NCBI RefSeq assembly: GCF_046119375.1
Contig: NW_027362762.1
Span: 880,028,001 to 880,092,000, forward strand
Source: Phyllobates terribilis
Taxonomy: Eukaryota
Direction of reading: 5' to 3'
DNA length: 64,000 nt
Translations under genes and position numbers: made by a program
Notes under the pieces: model-generated
The model's input: only the letters and a program-made list of their open reading frames with translations
Told to the model about the DNA's origin: nothing
The model's database searches: none
Shown: positions 1 through 64,000 of the stretch, in pieces
Position numbering within the stretch: the stretch's first letter is position 1
How the letters are laid out: the number at the start of each line of letters is the position of its first letter

Positions 1-855
1 CTCCAGCAACTCAAGGATGAGCTCACACATAGGGCCGTCCAGGTCGGAGGCCCCCAGAAAGAGACGCACCGCATTACGACCATCAATGTGGTCAATGCTG
101 GTATAAAGGCTCTCGACATCGGCAGTAACCAAGAGAGTCCCTTCATCCACAGTGACGCCGTCGATCCTCGTGAGGACGTCCGTCGTGTCTTTCACATATG
201 ATGGTAGATTCATTACCAGCGGTTTTAAATAATGATCGATGAATCTGCATATGGGCTCACATAGGCCCCCAATTCCGGACACAATCGGACGTCCAGGAGG
301 ATCGACGGGGTCCTTGTGGATTTTGGGTAGCAAGTAAAAAGTCGGAGTCCTAGGGAAGGTCACCGTCAATCCCTCATATACCTTTTTAGATATTATTGCA
401 CAGTCAAGGGCCTGACTCAAAATATCCTGCAGTATGGCCGAGAAGTGGGTCAAGGGACAGGAGGTTAATTTGGTATACGTGCTTGGATCCCTCAATTGAC
501 GAAATGCCTCTCGCTCATATTTTTGGATCGGCCAGATTACAATGTTACCCCCCTTGTATGCGCCCTTAAAAACTACGTCACTGAGTTCCCGGAGCTGTTG
601 TAATGCCTGGCGATGTTTTAGCGTAAGATTATCAAATCTCCGTTTTGTAGGCAGCTTTAGGAAATCCTCAGTGACGAGTTTAGTAAAAATATCCACTGCA
701 GGGCACAGCGAAAGGGGGGGAAACCTAGTAGATTTAGGCATAATAGATTGGGGAAACCCACCTCGTGGAAGATTCGAATGTTCTTCAGCCAACTCCTCCA
801 AGCACCTCAACGCCTCCTCCTCGACCACCGCAGCATCCATGGTACACATGGGCAT
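1..855 (-). CDS. Penelope-like element (PLE) reverse transcriptase, N-terminal part; runs off the window start
   Basis: Hand translation of the minus strand from the ATG at 855 gives no stop down to base 1. Motifs: FDNLTLKHRQALQQL, FKGAYKGGNIVIW, YEREAFRQLRD, FYLLPKIHKDPVDPPGRPIVSG, LPSYVKDTTDVL, LVTADVESLYTSIDH, all typical of PLE RT. Absent from the ORF track, probably because no stop lies inside the window. Confidence 0.92.
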   Translation of the reverse strand, partial: MPMCTMDAAVVEEEALRCLEELAEEHSNLPRGGFPQSIMPKSTRFPPLSLCPAVDIFTKLVTEDFLKLPTKRRFDNLTLKHRQALQQLRELSDVVFKGAYKGGNIVIWPIQKYEREAFRQLRDPSTYTKLTSCPLTHFSAILQDILSQALDCAIISKKVYEGLTVTFPRTPTFYLLPKIHKDPVDPPGRPIVSGIGGLCEPICRFIDHYLKPLVMNLPSYVKDTTDVLTRIDGVTVDEGTLLVTADVESLYTSIDHIDGRNAVRLFLGASDLDGPMCELILELLE

Positions 856-2200
856 TCGGGGAGGTAATGTCAGGAGAATACTTGCCCAGAAAGAGTTACA
901 GTGGATTATGCGTTTGGGCACAGTGACACCAAATGGCCTAAATGAATCTTTAAGTTTTTCGTCATTCTTGTAGCCATATGTCGTTTTCTGCACACTTTAT
1001 TCCCACACATATAATATCTCTGTGTGAGTTTTCAGTGGTCAAAATATGGGGTAACATATACATTTTATGCAATTTTTTTAAAATTGATGCTTTTATTAAT
1101 TCATTTTCTCCTTCTCTTCTTATTATTCTTTCTATTAGTCCATTATTGCGGAACTCCTCTTTGAAATAACTATCCTCATATGGAGAGCAGTGAGATTGAA
1201 ACCATGTTGGGATTTTCCCCGATGAGAGCAACGACTTATTTGGACCTTTGATCAAGATTGATCATATTACCCAGGCTATTCTATATGTATCTAATTGTGC
1301 CTGTAACTGATCATATGTTCCTTGTTGAATTTGTTAATGCTGCTCTTATTTCACTTCTATTGTACCATCTTATCTGCTCCCCATCTGGCCCTTTAATTTC
1401 AGCTGTGCCGATGGCTTACGTGGTGCGCGCGTGCTGGTGCGGGGGGGTTCGCGGCGCGCGTGCGCCCGGCCGTCTATATGCTGTGCTGCGCCTGCGTGGG
1501 TTCTCTTGGACCCGCGCATGCGCGGTTTATGCTTGACGGCCGGGGCGCGCGCGGCGCGTTCCCTGACCCGCGCGCATGCGCCGTATTGGCATCTGCTCCA
1601 CGTCATGTGATCGGCGGGACGCGCCCCCGGCATAGCTGGCCACTTCCGGGTGCGCGTCCCGCTTCACAGCTGTTTACACTTGGGGCCATCCAATAGGATA
1701 CGTAATGCACATATATGTACACGCAGTATAGGGCAATATACTGACATCACCTGCCCTTGAGAAAGCGGTGAGATATACCGCGAAACGCGCGTTGGGCTCT
1801 TCTGACCACCTTCCTCCCCCCCTCCTTTTGGGCTGTGCTTTCCTGCCAGGTAATGAGTTTATGGAACTATAATGTGTGAGCACCTTAATTCTGACAAAGA
1901 GTCTCCCATAACATATTAAGGGCGACTTTTACTTATATTAGCAGGTCTATATGTATTTGGGCTGACCTCTGTGTCTTTACCCATTGCCATTTTGTGATAT
2001 TGAATGTTCACTATTTTGTTATTTATTATTTCTCTACTATTGTGGGCAAATGTGCAATTCTATAGATCCATAGATCTATTATGATCCTACTATTTACAAT
2101 GTACCTGGCTTGAAAAGCTACTTTCCAATTACCACCTGGTTTCCTTTTCTATTGACAATTTTTATGTATATTTCACCAATAAACTTTATTTTTGCAATAT
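848..2200 (+). mobile_element. Inverted pseudo-LTR of the PLE: GIY-YIG C-terminal tail plus 3' UTR
   Basis: The + strand 848-973 reads MGIRGGNVRRILAQKELQWIMRLGTVTPNGLNESLSFSSFL*, the conserved W..L.T..P.GLN end of PLE endonucleases, opposite in orientation to the RT. It is followed by a UTR-like tract with a hammerhead motif (1753-1797) and AATAAA at 2178-2183. Right boundary approximate. Confidence 0.8.
1753..1797 (+). ncRNA. Minimal type I hammerhead ribozyme, variant core
   Basis: GCCC-TTGAGAA-A-GCGGT(gagatat)ACCGC-GAAA-CGCGCG-TT-GGGC: 4-bp stem I, 5-bp stem II, palindromic stem III (ACGCGCGT), cleavage triplet GUU. Confidence 0.7.
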
Positions 2201-3144
2201 ATGCTGAGCTGTTCTCTTTTTATAGTGAATTCTCATATTGCGCACTGTGAGGATTCTCTGATGCCGGGAGCAGCGGGCAATTTGCATACATGCTGTCACA
2301 TGCCGACTGGTCGTGCGCGGCCTCACTCAATGCAAGTGAGGCCGGACATGTCTAGTTGGAAGTATACAAATCGCATACGTACGGTCACATGACCGTCCAC
2401 TTCCAGCGCAGGAGAATCCTCGCAGTGCGCACGCTATGAATATTCACAATGGTTGTCCTGCATCGGGGTACAAGTCTGCAGTCACATAGAGTACCCAAAG
2501 GTTGGAGAAACCCCTTTAAAAATCATTGCGCGCTTTATCTATAAAACTTGACCAGCCACTTCTGATAGACTGCAGAGGTTGCTGACAACAAAGTCAACAA
2601 GTAAATGTATTATTGAAAATCTCTCAGTTCTCAGGAATAGAGAAGATTTTTGTTTTTGCAAACTCTTTGCAATTTTCCTCATTTATGATTATGAGAAAAT
2701 CCCATTAATAGGAAATCGTTAAAATAGCAATACACAGCAATACAGCAATATAGAGGAAAACAAGAAGGAAAATATGGCACTAGTATCAGAAGATTTACGT
2801 TCAGATTTTATGTTCTTTCCCCAAACATACCTAGATAGATTTTTTTATTATAATAAGGGAGGATCTTACCTCTTCCTTTACCTCTCACGAAGATTATGCA
2901 AATGAAATAGCTGAAGAGGGGAAGTACAATCTTGTTCTGACTAAATGTAATGTTTATGTCAGAACTTCATCAAGAGTCAGTTTGTATCCTCCCTTTTACA
3001 TCTACGAAGAGAAGGTTCTCCCTGATAAGAAGCCACATCTGTCTTTGAAAATTATCTCTGCACATCCAACAACCTACAAACTCAGCGAAAAGAAAACTAT
3101 CACACATTGCAATTTTCAGATACTATATATGAATACTTTTCTAT

Positions 3145-3148
<4 letters not shown>

Positions 3149-3202
<54 letters not shown>
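3149..3202. repeat. (TA)n microsatellite abutting the Tc1 left end
   Basis: Uninterrupted TA run directly before the Tc1 terminus CAGTACAGACC. Confidence 0.95.
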
Positions 3203-3205
<3 letters not shown>

Positions 3206-4790
3206 TACAGACCAAAAGTTTGGACACACCTCATTTAAAGATTTTTCTGTATTTTCATGACTATGAAAATTGTACATTCACACTGAAGGCATTAAAACAA
3301 TGAATTAACACATGTGGAATTATATACTTAACAAAAAAGTGTGAAACAACTGAAAATATGTCTTATATTCTAGGTTCTTCAAAGTAGCCACTTTTTGCTT
3401 TGATGACTGCTTTGCACACTCTTGGCATTCTCTTGATGAGCTTCAAGAGGTAGTCACCGGAAATGGTTTTCACTTCACAGGTGTGCCCTGTCAGGTTTAA
3501 TAAGTGGGATTTCTTGCCTTATAAATGGGGTTGGGACCATCAGTTGTGTTGTGCAGAAGTCAGGTGGATACACAGCTGATAGTCCTACTGAATAGACTGT
3601 TAGAATTTGTATTATGGCAAGAAAAAAGCAGCTAAGTAAAGAAAAACGAGTGGCCATCATTACTTTAAGAAATGAAGGTCAGTCAGTGCGAAAAACTGGG
3701 AAAACTTTGAAAGTGTCCCCAAGTGCAGTTGCGAAAACCATCAAGCGCTACAAAGAAACAGGCTCACATGAGGACCGCCCCAGGAAAGGAAGACCAAGAG
3801 TCACCTCTGCTTCTGAGGATAAGTTTATCCGAGTCACCAGCCTCAGAAATCGCAGGTTAAAAGCAGCTCAGATTAGAGACCAGGTCAATGCCACACAGAG
3901 TTCTAGCAGCAGACACATCTCTTCAACAACTGTTAAGAGGAGACTTTGTGCAGCAGGCCTTCATGGTAAAATAGCTGCTAGGAAACCACTGCTAAGGACA
4001 GGCAACAAGCAGAAGAGACTTGTTTGGGCTAAAGAACACAAGGAATGGACATTAGACCGGTGGAAATCTGTGCTTTGGTCTGATGAGTCCAAATTTGAGA
4101 TCTTTGGTTCCAACCACTGTGTCTTTGTGCGACGCAGAAACGGTGAACGGATGGACTCTACATGCCTGGTTCCCACCGTGAAGCATGGAGGAGGAGGTGT
4201 GATGGTGTGGGGGTGCTTTGCTGGTGACACTGTTGGGGATTTATACAAAATTGAAGGCATACTGAACCAGCATGGCTACCACAGCATCTAGCAGCGGCAT
4301 GCTATTCCATCCGGTTTGCATTTAGTTTGACTATCATTTATTTTTCAACAGGACAATGACCACAAACACACCTACAGGCTGTGTAAGGACTATTTGACCC
4401 AGAAGGAGAGTGATGGGGTGCTATGCCAGACGATGTGGCCTCCACAGTCACCAGACCTGAACCCAATCGAGATGGTTTGGGGTGAGCTGGACCGCAGAAT
4501 GATGGCAAAAGGGCCAACAAGTGCTAAGCATCTCTGGGAACTCCTTCAAGATTGTTGGAAGATCATTTCCGGTGACTACCTCTTGAAGCTCATCAAGAGA
4601 ATGCCAAGAGTGTGCAAAGCAGTCATCAAAGCAAAAGGTGGCTACTTTGAAGAACCTAGAATATAAGACATATTTTCAGTTGTTTCACACTTTTTTGTTA
4701 AGTATATACTTCCACATGTGTTAATTCATAGTTTTGATGCCTTCAGTGTGAATGTACAATTTTCATAGTCATGAAAATACAGAAAAATCT
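3203..4790 (+). mobile_element. Tc1/mariner DNA transposon, right terminus truncated
   Basis: Left end TA|CAGTACAGACCAAAAGTTTGGACACACC. The long inverted repeat (about 3240-3400 vs 4630-4790) is present, but the outermost roughly 35 bp of the right end are missing. Confidence 0.92.
3614..4666 (+). pseudogene. Tc1 transposase (DD34E) with two in-frame nonsense codons
   Basis: Paired-like HTH, GRPR, WSDESKFE, FQQDND, WPPQSPDLNPIEMVW. ORFs 3614-4291 and 4394-4666 share a frame; stops at about 4289 and 4328. Confidence 0.93.
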
Positions 4791-5714
4791 TTTTCTTATT
4801 TTTTCACATTGCACCCTCAAACTTTTGTATTTTATCTGGCTTTTATGTGATATATCAACACAAAGTAGTACGTATTTAAAGTGTAAAGTAAATGATACTT
4901 GGTATTTTAAATATCTTAAAAATAGAAATCTGAAAATTGTGACATGTATTTGCACTCAGCCTCTTGTAGTGCGATACCCCTAACTAAAATCCTGAGTTAC
5001 CAATTGCCTCCAGAAGTCACATAATTACTAGTGATGAGCGAGCATACTCGCAAGTACTCGGTACTCGCCCGAGCATCTCAGTACTCGAGATGCTCGGAGC
5101 TCGCCGAGTACTTGCGAGATGCTTGGGCGGATGCTCGGGTCCCCTCCCTGCAAGTTTGGCGCTCTTTACAGAGCCAATGAACATACAGGGATTGCCTGCC
5201 ACTCATTGTAATGCCGCAGCCATGGTGGTTGGGGCATTACAGTGATTGGCTGGCTGCACAGCGTCATCAGGTCTATAACAGACCTGGCGCCACTGTGCTC
5301 GTCACAGTCACTCCGGAATCAGACAGTGTAGGGAGAGGTGCTGCTGAGCTAGGGAGAGATTTGCTTGTTTATTAGGCAGTGTAGATAGAACAGAAGCATA
5401 TTACACATATCCATCTCAACAAACAGTTCTTCTGAGGACTTATCCATCTGCAAAGATATCAGGCAGGCAGGGTGTATAGCAGACTGCAGTGCACATAGCA
5501 CAAGAGACTCCATTCCATTTTTGTCTGCTGCTGCTGTTAGACATTTCTAGACATAGGCCCAGGTCTCAGGGGCCAGGAATAATTTTTTTTTGGATCTTAA
5601 TCCTCATTATTTGCTTAAAAAGCAATCCAGAGAACATTGTTTATCTGCGCCATTTGCTTGTTGGCACTGCAAAATACAGCCAGGTCCTTTCCATATTACA
5701 GCGCTAAAAATCCA

Positions 5715-6160
5715 ACTATTTAAAACTGTGGTTTGTCTGTCACACAGATCAAATATAATTGCGCTGAAAATATTGCAATTTCTGGCCTCCATTAAAATTT
5801 TGTTCATTGTGTCAGTGAAGTTATTGACACCAGTTTGCTGTTCAAAATAGTTACCTACAGGCCAGGTATTTAAAACTGTGGTTTCTCCATCACACGGATC
5901 ACATAAAATTGCACTGAAAATATTGCCATTTCTGGCCTCTATTAAAATTTTGTTTCAGTGTGTCAGTGAAGTTATTGACACCAGTTTGCTTTTCAAAATA
6001 GTTACCTACAGGCCAGGTATTTAAAACTGTGGTTTCTCCGTCACACGGATCACATATAATTGCTCTGAAAATATTGGCATTTCTGGCCTCCATTGAAATT
6101 TTGTTGCAGTGTGTCAGTGAAGTTATTGACATCGGTTTGCTATTCAAAATAGTTACCTAC
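5715..6160. repeat. About three copies of a 151-bp tandem repeat inside the hAT
   Basis: GTCAGTGAAGTTATTGACA recurs at 5811, 5962 and 6113. Confidence 0.85.
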
Positions 6161-6192
6161 ATATAACTTCGCTCCAAATTCAGCCATTTGTA

Positions 6193-8290
6193 GTGAGCGT
6201 GGAAGATATTGTCCTCCATTTAAAATGGGCTTTGTGGGCCGAAAGCCAGGGTCCAAGAACAGTGTCTGCGGGGGGCACCACTGCTTCTTCCGCTGTTGTG
6301 CATGCAAGCCAATTCCCTGTCCATGGTGCATGCGAAGATGCCTCCTGCCCTGCACCTGTCGTTGCACACTCTCAAGTAGCTGCATCAGGAAACACGTCCA
6401 CGTCCTTGACCCAGCGCAGCGTTCAGTTGTCCATACCCCAGTCCTTGGAACGCAAGCGCAAATACGCAGCCAATGCCCCACAGGCCACACTACTAAATTC
6501 CCACATTTCGCGACTGCTTGCACTCGAAATCATGCCTTTTAGGATCGTGGAGATGGAAGCATTCCACAATCTGATGGCGGCGGCCGTCCCTCGATACTCG
6601 GTCCCCAGCTGCCACTATTTCTCCAGGTGTGCCGTCCCCGCATTACACAAGCACGTGTCCCAAAACATTAGCCGTGCCATCAACAATGCAGTTACCGGGA
6701 AAGTCCACCTAACCACGGACACGTGCACAAGTGCTTGTGGGCAGGGACGGTATATCTTGCTGACAGCACACTGGGTTAACTCAGTGGAAGGTGGAACCCA
6801 GTTGGACCTTGGGACGGAACACGTCCTCCCGACGCCAAGGATTGCTTGCCCTAGGTCAATCAGGGTTGCCCCCACAGTCTACAGCTCCTGCACCTCATCT
6901 TCCTCTGCCTCCTCCTCCTCTTCAGCCTCCATCTCTGAAATGACCACATCAGTTACAAGCTGGAAGCACTGCAGCACTGCCTCGGCCAAGCGGCAACAGT
7001 GCTTAGGTGACAAACCGCACAATGCTGAAGAGTTGTGGACAGCTCTGAAAGAGCAGGCAGATCTGTGGCTCACACCGCTGAACCTACAGCCAGGCATGGT
7101 CGTGTGTGACAATGGCCAGAACCTGGTGGCGGCTCTGAGGCGATCTCACACACATACCATGCCTGGCCCATGTGCTTAACCTCGTGGTTCAGCGGTTTTT
7201 CAAATCTTACCCGGAGCTACCGGATCTGCTTGTTAAAGTACGCCACCTGTGTGCCCATTTTAGAAAGTCACCTACGCCCTTGCCGTGTTTCAGCAGCTTT
7301 TGCAGCTTCTGGCTCACAGACTGGTGTATGATGTCCCCACGCATTGGAACTCTACACTGCAGATGTTGGAAAGAATTTGTGAGCAGAAGAGGGCAGTTGT
7401 TGAGTACAAGCATCAACAAGGCCGTTGGTATTCAGTTCAGACTCCACACATAAGACCTCAGGAGTGGACATGGATGTCAGACATATGTACCATCCTCCAA
7501 AACTTTGAGGACTCCACCAAGATGGTGAGCGGCGATGATGCCATAATTAGCGTCACCATCCCGCTTCTCTGTCTTCTGAAACGCTCTCTCCTCACAATCA
7601 AAGAGGATGCATTGCAGGCAGAGCACGATGAGATGGAGCAAAGAACCATAGAGGATGATTACACAAAGCCCAGCCTCATCTCATCCCAACGTGGATTGGG
7701 TGACAATGAGGAGGAGGAAGAACAGGAGCTAGTTTCATGCGCTATAGATGGTACTACCTACATAACTTTCATACCGTCTGTTCAGCGTGGATGGCCTGAG
7801 GACAGAGAGGAGGAGGAGGAGAGCATGGTCAGTCATCCTCTTGGTGAGGACACGGAAATCTTGCTTGTTAGCAGTCTGGCACGCATAGCTGAGTTTATGT
7901 TACGCTGCCTTTCCCATGACCCTCGTATTCTCAAAATTTTGGGTGATAGTCATTACTGGTTGGTGACACTTCTTGACCCACGCTACAAGGAGAACTTTCT
8001 ATCTCTTATTCCTGAGGCGGACAGGTCTACAAAAATGGGGCAGTACCAGAAGGCCCTTGTTGAGCAACTATTAAAAAAATTCCCATCTGAAAACGCTGGC
8101 CGCAGAAGTCACAGTTTGTTGGACACGTGGAATGAACTGACTCTCTACGCCTTGGAGATCCTGGCCTACCCTGTTGCTAGCGTTTTATCAGAGCAGGTTT
8201 TTAGTGCCGCTGGATAAGCGCATCAGCCTGTCAACTAAAAATGCTGACATTCTGACTCTTATAAAAGTTAACAAGGGCTGGATTGGGCCA
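6193..8290 (+). pseudogene. hAT transposase, frameshifted and internally deleted
   Basis: VHLTTDTCTS..GRYILLTAHWV, VVCDNGQNLVAAL, LNLVVQRF, DVPTHWNSTLQMLER, TLLDPRYK, SVLSEQVFSAAG spread over three frames. No BED zinc finger is evident. Confidence 0.9.
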
Positions 8291-8599
8291 GACTTCTCAA
8301 CACCACCGAATGATAGCAGTGTAACATAAACTCAAATCCAGTGTCTTTTTTTGGGAAGTGTATTCCCATGCACCTCTTCACACCCACACATGGGTATACG
8401 CTTCCTGATTTTGGCTATTTGCTCTTGCCCTCCTTCTTCTCCTCATCCTCATCCTCCACCACATCACCAGGGTGACCGTGGTTTGTGATGCAACACCCAC
8501 ATAATTTTTTTAAAGGGTGTTTATGATGCCTGTAAAAAAAAAAATTTATACAGTATGTTCATGCATACCCCCCAGGGGTAAATGTTTGTCAGCCCATAC

Positions 8600-9200
8600 A
8601 CTTCTTGCATGGGCATTACAAGTATAGGAGACCCGCTCCTTTCTAATGGGAACATTTTTTCATGAGGCCCTCCTCCACGTCTTTTCCCAGGGGTATTGGA
8701 GTGCCTCCCAATTTTTGGCAGCCATTGCATTTATTGCATAGGCCAACACTATGGGAGACCCACTTCCTAATAATGGGAACATTTTTTCATGAGGCCCTCT
8801 ACGTCTCTTCCAAGGGGCATTGGAGTGCCTCCCAATTTTTGGCAGCCCTAGCATTCACTGCATAGGCAAACACAATGGGAGACCCACTTCCTAATAATTG
8901 GAACATTGTTTTCTGGAGGCTCTCTGACCTCCACGTCTCTTCCAAGGGGCATTGGAGTGCTTCCAAGTTTTTGCTAACCCTTGCATTCACTGCATTGGCA
9001 AACACAATTGGAAGACCCACTTCCTAATAATGGGAACATTATTTTCAGGAGGCCCTCCTCTAAGTCTCTTCAAAGGTGTATTTTGGTGCATCCAAATTTT
9101 CAAAGGGGTATTGGGGTGCGTCCAAATTTTGGGCAGCCCTGCCACTGACTGCATACGCAATAACAGTATAGCAGACCCACTCTTTAGTAATGGGAACAAC
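8600..9200. repeat. Degenerate tandem repeat of about 125 bp inside the hAT 3' region
   Basis: GACCCACTTCCTAATAATGGGAACA-like motif recurs near 8630, 8755, 8880, 9015 and 9175. Confidence 0.8.
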
Positions 9201-10079
9201 AGAGCATAGCCGGATGATGGCTCTCTAAGAATAGTGAGGGCCGACTGCTGGCCCTTTAAGAATAGTAAAGGCTGTCTGATGGCCCTATAAAAATAGGCTT
9301 TGTGACTTTCAGAGTCCCTCCTTCATAAATGAAACAGGATGTGTCTGGTGATGTGTCACACACCACATGGCCAGATAAGGTTGTAAAATGTTAAAATGAC
9401 ATTTCACGGTGAATGCATTTGTCACGGTTGCAAGCAATACAAAAGTGCAAAAACGCATCAAAAACACTACGTGTGAACATAGCCTATTGTGTGGAGGAGT
9501 ATTTTTGTTTTTGGTTATTTATTTTGCTTTATATACAAGTCATTACCCTGGAAAGGATGTTCCTTAACATATTTCCCAGGAAAATCCATTTTGGTTTTGT
9601 TTTTGTATGTTTTATTGTGAGTCCGTAAAAGTGACACAATACCTCTGACAACATTGTTGACAGCAGTGACCTCGGAGTCAGAAATGCTTCCAGGGGTCTT
9701 CCCCATGCTGTTCCCATGCCATTTGAGCCCTGTTCCCATCGATTTTGGCAATTTTTAGGCCCTCTGCAGACCGCCGGGGGGATTCGCCTGAAAAATGCTC
9801 GACTTTCCCATAGACTTACATTGGGCTTGTTGCTTGGGTCGAGCACCCGAGTATTTCAATGTGCTTGACCCAAGCAATGAGCACCCAAGCATTTTAGTGC
9901 TCGCCCATCACTAATAATTAGTACATTTTAGTCTACCTGTGTGTAATTTATTCTCAGTATAACTGCAGCTGTTCTGTGAAGGCCTCAGAGGTTTGTTTGA
10001 GAACATTAGGTATCAAACAGTATCAGATAGGTCAGGAACACACCGGGCAAGTCAGGGATAAAGTTGTGGATAAGAGTAA

Positions 10080-10928
10080 CTGAGAAAAAATAGTGGCACT
10101 CTGATATGCAAAACATTAAATCGAGAAAATTGGAACTCCATTACTGCCATAGAAAATAGGTGAATGCTATAATACATATACATGTACATATGAAATATAG
10201 AAAATGGAACTGTAATATTGCTACAGAAAAAAATTAAGCTACTTAGGACACAAATTGGCCAATTCATGAGAGCCAATAGCCAACGATAAGGCAAACCTTA
10301 TTGTTGGGGACCTAACCTGATATGACATCTCTCCTGGGCTGAAAGCCTACAATTTATAGGGTAGGAAGGATCCAGCTAATTAAAACCGCCTCAGGCTGAT
10401 AGGTGGTGTAAGAGTGCTTAGGTCAGAAGGAATTTACTGCAAACAGAAAAAACTGACCGGCACATCCAAACTAGCGTGTACAGGTGCAAGCTATGACAAC
10501 CAAGTCAATAAAACTGAGAAAAAAATAGCGCCACTCTGAAATGCAAAACATTGAATCGAGAAAATTGGAACTGCATTACTGCCATAGCAAATAGGTGAAC
10601 GCTATAAATAAAATGGGTGAACCCCCAACAATAAGGTATGCCTTGTTGTTGGCTGTTGGGCTCTCATGAATTGGTCAATTTGTGCACTAAGTACCTTCAT
10701 TTTTTCTGTAGCATTTTTTTCTGTAGAAATATTGCAGTTCCATTTTTCTATATTTCATGTGTAAATATTATAGCGCTCACCTATATTCTATGGCAGTAAT
10801 GGAGTTCCAATTTTCTAGATTCAATGTTTTGCATTTCAGAGTGCCGCCATTTTTTCCTCAGTTTTATTGACTTGTCTTAGCTTGCACCTCTACACACTAG
10901 TTTGGATGTGTCGGTCAGTTTTTTCTGT
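10080..10928. mobile_element. 849-bp insertion with direct and inverted internal repeats, flanked by a 16-bp duplication
   Basis: TTGTGGATAAGAGTAA at 10064-10079 and 10929-10944. 10620-10860 is the reverse complement of 10080-10310; 10513-10610 repeats 10078-10175 directly. Confidence 0.7.
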
Positions 10929-12029
10929 TTGTGGATAAGAGTAAAACAGGGTTATGTTATAAAAAAAATAGCCCAAGCTCTGAACAGGGCTGGTCAGCTG
11001 AAGGCAGGGCACTTCAAAGTATCGGCAGAGTCAGTCGGCACCACGCATGACCGAGCTCACATCAGGATTCCTCTGCCTGAATGCTGCTTTAAAGTGCGGA
11101 GGCTTCAGCTGACGAGCCCTGTGATATACTTCATAATGATCAGCACATCGCAGGGCATGTCAGCTGAACAGATGGACGGCACTTCAAAGCAAGATTCAAG
11201 CAGAGAGGAGAGTGAGGTCTGATCTAATCATGCTCAGTCTGCTGTACGTAGCCCCACACCCCCCAGTGACCTGCCCTGCTCGGTTTCTCCTAATTTGGTC
11301 CTCAGACCAGAAGTTGTAGAGCCAGAATCAAAACAGAAGGATATATGACCCAGAGAGAGATGAACTTACAGGAGCAGGGCAGGTAATAAAAGTGTATTAG
11401 AAAAATGTTAGCTAGGAGGAGTAAGGACAAATGAAAAGGGGTTAAATTAGTAGTGGAAAAACTCTTTAAAGGGAATCTGTCCGGCATTTGATCTATCTAA
11501 ACTATTAATATGGGCTTACAGGTTATAGACTGCTGAAAAAGTCCTCCCTGTATGCCTCATATCAGATGCTTTGTTGCTGATCATCTAGATTCTTTTATCA
11601 CTTTATATAAATGACCTCTTCCAGGCTGTGGGTAGGATGCTGCCTGATGATAACTCTGCCTCCAGAGCTTGTTTAACTTGAAGGAGCAGTTACCAGTGTG
11701 AGACAAGTTACTAACACAGAACAGGAGAAATGAACTCTGTCTGCTTGCAAAGGGTTTTTGCAACTCTCTGAGCTCTGCTGTATTGCAACAATATTACAGC
11801 CCTGTCTGCCTGTGAGATGGAATCTGAAGCTGAGAGGAACCTGCAGTACAGTGTCCATTTTAGGACATGATCAGATATCAAAATCAAACATGAGAATGAT
11901 GTCAGTTTGAGGCTAAATACCCTGTCTGAGAGCTGATTTGGACAGTGATTTTGATATGTGACTTTGACAAGTGACTTTGATAAGGGACTTTTACAACTGT
12001 AATAATAGTAATAAAAAAAAGTCACTGTT

Positions 12030-12096
12030 CGCTTATGGGACTTGAATCCAAAACTCTATGTATAGAAGCCAGTTCACTAACCATTGAGCTATAAAC
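12030..12096 (-). other. tRNA-like Pol III cassette, Arg(TCT)-like loop; mirror copy at about 13980-13993 plus 14948-15005 (+)
   Basis: A box TAGCTCAATGG, CTTCTA(T/G) loop, B box GG(A/G)TTCAAGTCCC, then a T run. The cloverleaf stems are imperfect, so this is not called a functional tRNA. Confidence 0.6.
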
Positions 12097-12235
12097 TCAG
12101 TTGAAGAAATATAGGCATTCTACTTGGTAGATTTTCAGTGCAAACTTGTCTGAAACTTATTGGGATTTTAACAAATACCTCCTCAAAGCCAAATTCAAAT
12201 GATGTGTGATTTTGATGTGTGAATATGATGTGTTA

Positions 12236-13061
12236 GGCTGTGTGCCCATGTAGCGTTTTTCAAGCGTTTATGCTGCGGAATTTCCGCAGCATAAACGCTT
12301 GTGAAACGCTAGGTAATCCGCACCCCATGGTCCCCAAGGGGATTCCGCATGTTCTATGCACATGCTGCGGATTTTTCCGCAGCGTTTATGCTGCGTACAA
12401 AAATCCGCAGCATGTCATTTAATTTTGCGGAAGCGCAGCGGAACTCCCACCATTGACTTGCATTGAGACGCATAGAAACCGCGACTCTACATTTGTACAA
12501 GCGGCTTCTATGCGTCTCTATGTGCGGATGGTACCCAGTTCTGGAGGAGAGGAGACTCTCATCCAGACCTGGGTACCATTGTACCTGTAAAAAAAAGAAT
12601 AAAATAACAAATAAAGTTTATACTCACCTTTCCGAAGGCTTCTCTCTAAATGCCGGCATCGCTTGAGGACCTGCGGTGACGTCACAGTCATGTGACCGCA
12701 GGCCCTTCACCGCTCTGTCTCGCAATATGCCAGCATCCAGGAAGCAGAGAGGAACGAGCGCTGCAGCCACGCCGGGCATCGGGGGTGAGTATAGCTTTAT
12801 TTGTTTTAATTTTTACGGTTCACACTGTATAAATCCATGCTGTTTGCATGGATTTATACAGTGTGACCTAGTTGGTCAAGCACTTTCCAAGTGATGCTAT
12901 CGCCTGGAAAGTGCTTGTCAATCTGCATGCGGAAACGCATGTGAATCCGCATGTGGATCCGCATGTATTCTGCAGGAAAAACGCATGCACAATTCTGCCA
13001 GGGAGATGCAGAAATGCTGCAGAAATTTTCTGCTTCATTTCTGCATCGTGGGCACATAGCC
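12236..13061. mobile_element. PIF/Harbinger-type MITE
   Basis: TIRs GGCTGTGTGCCCA and TGGGCACATAGCC; flanks TTA/TGA. Confidence 0.8.
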
Positions 13062-13169
13062 TGACTTTCTACAAACATCAGAATCAGAATCACAATGACT
13101 TTTAGTCACCCTGAGTATTTTCATGGTTGATCTCATAAGACTAGAAAAGCTACAAGTCATTTTCCACTT

Positions 13170-13232
13170 GACCTGATGACTGAATGGTAAAGCACCAGCC
13201 TCTGAAACTACAGTGTCAGGGTTCAATATCCC
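13170..13232 (+). other. tRNA-like Pol III cassette, Gln(CTG)-like loop; mirror copy at about 13688-13750 (-)
   Basis: TG(A/G)CTGAATGGTAAAGCA, loop CTCTGAA, GGGTTCAATATCCC, then a T run. Confidence 0.55.
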
Positions 13233-13993
13233 AATAGAAATAGAATCTTTTCTTTTTTTTTAACTTTGGTTAGTTAGCATACAAACTACAGGGTGTTTTA
13301 CTTTTAATATCTGACATTCTGATTGTCATCCTGATGTGTTTAGAGTTTCAGACATGCTGTCTATTTGCATGATAAATTACATAGCCAAAGTAAATTGGGA
13401 GTTTGCAGCCAGTTCTTGGGTGGATGGAAAGAAAAATTTACAATAAAGAAATTTTATCATTAGACCCTTTTAAGAAATTATGCAAATGTACAGTCACTTG
13501 GAAACAGACATGTAGTAAATTATTGCCTCCCAAATTACTTTGGCTATGTGATTTACCATGCAAATAGACAGCGTGTCTCAAACTCTTAACACGTCAGGAT
13601 GACAATCAGAATGTCACATATTAAAAGTAAAACACCCCTGTAGTTTGTGTGCTAACTAGGCATAATAAAAAAAAAAATCTATTTATATTGGGATACAAAC
13701 CCAAACACTGTAACTTCAGAGACCGATGCTTTACCATTCAGCCATCAGATCAAGTGGATAGTAACTGGAAGCTTTTCTTGTCTTATGAGATCAACCATGA
13801 AAATACTCAGGGTGACTAAAAGTCATTGTGATTCTGATGTTTGAAGAAAGTCACACATCAGACTCACACATCGTTTGAATTTAGCTTTGAGGAGGTATTT
13901 GTTAATATACCAATGAGTTTCAGACAAGTTTGCACTGAAAATCTCATAACCAAATAGAACGTCTAGTTTTCTTCAACTGAGTTTATAGCTTTA

Positions 13994-14947
13994 GGCTATG
14001 TGCCAACGATGCAGAAATGCTCTGGATTTTTCCTGAGCATTTCTGCATCTCCCTGGCAGAAAAAAACGCATGTGGATTTTACATGCGTTTTTTCAGCCAG
14101 GGACAAGCGTTTGTCACTCGTTTTACACATGCGATTTCGCATGCGGGTTGTCAAGCGCTTTCCAAGCGATTTTAGCATCCCTTGGAAAAGTGCTTGACAA
14201 CTTGGTCACACTATATAAATCCATGCAGCCGGCATGGATTTTATATAGTGTGACCAAGTTAGTTAAAAAAAAGAATAAAGTAGTAAAAAAAATGGTAAAA
14301 AATAAAAAAAAATTATATTCCTTTCCGATGCCTCCTGGTCTCCTTCTCTGATGCGTCCAGTCTCCCCGGTGTCTCACTGTGGTGTAAAAGGTGGTGTAAA
14401 AGGACCTTCCATGACGTCATTTAGTCATGTGACAGGTCACGCGACCGTCGACGTCACATGACTGAATGACGTCATGGAAGGTCCTTTTACTTCATTGCGA
14501 GCCACCGGGGAGCCAAGACGTACCGAATAGAAGACCGCGGGCCATCAGAAGGTGAGTATAAAGTGTTTTTTTTATTTTAAATTCTTTTTTTTTTACAGGT
14601 ACTATGGTACCCGGGTTTGGATGAGAGTCTCCTCTTCTACAGACCCGGGTACCATCCGCACATTGAATCGCTTAATATCCACATGTGCACATGTAGTCAT
14701 GCGGATATTAAGCGATTCAATGCAAGTCAATGGCGTCAAAAACGCTGCGATTACGCAAAATAATTGGTAGTGCTGCGGATTTTTCCGCAATGATAATCCG
14801 CAGCGGAAATTTCCACAGCATGTGCACAGCACATGCGGATTATCATTGGGGAACATGGCAGACCTTCTACCAAGCGTTTTTTAAGCGTTTCTGCGGCGGA
14901 ATTGCTGCTGCAGAAACGCTTAAAAAACACATAGTGGGCACGCAGCC
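13994..14947. mobile_element. PIF/Harbinger-type MITE, same family as 12236-13061, opposite orientation
   Basis: TIRs GGCTATGTGCCAAC and GTGGGCACGCAGCC; flanks TTA/TAA. Confidence 0.8.
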
Positions 14948-16172
14948 TAATGGTTAGTGCACTGGCTTCTAGACATAGAGTTTTGGGTTCAAGTCCCATC
15001 ATCGAACAGTGACTTTTTTGTTATTATTACAGTTGTAAAAGTCCCTTATGAAAGTCACTTATCAAAGTCAGTTGTCAAAATCAGTTCTCAGACAGGGTAT
15101 TTAGCCTCAAACTGACATCATTCTGATGTTTAATTTTGATATCTGATCATGTCCTAAAATGGACAATGTACATACACATCACAGTGGTAGCCCCCCCTTC
15201 TATTGAAAATAAGCTCTGTAGGAGTACCATATTTTTTGGACTATAAGACGCACCCTAAGTTTAGAGAAGGAACATAGGAAAAAAATGAATTTTTAACCTG
15301 TCATCAGGATCAGACATGTCAGGGGTCATCGAATGTAGCTTACCAGGGGGCGGTGGCTGTGCAGCGGGGTCACAGGAGGCAGGAGTAGGGTCACATTAAG
15401 GTCATTTGACAGCAGGAGTAGGGCGATGCTATGGGCCCTGGGCTAGGAGAATGGGGTGTCCCGGTGGTGCAAGGAAGGAACAGAGTTCCCGCTGCGCACA
15501 TTGATTTCCCGGCAGTCTTCAGTAAAAGCGCGGTCTATAAGAGCTGCGCTTTGCGCATGCGCCGGGAGGTGAGGAAGGAAAGCGCACGGCACAGCGCCCT
15601 GTGAAGTGCGGGGGAGGGAAAATGGTAACTAGGCTGATAGGCGGCGATTTAGGGGAATAATAATCAGATAGGCGGGCATTGCTTGGCGTCCCCCAGACGC
15701 CAAGCCTGTTGAAAACCAAAAAGATAAAACTACTTTTCTCTGCAAGCAGACCTCTACTATGGGCCATACAGGTATGTATACATTTAATTTTCTATACCCT
15801 GTATGCTCCGATAACTCCCAGGGGGTGACAGATTCCCTTTAATAGTTTAGATAGGTCAAATGTGATGACAGATTCCATTTAAGTGTATTTTATTGGGATT
15901 TTGTAAAGCTAGTTTGCAAAGAAGGAAGGGCAAAAATTTCAGCCTCTAAATTTGCAAAGCAGCTAGAGAAATACCACAAGAATCTTGCAGCAGTAATGGC
16001 ATCGAAAGGTGATCCTACAAAGGGGGGCTGAACACAAATGCACGTCACAATTTTCAAATTTATATTTTTTAAATATCTAGAAAACCATGTATCATTTCCT
16101 TTACACTTCACAAATACAGTACTTGCTACTTAGTGTTGGTATATCACATAAAACCCAATAAAATACATCTAA

Positions 16173-16699
16173 AGGGGTTGTCCATTACTTATTATCCCCT
16201 CCCCAATGTATCCCCCCGGACCCCATAAGTATCTGTAAATACCTTCTGTTGCAGTTACTGCCTGTGAGCGGCTCTATCACTGGCCGCTCACAGGCATCAC
16301 GTGACCCCCCGGCTGCAGCCGGCTCTGACATCCGCTGACGTCACGACAAGTCCAGGCTGCAGCCGAGGGTCGCTCTTCCGCGTTCCACCATTGGATGCCA
16401 GGCTGTGGGTGGGGTTACCCCCCATGTCACACCCAGCATCCACTGCGCACTCTGCCTCTCCTCATTCATTGGGAAAGTGCGCGGTAACCCCGCCCACAAC
16501 CCAGCAGCCACCGCGGGGACCCCAGCGCTGAGTCACGCCTCACTTGACGTGATGTCAGCGCGGGGTCACGTGATGCCTGTGAGCGGCCACCGATAGCGCC
16601 ACTCACATACAGAAATAGCACCAGGAGGTATTTACAAAGACACTTATGGGCCCCGGAGGGATACATTGGGGTCATAATAAAAAGTTGTGGCCAACTTCT
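16173..16699. mobile_element. T2/Kolobok-type palindromic MITE inserted in the Tc1 right inverted repeat
   Basis: AGGGGTTGTCCA...TGGCCAACTTCT|TTAA; internal inverted arms (GTGAGCGG, GGCATCACGTGACCCC). Confidence 0.75.
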
Positions 16700-17509
16700 T
16701 TAAGTTTGTAGGTGTAGCATGGAAAAGTTTACAGGGTATGAACACTTTTTCAAGGCACTGTATGTCTGAGGCCACATGCATATATTTGTTTCTGTTTTTA
16801 CATCCATCAAAAAGGACTGTTTCTCTATTTTCCTCATGTTATTAAAAATTGAAGCAGGGCGACTGTCTGAACTCTTTTCCATTGACACTCCACAATGGAT
16901 CAGGTAAATATGGATGCAATGCTGCTATAATACTGATGGGCATCTAATTGTACGTTCACATTATGGGTGTTTTTTCCAGCGGTCAAAGAGGATGAGTTAT
17001 TCAAGCGGAAACCGCTTCAGGAAACTGGTGTTTTTATGTGCTGAACCACTTTTGTAAGTTTTTATTATTGTTTATGAAGCGTTCAGATGTTTTTCTTGTG
17101 TATTTTTCTGTTAAGATGTTTTTAGTTTTGGTTTTTTAACATTTTGGGGGTTAAACCCATTAAACAGTGAATTGTTTTGAAGCTACAACAGGTACTAAAT
17201 GCTCCTCCATCTTCATTTTCTGGGTGTTTTTTCTTTGCTTTATGTAGACATGAATATGACGGATCTTTCAAGTGTGTTTTGAGCAATTTTTCGGGCATTT
17301 TTTGAAGCACACCTGCTCCAAAAGACTCCTCAAAAAACTCTGTGTGAACAAACCAGAACACTTTTTCAAGTGTTGTATACAAGCTGGTGACAGACACTTT
17401 ATTTCGCTGTAATGGTTGTCACAACACGTAATAACTGTCCACATGAAGGGGATGAGACGTATCCTGCAACCTTCACAGACAACCTCCTCCTCTCAGACCT
17501 CAGCGTTCC

Positions 17510-17650
17510 TTCTGCGCAGATGCGCGTTGTACAGGACTACAATTCCCGGCAGCCATCTCTTCGGCCGCCACACAAGATTACGGCTCTTGATTAGAGCTTG
17601 TGCTGGAACTACAGTTCCCGGCAGGCTTGGCGTCTGGCTCCGCCCCCTAT
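17510..17650 (+). promoter_or_regulatory. CPOX proximal promoter: two ZNF143/THAP11-type motifs, a GC box and an NRF1-like site
   Basis: ACTACAATTCCC 17536-17547, ACTACAGTTCCC 17608-17619, CTCCGCCCC 17638-17646, TGCGCAGATGCGC 17513-17525. CpG-rich; no TATA box seen. Confidence 0.7.
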
Positions 17651-17731
17651 AGTAGACGTGCGGAATGTCACTGCACATATAGCGCTGTCACCCGCTGCCC
17701 GGGGCTTGTGGTGCTGCTGCTGCTGGCCGTC

Positions 17732-18143
17732 ATGTCTTTGAAGGCTGTGTTACTGGCTGGCCGGGCTGTGCGGGGGAGGCTGCCGCTGTCCTCTATGTGC
17801 GGCGGTGCCCGGGCCGTGCACGGCGCTGCTCTCCGCTCTTCTGCTCGCCCGTCTCTGCTGGTGGCTGCGGGCGCCGCGGTGACTGCCGGGCTGGTAGCGG
17901 GGTACAGTCATCTGCAGCGGGCGGACATGGCCTCGGTGGACCGCGGGCAGGATCTGGAGAAGCGCATCGCGGAGTTCATGGCTCCGCCGGTCACTGAGCT
18001 GGAGAGGCTGCGGCGGAGCGGGGACGACATGAAGACCCGCATGGAGCTGCTCATCATGGAGACCCAGGCGGAGGTGTGCCGGGCGCTGGAGGCGGCGGAC
18101 GGGGGGGCCGGCTTCACAGTGGACTGCTGGCAGAGGACGGAGG
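17732..18143 (+). CDS. CPOX: CPOX exon 1: mitochondrial presequence, hydrophobic sorting segment and start of the catalytic domain
   Basis: MSLKAVLLAGRAVRG...LLVAAGAAVTAGLVAG...QRADM...FMAPPVT...MKTRMELLIMETQAEVCRALE; donor G|GTGAGT, phase 1. Confidence 0.95.
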
Positions 18144-18172
18144 GTGAGTGATGGACTGCAATGGAGTGGTGT

Positions 18173-20040
18173 CAGGTGCCCCTCCCCCCCCCCCCCCCCC
18201 CCCGCCGCCGGGGGCACTACAGGTGCCAGAGTGCCCCCCTCCCCGTACTGTTGCCGGGCGCAGTACAGGTGCCAGAGTGCCCCCCGCACTGCCGCCGGGC
18301 GCAGTACAGGTGCCAGAGTGCCCCCCCCTCCCCGCACTGCCGCAGTACAGGTGCCAGGGTGCAGCCCCCCCTCCCCGCACTGCCGCCGGGCGCGGTACAG
18401 GTGCCAGAGTGCCCCCCGCACTGCCGCCGGGCACGGTACAGGTGCCAGAGTGCCCCCCGCACTGCCGCCGGGCGCGGTACAGGTGCCAGAGTACCCCCCG
18501 CACTGCCGCCGGGTGCGGTACAGGTGCCGGAGTGCCGCCCCCCTCCCCGCACTGCTGCCAGGCACAGTACAGGTGCCAGAGTGCCCCCTCCCCGCACTGC
18601 CGCCGGGGGCAGTACAGGTGCCAGAGTGCCCCCCCCCCCTCCCTGCACTGCTGCCGGGCGCAGTACAGGTGCCAGAGTGCCCCTCCCCGCACTGCCGCCG
18701 GGCGCAGTACAGGTGCCAGGGTGCAGCCCCCCTCCCAGTACTGCCGCCGGGCACAGTACAGGTGCCAGGGTGCCGCCCCCCTCCCCGCACTGCTGCCAGG
18801 CACAGTACAGGTGCCAGAGTGCCCCCTCCCCGCACTGCCTGCCCCCTCCCCGCACTGCCGCCGGGGGCAGTACAGGTGCCAGAGTGCCCCCCCCCCCTCC
18901 CTACACTGCCGCCGGGCGCAGTACAGGTGCCAGGGTGCAGCCCCCCTCCCAGTACTGCCGCCGGGCACAGTACAGGTGCCAGGGTGCAGCCCCCCTCCCC
19001 GTACTGCCGCCGGGCGCAGTACAGGTGCCAGGGTGCAGCCCCCCTCCCAGTACTGCCGCCGGGCACAGTACAGGTGCCAGGGTGCCGCCCCCCTCCCCGC
19101 ACTGCTGCCAGGCGCAGTACAGGTGCCAGAGTGCCCCCTCCCCGCACTGCCTGCCCCCTCCCCGCACTGCCGCCGGGGGCAGTACAGGTGCCAGAGTGCC
19201 CCCCCCCCCTCCCTACACTGCCGCCGGGCGCAGTACAGGTGCCAGGGTGCAGCCCCCCTCCCAGTACTGCCGCCGGGCACAGTACAGGTGCCAGGGTGCA
19301 GCCCCCCTCCCCGCACTGCCGCCGGGCGCAGTACAGGTGCCAGGGTGCAGCCCCCCCTCCCCGCACTGCCGCCGGGCACAGTATATGTGCCAGGGTGCAG
19401 CCCCCCCTCCCCGCACTGCCGCCGGGTGCGGTACAGGTGCCGGAGTGCCGTCCCCGCACTGCCGCCGGGTGCAGTACAGGTGCCGGAGTGCCGTCCCCCC
19501 TCCCCGCACTGCCGCCGGGTGCGGTACAGGTGCCGGAGTGCCGTCCCCCCTCCCCGCACTGCCGCCGGGTGCGGTACAGGTGCCGGAGTGCCGTCCCCCC
19601 TCCCCGCACTGCCGCCGGGTGCGGTACAGGTGCCGGAGTGCCGTCCCCCCTCCCCGCACTGCCGCCGGGTGCGGTACAGGTGCCGGAGTGCCGTCCCCCC
19701 TCCCCGCACTGCCGCCGGGTGCGGTACAGGTGCCGGAGTGCCGCCCTCCCCGCACTGCCGCCGGGCACGGTACAGGTGCAGGAGTGCCGCCCCCCCCTCC
19801 CCGCACTGCCGCCGGGCGCTGTACAGGTGCCGGAGTGCCGCCCCCCCCCCCCCCTCCCCGCAGTGCCGCCGGGCGCGGTACAGGTGCCGGCCCCCCCTCC
19901 CCGCAGTGCCGCCGGGCGCGGTACAGGTGCCGGCCCCCCCTCCCCGCAGTGCCGCCGGGCGCGGTACAGGTGCCGGCCCCCCCCTCCCCGCAGTGCCGCC
20001 CCCCCCTCCCCGCACTGCGGCCGGGCGCTCTACAGGTGTC
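18173..20040. repeat. GC-rich minisatellite (units of about 40-50 bp) in CPOX intron 1
   Basis: Unit like TCCCCGCACTGCCGCCGGGTGCGGTACAGGTGCCGGAGTGCCGTCCCCCC (50-bp period at 19501/19551), with a higher-order duplication of about 310 bp. Confidence 0.97.
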
Positions 20041-20347
20041 AGGCTGTGTATTGTGCACTCTATACTTTACTCCGCATTATGACGCTAGAGAATGTGACCT
20101 GTACAAAGAGAATTCCTCAGCTTAGTACAGATTTCCGCCCGGTAGACCGCTGCTTCCAATCATCAGCGCTGCTGTGGCCACCGTGTTTGCGGCGTGCTGG
20201 CACCTGTGTCACCCATAGAATGGTCTGTGCACCTGGTGAAATGTCCTGCTGAGGCGTCTGGATGTGGCCTTTGCGGGCATGCTGGAGTTTGTAGTGTGGC
20301 TCTGTGCCTCCATTACTGCCCTCACTTTCCTCCTGTTCTCCTTGTAG

Positions 20348-20491
20348 GTGGCGGAGGTGTCAGCTGTGTCCTGCAGGATGGAAAGGTGTTTGAGAAAGCC
20401 GGAGTGAACGTGTCAGTTGTCCACGGCCACCTGTCAGAGGAGTCCGTTCAGCAGATGAGGAGCCGTGGGAAGGAGCTGAAGACTAGAGATG
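20348..20491 (+). CDS. CPOX: CPOX exon 2 (144 bp)
   Basis: TTGTAG|GT GGC GGA...; [26 protein letters not shown]...KTRD; donor G|GTAAGT. Confidence 0.97.
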
Positions 20492-21197
20492 GTAAGTGGT
20501 GAACGTGTGATATCCTGACACTGTGGACGTATTTGTGGGACGCACGTCTGTCAGACCTTTTATGGCATCCACAGGATACCCCATAAATATCTGGGATAGG
20601 AGTCCCCCTTATTTCCAGAGGTGGCCACACGTGCACTGGAGAGCCCGGCTCCAGGTGTCCTGTACTGTATGATATGGGTGACCACATGGACCATTCTCTG
20701 CTGTAACTTGGGGACACAGGAGGCCCTTTCTTGGACTTGGTGGAAAGATCTTCTAGAATGGTATAAATGGGTGGTGTGAAGCTAGTCTTGTGGCAAGCAA
20801 ACTGAGCACTAATGGGCCACCAGATGCCCACTGCTTCTCCGAGTACGGTACTGTAGGTGTCTGTAGATGTCACCAGCCCAGCTCTCCTTCCTATACGGAA
20901 TTGAATGGCGGCAGAGTAACCCTTTAACTGCCAACATCTCAGCAACATGTCCACCTTATTCTGCGCACATATGATGCAATGTGAGCAGAGTATCATTACT
21001 GTATTGTGCAGTTTGTAAAAAAAAAAAAAATTGACATTTCTAAAGGTGTCATGGATGTATTTATAGAGTGCGGGAATCTTTCTGTTTTCTCGCTATAGAT
21101 AGTTGTGCAGGACCTTCTGTCCATCACAGCGACTTATGGTCGGTTGTTGTGATATACGTCCTGGTTGGGTACCAGTATGTAATCCGCATAGCCATGA

Positions 21198-21416
<219 letters not shown>

Positions 21417-21435
21417 TGATGTGTGGAAACTGTTA

Positions 21436-21797
21436 GGCTATGTTCACACATCATGTTTTTCTTTTTGCATCAATTTTCTGCAGCAAAACCTGATCTGTCA
21501 AGGGAGGTTTGCTCAGGATGTTTCTTGCAGTTTTGGTGATTTTTTTTTTTTTTTTTTTTTTTTTTTGATGTGTTTTTTGTCACCACCCAGTACTTCCTAT
21601 GGGTGAAAAAAAACTCTGAAAGAAGTGACATGCTCTATTTTCCCCAAAAAACATGCAAGGCACAGAATCCTGAACAAAAAAAGAAACATGATGTGTAAAC
21701 TAAGAATTCTGTAATCTCATAGACTTTGCTCGCACTGCAAAACACTGCTGAAAATTTACATCAAAAAACGCTGACAAAACCATGTGTGGACATAGCC
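21436..21797. mobile_element. PIF/Harbinger-type MITE in CPOX intron 3
   Basis: TTA|GGCTATGTTCACAC...GTGTGGACATAGCC|TTA. Confidence 0.85.
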
Positions 21798-22239
21798 TTA
21801 TTTTTATTTTTTAACAGAAAACTAATATGGGGGAGGTGCAGCAGCACTTTTTTTCTTTTTTTTTCAAAAGATATATATGTAGATATATTGTAGAGGACGT
21901 AAACTGGTGATCTTTAGATTGTCTACAATGCTTTGAAACCCCTCTGACATGACCGAATAGTCAATTGCTAATCAGTCCCAATGCCATAGTAAAGCATTGA
22001 GGAGAGAGCGGGGGTCTAAGTGGGCTTATTGAGAAAGCCCCACTACTATTTCAAACAGTAAGTATGGATCCCAGCATCTAAGGGGTTATATGATTTGGAG
22101 ACCATATGCTCTGCAATCTTCTTCTGAAGTGCCAACATAAAATGTATATCTCAGCTTATAATCCAGATCTACACCTGATGATAATAATGGGGAGTGCATT
22201 TGATTTTTTTTTTGAGACAGACAGGCAAAGATACAACAA

Positions 22240-22275
<36 letters not shown>

Positions 22276-22589
22276 GGAACCTGTCATGTTGAAAATGACA
22301 TTTGATCTGCAGGCAGGATGTTAAAGAGCTGGAGGAGGGGATCAGATTGTATACTTTTTTTTTTTGTGGGGCAAAGATTCATTAAAACTTAATATTTTAT
22401 TCATTGACGTTCCTGGTGTCTGTATACAGGAGTCCAGTGGGTGGTGCTATTCAGTGATTGACAATCTACCCTGTATGACCTTGCATGTAGAGATGGGTGT
22501 CAATCACTAGTAGGACCGCCCACTGGACTTGTGCATACAAACATCGGGGATTTCATTGAATAAAATGCAGGTTATACTGTATCTTGTCC

Positions 22590-22960
22590 AACAAACCTAC
22601 AAACTCTGGCCCGCGGGTGAGTATATTTGGCCCTCGAAATTAGGCAGGGCTATTATTCTGAATGGAGAACTATGGGGGGCCATTACACTGTATGGGGGAC
22701 AGTTATACAGTATGGAGGACTATGTGGGCCATTATACTGTGTGTAGGACTATGGGGGACCATTATACTGCACGGAAGGCAATACAGGGCCCATTATACTG
22801 TGTGGAGGACTATGGGGGACCATTATACTGTATAGAGCACTATGTGGGGCCCATTATACTGTACGGAAGGCAATACAGGGCCCATTATACTGTGTGGAGG
22901 ACTATGGGGGACCATTATACTGTGTGGAGGACAATGGGGGCCCTTTATACTGTATGGAGC
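22590..22960. repeat. 30-31-bp minisatellite inside a hAT-like MITE remnant (intron 3)
   Basis: CCATTATACTGTGTGGAGGACTATGGGGGA-like units; preceded by CAAACTCTGGCCCGCGGG. Confidence 0.8.
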
Positions 22961-23430
22961 ACATTACAGAATACACTTGCGAGCACATTCTGTAATGTAC
23001 CCATATGCACCCATTCGCTAGGTGGAGGCCAAAAGCACGTTCTTTCAACCTACTTCTGGCTGCTATGCTCAGGCATCTACAGAGGGCTACTGCAAAGAAG
23101 CGTATACCATGCACTATACAGTGGGTCTCTATGGTGGACGGATCCCCGGCATCCATGCTGGCAGTGCCGCTGTCTGGCACATACCTCCTGAGAGCATGCG
23201 CCCAGTAGTGGGCAGCGAGCATTACAGATGATTGGCAGCCGATTTACACTGTCCTATCATCGGGTAAAGCACGTTTCTAGGAGGACTTGTTCTCACTATG
23301 TGGCCAGTGTGAACGCAGCCTTACACTTTGGTTGCCTTGCTCAGTGCAGCTGATAGTTTTCATGATATTTTAATGTTGGTGACTGATGTTTGCCTGACTC
23401 GTGACTGACTGTCTTATTTTCTTACCTTAG

Positions 23431-23572
23431 GTAACAAGCAGTGGTGGTTCGGCGGTGGGACAGACCTGACGCCGACGTATCTGAACCAGGAGGACGTGGT
23501 ACATTTCCATCAGACCCTGAAAGAGGCGTGTGATGAGCATAATCCGGGGTTCTACCCCAAGTTCAAGAAGTG
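23431..23572 (+). CDS. CPOX: CPOX exon 4 (142 bp)
   Basis: [47 protein letters not shown]; CTTAG| and |GTACGT. Confidence 0.97.
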
Positions 23573-24690
23573 GTACGTGGTCAGTGCCCTCTTAGTAGAC
23601 GTAGCCAAGCATGTCCTGTCTGCCCACACTGTGGCTGCTGATCCTTTTTTCCATTTTCTCCAATATGCTCCACTGCATTATTTCTGCCCATCCTTCTAAT
23701 AGAAAAGCAGTATATTGTGATGTGAGCACTCTCTGCATTGTGAAACCTGAACACTCCTGCTTTGCACATACAGAAAGTAGGAAGATTTCTTCCCTTTTTT
23801 TTTTTTTTTTTTTGTTTTATCTTGTAAGCAGGCCTGTCTGTACAGGGAGATAATGACCAGCAGACACCCCGGGCCTCTCTGATAGCAATAGCAAGGGCGG
23901 GGGCTTCATGGTAAGAAGACACAGAATGCTGACCCCCGCTATCACGTAACGCCCTGATCGGAGTGTACGAGCGGCTCTGTACCACTGACTCCACTGGGGC
24001 GAGTGGATCACACCAAGAATACCTTACTTTGATGCTCAAGTCAATAGGAAACCTATATGGCCATAATAAAGTGACACAGAACCTAAGGCCTCATTCAGAC
24101 TTCTGTTTATTGTATTTTTGGGGGGACGGAGTAATTTGCATTAGTGCGCTGGATCAGTTTTTGTCAAAAAGACAAATTTGCAAATCTTTTCCTACCTTTT
24201 AAAAATGCACTGCACACGGATGGCAGTATGAGCTGTCAATGATGTTTATAGACTCATCGGCTTGTTTAGGTTTTTTTTTTTTTTTTTGGTTGATCTGTGG
24301 CTCAGATCAAAAATGTACATGTCTCCGTGAGTTTTTTTTTTTTTTTTACAGATACATGTTCCACAAAAAAAATCCCCCAGACCTGTGAACTGACAGGTAT
24401 TCGGTCAGCATTTTTTCTCATGAGTGGGAGCCAAAAGTGGCTCCCACTCCTGAGAAAAAATACTGACCGAATACTGATAATGGGGCCGTGGCCTTGGGGC
24501 TCATTCTGTACCCAAAACTTGTGTTTTAGTGAATATCGACTGCTTCTAACTCTCTGACCCTGAGATGCAGGGTCCCTGTAATATGTTATTGATCTCCCTG
24601 TATGGTCAGTGAATTTATGGGATCAGTGTCGGTACTGTGAGATCGCAGTAACACCGCACGCCCCGGGGATTTATCATTCATCTTTTTCAG

Positions 24691-24909
24691 GTGTGACGAT
24701 TACTTCTTCATCAAGCATCGCGGTGAACGCAGAGGGGTCGGTGGCATTTTCTTTGATGATCTGGACTCCCCATCAAGAGATGACCTTTTCCAGTTTGTGA
24801 AGAGTTGTGCCAAGGCCGTGGTGCCATGTTATATCCCCATTGTGAATAAACACAAGAATGACGCCTTCAGCCCGGAGGAGAAGATGTGGCAGCAGCTGCG
24901 CAGAGGACG
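24691..24909 (+). CDS. CPOX: CPOX exon 5 (219 bp)
   Basis: [25 protein letters not shown]...WQQLRRGR; TTTCAG| and |GTGAGC. Confidence 0.97.
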
Positions 24910-24925
24910 GTGAGCATCATCTGAA

Positions 24926-25277
24926 AGGGGGCTGGTCACCAGATCAAAAGTGCTCAGTTCTGCCCTTCTTTTATTCCCTTTATTTCCCTTAGTATTCCGT
25001 TTTTACTTTTTTCTGTTTTCTAAATTCCACTATAGTTAGAGAACAAAGCCTTTTTATTTAGATTTATATGTATTTTACAAGGGGGCATAACGCCCCTACA
25101 GGATCCCGTGAGCCATGCCCCATTAATAAGGACCATAAAAATTACCACTAAATAAAAAGCCCCATATCTCTGGAACCATATGGCGGATTTTAGCAAAACA
25201 AAATCTAAAATAATCAGGAGAGCAGCGGGAATACAAGAAGCACAAACTGGCCACTCTTGATCTGGTGACAGATCTCC
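24926..25277. mobile_element. T2/Kolobok-type MITE at the start of CPOX intron 5
   Basis: AGGGGGCTGGTCACCAGATCAA...TTGATCTGGTGACAGATCTCC(T)TTAA; a second T2-type left end begins right after the same TTAA. Confidence 0.65.
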
Positions 25278-26367
25278 TTAAAGGGGTTAGCCATTTTATT
25301 ACAGACTAATATGGTTCAAGCCGCTTAATACAGCCTATTTGTAAGGTCTGTGTCATTTTGTACAATGGTAAAGCCGCACAGCTGGACCAGCCATCCTCCA
25401 TGGACACCTCTGCCATCGGGATGGCTTTTAGTACAGGGGCCTGTGACCCGATACTAGGTAGACATCGTCCTACATGTATATTGTACAGCAAGTATGTGCT
25501 TTACTATCAGATAGTATAACTACTGGACCGTCAGTGTATTGCCTCCATATTACTATGACAGGGAATAGTACACAAGCATTTATAGATGCATTAATTTATC
25601 TGATCCCTGTCCTTTTACAAGAGATTATGGTAAGCTGTACAGGGATCCAGTTCGGTCCCCAGCAGTCTCATGTGGACACCAGTCATTATATCTAGATCAT
25701 GAGTGATCCGTATATAGATGGATGCATAAATGTGTTCAGGACTAGGACCACATGGCAGCTCTGGTCTTGCAAAACCAAGTGCTATGCAGATTGCACAAAA
25801 AAGAAAAAAAAGAAAAATAGTTGTGAGGTTTATCTGCAATTTGCTTTTGCACTGATGTGTTGTGCAATGTAGAATTTGCAACGGCAATCGCACACGAACT
25901 AATGTCACATACGACGGACATTGAATTCTGTTGGAAAAGTGGCTTGTGACCACTAACCGGGTTTGGACTGTGCCGTGACTCAGTAACAAGGCCACATTCA
26001 TAATCATTACTTGCAGAGCTTCCTCTGACCTGCAGATACACTGATGTGAGCAATCAGGGACGTGTGCTTTCTTCCTAAACCTCTAGTGCTGGGGTTACAG
26101 TTGATGGAAATCTCCCATCTGATCTGACATTGGGTGACAAGATCCAGATTAATCTGTATCCTAGATGTAAACACTAGGGGGCGCTCAGGTACAATTCCAC
26201 AAATTCTAAGTGTGTTTGCAGTGGAGATTTTGGCCTCTGCTGCATCTAAATCCCTGACTCGATCTATGAAAATGGATAATTTTAAAGGGAGAATTTACCT
26301 GTTGGGGGGGTAAATCTAGACATATATACTGTGCACCCAGTTTAGAGAAGACTTGCTGATTAAATGA

Positions 26368-26592
<225 letters not shown>

Positions 26593-26928
26593 TAGGTGTA
26601 TGTCTAATAAGACAGTGGTTCAGTAGCATGTTGCCATGGAAACACATAAGTCTGCTAAGAAGCTGCATACACAAAACTAATGTAATGTTCTAAAGAAAGG
26701 TACGATTACTGAGAATACGAGCAAATTGTGCCCCAGTATATAACATGGGTTACAAACACCATTCTACTAGTTCAGAATATTAGGCAAAGATGACAAGTCA
26801 AGAAAACCATGTAAAGATAAGCAAGTTATGAGCAGGAAGGCCAGATGCCACAAAATGGATTTTATTTTATTTTTTATCATGACAACTTATAAAGTTTCTT
26901 CTTACACTTTTTTTTTTGTCTTTCTTAA

Positions 26929-27098
26929 AGGGGTTGTCCACTACTTTGACATTGATGCCCTATCCATAGGATAGGGCATCAATGTATGATCGGCCGGGGT
27001 CCCGCACATGGCATCGATAACAGCTGATCGACGGAGGTGCCACGCGCGGGACCCCATCCAATCATAGGGCATCAATGTCAAAGTAGTGGACAACTTCT
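26929..27098. mobile_element. Short palindromic T2/Kolobok-type MITE
   Basis: TTAA|AGGGGTTGTCCACTACTTTGACATTGATGCCC...GGGCATCAATGTCAAAGTAGTGGACAACTTCT|TTAA. Confidence 0.88.
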
Positions 27099-27549
27099 TT
27101 AATGTTCACCATTATGGGCAGAGGAGTTTAGATTTTCCAAATGTTTTTTGCCCAATTCGTCATTTGCAACTTCTCAAAAAGTCTGAATTTGTTGCAAATG
27201 TACTTCAGCCTTCCCAGAAGGATTTTTATGTACAACAGTTATTTGGGCATTATTAATAATAATAATATAATATTATACTTTTTGCGTGTGACTAAGCCTC
27301 TAAAAATTCACAAAATAAAATTTCAAGACAAAAATAAAGACCATTTTTGACTTTGTGCTCAATTTATGAGCCCTGTACACCATTTTGATGAATAAGGAGT
27401 AAAAGAAAGTGACTTAAATAAAAACCACATGTCGAATTGGGGTCTATTTTTTTCCACAGTGCATGAACTCCCATCTGCATTGTCTTTTAAATTGCGGTAA
27501 TTGTCTGACTGAATTAGTCATTTTCTGTTTCTAAGCTGCTAATTCTTAT

Positions 27550-27915
27550 AGGCGTGTTCCCATCTCCAGGATCCTATCCTAATATGTAGTAGCTATAATA
27601 ATAATATTAGCAAATCCCTCCAGAAATGTAGTATAGTTCTTCTGATTCGCTATGTCGCTTACCCTGTATGCAGGGCATTGCAGCAGCTTGGGTATCCATG
27701 GTTACGAGTTACAACCACTAGAACTAACTGACTGTCACTATATGAGTCGTTGTAACCATGGATACCTAAGGTCCTGCAATGCCCTGCACATGGGGTACGT
27801 GACACAGCGAATCAGGAAAACTATACTACATTTCTAATTGGAGATATTTGCTAATAATAATATTATTATACTGATTCCATATTGGGATAGGATCTGGGAG
27901 ATGGAAATACCTCTT
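27550..27915. mobile_element. Palindromic MITE in CPOX intron 6
   Basis: TTCCCATCTCCAGGATCCTATCC vs GGATAGGATCTGGGAGATGGAA; inner arms TAGCAAAT.../...ATTTGCTA. Confidence 0.7.
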
Positions 27916-28048
27916 TTTAAGCCTTTTGAGGGGGGGGGGGAATGCCTGCTGGAATGTTAAAGTTAAATATTTTTTTTATAAAATCTGTTTATAAATAAAT
28001 GATTTCACATACTGGACGGGCTTGTAACTTATCCTTTTGCTTTCTCAG

Positions 28049-28136
28049 ATGGGAATATATGCATGTGCCTCCTTCAGAGTCTCGGGAGGCAGAGATCCTA
28101 AAAATTCTGCGGGAACCCAAAGACTGGGTGCGTTAA
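28049..28136 (+). CDS. CPOX: CPOX exon 7, coding part (88 bp with stop)
   Basis: [28 protein letters not shown]; TTCTCAG| acceptor. The seven exons total 1221 nt = 406 aa plus stop, with all phases matching. Confidence 0.97.
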
Positions 28137-30050
28137 TGATCTCAGGGACGTCATGCACGATGCCATAACCGGAAGCAGGACCTGAGGAGACTTGGCATGG
28201 GAAGAAATCTGTGTTCTTTCTTTACACGTGCCTTACCTGTTTAGTGCGTTCGTTCTTTCTTTTTCTGCTGGACCTGAGTCTGTGCGGGATTCATCCATGA
28301 TCTGGACCTCATGGGAGATACTTGATGTGTGACGACCACTTTCATATATTTCTATCAAATTTTATACACCTGATTTCTTTTATAGACCTGATCATTGCAG
28401 TACTACTATTCCCAGCGTGTCCTGTAACCCGAAGGGAGTTGTAGTTCTGCAATAGCTGGAGAGCCGTCGGTTGGAGACCAACGCACTAGATATTACAATA
28501 TTAAAGGGATTCTCCTGCCACAAATGCGCTCATTTCCTGGGGGTTGGACTCTGTAAAAAAAAAAAAAAAAACGTCCTATGCTCCTGCTGTCACCCTCCAT
28601 GGTCTGCGCTGGGAGCGATGACCACTTTATTTACACATCCCCAGACCGCGGCAGCTTGTGATTGGCTGCAGCGATCACTGCGCGTCATCAGAAAACCCAC
28701 CAGTTGACGCGCGGCTCAAATCACCTGATCGTTGCCGCCTTTCACAAACCACAGTGGTCTTACGGTTGGTTGAACTGCAATGCCACGACTCCGTCATAGA
28801 CAGCGGTGCCATCTGTGCTGGATCCAGGATGGTGACCGCTGGTGAACATGATTTATTTTGATATTCCTACCGGATCAAACCCCAAAGTAAACAGCACTTA
28901 TTGCACAGTCAACTTGCCCTTTGCATGTAATATCTTATATTCAGTGGGGATATGAGTATTTTGCTCAGGGCATTATAGTTGGGTGATAAAACGGATTGTG
29001 CTTTGTATCTTCAAAAAAATATCTCCCTTGTACAGATGGAGTGGGTTAAAGGGAATCAATCACCAGGTTTTTGCTACCTCAGTAGGAAAAGAGACCCTGA
29101 TTCCACCGCTGTATCACAACTGCAGCACCAAATAATAAACGAGTAGCAGAGCTGAGAAAGCTAACCCCGCACACACTACCTTTGTTTGGCAGCTTTCCGT
29201 GTACACTGTATATTGACAGTAAGCTGGTAATCAGTGCTGGATGACGGGGTTGGACCAGGAGGTACGAGACACCTAGTCCTGCAGTGATAATCTCCTGCTG
29301 ATAAAACACTCATTGTTTTGAAATGGCACACAGCTACGTGACTAGTGCTCGTTACTCGAGTTTGTCTAGGGTTTTTGGGTACGCACAGAGTATTGCGGGT
29401 GTTCGAGTGACATGATCGAGTCCCTCCGGCCACATGTTTCGCTGCTGTTTAGACAACCACAAAACATGCGTGGATTTCTCGTGTTTGTCAGGCAATCCCC
29501 GCGTATTTTGTGGCTAACAGCCTCGAAACATGCGGCCACAAGGACTCTATCGTGTTCCTCGAGCACCCGCAATACTCAGTGCATACCCTAATGCTGTCGT
29601 CAGATTACATGGCAAAAACCTGCTGACATATTCCATTTTAATTGCAATAAATTGTACTATGGCATCTGAGCTGAGCTAGGTTTTTAATAAATAATTTACT
29701 CCCCACTACCACTGCCCGGTCTATCCTCTTTTCAGGCGTGGCTAGTGAATGATTGGCTGCAACAGACGCTTCTCCACAAATCATGGTTTGTATTTTAGAT
29801 GTTAAATGCAAAAAAATATTCTGTCTTTGACCATCCGCCAATGTTTTGTTCTTGGTTATTCCATATTGTGTCTCTGTGCTGCCCGCGCTGCTATTATGGA
29901 CTGATACAAGTCTCAGCATTGCCCTTCTCAGCAGCGTCCTTACATTTCCCCGCTGTTGCACTTCTCCGCTGCGTGCGTTTTCTTCCTGTCTTTAGTGTCT
30001 GCTGCGTTCTCTGCCGGAGATCTTCATCCTCTGCGCTCCGGGAGAATGAG

Positions 30051-33000
30051 ATGAATATTAGAGAAGATGGTATTATACTGAATTTTATATGTAATTGTGC
30101 ACTGATGATTTTGGACTGTGACAATGCCAAGCTGATTTTTATACTTTTTTATATTTATTTTGATCAGGAAAATAAAGCAGGTAATATTTTGTTATAATAA
30201 ATAAAATTATTTTATGACCAATCAAAATGGGACTTTACTTGTAAAATATGAATTTATTACAAATTTCAATGACATCTGCAATATTCCTACAAGAAGCTTT
30301 GCAGGATTAGAAAAACATGGCTGCTAGCTTTCAAAAACAGCGCCACCCCTGGCCACAGTTTGTGCATTGTATTACGGCTCAGCACCATTAACTTCAATGG
30401 TTAAAAAGAAGGAAGCAATGAACACCTAACGGTACGTACGAATTCTCTGTCTGAGTGCTGCCGTGTGATAAAACGGACTAATATTCAATGTATTCGTTGA
30501 CCTGAACCTTTTCCCACATGGACCATAGGTCTGTGTAAGGGGGAAGGGAGGGACTTGCCTACATATTTCAGTGCAAAAAAATAGATGCAGCACGGACGTC
30601 ATTCGCATAGCATCGATTTTTAACGGATCATTGTAATTACTAACATGGAGAGCTTTTTGGTCTTGTATAATTTTAATTGCTGCATGAAAGCGAATATCAA
30701 AAACAGACATACAGATGAAAAATAGTCCTTTTTTTTTTTTTTTCCAGGTGGAAAAAAAAACAACATTTTTATACACTTATATTAACTTGACCAAATGTTG
30801 GAGAACCAAAATTTGGTGCAAATGATCTCCAGTCTTACTCCCGGAGTGAATTTATGTGCACTAGGTATTTTGATGCCATTTTTTGCAAAATGTGTGACCT
30901 TTGTGCTAAAAAGTCACAAAACTAGTGAAGTTAAAAATAAATTTTGTGCAAAATTCATAAAGCACGTTTGTCTTTTTTAAGAATTTGGCATAAAAAAAAG
31001 TCAATAAGTGCCAAAAAAACAAACAAAAGTGACTTAAAGTCTTTGTATTCAATATATTCATCATCTACAGTGGTGTGAACAAGTGTTTGCCCCCTTCATG
31101 ATTTCTTATTCTTTTGCATGTTTGTCACACTTAAATGTTTCAGATCACAAAACAAATTTAACTATTAGACAAAGATAACACAAGTAAACACAAAATGCAG
31201 TTTTTAAATGAAGGTTTTTATTAAGGAAAAAAGAAATCCAAACCTGCAGGGTCCTGTGTGAAAAAGTGATTATACCCCCCCTCTTCCTTAAAACATAATT
31301 TAACTGTGGTTTATCACATCTTTGGGAAGCCGAGTTCAGTTTCCCAATTTCAGGCCTGATTACTGTCACACCTGTTCTCAATCAAGAAATCACTTAAATA
31401 GGCCCTGCCTGACAAAGTGGAGTAGACTAAAAGAGATTCAAAACGTAGAGATCATGCTGTGATCCAGAGAAATTCAGGAATCAATGAGAAACAAAGTAAT
31501 TTGGGATCTATCAGTCTGGAAAAGGTTCTAAAGGCATTTCTAAAGCTTTGGGACTCCAGCGGACCACAGTGAGAGCAATTATCCACATAACCCAAGCTGA
31601 AACACACTGACCAAAACACACCAGAAAGTCCACCTCTGAATGGCTTAAATACAAAATTAAGACTTTGGTGTGGCCTAGTCAAACTCCTGACCTTAATGCG
31701 ATGCAGATGCTGTGCCATGGACCTTAAAAATGCAGTAAATGATCGGAAACCCTCCAACCACTTATTGGGTTTAGAGGGCAATCACTTTATCACACAGGGC
31801 CCTGTAGGTTTGGATTTCTTTTTCCCTTAATAATAAAGACCTTTTTAAAAAAAATGCATTTTGTGTTTTCTTTGTCTAATATTTAAATTTGTTTTGTGAT
31901 CTGAAACATTAAAGTGTGACAAACATGCACAAGAATAAGAAATCTGGAAGGTGGCAAATACTTTTTCACACCATTGTTTATACTTTCTGGTGTTGATATA
32001 CAGAGGTTTGTTGGCATTATAATTGTCTTTCACGAAATGGAGAAGCCTGATAAGGGTCACTTCGTTCCTGTCCCTCTGTCATAGTAACAACATCTTGATT
32101 TTTTTTTTTTTTAGAATAGGGATTTTCTGACCAGATCATCTGTTGCTGCTGCAGGAGATTAAGTCTAATCTTGGGTTCTGAACTGCATGAGCCCTCGGCA
32201 CGTAGAAGCTCCTCTGTATTTGCTGCTGCTGTTGTAATTTTGAAGCTGCATAAAATTTGGAAATGTGACCTACTGTCCTGCTAGTAGTGCTAATGTTATA
32301 TGTGGTAGGGCACCTATTTTAGTGGCTTGTTCTGGTGGCAAACGCATGGATTTTTGCATTGCTCATACAGCCGAATGAAAGTTGCAATAATATCTGCAGT
32401 CCCTAAGGCTGCATGTACAGAACATGAGTAGGATATGTGCAGTGTTTGTTCATCTGCTATAATAACGAGTCATAATAATCCAGTGTCATTTACTGGTCAT
32501 GCCGACCTATTTTTACTTTGCTTCATTTATCTGCACAGCTCCAGTACTGCACTCTCCATATGTTTTCCTCCTTGTCTACAGCCTGTTTTCTGTACCATCC
32601 CATCTACTTTCTTACCTCTCTATTGCAAATTTGTGCGCAACCCACCCCCTATGGTATACATGCCAAACTCTGGCCTGCAGGGTGATTATATTTGGCCCGC
32701 GACACCAGAACCACCACTCCTATGTAAGGCCCATTATTCTGTATGGAGGACTATGTTGGGCCAGTACTTTGTATGGAGGACTATGTTGGGCCAGTACTTT
32801 GTACGGAGGACTGTGTGGGGTCCATTATTCTGTCTGGAGGACTGTGTGGGGTCCACTATTCTGTCTGGAGGACCGCGTGGGGTCCACTATTCTGTCTGGA
32901 GGACCGCGTGGGGTCCACTATTCTGTCTGGAGGACCGCGTGGGGTCCACTATTCTGTATACAGGTTGGCCTGCGACTTTGTCCAAGTTTTTCATTTTGGC

Positions 33001-36000
33001 TCTCTGCGTGTGGACATCCCTCCCCCTATGGCTTGCTTTAACACCAAGAGAAGGGAATTCATGGAGAGATGTCAGAAGGCGTTGTACAGCACTCGGCTAA
33101 ATAGAGTTTATAGACACTATCGCAGAAAACGGTAGAAATATATATTAATTAACACTATTTAAAAAGTTGATTAACTTTCCATTAGGAAGAAAATGAACAA
33201 CACAACAAGTTCAATACAAAGCTAGCATTGCCTTTATGTGCACCCCAAGCTGAAAGAGCCCAAAATACCACCAATATCACCAGCACTGAAACAATAGCAG
33301 TGTCATGTATATAATATTCACTTACTATTTTTACCCAAAGTAATAATATGAAAGTCAATACTCAGCCAAAAATATTGCAGTTTTAACCCCCATAGTACAG
33401 CCGCATGCCTGGACAAGGTGGCTGCCACTATGACTGACTAAGATTAAACTGTCTCCTGTTCTGTTCCCTCGTGTTGTCATCTCAGTTTTTTTTCATTTCA
33501 AACTTATAGATTCATCCAGGGTGCAGGGCTGCAAATAAGAACAGTGGTAGATCATGTATTAACCCAGAAAATTAAGTACGGTATTTGTAATTTGTAGCAT
33601 CTCAATTTTTCAATGGTAACCACACAGCCTCACTGCGCACGCGCGGGACTAGCGGCCGGACATGTTGAAATGCGCATGCGCCCCACAATAATAGCACTTG
33701 CCGGGAGCAATATTCAGATACATGAGCAGCGCTGCCCCTGACTGAATAGCAGAATCACACCTTTATGACTGAAAATGAGCAGGTAGGACATGGTATATAT
33801 AATGTTATAAAATCATTATACTACCACCGTTTTAATGAAAAAAGCTTGCATCACTAACAAAGCAATGGGGGCAGTGTAGAGAGTAGCTAGGACGTGACAG
33901 GTTCTCTTTCAATAGTCTTTTTAGGAGAGCTGAAGCTGCGATCTTCCTATCGCTTGTGCTACACATAGTAGGGCTTCAGCCCTGCTATGCGTAGCAGAAA
34001 TAATCATCTCCTACAGAGGGGAATAAAAGTATTTAGTCAGCCACCAATTGTGCAAGTTCTCCCTCTTAAAAAGATGAGAGAGGCCTGTAATTGACATCAC
34101 AGGTAGACCTCAACTATGAGAGACAAAATGAGAAAACAAATCCTGAAAATCACATTGTCTGATTTGGAAAGAATTTTTTTTCAAATTTTGGTGGAAAATA
34201 AGTATTTGGTCAATTACAAAAGTTCATCTCAATACTTTGTTATATATCCTTTGTTGGCAATGACAGAGGTGAAACGTTTTCTGTAAGTCTTCACAAGGTT
34301 GGCATACACTGTTGCTGGTATGTTGGCCCATTCCTCCATGCAGATCTCCTCTAGAGCAGTCATGTTTTGGGGCTGTCGCTGGGAAACACGGACTTTCAAC
34401 TCCCTCCAAATGTTTTCTATAGAGTTTAGATCTGGAGACTGGCTAGGCCACTCCAGGACATTGAAATGCTTCTTACGAAGCCACTCTTTCATTGACCTGG
34501 CGGTGTGCTTGGGATCATTGTCATGCTGAAAGACCCAGCCACGTTTCATCTTCAGTGCCCTTCCTGATGGAAGTAGGTTTGCACTCAAAATCTCACGATA
34601 CATGGCCACATTCATTCTTTCATGTACACAGATCAGTCGTCCTGGTCCCTTGGCAGAGAAATAGCCCCAAAGCATGATGCCACCCCTATGCTTCACAGTA
34701 GGTATGGTGTTCTTTGGATGCAACTCAGCATTCTTTCTCCTCCAAACATGCCGAGTTGTGTTTCTACCAAACAGTTCTACTTTCGTTTCATCTAACCATC
34801 TGACATTCTCCCAATACTCTTCTGGATCATTCAAATGCTCTCTAGCAAACTTCAGACGTGCCCGGACATGTAATGGCTTAAGCAGGGGGACACTGGCACT
34901 GCAGGATCTGAGTCCCTGGCGGCCTAGTGTGTTACTGATGGTAGCCTGTGTAACGTTGGTCACAGCTCTCTGCAGGTCATTCACTTGGGCCCCCCGTGTG
35001 GTTCTGGGATTTTTGCTCACCGTTCTTGAGATCATTTTGACCCCACAGGGTGAGATCTTGCGTGGAGCCCCAGATCGAGGGAGATGTCTTCCATTTTCTA
35101 ATTATTGCTCCCACAGTTGATTTCTTCACACCAAGCTGCTTGCCTATTGCAGATTCAGTCTTCCCAGCCTGGGGCAGGGCTACAATTTTGTTTCTGGTGT
35201 CCTTCGACAGCTCTTTGGTCTTCACCATAGTAGAGTTTGGAGTGTGACTGATGAGGTTGCGGACAGGTGTCTTTTTATACTGATCACAAGTTCAAACAGG
35301 TGCCAGTACTACAGGTAATGAGGACAGAGGAGCCTCTTAAAGAAGAAGTTACAGGTCTGTGAGAGCCAGAAATCTTGCTTGTTTGTAATTGACCAAATAC
35401 TTATTTTCCACCAAAATTTTTTAAAAAATTCTTTCCAAATCAGACAATGTGATTTTCAGGGTTTGTTTTCTCATTTTGTCTCTCATAGTTGAGGTCTACC
35501 TATGATGTCAATTACAGGCCTCTCTCATATTTTTAAGTGGGAGAACTTGCACAATTGGTGGCTGACTGAATACTTTTCTTCCCCACTGTATGAGCACCGG
35601 CCACAGGGCGGCACTCACAGCAGATCGGCAATGACAACCACAGGGGTCTCCTGTAGACCCCGGGTTGTCATGCCAACCCATCTGCGCCCCGCGATCATGT
35701 GACAGATGGGCGGTGCTAATGACGCGCATCCGGTTTGTGCAGGTTAAAGGCTGTCAGAGATTGACAGCCGCATCTAACAAGTTAACAGTCGCTGGTGGAC
35801 CGCGATTCCACCCGCGGCTGTTAGGAGCACATGACAGCTGATGAAAAGATGCGGGCTCAGTGCCAGAGCCCGCACCATAGGGGAAGACACAACATATGAC
35901 ATACCTATACGTCATATGTCGTGAAGGGGTTAAAGTTTGTTTTTCTCTGATACCCTGCAGTATTTCAGAGTCACGCATTTATGGCTGAAATCATACAGCC

Positions 36001-39000
36001 GGCGCCTGAGACACCATGTCCATGGAACAAGCGGCATGTATCAGCTGTCAGGTTTTCTTTAAGAACGGGAAAGCAAATTATGGATCACAAAAACATAAAA
36101 AAAGCCATCTTTCTATTTCTTTGTACAATCAGCAGCTTGGATGCTGTGTCTGCTGATAAGCTTTCATTGTGTCCAGGCACCTACAGTATTAAGAGGGACT
36201 GTCAGATCAGTGTATCCTGAAAGAAAAGCTGTCATCAGAAAATATACTGTTCAAATCAGGTTTGTATGCAGCTTCTTTTTAAAAAAAAAAAACATTGGAA
36301 ATGTATTTTTTTCATATCATATTAAAAAACAAAATGATTAATCTTGCAGTTTTCCCCCTGGGGCTTTTTTATGACTCATACTTTCTGTCCTTTCAGCAAG
36401 AGTTTTCAGCAGGCTCCTTACCATCACAGACAGGATTACAGTGACAGGTGACAACTCAATACACAGCTGATAACACAGGATTCCCCAGTTATAATATGGG
36501 ACATCACAGTTCCCCCTCTCTTCACAATGACCGTTGCATATGCTCATTAGGTGCTTCTGTAAGGTGCCCCAGCGAGGTAGTCATTGGCGAGCTGTAGCCC
36601 ATACTCGCTCTGGCACCCTACAGACAAGGTGTGTCCTCCCTCTGATGTGCTGAAGTGTATGTGGTGTTTTCCACTTACTTCTGACGAGCTGGTCTCTTCT
36701 GTATCCAGGGATTTCTTTTCTGGAACCAGGGCAGCAATAAATTCAGAGAACACAAAGTTGATAACAATAACTGGGACTTTACTGGGTAACTGGGAGTATG
36801 TACAATATTTACAGGCAGGTCTAAAGGCTAAGACCCAACGGGTTGTCATCTTTCCCATAGGTACTTGATACAACTTCAGCCCTGGTACCCACTTTAGCTG
36901 AAGCATCTCTGTTGCTCTGTTCTCTAGCCCTAGAGAATCTTCCTCACCAGTGACAGTATATCCGGATCCTAGTTCTGTCCACGTACTAGCCTTGAGTCCT
37001 AACTTCTTCTGCAATCCTGCAGACAGAATATGCCCCCAGGTCCTTCGAGGACTCTCTCGAGGTTCCCAGGACAGTTAAGGGGGGACTCTTGTGGAGGGAT
37101 TCTCCTATTTGATGATCCACTGTCTGGGGTCCTAGGTCCATGTCTACCCTAGCAGCCAGTATATAGAGCCTGTTGCTTTTCTGAAGCCCTGTACACTACT
37201 GGCCTATTCACTTCCTGTACTCAACAATAGCACTGGGTTTCCCCTCCCTCTACTGTGCTGGATTATCACAGCTAACCCCTTAACTGGACCTAACTGCAGC
37301 CCAGAGAGACCTAACTTTGGGAACAGGCTTTTTAACTATTTTAGTGCCAATGGGAAGCTACTTCTTTCACCAATATTACACTTCAATACAAATAATAGGT
37401 TCATTACTGCTAGTGTCCATGTGGATTACCTGAAATACCAGGAATTTAGAGTCTAAAATAGACTAGTGGCCAGGGGGAAAATTGCAACTGTCTCAGCTCC
37501 AGGGCCGGCTCTTCTCCCTTTCCACTACCCTTCGCTATGCTCCACATTGGGTTTCACAATTTGTCCAGCAAACTCTAGTCACATAATCACCCAGATGGTC
37601 TTAATGAGGTGGTCTGCTGGAGGCAGAGGTGTCTAATACATAAGAAGGCATGCGACTCACCACAAATATTATGGCAGTAAGATTTCTGGCATAATGTATG
37701 CTACAGCTTGTCATGAATTAGACGAGCTGCAGTGTTATGCCCCTGTCCTGTTCCATTTCCGCCCATTTTTAAAGTGCTGGGCGAAACTGGTGTCAAAATG
37801 CCACATTTTACTCCACATTTCTTCCAAAATGGCTGTACATCGTTGCTGCCGGCAGCTAGCTATTTTTTTGCTGTTAACCTTATGTCAGCTGTAAGCATTA
37901 CAAATTCAGCTCTGGAGTTTCAGTTCATATGTGTGTCTACACTCCTGCCTCTGTCTTCAGAAGTTTCCTGCTCCACTTGTCTGCCTGCTGTCCTGGTCCT
38001 CTCTGTTCCACGTGGGATCAAGCAAGTCCTACCCACTGTGACATCACCTTTGGTCCTTGTTGTCCACCTTGACCTGTGGCTTATAGAATCCACCTCACCA
38101 GGTGAAACCGTAACAAAATACTCTATGGAGTCTATGGATTCCAAAAGTGCAGTAGCATCAACACTGTTGCTCTTGAATATGGAAGACTTATGTGGACTCG
38201 TTACGTAATTTGCTGTGAACTAACGGGAGGTTGTCCAAGCTATATATGACCTCTCAGCCTGAATCAATGCACAGTCTTAAACTCCTGTGGTTAAATCCCC
38301 TGGGTCCTCAACATTTGCCAGAGCCTAATTCATACCGTGGACCTTCTGCTTGGGGAACATCTCTTGGGTTTTATGTACACTTTGAACTTTGTCCCCAACA
38401 ATTTTTATCGGTCAAAAGTGATATATATTTTTTCCCCATTATCTGGAGTTTCGGCGTGCAACATTGTGGAAGAGGGACAATACTATGATACATTATCTGC
38501 TATCCCTTCAATTATCATCCATAAAGTTGATTGACGAACAAGGTCATGTCCACTCAGCCGATGATTCCATTCTCTAGCTTAAAAAAAGGACAAACTCTGT
38601 GAGATGTTATGCCATCCAGTCATGTAGCCTGTCTGCTAGATTTGCTTTGAACAATGATGCTCTCCTGACTATCTTCTATGCCTATCCAATCGGATCAAAG
38701 ACAAACTTGCTAATAAGGATGCCATCTTCCCACCTTGATCTAATTTTTTTCATCACCAGAGTAGACTTGAATTTTAAAGGGAGGTCAAGGAAAAAAGCTC
38801 AAGATTACTGTGTCCTACATTCCAGAGCTACTTCTTTTGGCTGGAAAAACTGTTGACCGAAAGATTCCATTGTCTTACTGAAGGACTTGTGGTCTATATT
38901 CTAGTGAACAGGATTATTATTACTTAAGACCAAACAGGAAAACTTCAGACCCTAAGTAAAGGAGGAGTGATGTTGGGGTTTCCTCCACTAAAGACAACCA

Positions 39001-42000
39001 GGTTATTCCTATGTCTATTTTTTTCAGTTCCTCTGTGCTCATAGGACAAGATTGTATTGATTATATCACTGCAGAGAATTTGTTTGACTTCTCTCAGGCC
39101 ATAAGATTAAATTTGTTTCCTTGAGGAAACATCTCTGAATCTAATTTCCACGAATGGCTCTGCAATTCTTGGCGGTCAAATCCAATTCTGTAGTGAGAAA
39201 GTTGCTCTTCAGATAGTTGCATTAGGCCACGGCCCCACTATCAGTATTTGTTCAGTATTCGGTCAGTATTTTTTCTCAGGAGTGGGAGCCAAAACCAGGA
39301 GTGGGTAATGAATGCAGAATTGGTGACTTGTTTCTATTATACCTTTTCTCTAATTGTTCTTCACCTGGTTTTGGCTACCGCTCCTGAGAAAAAATACTGA
39401 CCAAACACTGATAGTGGCGCCGTGGCCTTACGCGTTGACTCACTATACTTTTTGGCTAAATGTCATCTTGCAGTTGAATCTTGATGAGTCCATATCACTC
39501 TGTAGGGTCGTAGGCCCCTGTTACTAGCTTACCTTCAGTGTGGCAGGAGAAGATAAATATCCCTTGAATAGGTATCTTGCTGATTTTCAGAGACAAAGAA
39601 AGAAGGGATGTTTTCTGATTCCCTACTTTAGGCACCAAGAGTCCCTGCATTCTAGTTCCAGCCTAATGAATTGTAGCAATATAATCCCCTGAGATACATT
39701 AGCTGTAAAATCTGATAACAATAGCATTTGACCTAGTTACTTACTAACGTCCTGATTACCTACAATATAAACAATGCCTTAAATGCTACATTTCGAAGAG
39801 TAACACATGCATTAACACCCCTCTTCCTAATGCCAGCCATGCACGTCTCTTTATTTGCCATGTAATTACAGTGGAAAAAACCCTTAGAAAAATTAGTCTC
39901 AAGATGCATAGCTGAGATTAATTCCTATGACCTCCACAAAATAAGACCAGATTTTGCAGTGTATTGAAGTTTTTTTTTTTTTTTTTTTTAATGGCGTGTG
40001 TAGGATTAAGGAGATTAAATGTCGACATCCCTCTTTTTCATGCTGGAGTATGTTGGAGAATACTGTGTGGGTGGTAAGCCTTGTATTGAGTTTATGTAGT
40101 TCCACAGAGGAAGAACTGGGCCGGATAAGGTTCCAGTGACCTGAAAGTCAGATTTTCTCATTGCACATAGGTATAACAAGTACAACGACAGAGGATGTAT
40201 CCTTGCAAATGTGTTAGAGGAAAGAGCCTGGAAAGTTGTGATACGCTTTAGGCTGGATAAAAGGGATAATCAGCATTGGGTATGTGCTTGTTACATTCTC
40301 CCCGGAATGCTTCTATCAAGGGAAAGTGACTTAAAGAGGTAAAGAAATGAAGATTCTCTGAGGCCACGGAGGACTAGAATACTCCTGCACTCGGGAAGAA
40401 ATGGTCCTCATTATTAAATTGCTTCTACTTTCAAGCCTGTGGCCGGGGGCTGTCCTCAACGGGTTCCATCCGCAAAGACAGAACGACCATCATCATCATC
40501 AGCAGCACCACCATCATCACAATAATGATGAGATTCACCCTGTGCCCATGAGAGACAGCCGCAAGAATACAAGGTAAGATACATTTTTCTTCTATTTCTC
40601 ATCACATGTAATATACGAGAATGAATGCAGAAAATTAAAAGGGGTGATTTGGACTTTAACATTGATTTCTTATCCTTATGATAGATCATCAATGTCAGAT
40701 CGGCAATGAAGAAGTTCCTAATAGCATTCAATCAAGGGGTTGCTTTAGTTTTTCAAACGACCTCTAAAAAATGAGGGTTGCATCCTGATTTATTGCATGC
40801 TAATCAATGGAGAGTCAGAGGTAGCATCAGTTTCAATTAGGCAAAGGCTATTTAGTGGTACCTGTAAGTTTTCAGCCACATTAACAGCATAAACAACATG
40901 CAAAAGTGCCTCCACCGTAAACAGACATTAGATCTCTAAAGAGCTCAGTGATGGTCTGACTACTGGGACCCCCACATATCGCCAAGTTTTTATTGAACCC
41001 CTATTTCAATGGAGTGTTGGTCCAGCATGTGTGCTAGCGCTCCATTCACTGTCCATACTACTGCCTTCCGATTGAATTCCCATGCCTTCCGCAGTCTTTT
41101 AGGTCTCCTTCACTTGTCCGTATAAAACACGTACGTGAAAAACAGGTACCAGTGTCATCAGTGTTTTCCATCAGTGTGTCATCCGTCTGTCCGTTTTTAC
41201 CATCGGTGTGTCATTAGTATGTCATCCGTGTGTCCGTTTTTACCATCGGTGTGTCATTAGTATGTCATCCGTGTGTCCGTTTTTACCATCGGTGTGTCAT
41301 TAGCATGTCATCTGTGTGTCCGTTTTTATTATCAGTGTGTCATTAGTATGTCATCTGTATGTCCATTTTTATTATCAGTGTGTCATCCGTGTGTCCGTTT
41401 TTTCCGTCAGTGTGTCATCCGTGTGTCCGTTTTTTCCATCAGTGTCATCAGTGTGTCTGTTTTTACCGTCACTGTGTCATCCGTGTGTCCGTTTTTTCCA
41501 TCAGTGTCATCAGTGTGTGTCTGTTTTTACCGTCACTGTGTCATCCGTGTGTCCGTTTTTTCCATCAGTGTCATCAGTGTGTGTCTGTTTTTACCGTCAC
41601 TGTGTCATCCGTGTGTCCGTTTTTGCCATCAGTGTGTCATCAATGTGTCTGTTTTTACCATTAGGCCTCTTTCACACATCCTGATATTTCCGGTACTGGA
41701 GAAACCAGTGCCGGAGATATCCGTGTCCATATGTCTGTGTGCACCTGTGTGGCATACATGTGCCACCCGTGTGCCGCATCAGGATCACACGTACAGGCGC
41801 TTGGGAATCAGCGGTACAGTTAGCGCTGTTCCCAAGCGCCGGGTGCAGAACACTGCCCTCATCATTGTTCTCTCCCACAGTGTCCATGTGCAAAAATAAC
41901 AATAAAATAAAAAAAACTTATACTCACCTGTCCTAAGTGTCCCCCGCTGTAATCCATTTCACCGCTCACGCCGACAAGCCGGGCAAAAATGACTTGCTCC

Positions 42001-44992
42001 AGCAAGCGGGCCCCAGAGCTGCGCTCAGCAAGCGGTGTCCTGTCACTCACTGAGCTCAGCGGAGGTCCAGGGCCCGCTCGCTGCTGGAGTCATTCTCCCC
42101 GGCTCCTCTGCGTGAGCGGTCGTATGGATTACAGCAGGGGACACTTAGGACAGGCGAGTATAAGGAGCAGCGCTAACTGGGAGCTTGGGAGCGCTAACTG
42201 TACACTGATTTCCAAGCGCCGGTACGTGTCACACGGATGTCATCTGTGTGTCATCAGCGTGGGACGTTTTGCGGACCGTGCAGCGGGTAAAAAACAGACA
42301 AGTCAACGTGTTTTGCCCACGGACAAACGGGCTGTGGAAACAGACTGACGTGCACAGACCCATTCATGTGAATGGGTCAATGTGTGTCAGTGTCTCCAGT
42401 ATGTGTGGAAACTGCCACCACGCATACCGGACACACTGACTTGTGAAAGAGCCCTTAGTGTGTCATCTGTGTGTCCATTTTTACCAGCGGTATGTCATCC
42501 GTGTGTCTGTTTCTACCATCAGTCTGTCATTAGTATATGATCCGATTGTCCGTTTTTACCATCAGTGTCTCCGTTTTTACCATCAGTGTGTCCATTTTTA
42601 CCATCAGTGTGTCATCAGTGTGCCCATTTTTACCATCAGTGTGTCATCCGTGTGCCCATTTTTACCATCAACGTGTCATCCGTGTGTCCGTTTTTACCAT
42701 CGGTGTATCATCAATGTGTCCGTTTTTACCTTCAGTGTGTCCGTTTTTACCATCAGTGTCATTAGTCCATCAGTGTGTCATTAGTGTTTGGTCTGTGTTT
42801 CCGTTTTTACCATCGATGTGTCATCAGTGTGTCCGTTTTTATCATCAGTGTGTCATCCATGAGTCCGTTTTTACCATCAGTGTGCCATTCGTGTGTCAGT
42901 TTTTACCATCACTGTGTCATCCATGTGTCCATTTTTACCATCAGTGTGTCATCCGTGTGTCCGTTTTTACCATCTGTGAATCATCAGTGTGTCCGTTTTT
43001 ACCATCCATTTGTCCGTTTTTACCATCAGTGTGCCATTAGTGTTTGATCTGTGTGTTTATTTTTATCATCAGTGTGCCTGTTTTTACCATCAGTGTGTCA
43101 TCCGTGTGTAGGTTTTTATCCTCAGTGTGTCATCCGTGTGTAGGTTTTTATCCTCAGTGTGTCATCCGTGTGTACGTTTTTACCATCAGTGTGTCATCCG
43201 TGTGTACGTTTTTACCATCAGTGTGTCATCCGTGTGTAGGTTTCTACCATCAGTCTGTCATTAGTATATCATCCGAGTGTCCGTTTTTACCATCAGTGTC
43301 TCCGTTTTTACCATCAGTGTGTCATCAGTGTGTCCGTTTTTACCATCAGTGTGTCATCCGTGTGTCTGTTTTTACCATCAACGTGTCATCCGTGTGTCCG
43401 TTTTTACCATCGGTGTATCATCAATGTGTCCGTTTTTACCTTCAGTGTGTCCGTTTTTACCATCAGTGTCATTAGTCCATCAGTGTGTCATTAGTGTTTG
43501 GTCTGTGTTTCCGTTTTTACCATCGATGTGTCATCAGTGTGTCTGTTTTTATCATCAGTGTGTCATCCATGAGTCCGTTTTTACCATCCGCGTGTAATCC
43601 GTGTCCGTTTTTACCATCAGTGTGCCATTCGTGTGTCCGTTTTTACCATCTGTGAATCATCAGTGTGTCCGTTTTTACCATCAATTTGTCCGTTTTTACC
43701 ATCAGTGTGTCATTAGTGTTTGATCTGTGTGTTCATTTTTATCATCAGTTTGTCATCAGTGTCTCCGTTTTTACCATCAGTGTGTCATCTGTGTGCCTGT
43801 TTTTACCATCAGTGTGTTATCCGTGTGTAGGTTTTTACCATCAGTGTGTCATCCGTGTGTAGGTTTTTACCATCAGTGTGTCATCCGTGTGTCCGTTATT
43901 ACCATCAGTGTGTCATCCGTGTGTCCGTTTCTACCATCAGTGTAATCAGTGTTTTTCCGGTATGGATAAAGAAGTAAACTACAAAGCTTCTCTTATACTT
44001 TGCAGTGTTAAACACGGAGGGCACACGGATGGCAGAAGGATGCAATCTGTGTACTGTAACGGACTTGTCTCCGTGTGGCTCGCATGGACACACGGTCCTT
44101 GGAAAAACATGGACCTGTGCATAGCACCATAGTTTAAGACACGGATACCATATGTACTGGAAAGACGGACATGTGGAGGAGGCCTTAGAAAGTGTATGGA
44201 GTGGCGCCGTGCACGCTCAGCTGTTGCTCTGCTCATTTTTCCTATCATTTTTTCCAATTTCTGGTATAATATGTAGTAAATCTTCCGACTCCAGGTTGAT
44301 TTAACCCCCGTGCTTCAATTAGACCTACCCACTATTTAGCAAAGTGCCAAGAGTGGTATGAAAAAAAAAAATGCCGGTGTGCACCAAAACATGCAGCTTT
44401 TCTCTGGCAAGTAAACTTGTGTAAGTAGATTAAAAAAAAATTCTTCTAAGTCTTTGCTTATATGCGCTGAGATGTGCACAGTGCATATGATCTGCTCATG
44501 CCCTACCTGTAACTTGGCTGCTGTCCCGGAGATCATGTAGAAAGAGTATTGCACTGTTAATATTGATTGGTTTTGGAAATATGGCTTGTACCACATAATG
44601 TCTAGCTATTAAATCACAGACTTAGTATATGTACTTCCCTGGATCTCCTCATATGTCAATTCATAAGGCAGGACGCGACGTTGCTCTTTTTAGGTCCATA
44701 TAAAATTTTAATAGATCATCCTGCACTATAAGGGTATTGAAAAGGGTAACTCCTGTCATCCGTGATCATTATTCCAATCATTCATTCCTGCACTAAATTG
44801 ATTGTCTTTATTAGTGTTGCTAGTTACAGATTTAACCAGACTAATGGCTGGATAGCTGTGGAAACTCTATTCTCTGCCAGAAATAAGCTTAAAGCATTTG
44901 TCACCCCCCCGCCCTCCAATCCTATTGGCAGGTCATACAAAGTACAATACTCCGCAGAAAGGAAACCGTGCCCACAAGAAAAAGGAGTATGA
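30051..44992 (+). CDS. Candidate unidentified spliced gene of about 260 aa (hand-built model)
   Basis: Putative exons 30051-30069, 32539-32653, 32964-33131, 33510-33580, 35961-36037, 36177-36259, 36397-36447, 40436-40573, 44932-44992 join in frame (783 nt) with AG/GT boundaries. Acceptors are mostly good; most donors are weak; no homologue recognised. Confidence 0.35.
31068..31976 (+). mobile_element. Internally deleted Tc1 derivative
   Basis: TA|CAGTGGTGTGAACAAGTGTTTGCC...GGCAAATACTTTTTCACACCATTG; inverted repeats of about 200 bp; remnant [26 protein letters not shown]. Confidence 0.82.
32730..32960. repeat. 31-bp minisatellite in a hAT-like MITE remnant
   Basis: GGGGTCCACTATTCTGTCTGGAGGACCGCGT units (32881/32912); preceded by CAAACTCTGGCCTGCAGGG. 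Confidence 0.85.
34014..35588 (-). mobile_element. Tc1 transposon with frameshifted transposase (35228 to 34229)
   Basis: TA|CAGAGGGGAATAAAAGTATTTAGTCAG...GACTGAATACTTTTCTTCCCCACTG|TA; [46 protein letters not shown]. Confidence 0.93.
39226..39426. mobile_element. PIF/Harbinger-type MITE
   Basis: TTA|GGCCACGGCCCCACTATCAG...CTGATAGTGGCGCCGTGGCC|TTA. Confidence 0.82.
40436..40573 (+). CDS. His/Gln-rich putative internal exon (138 bp, phase 2-2)
   Basis: CTACTTTCAAG| then [44 protein letters not shown], then AAG|GTAAGA. Only one of the three + frames is open across it. Confidence 0.5.
41102..44184. mobile_element. PIF/Harbinger-type MITE expanded by an internal satellite of about 32 bp
   Basis: TTA|GGTCTCCTTCACTTGTCCGT...ACGGACATGTGGAGGAGGCC|TTA; interior units CATCAGTGTGTCATCCGTGTGTCCGTTTTTAC over about 41130-43950. 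Confidence 0.85.
41664..42454. mobile_element. PIF/Harbinger-type MITE nested in the satellite
   Basis: TTA|GGCCTCTTTCACAC...TTGTGAAAGAGCCC|TTA. Confidence 0.82.
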
Positions 44993-46065
44993 AAATTAAA
45001 CGCGTCTTATGGCATGATGAGAGTGATGTTCATAAACAAAAGTTATTTTGTGAGATCTTTTTTTTTTTTTTCATTTATTTGCAATTTACCAAGGAAAGTG
45101 TACCATACTATTGATGTTAAATTCCTCTTTGTCTGGAAGTCCTCGGAACATCATTACATCATTGACCAAATGTGGTTACAATAGGGAATTTTGAGTTATT
45201 AGACTCCAAATAGTAGTCGGCACAAATTAGCATAGTTCAGAGAGGGTCTGGAACATTTACCCCAGTCTGCAGTATGAGGTTCATCAATCGATTTCAATGA
45301 TTTGTCCTTCCTCAACGGTCAGCTCCCTCTGGGCTAGTCTGCACAGTGTTACTATAGTAATTTGGCATGCATCTCTTATTTCATCATCGAAGGCCTTTGA
45401 AGGCCAGCTCAGATGGTGCGTGCTGCCTGAGTATTCAGGTAGTAGTGTACTCTCCTACAATATACTTTACAGAAGTCAAGCCACAATTTGACTTGGCTGT
45501 GCTCCAGCCAGGTGTCTAATTATCTTCTTAGTTTCTTCCTACTTCAATACAGCAACAAACTGTATTACCAAGCTCAGTCCAGTTTTCCTGGTGCTGTAGT
45601 ACTCTCAAGTCTGCTTCATCGGGGTATCTAATTACCAACTCCTCTAAGCCAATCCTTGTGCTGTCACTCCCTGATTACTAGCTTGTCTCAGTTTATCTTG
45701 GTGCTGGACTCACAACTCTGCTGTTCCTTTTGTTACCATACTACTGTAACAAGGTGCCAGACTGCCTACACCTCTCTGCTGTTCCTGTGCTGTCCACACA
45801 TTGGGGTCTGCTGCACCTAATGCTTTCAGCTCTGATTATCCATCTACTGTCCAACATATTCAGCTGCTCTGGCACTTGCTCTTCCACGTGCCACCTGGCA
45901 AAACCAACCCCACGGTATTTTCATCTCCAGTCCATCCTGCTCACCCTGACCTATGGCTGAGTAAATCCTGCTCACTGGATGGACCCATGTCAGAATACTC
46001 AGTCCATGGATTCCAAATGTCCAGCGGGCATCAACACATTTTTGCTACTGGTCACTGAGGACCTA

Positions 46066-47691
46066 CAGTGGGTACAGAAAGTATTCAGACCCCTTTAAAT
46101 TTTTCACTCTTTGATTTCAGCCATTTTGGTAAATTCTAAAAAGTTCATTTTTTTCTCATTAAAGTACACTCTGCACCCCATCTTGACTGAAAAAAACAGA
46201 AATGTAGAAATTTTTGCAAATTTATTAAAAAAGAAAAACTGAAATATCACATGGTCATAAGTATTCAGACCCTTTGCTCAGTATTGAGTAGAAACACCCT
46301 TTTGAGCTAGTACAGCCATGAGTCTTCTTGGGAATGATGCAACAAGTTTTTCACACCTGGATTTAGGGATCCTCTGCCATTCTTCCTTGCAGATCCTCTC
46401 CAGTTCCGTCACGTTGGATGATGAACATTGGTGCACAGCCATTTTCAGGTCTCTCCAGAGATGCTCAAATGGGTTTAGGTCAGGGCTCTGGCTGGGCCAG
46501 TCAAGAATGGTCACAGAGTTGTTCTGAAGCCACTCCTTTGTTATTTTAGCTGTGTGCTTAGGGTCATTGTCTTGTTGGAAGGTGAACCTTCGGCCAAGTC
46601 TGAGGTCCAGAGCACTCTGGAAGAGGTTTTCATCCAGGATATCTCTGTACTTGGCTGCATTCATGTTTCCTTCAGTTGCAACCAGTCGTCCTGTCCCTGC
46701 AGCTGAAAAACACCCCCATAGCATGATGCTGCCACCACCATGTTTCACTGTTGGGATTGTATTGGGCAGGTGATGAGCAGTGTCTGGTTTTCTCCACATA
46801 TACCACTTAGAATTATCACCAAAAAGTTCTATCTTCGTCTCATCAGACCAGAGAATCTTATTTCTCATAGTCTGGGAGTCCTTCATGTGTTTTTGAGCAA
46901 ACTCTATGCCGGCTTTCATATGTCTTGCACTGAGGAGAGGCTTCCGTCCGGCCACTCGGTCATAAAGGCCCGACTGATGGAGGGCTGCAGTGATAGTTGA
47001 CTATGTGGAACTTTCTCCCATCTCCCTACTGCATCTCTGGAGCTCAGCCACAGTGATCTTGGGGTTCTTGTTTACCTCTCTCACCAAGGCTGTTCTCCCA
47101 CGATTGCTCAGTTTGGCTGGACGGCCAGGTCTAGGAAGACTTCTGGTGGTCCCAAAGTTCTTCCATTTAAGGCTTATGGAGGCCACTGTGCTCTTAGGAA
47201 CCTTGAGTAATGCAGAAATTCTTTTGTAACCTTGGCCAGATCTGTGCTTTGCTACAATTCTGTCTGTGAGCTCCTTGGGCAGTTCCTTTGAGCTCATGAT
47301 TCTCATTTGGTCTGACATGCACTATGAACTGTGAGGTCTTATATAGACAGGTGTGTGCCTTTCCAAATCAAGTCCTATCAGTTTGATTAAACACAGCTGG
47401 ACTCCAATGAAAGAGTAGAACCATCTCAATGAGGATCACAAGGAAATGGATATGTGACTTAAATATGAGTGTCTGAGCAAAGGGTCTGAATACTTATGAC
47501 CATGTGAGATTTCAGTTTTTCTTTTTTAATAAATTTGCAAAAAATTCTACATTTCTGTTTTTTTCAGTCAAGATGGGGTGCAGAGTGTACTTTAATGAGA
47601 AAAAAAAGAACTTTTTAGAATTTACCAAATGGCTGCAATGAAACAAAGAGTGAAAAATTTAAAGGGGTCTGAATACTTTCCGTACCCACTG
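46066..47691 (-). mobile_element. Full-length Tc1 transposon; transposase (about 47297 to 46278) broken by a frameshift
   Basis: TA|CAGTGGGTACAGAAAGTATTCAGACCCC...GGGGTCTGAATACTTTCCGTACCCACTG|TA; long IR/DR ends; GRPAKL, WSDETKIELFG, FQQDNDPKH, SPDLNPFEHLW. Confidence 0.95.
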
Positions 47692-49059
47692 TATATCGAA
47701 AGGTTTTGCAACTTGCATTGAGCCAACAGAAGGTGGTTCAGGCAGTCAATATGGAAACACTGCATCAATGTCTTGCTGTTTCACCTCTGGCTCCTCAACA
47801 TCTTCTATAGCCTCACTCTTATCCAGGACGTTGTTATTGGTGATCATCTCCACATTTGCCGACTTCTGCTCACTTTGATATAGGTCCTAAGGCCTGCCAG
47901 GGTTTTGTAACTCGATGCACCATACACTTTGAACTGGAGATATCTGTAGATGCCTTGTCATCTGAACTGGCTTGAACAATAGTGCTCTTCTGGCAATTTT
48001 CTATGCTAGTATACCTAGCTAGTTAAAGGATGAACTTGTCATTTTCCCTTGATGATCTGATTTCTTTGCCAGCCAAGTGGATATATATTTAAAGAAAAGT
48101 CAAGGGTGAATGCTCAAGATTATTGGATCCCACATATTAGAGCATCTTTAAAATCTCCTCTCATAGGGGCTAAATTGAAACCCATGCAAATTGGCCAGAA
48201 GAAATTATCATTGGCCGAAAGAAAAAAAAAAAATGTTCACACTCACATGGACTTTTTAAAATCCAAGGCTAAACAGGTAAACTTCAAACCCTAGGCAAAA
48301 TAGGAGGGATAGCATTGGGGTTAACACTGTACTCCTCCACAGACAAGTTTGCTTTGCCAATATCTATTATCTTTAGTTCCTCTGAGGTCACGGGACAAGC
48401 CTTCATTGATTCCAGAGCTGCATAGGTTTACTTGATCCTTGATTAGCCATAAACCTGAAAATTCCTTTTGTTTTTCTGTGGATGGCACTGAAACTTATGA
48501 ATGAATGGTTCAGTAATTTTTATGGTGGTTGTATCCAATTTCAGACTGAAGGGGTTGGAGCACTATACGTTGAGAACATTTCTTTTCAGTTTTGCCATTT
48601 TCTGACAGATCAACGTTTTCGCAAATTCTGTGACTAAGGCTATGTGCTCCGGCAATTGATTGGTCCTTTGACAAGATCATCTAGTGGGGATCTTGTTTTC
48701 AAAATTACTTTAAAGCTTTTCCTCAACCACATTCTCTGAAACTCTACCCTGTTTCCATCACCTCCTATTTGCTATTTCCATATCAGGACTTTGCAGAAGT
48801 TGTTTTCAAACAGAAGGCCTTAATGCTACCGCCTCATCAAGAATTGGGGTTGCCCTGCATTCAGATACAGGATCGTTGCATCAGGTATGCCAATCAGCAT
48901 TGCCTCCCTCCGTGATTAGCCCTCCACACTATTCATATTGATCACTAAGTCTTTCCTCATTGTAACAGCGCCAACCTGACAATGCCTATAGTTTACTTAG
49001 CAAAATTCTGATGACAGGTTCCCTTTAAGTGCGATGATATTTTAACACAGTATTCATGG

Positions 49060-49521
49060 ACTTAATTGTAAAATATGAACAATGGAATTTAAAAAACATA
49101 GAAGACCAAATCACACATATCAAGGTGTGATTAAGGTGAATTGGAAGATTTCTAAGAGTCGTCAATGTTTAAAGAAATGGACAACAAAATAAAAGCTAAT
49201 TTAAACACAATGGAAGATCATATCGTTTCCATAAAAAAAGAAAATTTGGATAATTATTTACAACATATGGTGTATTCTTGGAAAAATAAAAATAAACATA
49301 CTCAACATTGTCAGCCGAGATCCGTCTTGTGTAACACAAGTTCAGAGAGAACCCGAAGCGCTTCCAGCCATGTAACCTTCAGTTCTTTGGAACTGGATTC
49401 ATCAATTGCTTCAGACAACAAGATGGTTACTCCAAAACATTACCTCCTTGGCCAACATAAATCCTCCAACAAGTCGATGGCAGCACTAAATTCTTCCAAT
49501 GCATTTATAAGCGCAAAATAA
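49060..49521 (+). pseudogene. Possible decayed N-terminal fragment of a Penelope-like element ORF
   Basis: MEDHIVSIKKENLDNYLQHMVYSWKNK resembles the K..KF.RD..DY...VY.W segment of vertebrate PLE N-termini. Short and degenerate. Confidence 0.35.
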
Positions 49522-50123
49522 TTGATAGCTAAAGTGAACAATACTCTACATCTCGAGAAATAAGTATAAAGAAAGAGGTGCTCCTCAACAATTCAAGAGC
49601 ATCTTGGCTCCCTGTATAGATAGGCCAAATTTAGCTTCCTTAATACTAACATGGTCTAGGATATTTTCATTGTGAACTCTGTAGTATGTGTGTGTGTGTG
49701 GCTGGTGAGTCTTTCTTCCTTTATGCTTTAAATATTGGCATGATAACCTTGGGTGAATGCAGAAATTATGGTATTTATGATGCCTGAAATGTATTCATAC
49801 TATGTTTTTACATTATAATAATACAGTTTTACTTCTATTAGTAAGATTATACTTGTCTATGAGTGAGCGTACTTTATCTTGTTGACTGTAGGTCACATAT
49901 ACAGTATCTATTCTTCTTCTTATTATTATTAGATATAATCTTCTTTGAAGCAGTGTTTGGGCTTAGGGGTGGAGGGATGAGGAATGGGATGGTGGTGTTA
50001 ATTTTGATCTACTGTTTGTATTATATTGTTGAAATGTTTTAGTAGAAATTTATGTGGTTTAAAAAGAGAATTTGAAGAGTGGATTCATCCAGAAGTCTAC
50101 AGTATGTCTCTGACTGGGGTAAG

Positions 50124-51410
50124 TGACGCGCCCCCTGGGCCGTGGGAGTACTCGGCAGCCGGGCCTCTGCGTATGCCGGTGGGGGATATCACGGTGGCTG
50201 GCCCGGTCCGTGAACCAGGGCGGTCAGTAAAAAGGGGAATTTATGGGGGATTTGGAAATTTCGTGACGCCACCTGTGGTGCCTGGTGAGGATCACCAGCG
50301 CTGCAACAGTCCTCTGAGGCAGATGTTAGGGCAGCTTGTGATGGGGCGGCTCCCCACAGGTGGAGCAGGCCTCAGGGCAGTAAAGTGAGAGAGAGTGGGT
50401 TGCGCTGGGCGTTGTAGTGCAGGGGGAACAATGGCGCCGATGAAAGAATGGACGGAGGCAGTACAGTGCAGTCATCCGAGGTTTTACTCACAATTCTTAA
50501 GACAGTCCACAGGTACGCTGTACAGGTGAAGGCCTCCCACGCCGCACTGCGTTCACTGGGCAGGGGTTCAATCCTTACTCAGGCAGCTTGTGAATACCTG
50601 GCAGAACCCCACTTTCTCATGTTCCTATTTTGACCATCTTCATAGAATCATAGAATCATAGAATGGTAGAGTTGGAAGGGACCTCCTGGGTCATCTGGTC
50701 CAACCCCCTGCTCAAAGCAGGATTCACTAGATCATCTCAGACAGATGTCTGTCCAGCCTCTGTTTGAAGACGTCTTCACACTGGGTCTTTCTCCCTCCTG
50801 CCCTGCGCTGCCCACTCTGAATCCTGTTCGGGTACTCTGAAGTCCCTCCTGTCCGTCGGAGTTACACAGACTTGCTTGACCCTCAGGGGACTAGAATGCG
50901 GCTACGATCCCTCTGTCTTCTGACAGATGCGGGGCGTACGGGTGCCGTCCTGCACGCGCCGTACCCCCTAGGATCCCTTCTTAGAACGGAGCCTACTCCC
51001 TGCTCCCCTCCGGGGTCTCTAGACCAGGCCCTACTTGTGGAGCGGAGCTCCTTATGAGACTCTGCTCCCGGACTGTTCTTCTGAACTGCTCTCTAGAACT
51101 ATCTCACCACCACCCTAAGATGGCTTCCCTATTTTATACTCCTACCAAAGTGCTCCCTCTAACTACTTCCTCCACCCACACCCACTACTGGTTCCCCCTA
51201 CCTCTGGGTTACCCCCGCTCCAGCCAGGGTCAGGGCTCAGCAGCTGCGCTCTGCATGTTGCCCCTCCAGCTGGCCTGGAGCAGTGTAGTGTTGGATGCAG
51301 GTGTTTGGGGTTCTGTGCAGCACTCCCTCCTTACCTGAGAGAAGGGAGACTCCACACCTCTGGGTGAGGTGCAGTACCTCTGTGGTGACTGAACCCTCAG
51401 GGGTGCCACA
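50124..51410 (-). mobile_element. Solo LTR of about 1.29 kb
   Basis: TG...CA termini; 4-bp TSD TAAG; its right end is the reverse complement of the left end of 56964-58224. Confidence 0.82.
50641..50771 (-). mobile_element. CR1 LINE 3' end fragment inside the LTR
   Basis: (CATAGAAT)x3, the (ATTCTATG)n CR1 tail, followed by GGTAGAGTTGGAAGGGACCT...GGTCCAACCCCCTGCTCAAAGCAGG. Confidence 0.85.
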
Positions 51411-51414
51411 TAAG

Positions 51415-53070
51415 CATCTTCTTCATAAGGAAGAAAGATGGGTTTCTTAGACTATACACTGACTATCGGGGTTGAAATAAAATCACTCTGAAAAATCACT
51501 ATCCATTGCCCACCATCTCTGAATTTTTTGATTCAGATTAAGAGAACTACCATCTTCACCAAATTAGACCTGCATGGAGATTATAATTTAATAATCACCA
51601 AATAGGGCGTTGAATGGAAGACCGCATTCATTATCTGTGATGATTACTATGAATATCTCGTTATGCCATTCGGATTATGAAGCGCACTGGCCATGTTCCA
51701 GTTTTTCATTAATGTAATTGACGCGCCCCCTGGGACATATTCCTTTTTGAGGGGAATACCCGGCACCGGATCAGATGGGGGGTTGTAGTCTCCGAGCGGC
51801 TGTGACCCGGTCCCGTGCCCAGGGCGTCAAGCTAAGTGTTATGTGGCAGCTTTACAGATGTTACTAAAGTTCTTTTGTGTCGACTACGCCACCCGTTGTG
51901 ATGCGGTCACTGTGGCCGCCGCTGCAGCAGGGTCCGCTGAGGCTGATGGTGGATGTGCAGCTTGGTGGGATAACCCCCAACGGGAGGGGTATAGCCTCAG
52001 AGGGGACAGGCGCAGAGGATGGGGGTTGTGGTGGTGCGGTGCAGCCGGCAATGAAGACAGACTCGGGTTGTGCAGTTAAGGGTGTTTACTTACTGCTGAT
52101 GTTGTACTGGTCACTCCAGCTGCTAGTGACCACCCGAGCCGTGCTGCGTCCACCAGGTCCTGGATCCGGCCAACCCCCAAACAAGTCCAGAGCGTGGCCC
52201 TGAGCTCTCCCTCTGTCCTTTCTTCAGCCGTCCCCACCAGTGATTCACCTAGGTCCAGCTCCCTCGGGCCTTCTTTTGGGACACCCTTGGCCCTGGGTTC
52301 CCTGACCCTTCATGTGGTGTGCCTTCGGGGTGAATGTGGTGGGTGACCGTGACAGACACTGCCCACGGTCTCCGGTCTCTGGCTGGGGAATGTCTTTACC
52401 CCCACCAGCTTGGGTTCCGGTACCCTCTTGCTGACTCCTCACCCGGTGCTCTAATTTGGGTTCTTGGGTCCCTTCAGTCTTCCCCCTCTGGGTCTTTCTC
52501 TGCTCCACTCTCTCTCTCTCCAGGGCTGCTGTTTCCTTCTCTCTCCTCTCCAACTGACTTGTTCTCAGCGTCTGACCCTGATCTAAGTTGGTGCCCTCCT
52601 TATATATCCCTCTATGTGTGAGCTCAGGTGACCAGCACCCAATGAGCTCCTATCACTACCCAGACTGCTCCCCCTATCTGCCCCTACACTACATGGGATG
52701 TACCACCCCCCCTCCCACTCCAGCCAGGAACAGGCTCGGTTGTACCTGCACATTTCTAAGTGGGAGTACCGTCGGCCTGCTCCTCTGGAATGGGATGTAT
52801 GTAGTGCATGCAGTCTATCTGAGCTCAGTTCCACACTCCTTCCTTACCCGGGAGTGGAATATCACACCTCTGGGTTGAGGTGCAATACCCCTGTAGCAGC
52901 CGAATCCTCAGGGTGCTACATAATCTTATGTGATGTCTTGTACCAATATGTTTTAGTCTACCTCAATGATATCCTAATCTTCTCCAAATACCTAGATTCA
53001 TTTCGACTTCATGCCAGCTCTCTGCTCCATCTTGAAGGGAATGCGAAAAAATCACCTTTATGCCAAACTA
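51415..53070 (+). pseudogene. Degenerate Ty3/gypsy reverse transcriptase, split by a solo LTR
   Basis: ...ITLKNHYPLPTISE...TIFTKLDL...EWKTAF...YEYLVMPFG (51415-51714), resuming at 52921 as ILCDVLYQYVLVYLNDILIFS. Confidence 0.85.
51719..52920 (-). mobile_element. Solo LTR of about 1.2 kb
   Basis: TAAT|TGACGCGCCCC...CTCAGGGTGCTACA|TAAT; removing it rejoins the gypsy RT frame. Confidence 0.88.
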
Positions 53071-53809
53071 GAAAAATTCCTCGGGGTGTCTTGATGTTAA
53101 AGAATCAACTGGTAAGGTGGTTTCTCTAAGCCACAGGATAGGGTGAGCAACACGCACCAAAGGCAAATCCACAGCAAAACTGGATGGCGCGTGTAACATT
53201 GAGGACCAAGACAGCGGGGTATGCAGAATGGCAGGCAGACAAGTAGAGTAGGAAATACCAGAAAACATGGAACCAGAAGTGTGGATATACTCAGGAACTG
53301 AAGATGAATAGTTAATCCAGGACTTGCAGCAGACAAATGGTTAAGGACAGAGTTGTATGCTATCATGGTCAATGACAGAGATCTATGCAGCCAGCAGACA
53401 AGTGGTTAACCATAAGGCAGCAATGATGAACAGGGAAACTGAATATTTGCTTGCAAATAATATTGCACACTGTTGGAGTAGAGATATTAGCAGAGAAGAA
53501 TTTGTTATGCTTACAACAGACAAATGTTTAATTGAAGCTCTGAGCTAGGAAGTAAATTTAGATAGTTGATAAACCGAGTTCACTGAAAAGATAATTAGCC
53601 AGCTGAATGAAGTAGTTGTTTAGGCAAAGTCTAGAATTACACATGGTAACTCAATGTTAGGCTTAACATTCAGTTAAGTAACAGCTGTGTGAGTCGGCCT
53701 TAAAAGGCCTTGAGTAATGATATCAGAGGTGGTTACCAGGTCGCTGGATCAATGGAACTGGCCATAGGGGAAGGAAACAAGAGCTAGTGCTAGTGTCAGG
53801 ATAGGTGAG

Positions 53810-56680
53810 TAAAATATGAGTTGCCTTTTCTTAGTTACATCATCTCATCTGGAGGTTGGCGTATGAACCCAGAAAAGGTTTCTGCTTTTAGATTGGCCAC
53901 AACCCAGTTGCCTTAAATCCATTCAAAGTTTCTGTGAGGATCTGCCCTCTTACTAAAGACTATGAGACTTTCCCATCACGGAGCACCGGTTCCGTCTATA
54001 TTATTATTATGTTTTATTAGTGATTTACTTGTTATGTTTTGTATAGTTCTGCTTGCTTGTCAGTATGTCCACTGGATTCACTTGTAAAATGTCCAGCATT
54101 CCACTAATCTCATCTGTATCTCAGGAGTCTCTAACCATTGTTCCAACAGAGAATAATCTCATTGTGTGAATGTTAATTGTAGACATAGTGGAGCTGTCAC
54201 CACAGGGGGTCTTACATGCAATCTCAAATGAAGGCTCATGGAATATTCTTCATTGTTACAGTTAACAATAAATGTTTAAGGGGGGGGGTATCATCACATC
54301 TGACCTTGGAGGGGGCTGAGCCCAGAGAGGGAGAAGGTACATATTTTAGTCAGAATTGATGGAAGGACGCTGGAGGGATAGGATCTATGGCTGTGAACTT
54401 GGGACTGATGGATGGATTGCTTACGGAGTGTTGGAGAAGAAGAGTTATCATCTAAGCTGGATAAACGTGCTACAGTTGTGGATATGTCGTTTGGTTTTAA
54501 ACTTTATTCAAGGACTGTTGCTACTGGACATCTGTGCTTCCATTGTTTTATCTGTCATCCGAAGGATCGTGGACTATGGCAACAGACTATACTGGCTGGA
54601 GATACAAAATCTGTGGGCCGACCAAAAGTTGGGAGTCAGTGAGTATGGCCTGATACAAAGCCAATGGAACTACTGATCCCAGGTTGAGAACTTAAGGACC
54701 GAGAGAACTGTATTTTGGCTATTTACTTGGAATTGCTGCATTACCATGGAAGTGATTAATAAAATATTGTTGCATCGTTAACCTGCCTAGGTGATTACTT
54801 ACAATCCACAATATCAGATTCTTACAGGTTCCTAGGGTTTGCAAACTATTACCGACAGTTCATTAAAAATTATTTTCAAGTGGTAGCTCCTCTTGAGACC
54901 CTCACTCAGAAGTGTGCTAGTTCTCAGAGCTACCCAGAATCTAGTATTCAAGCCTACAAGCAACTTAAGTTTTTTTCCATTGCTCTAGTTGTACAACACC
55001 CAGATTTCGAATGGCTGTTTTTTTTAAGTAGATGCCTCCTATGTAAGAACAGTTCTTTCACAGAATTGTTCTGAAATTACAAATGATCCCTATGGTCTCT
55101 TCTCCAGGAAATTCTCTCTAGCAGAAAGGAATTACATTGGTGACCAAGAACTTTTAGCCATAAAATTAGGTTTGAAAGAATGGCAGCATCTACTGTACTT
55201 AAAAAAGCTAAGTTCACCAATGATGATTTATACAGACCATAAAAATTCATAAGACAGAGTTTGTAGCATCCTGTCCCAAGGGTAAACAGCTGAAATCTTC
55301 TTGTCAAGCGTCTGTTGTTCTTTTACAGGCCCTACCTCATCCACAAGAACTCTGGGCTGAAATTTTCAAGTACTATGCTACAGATCTTCCGAAAAGATTC
55401 ATCACTATCTGGATCATACTAGACTATTTTTCAAGATGTCTTGTTTTGTTTCTTTATCTGGACTTCAATCTGCTCCATAGCTTACTGAAATGTTCTGCAA
55501 ACAAATTGTGATGCTAGTCACTACTTATGGACAAGCCACGAGGCTGGGTAGTCAAGAGGTCCGAGGTCAAAAACCAAGTAAGTACATCATAGACAGAGGG
55601 GTGAGACAAAAGCATAGTCAGGTCACTGTCCTGGGTCAGAATTTCAATAAGGCAGCGGATCACAACAAGAGGGCTAGGCAAACGCAAGGTCAGAGGCAAA
55701 TTCAAGGTCATGCAACAAAGATCAGAATACAAGACTAAGAACACAGAGCACACACACACACCTTTTGAGCAAAGCTACAATTGGCAGAAATCGAAGGCAG
55801 AGAGCAGACTAAATAGCATGGTAATTACTCCAAAGAGAAGACACATGGATGAAGCCCCAGCATGCCCTGGCCCTGATTAGACGGCTTAACTGTCACTCAA
55901 GACACTGACAGCTCAGCACGCCCCAGCATCCGATTGGACAACTGAGCTGTCCATCACCATACTGACAGCTCAGCACGCCACTGTCCTAAATTGGACGGCA
56001 GAACTATCACTCACTGCGTCCAGACACACTGATAGGAGGAATCGTGACACAAATTTTCTGCTTCCAAGGTCTTCCAGCATGTAAAGTGTCTGATCCTGTT
56101 GTGTGCAATTTGTTTCCAAGTTCTGGAGGGTGCTCTGCAAATTTCTCAAAAAGTCCTTAGACTTCTCCTCTACCTATCTGCCCAAAAGTAATGGGTAAAC
56201 TGAGAAGATTAATGAACGTAAGGAGCAATATTTTTGTAATGTCTCTAATTCCTAACAATATAATTGGCTGAATTTGTTGCTTTCAGCCAAATTCGCCCAC
56301 GGCAATTCAGTTTATTAGTCTTCTAGGAAATCTCCCTTTATCACAGTCAATGTGCATAAGTCTTGCCTTCTCTGCTAGTTGCATCCAAGAGTCAACTTCC
56401 TGCTGTGAATATTGTCTCTCATGACAGTAATGACATCTGGTACAATGCAGTTTGGCAGCAGCCACAACAAAAGCGAAGAAAAGCGCTGATAAACACCGTC
56501 AGCCTGTTCCCAACATCTTTCCTGGTGATAAGGTTTGGTTTTACAACAAAAGTATCTGATTAAAGCCTTGCTGAAAATAGTTGGTCCTAAGTTCAATGGT
56601 CAACTCCAAAGTATAGAGGAAATCAATCCAGTCATTTTTCGTTTGAAACTGCCTTCCACGTTAAAGATTTCCTATGCTTT
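53810..56680 (+). pseudogene. Gypsy RT-end, RNase H and integrase remnants
   Basis: FLGFANYYRQFIKNY at about 54830, RNYIGDQELLAIKLGLKEWQH at about 55130, P.SNG.TE.IN-like at about 56180; many indels. Confidence 0.7.
55507..56049. mobile_element. Solo LTR, 543 bp
   Basis: CAAAT|TGTGATG...ATCGTGACA|CAAAT: TG...CA termini and a 5-bp TSD. Confidence 0.75.
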
Positions 56681-56963
56681 GCATATTCAGTGAATGAACG
56701 CTGTGCTTCAAATGGTATTTCGGCATGCACCTCTGATAGTGGACTCTTCTACTACATGTTTTCACACTTTAACTTGGCTCTGCTTCAGCAAGATGTCAAA
56801 TTATCTTCTCAGCTGTTCCTGACTGCAATCGAGCAGCCAGCACCCTCAACACTACTGACTCTAATTACTACTTTGTCTTGACTATTCTTGTTGTTGCGCA
56901 CATTATCTATGTTCCTATAAAGGCACCTGATAACCAACTTATTTCAGCTAACCCTGGTGCTGT

Positions 56964-58224
56964 TGTGGCGCCCCTGAGGGTTCAGTCGCCACAGGGGTAC
57001 TGCACCTCAGCTTGAGGTGTGGTATCTCCTCTTCCAGGTAAGGATGGAGCACTTCTCTGGACCCTACTTCACCATTCAACACAACACCATTCCTGTCCTG
57101 TAGGGGGCCTAAATGCACCAGGGTGCTGCCCCGGCCCGGGATATAGGAGATGGGGGGAACCATAGTTAGGGGGAACCATGTAGTGGGTGAGGCTGGAGAA
57201 CACACTTTTAGGTTACACTTATTCATATTTAATCTACAGCCATCTTAGATTCAAGGTCTTTGATTGTGATCTTCATCGCTGATTGTGGCCTTCTGCAAGA
57301 ACCTGCAGCCTATTGAAGATACACGGTCCTCGTTCTCTGGCCTTGAGACGGGGAGCGGGTCAGAGTTAACCACTGTCTCTACCCGGTCAAGGTCCCTACT
57401 TAAGAAGGCCTGGAGGGGAGCAGAGGAGACAAGCTCCACAGGCAAAAGGATCCCTGGGGGATATGGACGGAGCGGCATACGCCACCTGTATTTCTTACTC
57501 TGGCCTAGTCAGAGGGACTCCTGCTGCAAGAGGGGTGACCGGCCACCGATATCTGACTCTGTTACTTCACGTCTCAGTCAGAAAAGCCCGGAGGCTTAGT
57601 GGATCCCAGGAGGGATACGGACGGAGCGGCATACGCCACCTGTACCTCTCTACCTGTGTTTATCCAGTGGGACCTGGCCTTACACCTAGTTCTAACCACG
57701 CATACAGTCAAGTGAAGACTTAGTGGGAGAACTCACCAAGGAGAGTACACACACACCAGAGGGGTCTCGACAGGTGCTCCTGATCTATCTGGAAAGTGCT
57801 GGACCCCCTTCCTGGTGGCCGCAGCACGCAGCGAGGAGCAGAGGGAAGTTTTGTGGCTAAAGTACATCTGAATGTGAGTAAAAACCCTGGATGACTTCAC
57901 ACCCTGCTTCAGCCTGTTATTTCCTGCGCGGCACTGCACCCACCATTCCTCATCACACTGCCCTGAGGCCTGCTCCGCCTGCGGGGAGCCGTCCCATCTA
58001 AGCTGCCCCTTTAACACGGCCTCAGTGGACTGAAGCAGCGCTGGTGTTCATCACCGGGAACCGCAGGTTGCGTAGTCGGAAAATACCACTCAACCCTGAA
58101 AACCCATTAAATCTTTTATGTGACGGCCCTGGGCACGGACCGGGTCCAGGCCACGACTGCAACCCCCAACATCTGACCCGGCTCCGAGTAACCCCATCTC
58201 CCAGGGAGGGCTGAGAGCGTCACA
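56964..58224 (+). mobile_element. Solo LTR of about 1.26 kb
   Basis: CTGT|TGTGGCGCCCCTGAGGGTTCAGTCGCCACAG...GAGCGTCACA|CTGT; 4-bp TSD. Confidence 0.85.
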
Positions 58225-59999
58225 CTGTCACACGCTCAACTCTTTTAAATCATGTTGCATGATCACTAACTAGCTATTCTTGGTGCTGTCCAAACTCGCA
58301 ACAAGGTGCTAGATTGCCTACAATGCTGTATCTAGAACTTCCCCACTTACAGCCCTGCATATCCACCTGCCATCTGCATATCCAGTTTTACTTGTCCTCA
58401 TTGCTCCACTTAGCAACTGGTAAGTCCAGCTTCATTGCATCAATTCCTCAGTTCATTTCTGATTACCAGGGCCACCTCTGCAATGGGGTGAGATGAGAAT
58501 CTCACCTCCGTTTACGGCATTTTGCCCCCCAGGAGCAGGATTCAGCCAGACCTCCAAACCTGTTGTTAACCTGACGGACAGTTATTTGAAATGGTAGAAT
58601 GCTGGTTCCCATCTATCTGTATACAATTCTATTTGCATCTTCTAGAGCACCAAAGCGGCAGCCGGGGCATAGACAACGTGCAGCGGTGTGATGAATTTAT
58701 TTAATCACGCTGCTGATACCATTCCTGGGCTGTAAAGGCTGTGAATACTATGGGGAATATAAGCACTTCGTAGTGAAGCCGAATATAAAAGGGACTTTTA
58801 TTGTAGACAGGGAGCACAGCATGTGGGACAGTATGTAAAGGGCGGATATGAGACCAGGCACAATATACAGAAGGGGCAGTGTGAGGGGAAGGATAATGAA
58901 AAGAGAGGGCACCGTGGGAGGGACACAGAAGATAGGGACATTGTGGAGACCATAGTCCATAAGGGGGTACTGTGTGGTGGTTATAGTTCATAATGAGATA
59001 CAGTGTGGCATTTATAGCTAAATAGGGAGGACAGTGTTGTGTTAATAGTTCATGAATGCGGACGGAGTGGTGGTTATAGTTCCTATGGGCAGACGATGTG
59101 ACGGTTATAGTTTATAAAGGTTGATGGTGTGGCGATTATTGTTACCAGATTAATAAAATAAGCAACTTAGGGGGAAAAGTAGGGGGAAAAGGGGTGATAT
59201 CAAGGGGGTACTTAAAAAACCAAGGTAATGGTAATAATAATTAGAATAGTACAGTAGTGAGTAAAAACAAACAATTTCATTGGTTCAGTTAAAACAATTA
59301 TTAGAGATAAAAGATGGCGTGCGGATAAGATCGGGGGATTTAAAAGATGAAAACTGTTATAGGCACGGAGTAAAAGATTTCCTTGTAGCTTTTGGTTTAG
59401 TATATAGTATGGTCCTTAGTTTTCCAATGGGTATAACATGACTTAGAATGCGGTCATCGACTGGAGGAGAAAAGAGAAGAGACCAAAAAAAAAAGATAAG
59501 AACCTCAGGTGCACAAGTAATTGCCTGTGGAACTGTGGATGGAGAAACAGTTACCTTCCTAGGGGTGGGGGAGGGGTCTTATGGAGGGAGGATCCGGGTA
59601 GGAAACCTTCTCTGTGAACTGAAGGAAAAATAGACAGGTAAGGTAAAAAGTGGTTAAGGCAATAGAGAAAATGTTAAGATATGGATATATACCTGTAAGT
59701 TACTTCTGAGAGGGAGTCAACGCAGCCCTTGTGGGGGGTACGTAGATGGGGTCTCAGAGGCTGAGAATCAGATGGCACCGTGTTACAGAGGTAATTAAGA
59801 CTAAATAAATTTCCCCTATGATGAAGTGGCAGGTAGGACAATAAGGTTACCTGTTCAATCAATGGACGTAGTGTAACCTGAAGTGACTAGTCTTTTTGTG
59901 ATAAGTGGCTGGATTTTCTGGCAGATATCCTTGGCAGTGATGGTTTACTGGACATAAACACAAACTGCTGAAGATGGAAGCAATAGAAGAATGCCAGCC

Positions 60000-61500
60000 C
60001 ACGTTCTCTGTCAAGGGTGGTTAGCGGAGGAGACTTCACTGCTGATTCAGCGATCCAGTATCCCCTTTGCTCTGTGAGGGGGGTAAGCAGCGTGGAGTCT
60101 CTATCTGCAGCTGATAGCCCCTGTAGTAGAGGAAGGTAGGTACTGCAGAGTAGGGTGGATTATGTGCTTGAGATTCCTCTCCGGTAGCTGGTTCCATATG
60201 CACACTTCTAGTTTTCTGCAGAAGTGTTGGTGTTGTGTTGAGCGGCTGCATGTATAAGCGCCTAACAGAAGAGGTGATGAGACCGCAGGTAAGGTCTTCA
60301 CTTACGGTACCGACATCCAGGTCCTCAGGGATCCAGAGTGCAGGCGGTCGGTGATGCTTGGAAGGCCGGCAAGGCCGCGTGGTAAGGCTGGTGTTCTCCT
60401 CGGCGTTCCGGCGAGTGGATGAAAATAGCAAGGGGAGGGGTAGGAGCAGAGTCCCAGCCGGTGACTCAATGCTTCCCGCGTTCTCCCGGTGTCGGCATGG
60501 TTGTGACAGTCTGCGTGACGCTTTGTCACGTGGTACATGCCAAGTATGGGAGCCTGTAGGGACCAAAAAGACCTACGCGTTTCAGAAACAATGGTTTCCT
60601 TCCTCAGGGTTGGTACAAGGCTGGTCACGGGTCCCTTTTATATGCATCACATCGTTATGATTGGTTGAATGGCAGCTGCTGCAGATGGATTGCAGCTGTC
60701 ACTCATTGAAGGCAAAGAGTTCAATCTCTGAGTATAAGCCTCTTGGTTTCAGTGTGTCAAGTAAAATCCATTTACTTTCTGTACGTGACATCAGTTTGAT
60801 AAAGTCGCCTTGGCGCCATTGTCTGCGTACCAGTTGTATGCCTGTCACTTGAATGTTTTGAAAAGAGCCCCCATGTTTTTCGGTGAAGTGTTTGGAAAGG
60901 CAATGACCATCAAACTTATTTTTTATGTTACATAAATGCTCATTTATTCCAATGTACATGGGACTTTTTGTTCTCCCTAAATACAATTTTAGACGTGGGC
61001 ATTTGAGGCTATAGATAATCCCTTTGCTCGTACAAGTTATGAAGTCTGATATTTGGTATACCTTTATCGTTTTCAATGTTTTTTTATTTTTTTGTGTGGA
61101 TCTTTTTGCATACCTTACATTTTTTGCAAGGTTAGAAGCCAGTTGTTTCTGCAATATATGGTAGCATTGGACCATTTTTATTTTTATTAGGTGGATATTG
61201 AAAGGAGGGTGCTATCAGGTTACCCAGATTGCAGGCTTTTTTGAAAATGAATCTAGGGTTTTTGGAAATCTTGTCCCCAATGATTTTATCTTTTTTCAGG
61301 ATATCTCAGTGCTTATGTATAATTCTTTTTAGCAGATGGGTATTGGAGTCATACGTTGTGATAATGGGAATGTCAAAATCTGACGCGTTGTACTTGTCTT
61401 TGTTTTTATTCGGGGAACTCTGTATGATTGTTTGCCTGGGTATTTACTTGACCTTATTTTTAGCAGTATTAAGAAGATGTGGGTCATACCATTTTTTCAT
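60000..61500 (-). mobile_element. 5'-truncated Penelope-like element: RT thumb, GIY-YIG endonuclease and 3' pLTR
   Basis: ITTYDSNTHLLKRIIHKH..ILKKD...KACNLGNLIAPS (about 61370-61200); ORF 60699-61175 with FITCTSKGIIYSLKCP.LKLYLGRT...NEH...HF...H...KWILLDTLKPRGL. Boundaries approximate. Confidence 0.85.
60571..60610 (-). ncRNA. Minimal type I hammerhead ribozyme with canonical core
   Basis: Minus strand ACC-CTGAGGA-A-GGAAAC(catt)GTTTCT-GAAA-CGCG-TA-GGT; about 90 nt downstream of the endonuclease stop, on the same strand. Confidence 0.8.
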
Positions 61501-61504
61501 ATAT

Positions 61505-61800
61505 GGATAGTGGTTCTGATGATGTATTCATGTACTGATGACAGTTCTAGTGCTATATTAATGTACTTATGATGGTTCTGGTACTGTAGTCATGTATTGA
61601 TGATAGTTCTGGTAATGTCGTTTTGTACTCATGATGGTTCTGGTGCTGTATTCATGTACCTATTGTGGTTCTGGGGTTCTGGTGGTGTATTGATGTACTG
61701 ATAATGGGTCTAGTGCTGTATGTCTGTACTGATGATAGTTGTAGTGCTGTAATTATGCACTGAAGCTGGTTCTGGGGCAGTATTTATGTACTGATGATGG
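61505..61800. repeat. 31-bp minisatellite
   Basis: GTATTCATGTACTGATGATGGTTCTGGTGCT-like units; period seen at 61532/61563/61594. Confidence 0.85.
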
Positions 61801-63003
61801 TTTTACTTAAAAGCAATGATGACTGCATGTGTTTCCCTGGAGATAACAATTGTTAACAAGTGAATTCAATGATTTCAAGCACCAGCCTCCTTCTAAAGTA
61901 ATCAGTCTGTTCTTATAATTTAATCAACTTGACAATATGATATTAGCTGACTTGTCCTCGTTAACACTTTTTCTTGAAATAGTGTAATTAGTTCATTTTG
62001 TGACGGGGCTAAAAATCAGTGGAAATGGGATTTTGATTAATGTAATTTTCATGGCTGCAAAGATTGCAACTTTTTGCAATTCATCTAATCACTCTTTATA
62101 TCAATCTTGAGTTAATACAAATTGCCACTTCACTATTGAAGCTACAAACTTTGTGTAAACCAAAATTTGTGTCAGTCTCAAAACTTTTGGCTACAATGGT
62201 ATTCCCTTACTGATGGTGATTTTGGTGCTGTATTTCTGTATTGATGTCGGTTCTGGTTTTATAATCATGTGTCTTCTGACAAGCTAAGGATTGCTACATC
62301 TGTATTTATATTAAGAGCATTAAGACTTTAAATTTTGAGGGAGGCAGAGAGATGGGAGTTTTAACTCAGGGTACTGTGTAATCTGTGTGTATTCTTTTAT
62401 CCTGTGAAATATCTGTATAACATACTGCATTATCAGTATTCAAAGTGGTAAAAGTGATTTGTTATTTGTCGTGTTACAAAAGACTGCATCTACTACATTA
62501 CCTGTAGGAAAATGTTCCTTTTACCATTACTTTTATTTTATGGGTGTGGCATGCAGAAAAGGGTATGGTCTGAAAAGAGCCATGTTTTCTTCAAGCAAAC
62601 AGGGAATGTTTCTTAAAATTTGAATCCCACCCCTGCCATTCCCAGAGATCTCCGCTTAAAAAACTCGGTATTACCATAGAGCAGTTCGGAGTGTATATTG
62701 GGCACAGTAACTGAGTCCATGCCACAAGCAATAGCTGCCGGCTGTTAGACAGTCGGAATCTGTCTCTAAAAGTAGCCTCCATAGCTAAGCTATGAACACT
62801 ACTATTAACCATTTAGATGCTGCTGTCAACTTCTGACAGTGGCATTACATGGAGAGGTTGCCAGAACTACACGCTGACCAACTCCCATTGGCCCCCTGCG
62901 ACAATCTGAATTTATTCAATGCAGGTTTCAATTGCACTACGAGTAGGGGTGCCATTTCAATCTTACCCTAAAGCAGCAGGAAAGCTAGAATCGGCCCTAC
63001 TAC

Positions 63004-64000
63004 CAGGGCCGGCTCCAGGTTTTTCTGTGCCCCTGGCGAAAGAGTCTCAGTGGGCCCCTTTAACACATACCACGATTCATGATGCAGAGATACCGCAGAG
63101 AAATATATATATATAGTACAATGCAAAGATTTCACTTCATGAGTGATATCTATTGTAAATTCCACAATAGCTCAGAAACCGGTGAATCGCTCCACACAGA
63201 ATAGTGGCCCCCATATAAGGCTCCATACGGAATACTGGTCCCCATATAACGCCCATACGGAATACTGGCCCCCATATAACGCTTCATACGGAATACTGGC
63301 CCCCATATAAGGCCCCATACGGAATACTTGCCCCCATATAAGGCCCCATACGGAATACTGGCCCCCATATAAGACCCCATACAGAATACTGGCCCCCATA
63401 TAAGACCCCATACGGAATACTGGCCCCCATATAAGGCCCCATACGGAATACTGGCCCCCATATAAGGCCCCATACGGAATACTGGCCCCCATATAAGACC
63501 CCATACGGAATACTGGCCCCCATATAAGACCCCATACGGAATACTGGCCCCCATATAAGACCCCATACGGAATACTGGCCCCCATATAAGGCCCCATACG
63601 GAATACTGACCCCCATATAAGGCTCCATGCGGAATAATGACCCCCATATAAGGCTCCATGCGGAATACTGACCCCCATATAAGGCTCCATGCGGAATACT
63701 GACCCCCATATAAGGCTCCATGCGGAATACTGACCCCCATATAAGGCTCCATGCGGAATACTGGCCCCCATATAAGGCTCCATACGGAATACTGGCCCCC
63801 ATATAAGGCTCCATACGGAATACTGGCCCCCATATAAGGCTCCATACGGAATACTGGCCCCCATATAAGGCCCCATATGGAATACTGGCCCCTATATAAG
63901 GCTCCATATGGAATACTGGCCCCCATATAAGGCTCCATAAGGAATACTGGCCCCCATATAAGGCTCCATACGGAATACTGGCCCCCATATAAGGCTCCAT
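63004..64000. mobile_element. hAT-like MITE left end followed by a 31-bp satellite running off the window
   Basis: CAGGGCCGGCTCCAGG terminus at 63004; units GGAATACTGGCCCCCATATAAGGCCCCATAC from about 63200 to the end. Confidence 0.8.

What the first reader, a model, noticed from the sequence alone, without database searches (positions are those of the whole stretch)
1753..1797. Hammerhead ribozyme with a U3-A8 compensatory core instead of C3-G8
Seen: stem I GCCC/GGGC, core UUGAGAA, one extra A, stem II GCGGU/ACCGC, GAAA, self-complementary stem III ACGCGCGU and a GUU triplet. Known: the canonical core is CUGAnGA, C3 pairs with G8, U3-A8 is a tolerated covariation, and minimal PLE hammerheads are proposed to cleave as dimers through palindromic stem III. 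Inference: a double change that keeps the 3-8 pair suggests selection for activity in this PLE family rather than decay.
Basis: partly seen in the sequence, partly recalled or inferred. Interest (0 to 1): 0.7.

Follow-up and report, generated by a model that had tools for sequence, protein, structure and literature searches.

The report
Frog Penelope hammerhead with U3-A8 core
This is a real copy of the small hammerhead self-cleaving RNA motif that Penelope-like jumping genes carry, here with a paired U-A swap in its core that was already described for these elements in 2014, so it is a good example of a known kind and not a new one.

Summary
It is not chance: it is the only hit of a minimal-hammerhead descriptor in the window, with none in 150 shuffled windows. 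It is also the top hit (28.9 bits, E about 8e-6) of a covariance model built from hammerheads of unrelated Penelope-like elements (PLEs).

The setting fits. The + strand at 839-973 encodes the C-terminal end of a PLE GIY-YIG endonuclease. The hammerhead lies 780 nt downstream of its stop, in sense, in a 5'-truncated arm. That arm abuts, head to head, a second arm on the minus strand (RT N-terminus, 852 to 1).

In 37 distinct hammerheads from 80 metagenomic PLE loci, the 3-8 position is C-G 35 times and U-A twice, and is never changed on one side only. The U-A cases are scattered on the RT tree.

The U3-A8 PLE variant, the bulged A and the palindromic helix III were all published by Cervera and de la Pena in 2014. 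This scan had already noted U3-A8 hammerheads at least 23 times on other DNA of this genome.

This copy sits in a truncated arm without a partner.

The parts
1753..1797 (+). Minimal type I hammerhead motif of the PLE kind. Helix I is 1753-1756 with 1794-1797. The core U3-A9 is 1757-1763, followed by a bulged A at 1764. Helix II is the hairpin 1765-1781. G12-A15.1 is 1782-1785. The palindrome ACGCGCGU (helix III in a dimer) is 1785-1792. The predicted cut is 3' of U1793.
   Evidence: Sequence; descriptor scan with shuffles; covariance model R1, 28.9 bits, E 8e-6; dimer cofold.
839..973 (+). Last 44 codons and the TAG stop (971-973) of a PLE RT-endonuclease ORF (C-terminal end of the GIY-YIG region). 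This is the start of the 5'-truncated right arm that carries the hammerhead.
   Evidence: tblastn and BLASTP to the C-terminus of P0042 (Ranitomeya imitator PLE protein): 42% identity over 43 aa, pairwise E 3e-10. P0042 residues 351-388 match Pfam GIY-YIG at 22.3 bits, just under the 22.6-bit curated cut-off.
974..1752 (+). 3' untranslated / pseudo-LTR stretch of the right arm between the stop and the hammerhead. It holds an AT-rich part (974-1380), a CpG-rich promoter-like block (1381-1700, CpG o/e 1.20, two GCGCATGCGC palindromes), CCAAT at 1690-1694 and TATA-like TATAGGG at 1727-1733, which starts 26 nt before helix I.
   Evidence: Sequence; CpG statistics; upstream-motif listing. That all of it belongs to the element is inferred, not shown.
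1..852 (-). Left arm: open 284-codon N-terminal part of a PLE reverse transcriptase (motifs FYLLPKIHK, PGRPIVS, DVESLYTSI). It runs off the left edge of the window. Its 5' end meets the right arm head to head at about 838-852.
   Evidence: Translation. 719 relatives, the best being dendrobatid frog PLE proteins (65% to Ranitomeya variabilis, E 1e-112). tblastn map.

Best explanation
The motif is the hammerhead module of a Penelope-like retrotransposon of a dendrobatid frog. It was inherited from its master element with a U3-A8 pair in place of C3-G8.

The insertion has the usual PLE shape of two 5'-truncated arms joined head to head. The right arm (+ strand) keeps only the last 44 codons of the RT-endonuclease ORF, its 3' untranslated / pseudo-LTR region, and the hammerhead 780 nt after the stop.

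In a complete, tandem PLE the pseudo-LTR promoter would start transcription at or just before the hammerhead. Two hammerhead copies on a longer-than-unit RNA would pair through the palindromic ACGCGCGU to build the missing helix III. Each would then cut 3' of U17, probably helped by the element's own protein, giving unit-length RNA.

Shown: the motif, its non-random nature, its PLE context and strand, and the C-G/U-A-only pattern among PLE hammerheads.

Inferred: inheritance of U3-A8 within this family, dimeric and protein-assisted cleavage, and the promoter. At this locus the arm is truncated and has no partner copy, so the motif is most likely a relic of insertion.
For: - The motif is unique in the window and absent from shuffles.
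- Model R1, built from unrelated PLE hammerheads, scores it 28.9 bits, E 8e-6, as the top hit of the window.
- A PLE endonuclease C-terminus lies on the same strand 780 nt upstream. In metagenomic PLE loci, 39 of about 40 hammerheads lie on the RT strand, upstream or downstream of the ORF at similar distances; for example L022 has an intact ORF and a hammerhead 734 nt after the stop.
- All PLE hammerheads used for the model share the bulged A, G10.1-C11.1 and a palindromic helix III.
- The 3-8 position is C-G 35, U-A 2, other 0. L019 has the identical core UUGAGAA plus A.
- The U-A cases are scattered on the RT tree: 3 changes are needed, and no bootstrap tree fits a single change.
- The RTs nearest to the window (L002, L013) carry hammerheads with a similar helix I and a CGCG helix III, consistent with both arms belonging to one lineage.
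- CpG o/e is 0.80 in the open RT arm and 1.2 next to the hammerhead, against 0.49 for the window, which suggests a fairly young insertion.
- Literature: U3-A8 in Schistosoma PLE hammerheads, the bulged base, the palindromic helix III and dimer cleavage (PMC4209133); inverted 5'-truncated copies are typical of PLEs (PMC8557442); in an Anolis PLE hammerhead single 3 or 8 mutants kill cleavage, the double mutant partly rescues it, and cleavage needs the PLE protein (PMC11167929).
Against: - No other genomic copy of this family could be examined, so fixation of U3-A8 in the family rests only on unchecked earlier notes of this scan.
- That the two arms come from one insertion is inferred. They share no overlapping element sequence inside the window, and the outer ends and target duplication are not visible.
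- The 780-nt spacer could hold unrelated DNA: CpG o/e is 0.41 over 853-1380.
- Rfam hammerhead models do not detect the motif.
- The monomer fold is no more stable than shuffles (z 0.04).
- PLE minimal hammerheads cleave poorly in vitro (PMC4209133). In Anolis, cleavage was not needed for insertion in vitro, and no RNA ends were seen at the cut site (PMC11167929).
Confidence: 0.8

Rival explanations
1. The motif is a genuine inherited PLE module, but its job is not self-cleavage. It would serve as a binding or folding site for the element's protein, or simply ride along with PLEs. The 3-8 pair would then be kept for structure and not for catalysis.
For: In the Anolis PLE, hammerhead mutants did not affect insertion in vitro, and no RNA-seq ends were found at the cut site (PMC11167929). 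Naiad and Chlamys PLEs thrive without hammerheads (PMC8557442). In vitro activity of minimal PLE hammerheads is low (PMC4209133).
Against: Every catalytic-core position stays at the consensus that supports cleavage across about 40 PLE hammerheads. The Anolis motif does cleave when the protein is present, and it obeys the 3-8 pairing rule.
Confidence: 0.15
2. The motif is a decayed hammerhead. A canonical C3-G8 motif in this dead copy would have picked up two independent transitions by chance, so the apparent compensation means nothing.
For: The copy sits in a truncated, non-autonomous arm that is free to drift. Both changes are transitions.
Against: All other core positions and all 10 helix pairs are intact, including six CpGs that decay fast in vertebrate DNA. 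Neither change is in a CpG context. The same core string occurs in an unrelated PLE locus (L019), and one-sided changes are never seen among 37 PLE hammerheads. Earlier notes of the scan report the same core elsewhere in this genome (unchecked).
Confidence: 0.04
3. The motif is a chance match in a host promoter or first exon (the CpG-rich block 1381-1700 with a GT donor-like site at 1849) and is unrelated to the PLE next to it.
For: A CpG-island-like block with common promoter motifs lies directly upstream. There is a weak Rfam TUG1_3 match (11.3 bits, E 1.8). Over a scan of some 250,000 windows, relaxed hammerhead descriptors must give some chance hits.
Against: E is 8e-6 with a model built from independent PLE data. 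The PLE endonuclease tail lies on the same strand. The unconstrained features also match: the bulged A, G10.1-C11.1 and a palindromic helix III. The TUG1 match is not significant.
Confidence: 0.01

Closest known systems
Minimal hammerhead ribozymes of Penelope-like elements (Cervera and de la Pena 2014, PMC4209133), including the U3-A8 variant of Schistosoma mansoni Cercyon elements
   Same: Type I topology; short helix I (4 bp); long helix II (6 bp); an unpaired base between A9 and G10.1; the G10.1-C11.1 pair; palindromic helix III that can form only in a dimer; location in the pseudo-LTR on the ORF strand; U3-A8 in place of C3-G8.
   Different: The host is a dendrobatid frog, not a flatworm. 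The helix III palindrome is longer (CGCGCG between A15.1 and U16.1) than the 2-4 nt seen in the 38 metagenomic PLE hammerheads. The RT tree suggests an independent origin of the U-A pair.
Poseidon PAc hammerhead of Anolis carolinensis (PMC11167929)
   Same: A vertebrate PLE hammerhead. The 3-8 pair is required, a compensatory double change is partly active, and cleavage is protein-assisted.
   Different: In PAc the ORF start lies inside helix II and the core is C3-G8. Here the motif is 780 nt after the stop, holds no ATG and has U3-A8.
Amphibian satellite-2 / non-LTR retrozyme hammerheads (PMC7229834; bioRxiv 10.64898/2026.07.22.740005)
   Same: Type I hammerheads with a weak, palindromic helix III that act as dimers. 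They are related to PLE pseudo-LTRs.
   Different: Those lie in tandem units of about 330 bp and have canonical loop-loop contacts. Here there is a single copy inside a PLE arm, with no tandem unit in the window.
Rfam hammerhead families (Hammerhead_1, _3, _II, HH9, HH10)
   Same: The same catalytic core and three-helix plan.
   Different: There is no match even at E up to 10. The models expect a monomeric helix III and C3-G8.

Membership tests
Hammerhead ribozyme (type I) | Conserved core U4 G5 A6, A9, G12 A13 A14, the A15.1-U16.1 pair, and H17 (not G) at the cut site | tested here: met
   UUGAGAA ... GAAA ... U U read from the sequence; aligned to model R1 without core mismatches other than positions 3 and 8.
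Hammerhead ribozyme (type I) | Position 3 pairs with position 8 (C-G, or a compensatory pair) | tested here: met
   U1757 and A1762. Among 37 distinct PLE hammerheads the pair is C-G 35, U-A 2, unpaired 0.
Hammerhead ribozyme (type I) | Three helices around the core | tested here: met
   Helices I and II form in the monomer minimum-free-energy fold. Helix III forms only between two copies (cofold -44.5 against -29 kcal/mol).
Hammerhead ribozyme (type I) | Match to curated Rfam hammerhead covariance models | tested here: not met
   No hammerhead family reported at gathering score or at E up to 10. This measures the models' coverage of minimal PLE variants and says nothing about the core.
Hammerhead ribozyme (type I) | Site-specific self-cleavage 3' of position 17 | not testable with these tools
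   Needs transcription/cleavage assays or RNA end mapping.
PLE minimal hammerhead (Cervera and de la Pena 2014) | Unpaired base between A9 and G10.1, a G10.1-C11.1 pair, and palindromic 15.2-16.2 / loop 3 | tested here: met
   A1764; G1765-C1781; ACGCGCGU. The same features are invariant or nearly so in 19 independent PLE hammerheads.
PLE minimal hammerhead (Cervera and de la Pena 2014) | Lies in the pseudo-LTR of a PLE, on the strand of the RT-endonuclease ORF | tested here: met
   The GIY-YIG C-terminal coding end at 839-973 (+) lies 780 nt upstream on the same strand. An RT arm is adjacent, head to head.
PLE minimal hammerhead (Cervera and de la Pena 2014) | Motif and its core variant shared by the other copies of the same element family | not testable with these tools
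   No second copy in the window. The genome contigs pattern scan was empty. Only unchecked scan notes speak to this.

The most novel reading that the evidence does not exclude
In PLEs generally, and in both PLE copies of this window, the hammerhead may be the first module of the pseudo-LTR transcript. A TATA box starts 27-35 nt before helix I in 14 of 33 non-redundant PLE hammerheads (background 1%), with a second cluster at -72 to -79. If that marks the real start site, cleavage would remove the capped leader. The dimer-only design would then act as a switch between capped mRNA (uncut monomer) and unit-length template RNA (cut when the 5' and 3' copies pair). The frog U3-A8 lineage, whose insertion here looks young, would be a natural active test case of the 3-8 pairing rule. 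I found no paper in the held library that links PLE, hammerhead and TATA, but the point may have been made in papers that are not held.
Probability: 0.35. Interest if true: 0.5.

Novelty: new member of a known kind. Interest (0 to 1): 0.25.

Why it matters
It adds a vertebrate (poison frog) lineage to the natural hammerheads that replace C3-G8 by U3-A8. Together with the scattered U-A cases on the RT tree, this shows that the compensatory swap arose repeatedly in Penelope-like elements. That is natural support for the 3-8 pair seen in crystal structures and in mutant-rescue experiments. It changes nothing fundamental, because the variant, the architecture and the dimer model are all published. 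The TATA-to-hammerhead spacing seen in passing could help explain what these ribozymes do for the element.

Tried and rejected
- Rfam scans at gathering score and at E up to 10 gave no hammerhead. They gave a weak TUG1_3 match (E 1.8), which I first took as a hint of a host lncRNA exon and then dropped as not significant.
- A search for further copies in the window found none, by pattern with 3 mismatches and by blastn.
- The search for related loci on viral contigs found no PLE.
- A genome contigs pattern scan for family copies was empty.
- I first read the layout as a hammerhead antisense to, and 900 nt upstream of, the RT start. I dropped that reading once the + strand endonuclease tail at 839-973 was found. 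The apparent extension of RT homology beyond the ATG (to 888-906) is the reverse reading of that tail.
- An alternative register of the core (N7 deleted, U3-G8 wobble, two bulged A) was rejected. The ungapped alignment fits, and L065 has UUGAUAA, with no G available for position 8.
- A MAFFT alignment of the two promoter-hammerhead regions of the window showed no real sequence homology.
- The sigma-70 scan is irrelevant for a frog.

Full report
**Observation.** The sequence at 1753-1797 (+) reads GCCC / UUGAGAA / A / GCGGUG-AGAUA-UACCGC / GAAA / CGCGCG / U / U / GGGC. In hammerhead numbering this gives:
- a 4-bp helix I;
- U3 U4 G5 A6 G7 A8 A9;
- one unpaired A;
- a 6-bp helix II closed by G10.1-C11.1;
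- G12 A13 A14 A15.1;
- a palindrome ACGCGCGU that holds A15.1 and U16.1;
- U17, so the predicted cut lies between 1793 and 1794.

**Chance.** A descriptor that accepts either the C-G or the U-A core finds only this site in the window, on either strand. It requires helix I of at least 4 bp, helix II of at least 4 bp, an optional bulge, GAAA, a palindromic insert, U and H. It finds nothing in 150 Markov-shuffled windows. Rfam reports no hammerhead, either at gathering score or at E up to 10. The only nearby Rfam hits are a snoRNA and a TUG1_3 match at E 1.8-5, which I treat as noise. The monomer is no more stable than shuffles (z 0.04). Two copies cofold through the palindrome at -44.5 kcal/mol, against -29 for two monomers. 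That is what a dimer-only hammerhead should do.

**Context.**
- The minus strand from 852 to 1 is an open 284-codon reading frame that runs off the window. It carries the PLE reverse-transcriptase N-terminal motifs FYLLPKIHK, PGRPIVS and DVESLYTSI.
- It has 719 relatives. The best are PLE proteins of dendrobatid frogs: 65% identity to Ranitomeya variabilis, E 1e-112. Earlier notes of the scan call the genome the golden poison frog.
- The hammerhead therefore first looked antisense to the element. However, tblastn with P0042, a Ranitomeya PLE protein that keeps its GIY-YIG endonuclease (Pfam GIY-YIG at 22.3 bits, just under the 22.6-bit cut-off), shows otherwise. The + strand at 839-973 encodes the C-terminal end of such an endonuclease, followed by a TAG stop at 971-973. 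Identity is 42% over 43 aa, with pairwise E 3e-10.
- The locus is thus two 5'-truncated arms joined head to head at about 838-852. The left arm is on the minus strand. The right arm is on the + strand and holds the last 44 codons, a 780-nt untranslated stretch and the hammerhead, in sense.
- An inverted 5'-truncated copy next to the main copy is a textbook PLE arrangement (PMC8557442). It was also noted elsewhere in this genome (unchecked).
- That both arms stem from one insertion is inferred. Their outer ends are not visible, and they share no overlapping element sequence in the window.

**Independent comparison set.** I therefore collected 80 PLE loci from metagenome contigs by RT homology (33-46% identity).
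- With positions 3 and 8 left free, the descriptor gave 22 hammerheads. All were on the RT strand and all had a bulged A. Twenty-one had C-G, one had U-A, and none had any of the other 14 combinations.
- A covariance model built from 19 of them ranks the window's motif first in 64 kb, at 28.9 bits and a rough E of 8e-6.
- On the 80 loci the model finds about 40 motifs, 39 of them on the RT strand.
- Counted on that alignment, the 3-8 pair is C-G 35, U-A 2, with no one-sided change and no unpaired case. The alignment is fitted to the model, which favours C-G, so weak one-sided variants could be under-sampled.
- One of the U-A cases (L019) has the very same core, UUGAGAA plus A.
- On an RT tree the three U-A-associated elements (window, L019, L065) are scattered. 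Three changes are needed, and no bootstrap tree allows a single change. This carries the caveat that the window's RT and hammerhead sit on different arms.
- The RTs nearest to the window (L002, L013) carry C-G hammerheads with a similar helix I and a CGCG helix III. This fits a single lineage for both arms.

**Decay or inheritance.**
- Every other core base and all ten helix pairs are intact, including six CpGs.
- CpG o/e is 0.80 in the open RT arm and 1.2 just upstream of the motif, against 0.49 for the window. The insertion therefore looks young.
- Neither U3 nor A8 is in a former CpG context.
- Two random transitions hitting exactly the two partners of one pair in an otherwise untouched 45-mer is very unlikely.
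- Together with the same core in an unrelated PLE, inheritance from a U3-A8 master copy is the best reading.
- Direct proof from family copies is missing. Notes of this scan report U3-A8 hammerheads at least 23 times on other DNA of this genome. One has the same UUGAGAA core, and one follow-up says the lineage conserves the swap. These are unchecked leads.

**Mechanism (inferred from the literature).**
- Cervera and de la Pena (PMC4209133) described minimal hammerheads in both pseudo-LTRs of PLEs. They reported a bulged base after A9, a long helix II, a palindromic helix III and weak cleavage only as dimers or trimers. They also reported about 9,000 such motifs in Xenopus tropicalis, and a U3-A8 covariation in Schistosoma Cercyon elements (about 1,300 hits).
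- In the Anolis Poseidon element, single C3G or G8C changes abolish cleavage and the double change partly restores it. Cleavage needs the element's protein but is not required for insertion in vitro (PMC11167929).
- By analogy, in a complete element two copies on a longer-than-unit transcript would pair through ACGCGCGU and cut after U17.
- The arm in this window has no partner copy and no ORF, so the motif here is a relic.

**Seen in passing.**
- A second PLE fragment lies on the minus strand: a GIY-YIG part at 61043-60708, a stop at about 60701, and a canonical C3-G8 minimal hammerhead at 60611-60570 (25.1 bits, E 1e-4).
- In both copies a CCAAT box and a TATA or TATA-like box precede helix I, with the TATA element starting at -31 (second copy) and -26 (the finding's copy).
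- In the metagenomic loci, a TATA box starts 27-35 nt before helix I in 14 of 33 non-redundant cases, against a 1% background (binomial p about 1e-19). A second cluster lies at -72 to -79.
- This suggests that pseudo-LTR transcripts begin at the hammerhead. I found no paper in the held library that says so, though Penelope's start site is known to lie in the pseudo-LTR.

**Verdict.** The finding is a new member of a known kind, of modest interest.

Noticed in passing
window 60570-61043 (-): A second, unrelated PLE fragment. It has a GIY-YIG endonuclease part (61043-60708), a stop near 60701, then CCAAT and TATAAAAG boxes, and a canonical C3-G8 minimal hammerhead at 60611-60570 (model R1, 25.1 bits, E 1e-4). 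The hammerhead has a bulged A and a CGCG helix III, and lies only about 90 nt after the stop.
   Followed up: partly
L001-L080 (metagenome PLE loci) and window 1690-1752, 60612-60665: A TATA box starts 27-35 nt upstream of hammerhead helix I in 14 of 33 non-redundant PLE loci (background 1%, p about 1e-19). A second cluster lies at -72 to -79. This suggests that the pseudo-LTR promoter starts transcription at the ribozyme.
   Followed up: partly
window 1381-1700: A CpG-island-like block (GC 67%, CpG o/e 1.20) with two GCGCATGCGC palindromes, a CCACTTCCGG site and a local inverted repeat (1614-1662), directly upstream of the hammerhead. It could be the element's promoter or a host promoter.
   Followed up: no
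window 1846-1856 (+): A splice-donor-like CAG|GTAATGAG sits 52 nt after the hammerhead. Penelope and some other PLEs keep an intron in the pseudo-LTR leader.
   Followed up: no
window 3614-4291 (+) and 34229-35035 (-): Tc1/mariner-type transposase fragments: HTH_Tnp_Tc3_2 at 3614-4291, and DDE_3 plus HTH_Tnp_Tc3_2 at 34229-35035 (Pfam). A long (TA)n run at about 3140-3213 lies beside the first.
   Followed up: no
window 18000-20200: A 2-kb stretch of 76% GC with long open frames in all six frames. It is probably a GC-rich simple or low-complexity repeat.
   Followed up: no
L019:90-129, L065:1513-1550: Two metagenomic PLE loci from different RT clades carry U3-A8 minimal hammerheads. L019 has the same core string as the frog motif.
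   Followed up: yes

What the first reader, a model, noticed from the sequence alone, without database searches (positions are those of the whole stretch)
11849..15168. Foldback DNA element whose arms carry four tRNA-like Pol III cassettes with terminators
Seen: a TA-flanked element with CAGTG-type termini and inverted arms of about 720 bp. Each arm has two divergent tRNA-like cassettes. One is Arg(TCT)-like and points outward (A box TAGCTCAATGG, B box GGGTTCAAGTCCC). The other is Gln(CTG)-like and points inward (TGGCTGAATGGTAAAGCA..CTCTGAA..GGGTTCAATATCCC). Each is followed within about 10-25 nt by a run of six or more T. Known: A/B boxes recruit TFIIIC/Pol III, and tRNA heads normally mark SINEs, not TIR elements. 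Inference: a Tc1/mariner-mobilised carrier of Pol III units that could yield small RNAs or dsRNA hairpins, or act as a TFIIIC insulator a few kb upstream of CPOX. I do not recognise it as a described family.
Basis: partly seen in the sequence, partly recalled or inferred. Interest (0 to 1): 0.7.

Follow-up and report, generated by a model that had tools for sequence, protein, structure and literature searches.

The report
Worn foldback transposon with tRNA-like units
This is an old, broken copy of a gene-less cut-and-paste transposon in a frog-like genome whose two mirror-image arms each carry two tRNA-derived units that look like small RNA polymerase III genes; the layout is real and unusual, but nothing shows that the units are used.

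Summary
Window 11849-15168 is a TA-flanked element with CAGTG-type ends and mirror arms of 722 and 683 nt once two nested insertions are removed. Each arm carries two divergent tRNA-like units, each with an A box, a B box at tRNA spacing and a T run. This pattern occurs 3 times in 64 kb, all inside the element, against 0.05 in shuffles.

The units are not tRNA genes. ARAGORN finds none, Rfam gives at best 23.7 bits (threshold 29), and the predicted RNAs fold no better than shuffles. Between the arms the units are no better kept than the rest (88.6% against 91.4%, p=0.28).

Two Harbinger-type MITEs of a far more abundant family have landed in the arms. One of them splits the A box of the right outer unit.

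Contigs from other runs show family copies without the first nested insert, so this is a repeat family and not a local palindrome. The tRNA-like stretches have the lowest depth in the arms, so they are not pieces of a commoner SINE.

No transposase partner lies in the window, and there is no expression evidence. The element ends about 2.5 kb upstream of the CPOX start codon.

The scan has found this family before on other DNA of the same genome (s1-201007, s1-204965, s1-196810, s1-224984). It is a new variant of a known kind, of modest interest.

The parts
11847..11848 (.). TA target-site duplication, left
11849..11944 (+). Left terminal inverted repeat, begins CAGTGTCC. It is 94.8% identical to the right end and is the best-kept part of the arms.
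   Evidence: (I4)
11944..11996 (+). 13-nt tandem direct repeats (consensus AGTGACTTTGATA), 3.7 copies. The right arm has one unit fewer. They may be transposase-binding repeats; that is inference.
   Evidence: (D2)
12013..12098 (-). Left outer tRNA-like unit, pointing towards the end of the element. A box 12081-12091, B box 12038-12049, T8 12013-12020. This is the best-kept unit of the four.
   Evidence: The only Rfam match is Vault at 18.6 bits, below its threshold of 34.
12236..13061 (.). Nested MITE N1 (826 bp, ends GGCTGTGTGCCCA). Flanked by TTA (12233-12235) and TGA (13062-13064). It belongs to a hyper-abundant family.
   Evidence: (a contig joins 12222 to 13061; depth about 1e6)
13170..13261 (+). 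Left inner tRNA-like unit, pointing towards the loop. A box 13177-13187 (1 mismatch; the family majority has G at 13179), B box 13219-13231, T9 13253-13261.
13291..13401 (+). Inner part of the left arm, 93% complementary to 13527-13637
   Evidence: I3
13402..13526 (.). Central loop of 125 nt, shared by other family copies
   Evidence: record 4 spans 13398-13585
13667..13751 (-). Right inner tRNA-like unit. A box 13734-13744, B box 13691-13702 (2 mismatches), T11 13667-13677. It is the only unit that the Rfam tRNA model sees: 23.7 bits against a threshold of 29, with D and T arms paired and the anticodon stem unpaired.
13979..13990 (+). 5' piece of the right outer tRNA-like unit. Its A box is cut after TAGCT.
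13994..14947 (.). Nested MITE N2 (954 bp), same family as N1 (71% identical). Flanked by TTA (13991-13993) and TAA (14948-14950). It lies inside the A box of the right outer unit.
14951..15019 (+). 3' piece of the right outer tRNA-like unit. B box 14985-14996 (0 mismatches), T6 15014-15019.
15073..15168 (-). Right terminal inverted repeat; its end reads CATTGTCC on its own strand
15169..15170 (.). TA target-site duplication, right

Best explanation
This is an old, immobile copy of a non-autonomous foldback DNA transposon of the Tc1/mariner type. It has no gene of its own. It would have been moved by a transposase supplied in trans that recognises the end sequences, and perhaps the 13-nt direct repeats just inside them (inferred). 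It inserted at a TA about 2.5 kb upstream of the CPOX start codon.

Since then the two arms have drifted about 10% apart and one end has mutated. Two Harbinger-type MITEs have landed in the arms, at different places in each arm.

Each arm inherited two divergently oriented tRNA-derived units from the family's founder. They keep the internal promoter layout of an RNA polymerase III (Pol III) type-2 gene: A box, B box 42-43 nt downstream of the A-box start, and a T run 13-21 nt after the B box. They have lost the tRNA cloverleaf. If active, each would give an RNA of about 75-85 nt. The left and right copy of a unit would give the same RNA, not complementary ones.

In this copy the units decay like the surrounding DNA, and one is destroyed. 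The most likely reading is that they are passengers: a pair of tRNA genes or pseudogenes, or tRNA-like Pol III units, captured once when the family arose and then mirrored with the arm. They are not working parts of this locus.

Shown: the anatomy, the repeat-family status, the promoter-like pattern beyond chance, the failure as tRNAs, and the lack of preferential conservation between the arms. Inferred: the superfamily and the transposase dependence, capture as the origin, and the absence of function.
For: - TA flanks, CAGTG-type ends and the unique 22-nt end motif.
- Mirror arms 90.7% identical, K2P 0.10.
- Only short open frames, at most 114 aa, and an arm ORF with no relatives.
- Family status: thousands-fold word depth over the arms and loop in four runs of two organism labels. 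A 573-nt contig joins 12222 to 13061, which is a copy without N1 that links the outer and inner units. A 254-nt contig spans the loop.
- Promoter pattern: 3 hits against 0.05 in shuffles.
- Not tRNAs; fold z-scores between -1.3 and -0.1.
- Units 88.6% identical between arms against 91.4% for the rest, Fisher p=0.28. The inner unit is the most diverged part, at 84.5% with 11 transitions.
- N2 splits the right outer A box. A 3-bp duplication model restores the other arm's length exactly at both nested sites.
- The bins holding the units have the lowest depth in the arms.
Against: - Only one copy could be read in full here, so conservation across the family could not be measured. Equal decay of two arms of one dead copy says nothing about selection on master copies.
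- The boxes are near consensus while the stems are gone. That pattern is what selection for Pol III or TFIIIC binding would give, although finding the units by their boxes biases this.
- No transposase partner with matching ends was found. The two Tc1-like elements in the window have other ends.
- The runs guessed to be RNA are contigs only, so they cannot show or exclude short Pol III transcripts.
Confidence: 0.72

Rival explanations
1. The units are working parts of the family. They would be Pol III-transcribed small-RNA genes or TFIIIC-binding sites kept by selection, for example to hold chromatin open, to block silencing of the transposon, or to act as insulators. This copy would then be a dead example of a functional design.
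For: - Promoter pattern far beyond chance.
- Boxes near consensus although the cloverleaf stems are lost.
- T runs follow all four units at tRNA-gene distance.
- The same layout was reported on other DNA of this genome and is seen in a contig of another copy.
- The family majority restores the A box of the left inner unit, with G at 13179.
Against: - There is no expression or binding evidence.
- The units are not better kept than the rest between the arms, and the inner unit is the worst-kept part.
- One unit is split by a MITE with no sign of selection against that.
- The predicted RNAs have no excess structure.
- The four units are only two independent observations, because the arms are copies of each other.
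Confidence: 0.12
2. The units are heads of a tRNA-derived SINE, or two SINE fragments, that sat in the founder half-element before it was mirrored. On this reading the element is an ordinary foldback MITE with old retroposon debris.
For: - Good boxes with a decayed cloverleaf are typical of SINE heads.
- An earlier scan note reports a common tRNA-derived SINE in this genome (s1-230080; not checked here).
- The two unit types are 59% alike in register, z about 5.
Against: - Each unit is followed by a T run within 13-21 nt of the B box. There is no SINE body or tail, and a T run there would stop a SINE's own transcript.
- The unit-bearing bins have the lowest depth in the arms, so no commoner family at 80% likeness or more shares them.
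- No other tRNA-like head occurs in the 64-kb window.
- SINEs are reported as nearly absent from amphibian genomes, including a dendrobatid (PMC11152451).
- The flanks of the two units share nothing.
Confidence: 0.14
3. It is not a transposon at all, but a local palindromic duplication of DNA that happened to hold two tRNA pseudogenes.
For: There is only one copy in the window and no transposase partner.
Against: - Exact TA flanks and Tc1-type ends.
- High word depth over the arms and loop in all four runs laid, under two organism labels. Contigs of other copies lack N1, and others span the loop, at 85-90% likeness.
- Other copies were noted elsewhere in the genome.
Confidence: 0.02

Closest known systems
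Tc1/mariner-derived MITEs and long-hairpin non-autonomous elements (Stowaway-like elements; zebrafish Angel, recalled from memory)
   Same: TA duplication, inverted ends, no coding capacity, high copy number, whole element able to fold back
   Different: The arms are unusually long at about 700 nt. They carry two tRNA-derived Pol III-type units each. No autonomous partner with the same ends was identified here.
Foldback (FB-type) elements of Drosophila and similar long-inverted-repeat transposons (from memory)
   Same: Most of the element is two long inverted arms around a short loop
   Different: FB arms are built from tandem subrepeats. Here only a 13-nt motif is repeated, 3-4 times. The TA flanks and CAGTG ends point to Tc1/mariner instead.
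tRNA-derived SINEs
   Same: A tRNA-related head with A and B boxes and a decayed cloverleaf
   Different: There is no body or tail, and a terminator follows each head directly. The units sit in mirrored pairs inside a TIR element that moves as DNA. PMC3845634 uses tRNA homology and a Pol III promoter as the features that tell SINEs from MITEs.
tRNA genes and B-box-only TFIIIC sites acting as chromatin boundaries (established knowledge, not tested here)
   Same: A/B-box architecture and T-run terminators; the divergent pair resembles a small tRNA gene cluster
   Different: No cloverleaf and scores below every tRNA threshold. Binding of TFIIIC is not shown.
PIF/Harbinger-type MITEs (applies to the nested inserts N1 and N2 only)
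   Same: 3-bp T-W-A-like duplications, inverted ends, very high copy number, palindromic interior
   Different: The duplications are imperfect in both copies (TTA/TGA and TTA/TAA). The superfamily is inferred from duplication length and flank consensus only.

Membership tests
Tc1/mariner-superfamily non-autonomous element | 2-bp TA target-site duplication | tested here: met
   TA at 11847-48 and 15169-70; no longer duplication
Tc1/mariner-superfamily non-autonomous element | Terminal inverted repeats with CAGTG-type ends | tested here: met
   Left end CAGTGTCC, right end CATTGTCC (one change). The terminal 96 nt are 94.8% alike.
Tc1/mariner-superfamily non-autonomous element | Dispersed multiple copies | tested here: met
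   Depth and contigs of other copies in four runs. Other copies are noted; I could not read them.
Tc1/mariner-superfamily non-autonomous element | An autonomous partner with the same ends that encodes a DD(E/D) transposase | tested here: inconclusive
   Two Tc1-like elements in the window carry HTH_Tnp_Tc3_2 and DDE_3 domains but have different ends. The rest of the genome was not searchable.
tRNA gene | Cloverleaf, or a covariance-model score above threshold | tested here: not met
   ARAGORN finds 0. Rfam best score is 23.7 bits against 29, for one unit only. Fold z-scores are not significant.
tRNA gene | Internal A and B boxes at tRNA spacing, with a downstream T-run terminator | tested here: met
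   Three units pass the strict pattern; in one of these (the right outer unit) the hit uses a junction sequence made by N2 and the true A box is split. The fourth unit has 2 mismatches in its B box.
tRNA-derived SINE | tRNA-related head followed by a body and a LINE-related or A-rich tail, with its own flanking duplication | tested here: not met
   A T run follows each head within 13-21 nt of the B box. There is no body, tail or own duplication.
tRNA-derived SINE | The head is shared with an independently amplified, commoner family | tested here: not met
   The unit-bearing bins have the lowest depth in the arms. Caveat: summed contig depth is a rough measure.
Foldback (FB-type) element | Long inverted arms built from tandem subrepeats | tested here: not met
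   Long arms are present, but the only tandem repeat is a 13-nt motif at 3.7 copies.
PIF/Harbinger-type MITE (nested N1, N2) | 3-bp TWA duplication and inverted ends | tested here: met
   TTA/TGA and TTA/TAA. Removing the insert plus 3 bp restores the other arm exactly in length. The flank consensus of other copies begins TA (loose ends at 13062 and 14948).

The most novel reading that the evidence does not exclude
The family may be a DNA transposon that carries working Pol III / TFIIIC modules as part of its arms. If so, many dispersed, mirrored pairs of TFIIIC-binding sites or small-RNA genes have been spread through a giant frog genome by cut-and-paste transposition. They might protect the element from silencing or act as chromatin boundaries, including near promoters such as that of CPOX.
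Probability: 0.1. Interest if true: 0.7.

Novelty: new variant of a known kind. Interest (0 to 1): 0.3.

Why it matters
tRNA homology and an internal Pol III promoter are normally used to tell SINEs, which move through RNA, from MITEs, which move as DNA. A TIR element that carries such units as a family trait blurs that rule and can mislead automatic repeat classification.

If the units bind TFIIIC or are transcribed, a DNA transposon would have scattered many Pol III-type sites through a very large genome. That would be a new route for spreading boundary elements or small-RNA genes.

This particular copy is worn, and one of its units is broken. It illustrates the family and the layered history of insertions rather than any activity. 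The scan had already met the family elsewhere in this genome.

Tried and rejected
- Other copies in public collections. Exact-pattern scans of metagenome contigs and viral contigs found nothing, as expected for a vertebrate repeat.
- Family copies through spurious ORF calls. A word search with the 62-aa arm ORF gave no hits.
- Other copies, or an uninterrupted paralogue of the flanks, inside the window. There are none.
- Relaxed ARAGORN thresholds. The hits are no better than in shuffled arms: 46 per 200 at 80% and 417 per 200 at 70%.
- The Rfam matches to MIR8562 (66 bits against 211), trpB, various miRNAs and Vault are all far below threshold. They reflect generic hairpins or the A/B boxes.
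- An internal inverted duplication as the origin of the two unit types. Their flanks share nothing, with z of 2.3 or less.
- An inner copy of the end sequence, as in an IR/DR layout. None was found.
- Literature. There were no hits for the sequence motifs or for TIR elements with tRNA-like units.
- A search of earlier findings by sequence was blank.
- Depth ratios between the runs guessed to be RNA and the DNA run were not used as expression evidence, because all the runs are contigs.
Full report
**What is there.** Window 11849-15168 is bounded by TA on both sides (11847-48 and 15169-70). It begins CAGTGTCC and ends with the reverse complement of CATTGTCC. The 22-nt end motif occurs only at these two places in 64 kb, with 0 expected.

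Self-comparison resolves the interior into mirrored blocks:
- A, 11849-12085
- B, 12087-12233
- nested insert N1
- C, 13065-13401
- a 125-nt loop, 13402-13526
- C', 13527-13853
- B', 13851-13990
- nested insert N2
- A', 14951-15168

With N1 and N2 removed the arms are 722 and 683 nt. They are 90.7% identical in 678 aligned columns, K2P 0.10.

**The nested inserts.** N1 (12236-13061) and N2 (13994-14947) are 71% identical copies of one family and lie at different positions in the two arms. They are therefore independent insertions made after the foldback existed.

At both sites, removing the insert plus 3 bp restores the sequence length of the intact arm exactly. The flanks are TTA/TGA and TTA/TAA. 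In other copies the flank after the last base begins TA (loose ends). This fits a PIF/Harbinger-type MITE.

Summed contig depth over N1 and N2 is about 1e6 in the DNA run, against 4e3 to 4e4 over the arms. N2 sits inside the A box of the right outer tRNA-like unit. The A-box match that a pattern scan reports there is made by the insert's own end.

**Is it a mobile family?** Yes, at the level I could test. All four runs laid carry many contigs at 80-99% likeness over the arms and the loop. The runs carry two organism labels; one is a DNA run and three are of unknown or guessed RNA type.
- A 573-nt contig joins 12222 to 13061. It comes from a copy without N1 that links the outer and inner units.
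- A 254-nt contig spans the loop into the right arm.
- Where this copy's left arm differs from the family majority (11892, 13179, 13195), the right arm agrees with the majority.

The scan's earlier notes describe the same layout on other DNA of this genome. I could not read those copies. The left flank (11500-11846) is itself a repeat whose other copies continue differently after 11846, and three runs hold a joint from 11721 to 15222. This is compatible with insertion into an older repeat but too imprecise to count as an empty site.

Two Tc1-like elements with transposase domains lie in the window, at 3237-4792 and 46064-47693. Their ends differ from this element's beyond CAGT, so the mobilising partner is unknown.

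**The tRNA-like units.** Each arm has an outer unit pointing to the end and an inner unit pointing to the loop (coordinates in parts).

I scanned for a strict pattern: A box TRGCNNANNGG and B box GGTTCRANNCC with at most one mismatch each, 36-55 nt apart, and T5 or more within 45 nt. It gives 3 hits in the window, all in the element, against a mean of 0.05 and a maximum of 1 in 100 dinucleotide shuffles. The fourth unit has two B-box mismatches.

They are not tRNA genes:
- ARAGORN finds none at 100% or 90% thresholds. Its low-threshold hits are no better than in shuffled arms.
- No Rfam family reaches its threshold anywhere in the window.
- Only the right inner unit matches the tRNA model, at 23.7 bits against 29. 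Its D and T arms pair but its anticodon stem does not, and there is no acceptor stem.
- The left outer unit matches only Vault RNA, through its boxes, at 18.6 bits against 34. The left inner unit matches nothing relevant.
- Predicted transcripts fold no better than shuffles, with z of -1.3, -0.1 and -0.6.

The two unit types are 59% alike in register, z about 5, and share nothing in their flanks. That is no more than a common tRNA ancestry would give. The isotype labels 'Arg' and 'Gln' cannot be upheld.

**Are the units kept?** Between the arms the units are 88.6% identical and the rest is 91.4%, Fisher p=0.28. The inner unit is the most diverged segment, at 84.5% with 11 transitions and 2 transversions. 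The terminal 96 nt are the best kept, at 94.8%. One unit is split by N2. In this copy the units behave as neutral DNA.

This does not test selection on master copies. That needs a family-wide alignment, which I could not build because only tables of laid contigs were available and one call was allowed.

**Origin of the units.** Several points speak against a SINE-fragment origin.
- A T run follows each unit within 13-21 nt of the B box, with no body or tail.
- The unit-bearing bins have the lowest depth in the arms (4.2e3, 7.7e3 and 8.3e3, against 1.3e4 to 4.2e4 elsewhere), so no commoner family shares them.
- No other tRNA-like head lies in the window.
- SINEs are reported as nearly absent in amphibians (PMC11152451).

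One point speaks for it: good boxes with lost stems are the usual state of SINE heads. I favour capture of a divergent pair of tRNA genes, pseudogenes or tRNA-like Pol III units next to one transposon end, followed by mirroring of that half-element. This is inference.

**How it could work, and what is unlikely.** If active, each unit would give an RNA of about 75-85 nt. Because the arms are mirror images, the left and right copy of a unit give the same-sense RNA and cannot pair with each other. The inward unit is followed by T9 and then two T4 runs within 50 nt. A Pol III-made hairpin across the loop is therefore unlikely. A long hairpin RNA would need read-through by another polymerase across the whole element.

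Nothing here bears on TFIIIC binding.

**Context.** Pfam matches on exon-sized frames confirm CPOX on the + strand (motifs). The first exon frame is 17591-18148, with a presequence-like start near 17732. The element therefore ends about 2.5 kb upstream of the start codon.

**Known or new.** I found no paper describing a TIR element whose arms carry tRNA-like Pol III units. One MITE study uses exactly these features to separate SINEs from MITEs (PMC3845634). The poison-frog genome papers I opened do not mention such a family.

I file it as a new variant of a known kind, a Tc1/mariner-type foldback MITE with an unusual cargo. The species was not verified here. Run names are coded, and 'poison frog' comes from earlier scan notes.

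**Verdict.** The structural interpretation is supported and the functional one is not. This copy is a degraded member of a family the scan has already reported, so interest is modest.

Noticed in passing
window 12236-13061 and 13994-14947: The nested MITE family is hairpin-rich and about 30-100 times deeper in contig depth than the foldback arms. Both copies carry perfect 5' splice-site look-alikes (AAGGTGAGTATA at 14549-14560, and its mirror at 12619-12630). An earlier scan note (s1-196801) describes such look-alikes in palindromic MITEs.
   Followed up: partly
window 18192-20000: A GC-rich (74-80%) minisatellite of about 1.8 kb with 41-50-bp units, open in all three + frames. It lies directly after the first CPOX exon frame and is presumably in intron 1.
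   Followed up: partly
window 3237-4792 and 46064-47693: Two Tc1-like transposons with long inverted ends (235 nt at 97%; 157 and 53 nt at 96-98%) and transposase frames broken into pieces. Their ends begin CAGTACAGACC and CAGTGGGTACAG and are unrelated to the foldback's ends.
   Followed up: partly
window 11500-11846: The left flank is another repeat. Many contigs stop at 11846 and continue differently, and three runs hold a joint from 11721 to 15222. This suggests the foldback landed inside an older repeat.
   Followed up: partly
window 22514-23188 and 63153-64000: Long open frames with a reiterated Gly/Tyr-rich motif (such as GPLYCVEDYGG and GALYGGQYSVWSLIWGPVF) that look like translated tandem repeats. 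One of them lies inside the CPOX gene region.
   Followed up: no
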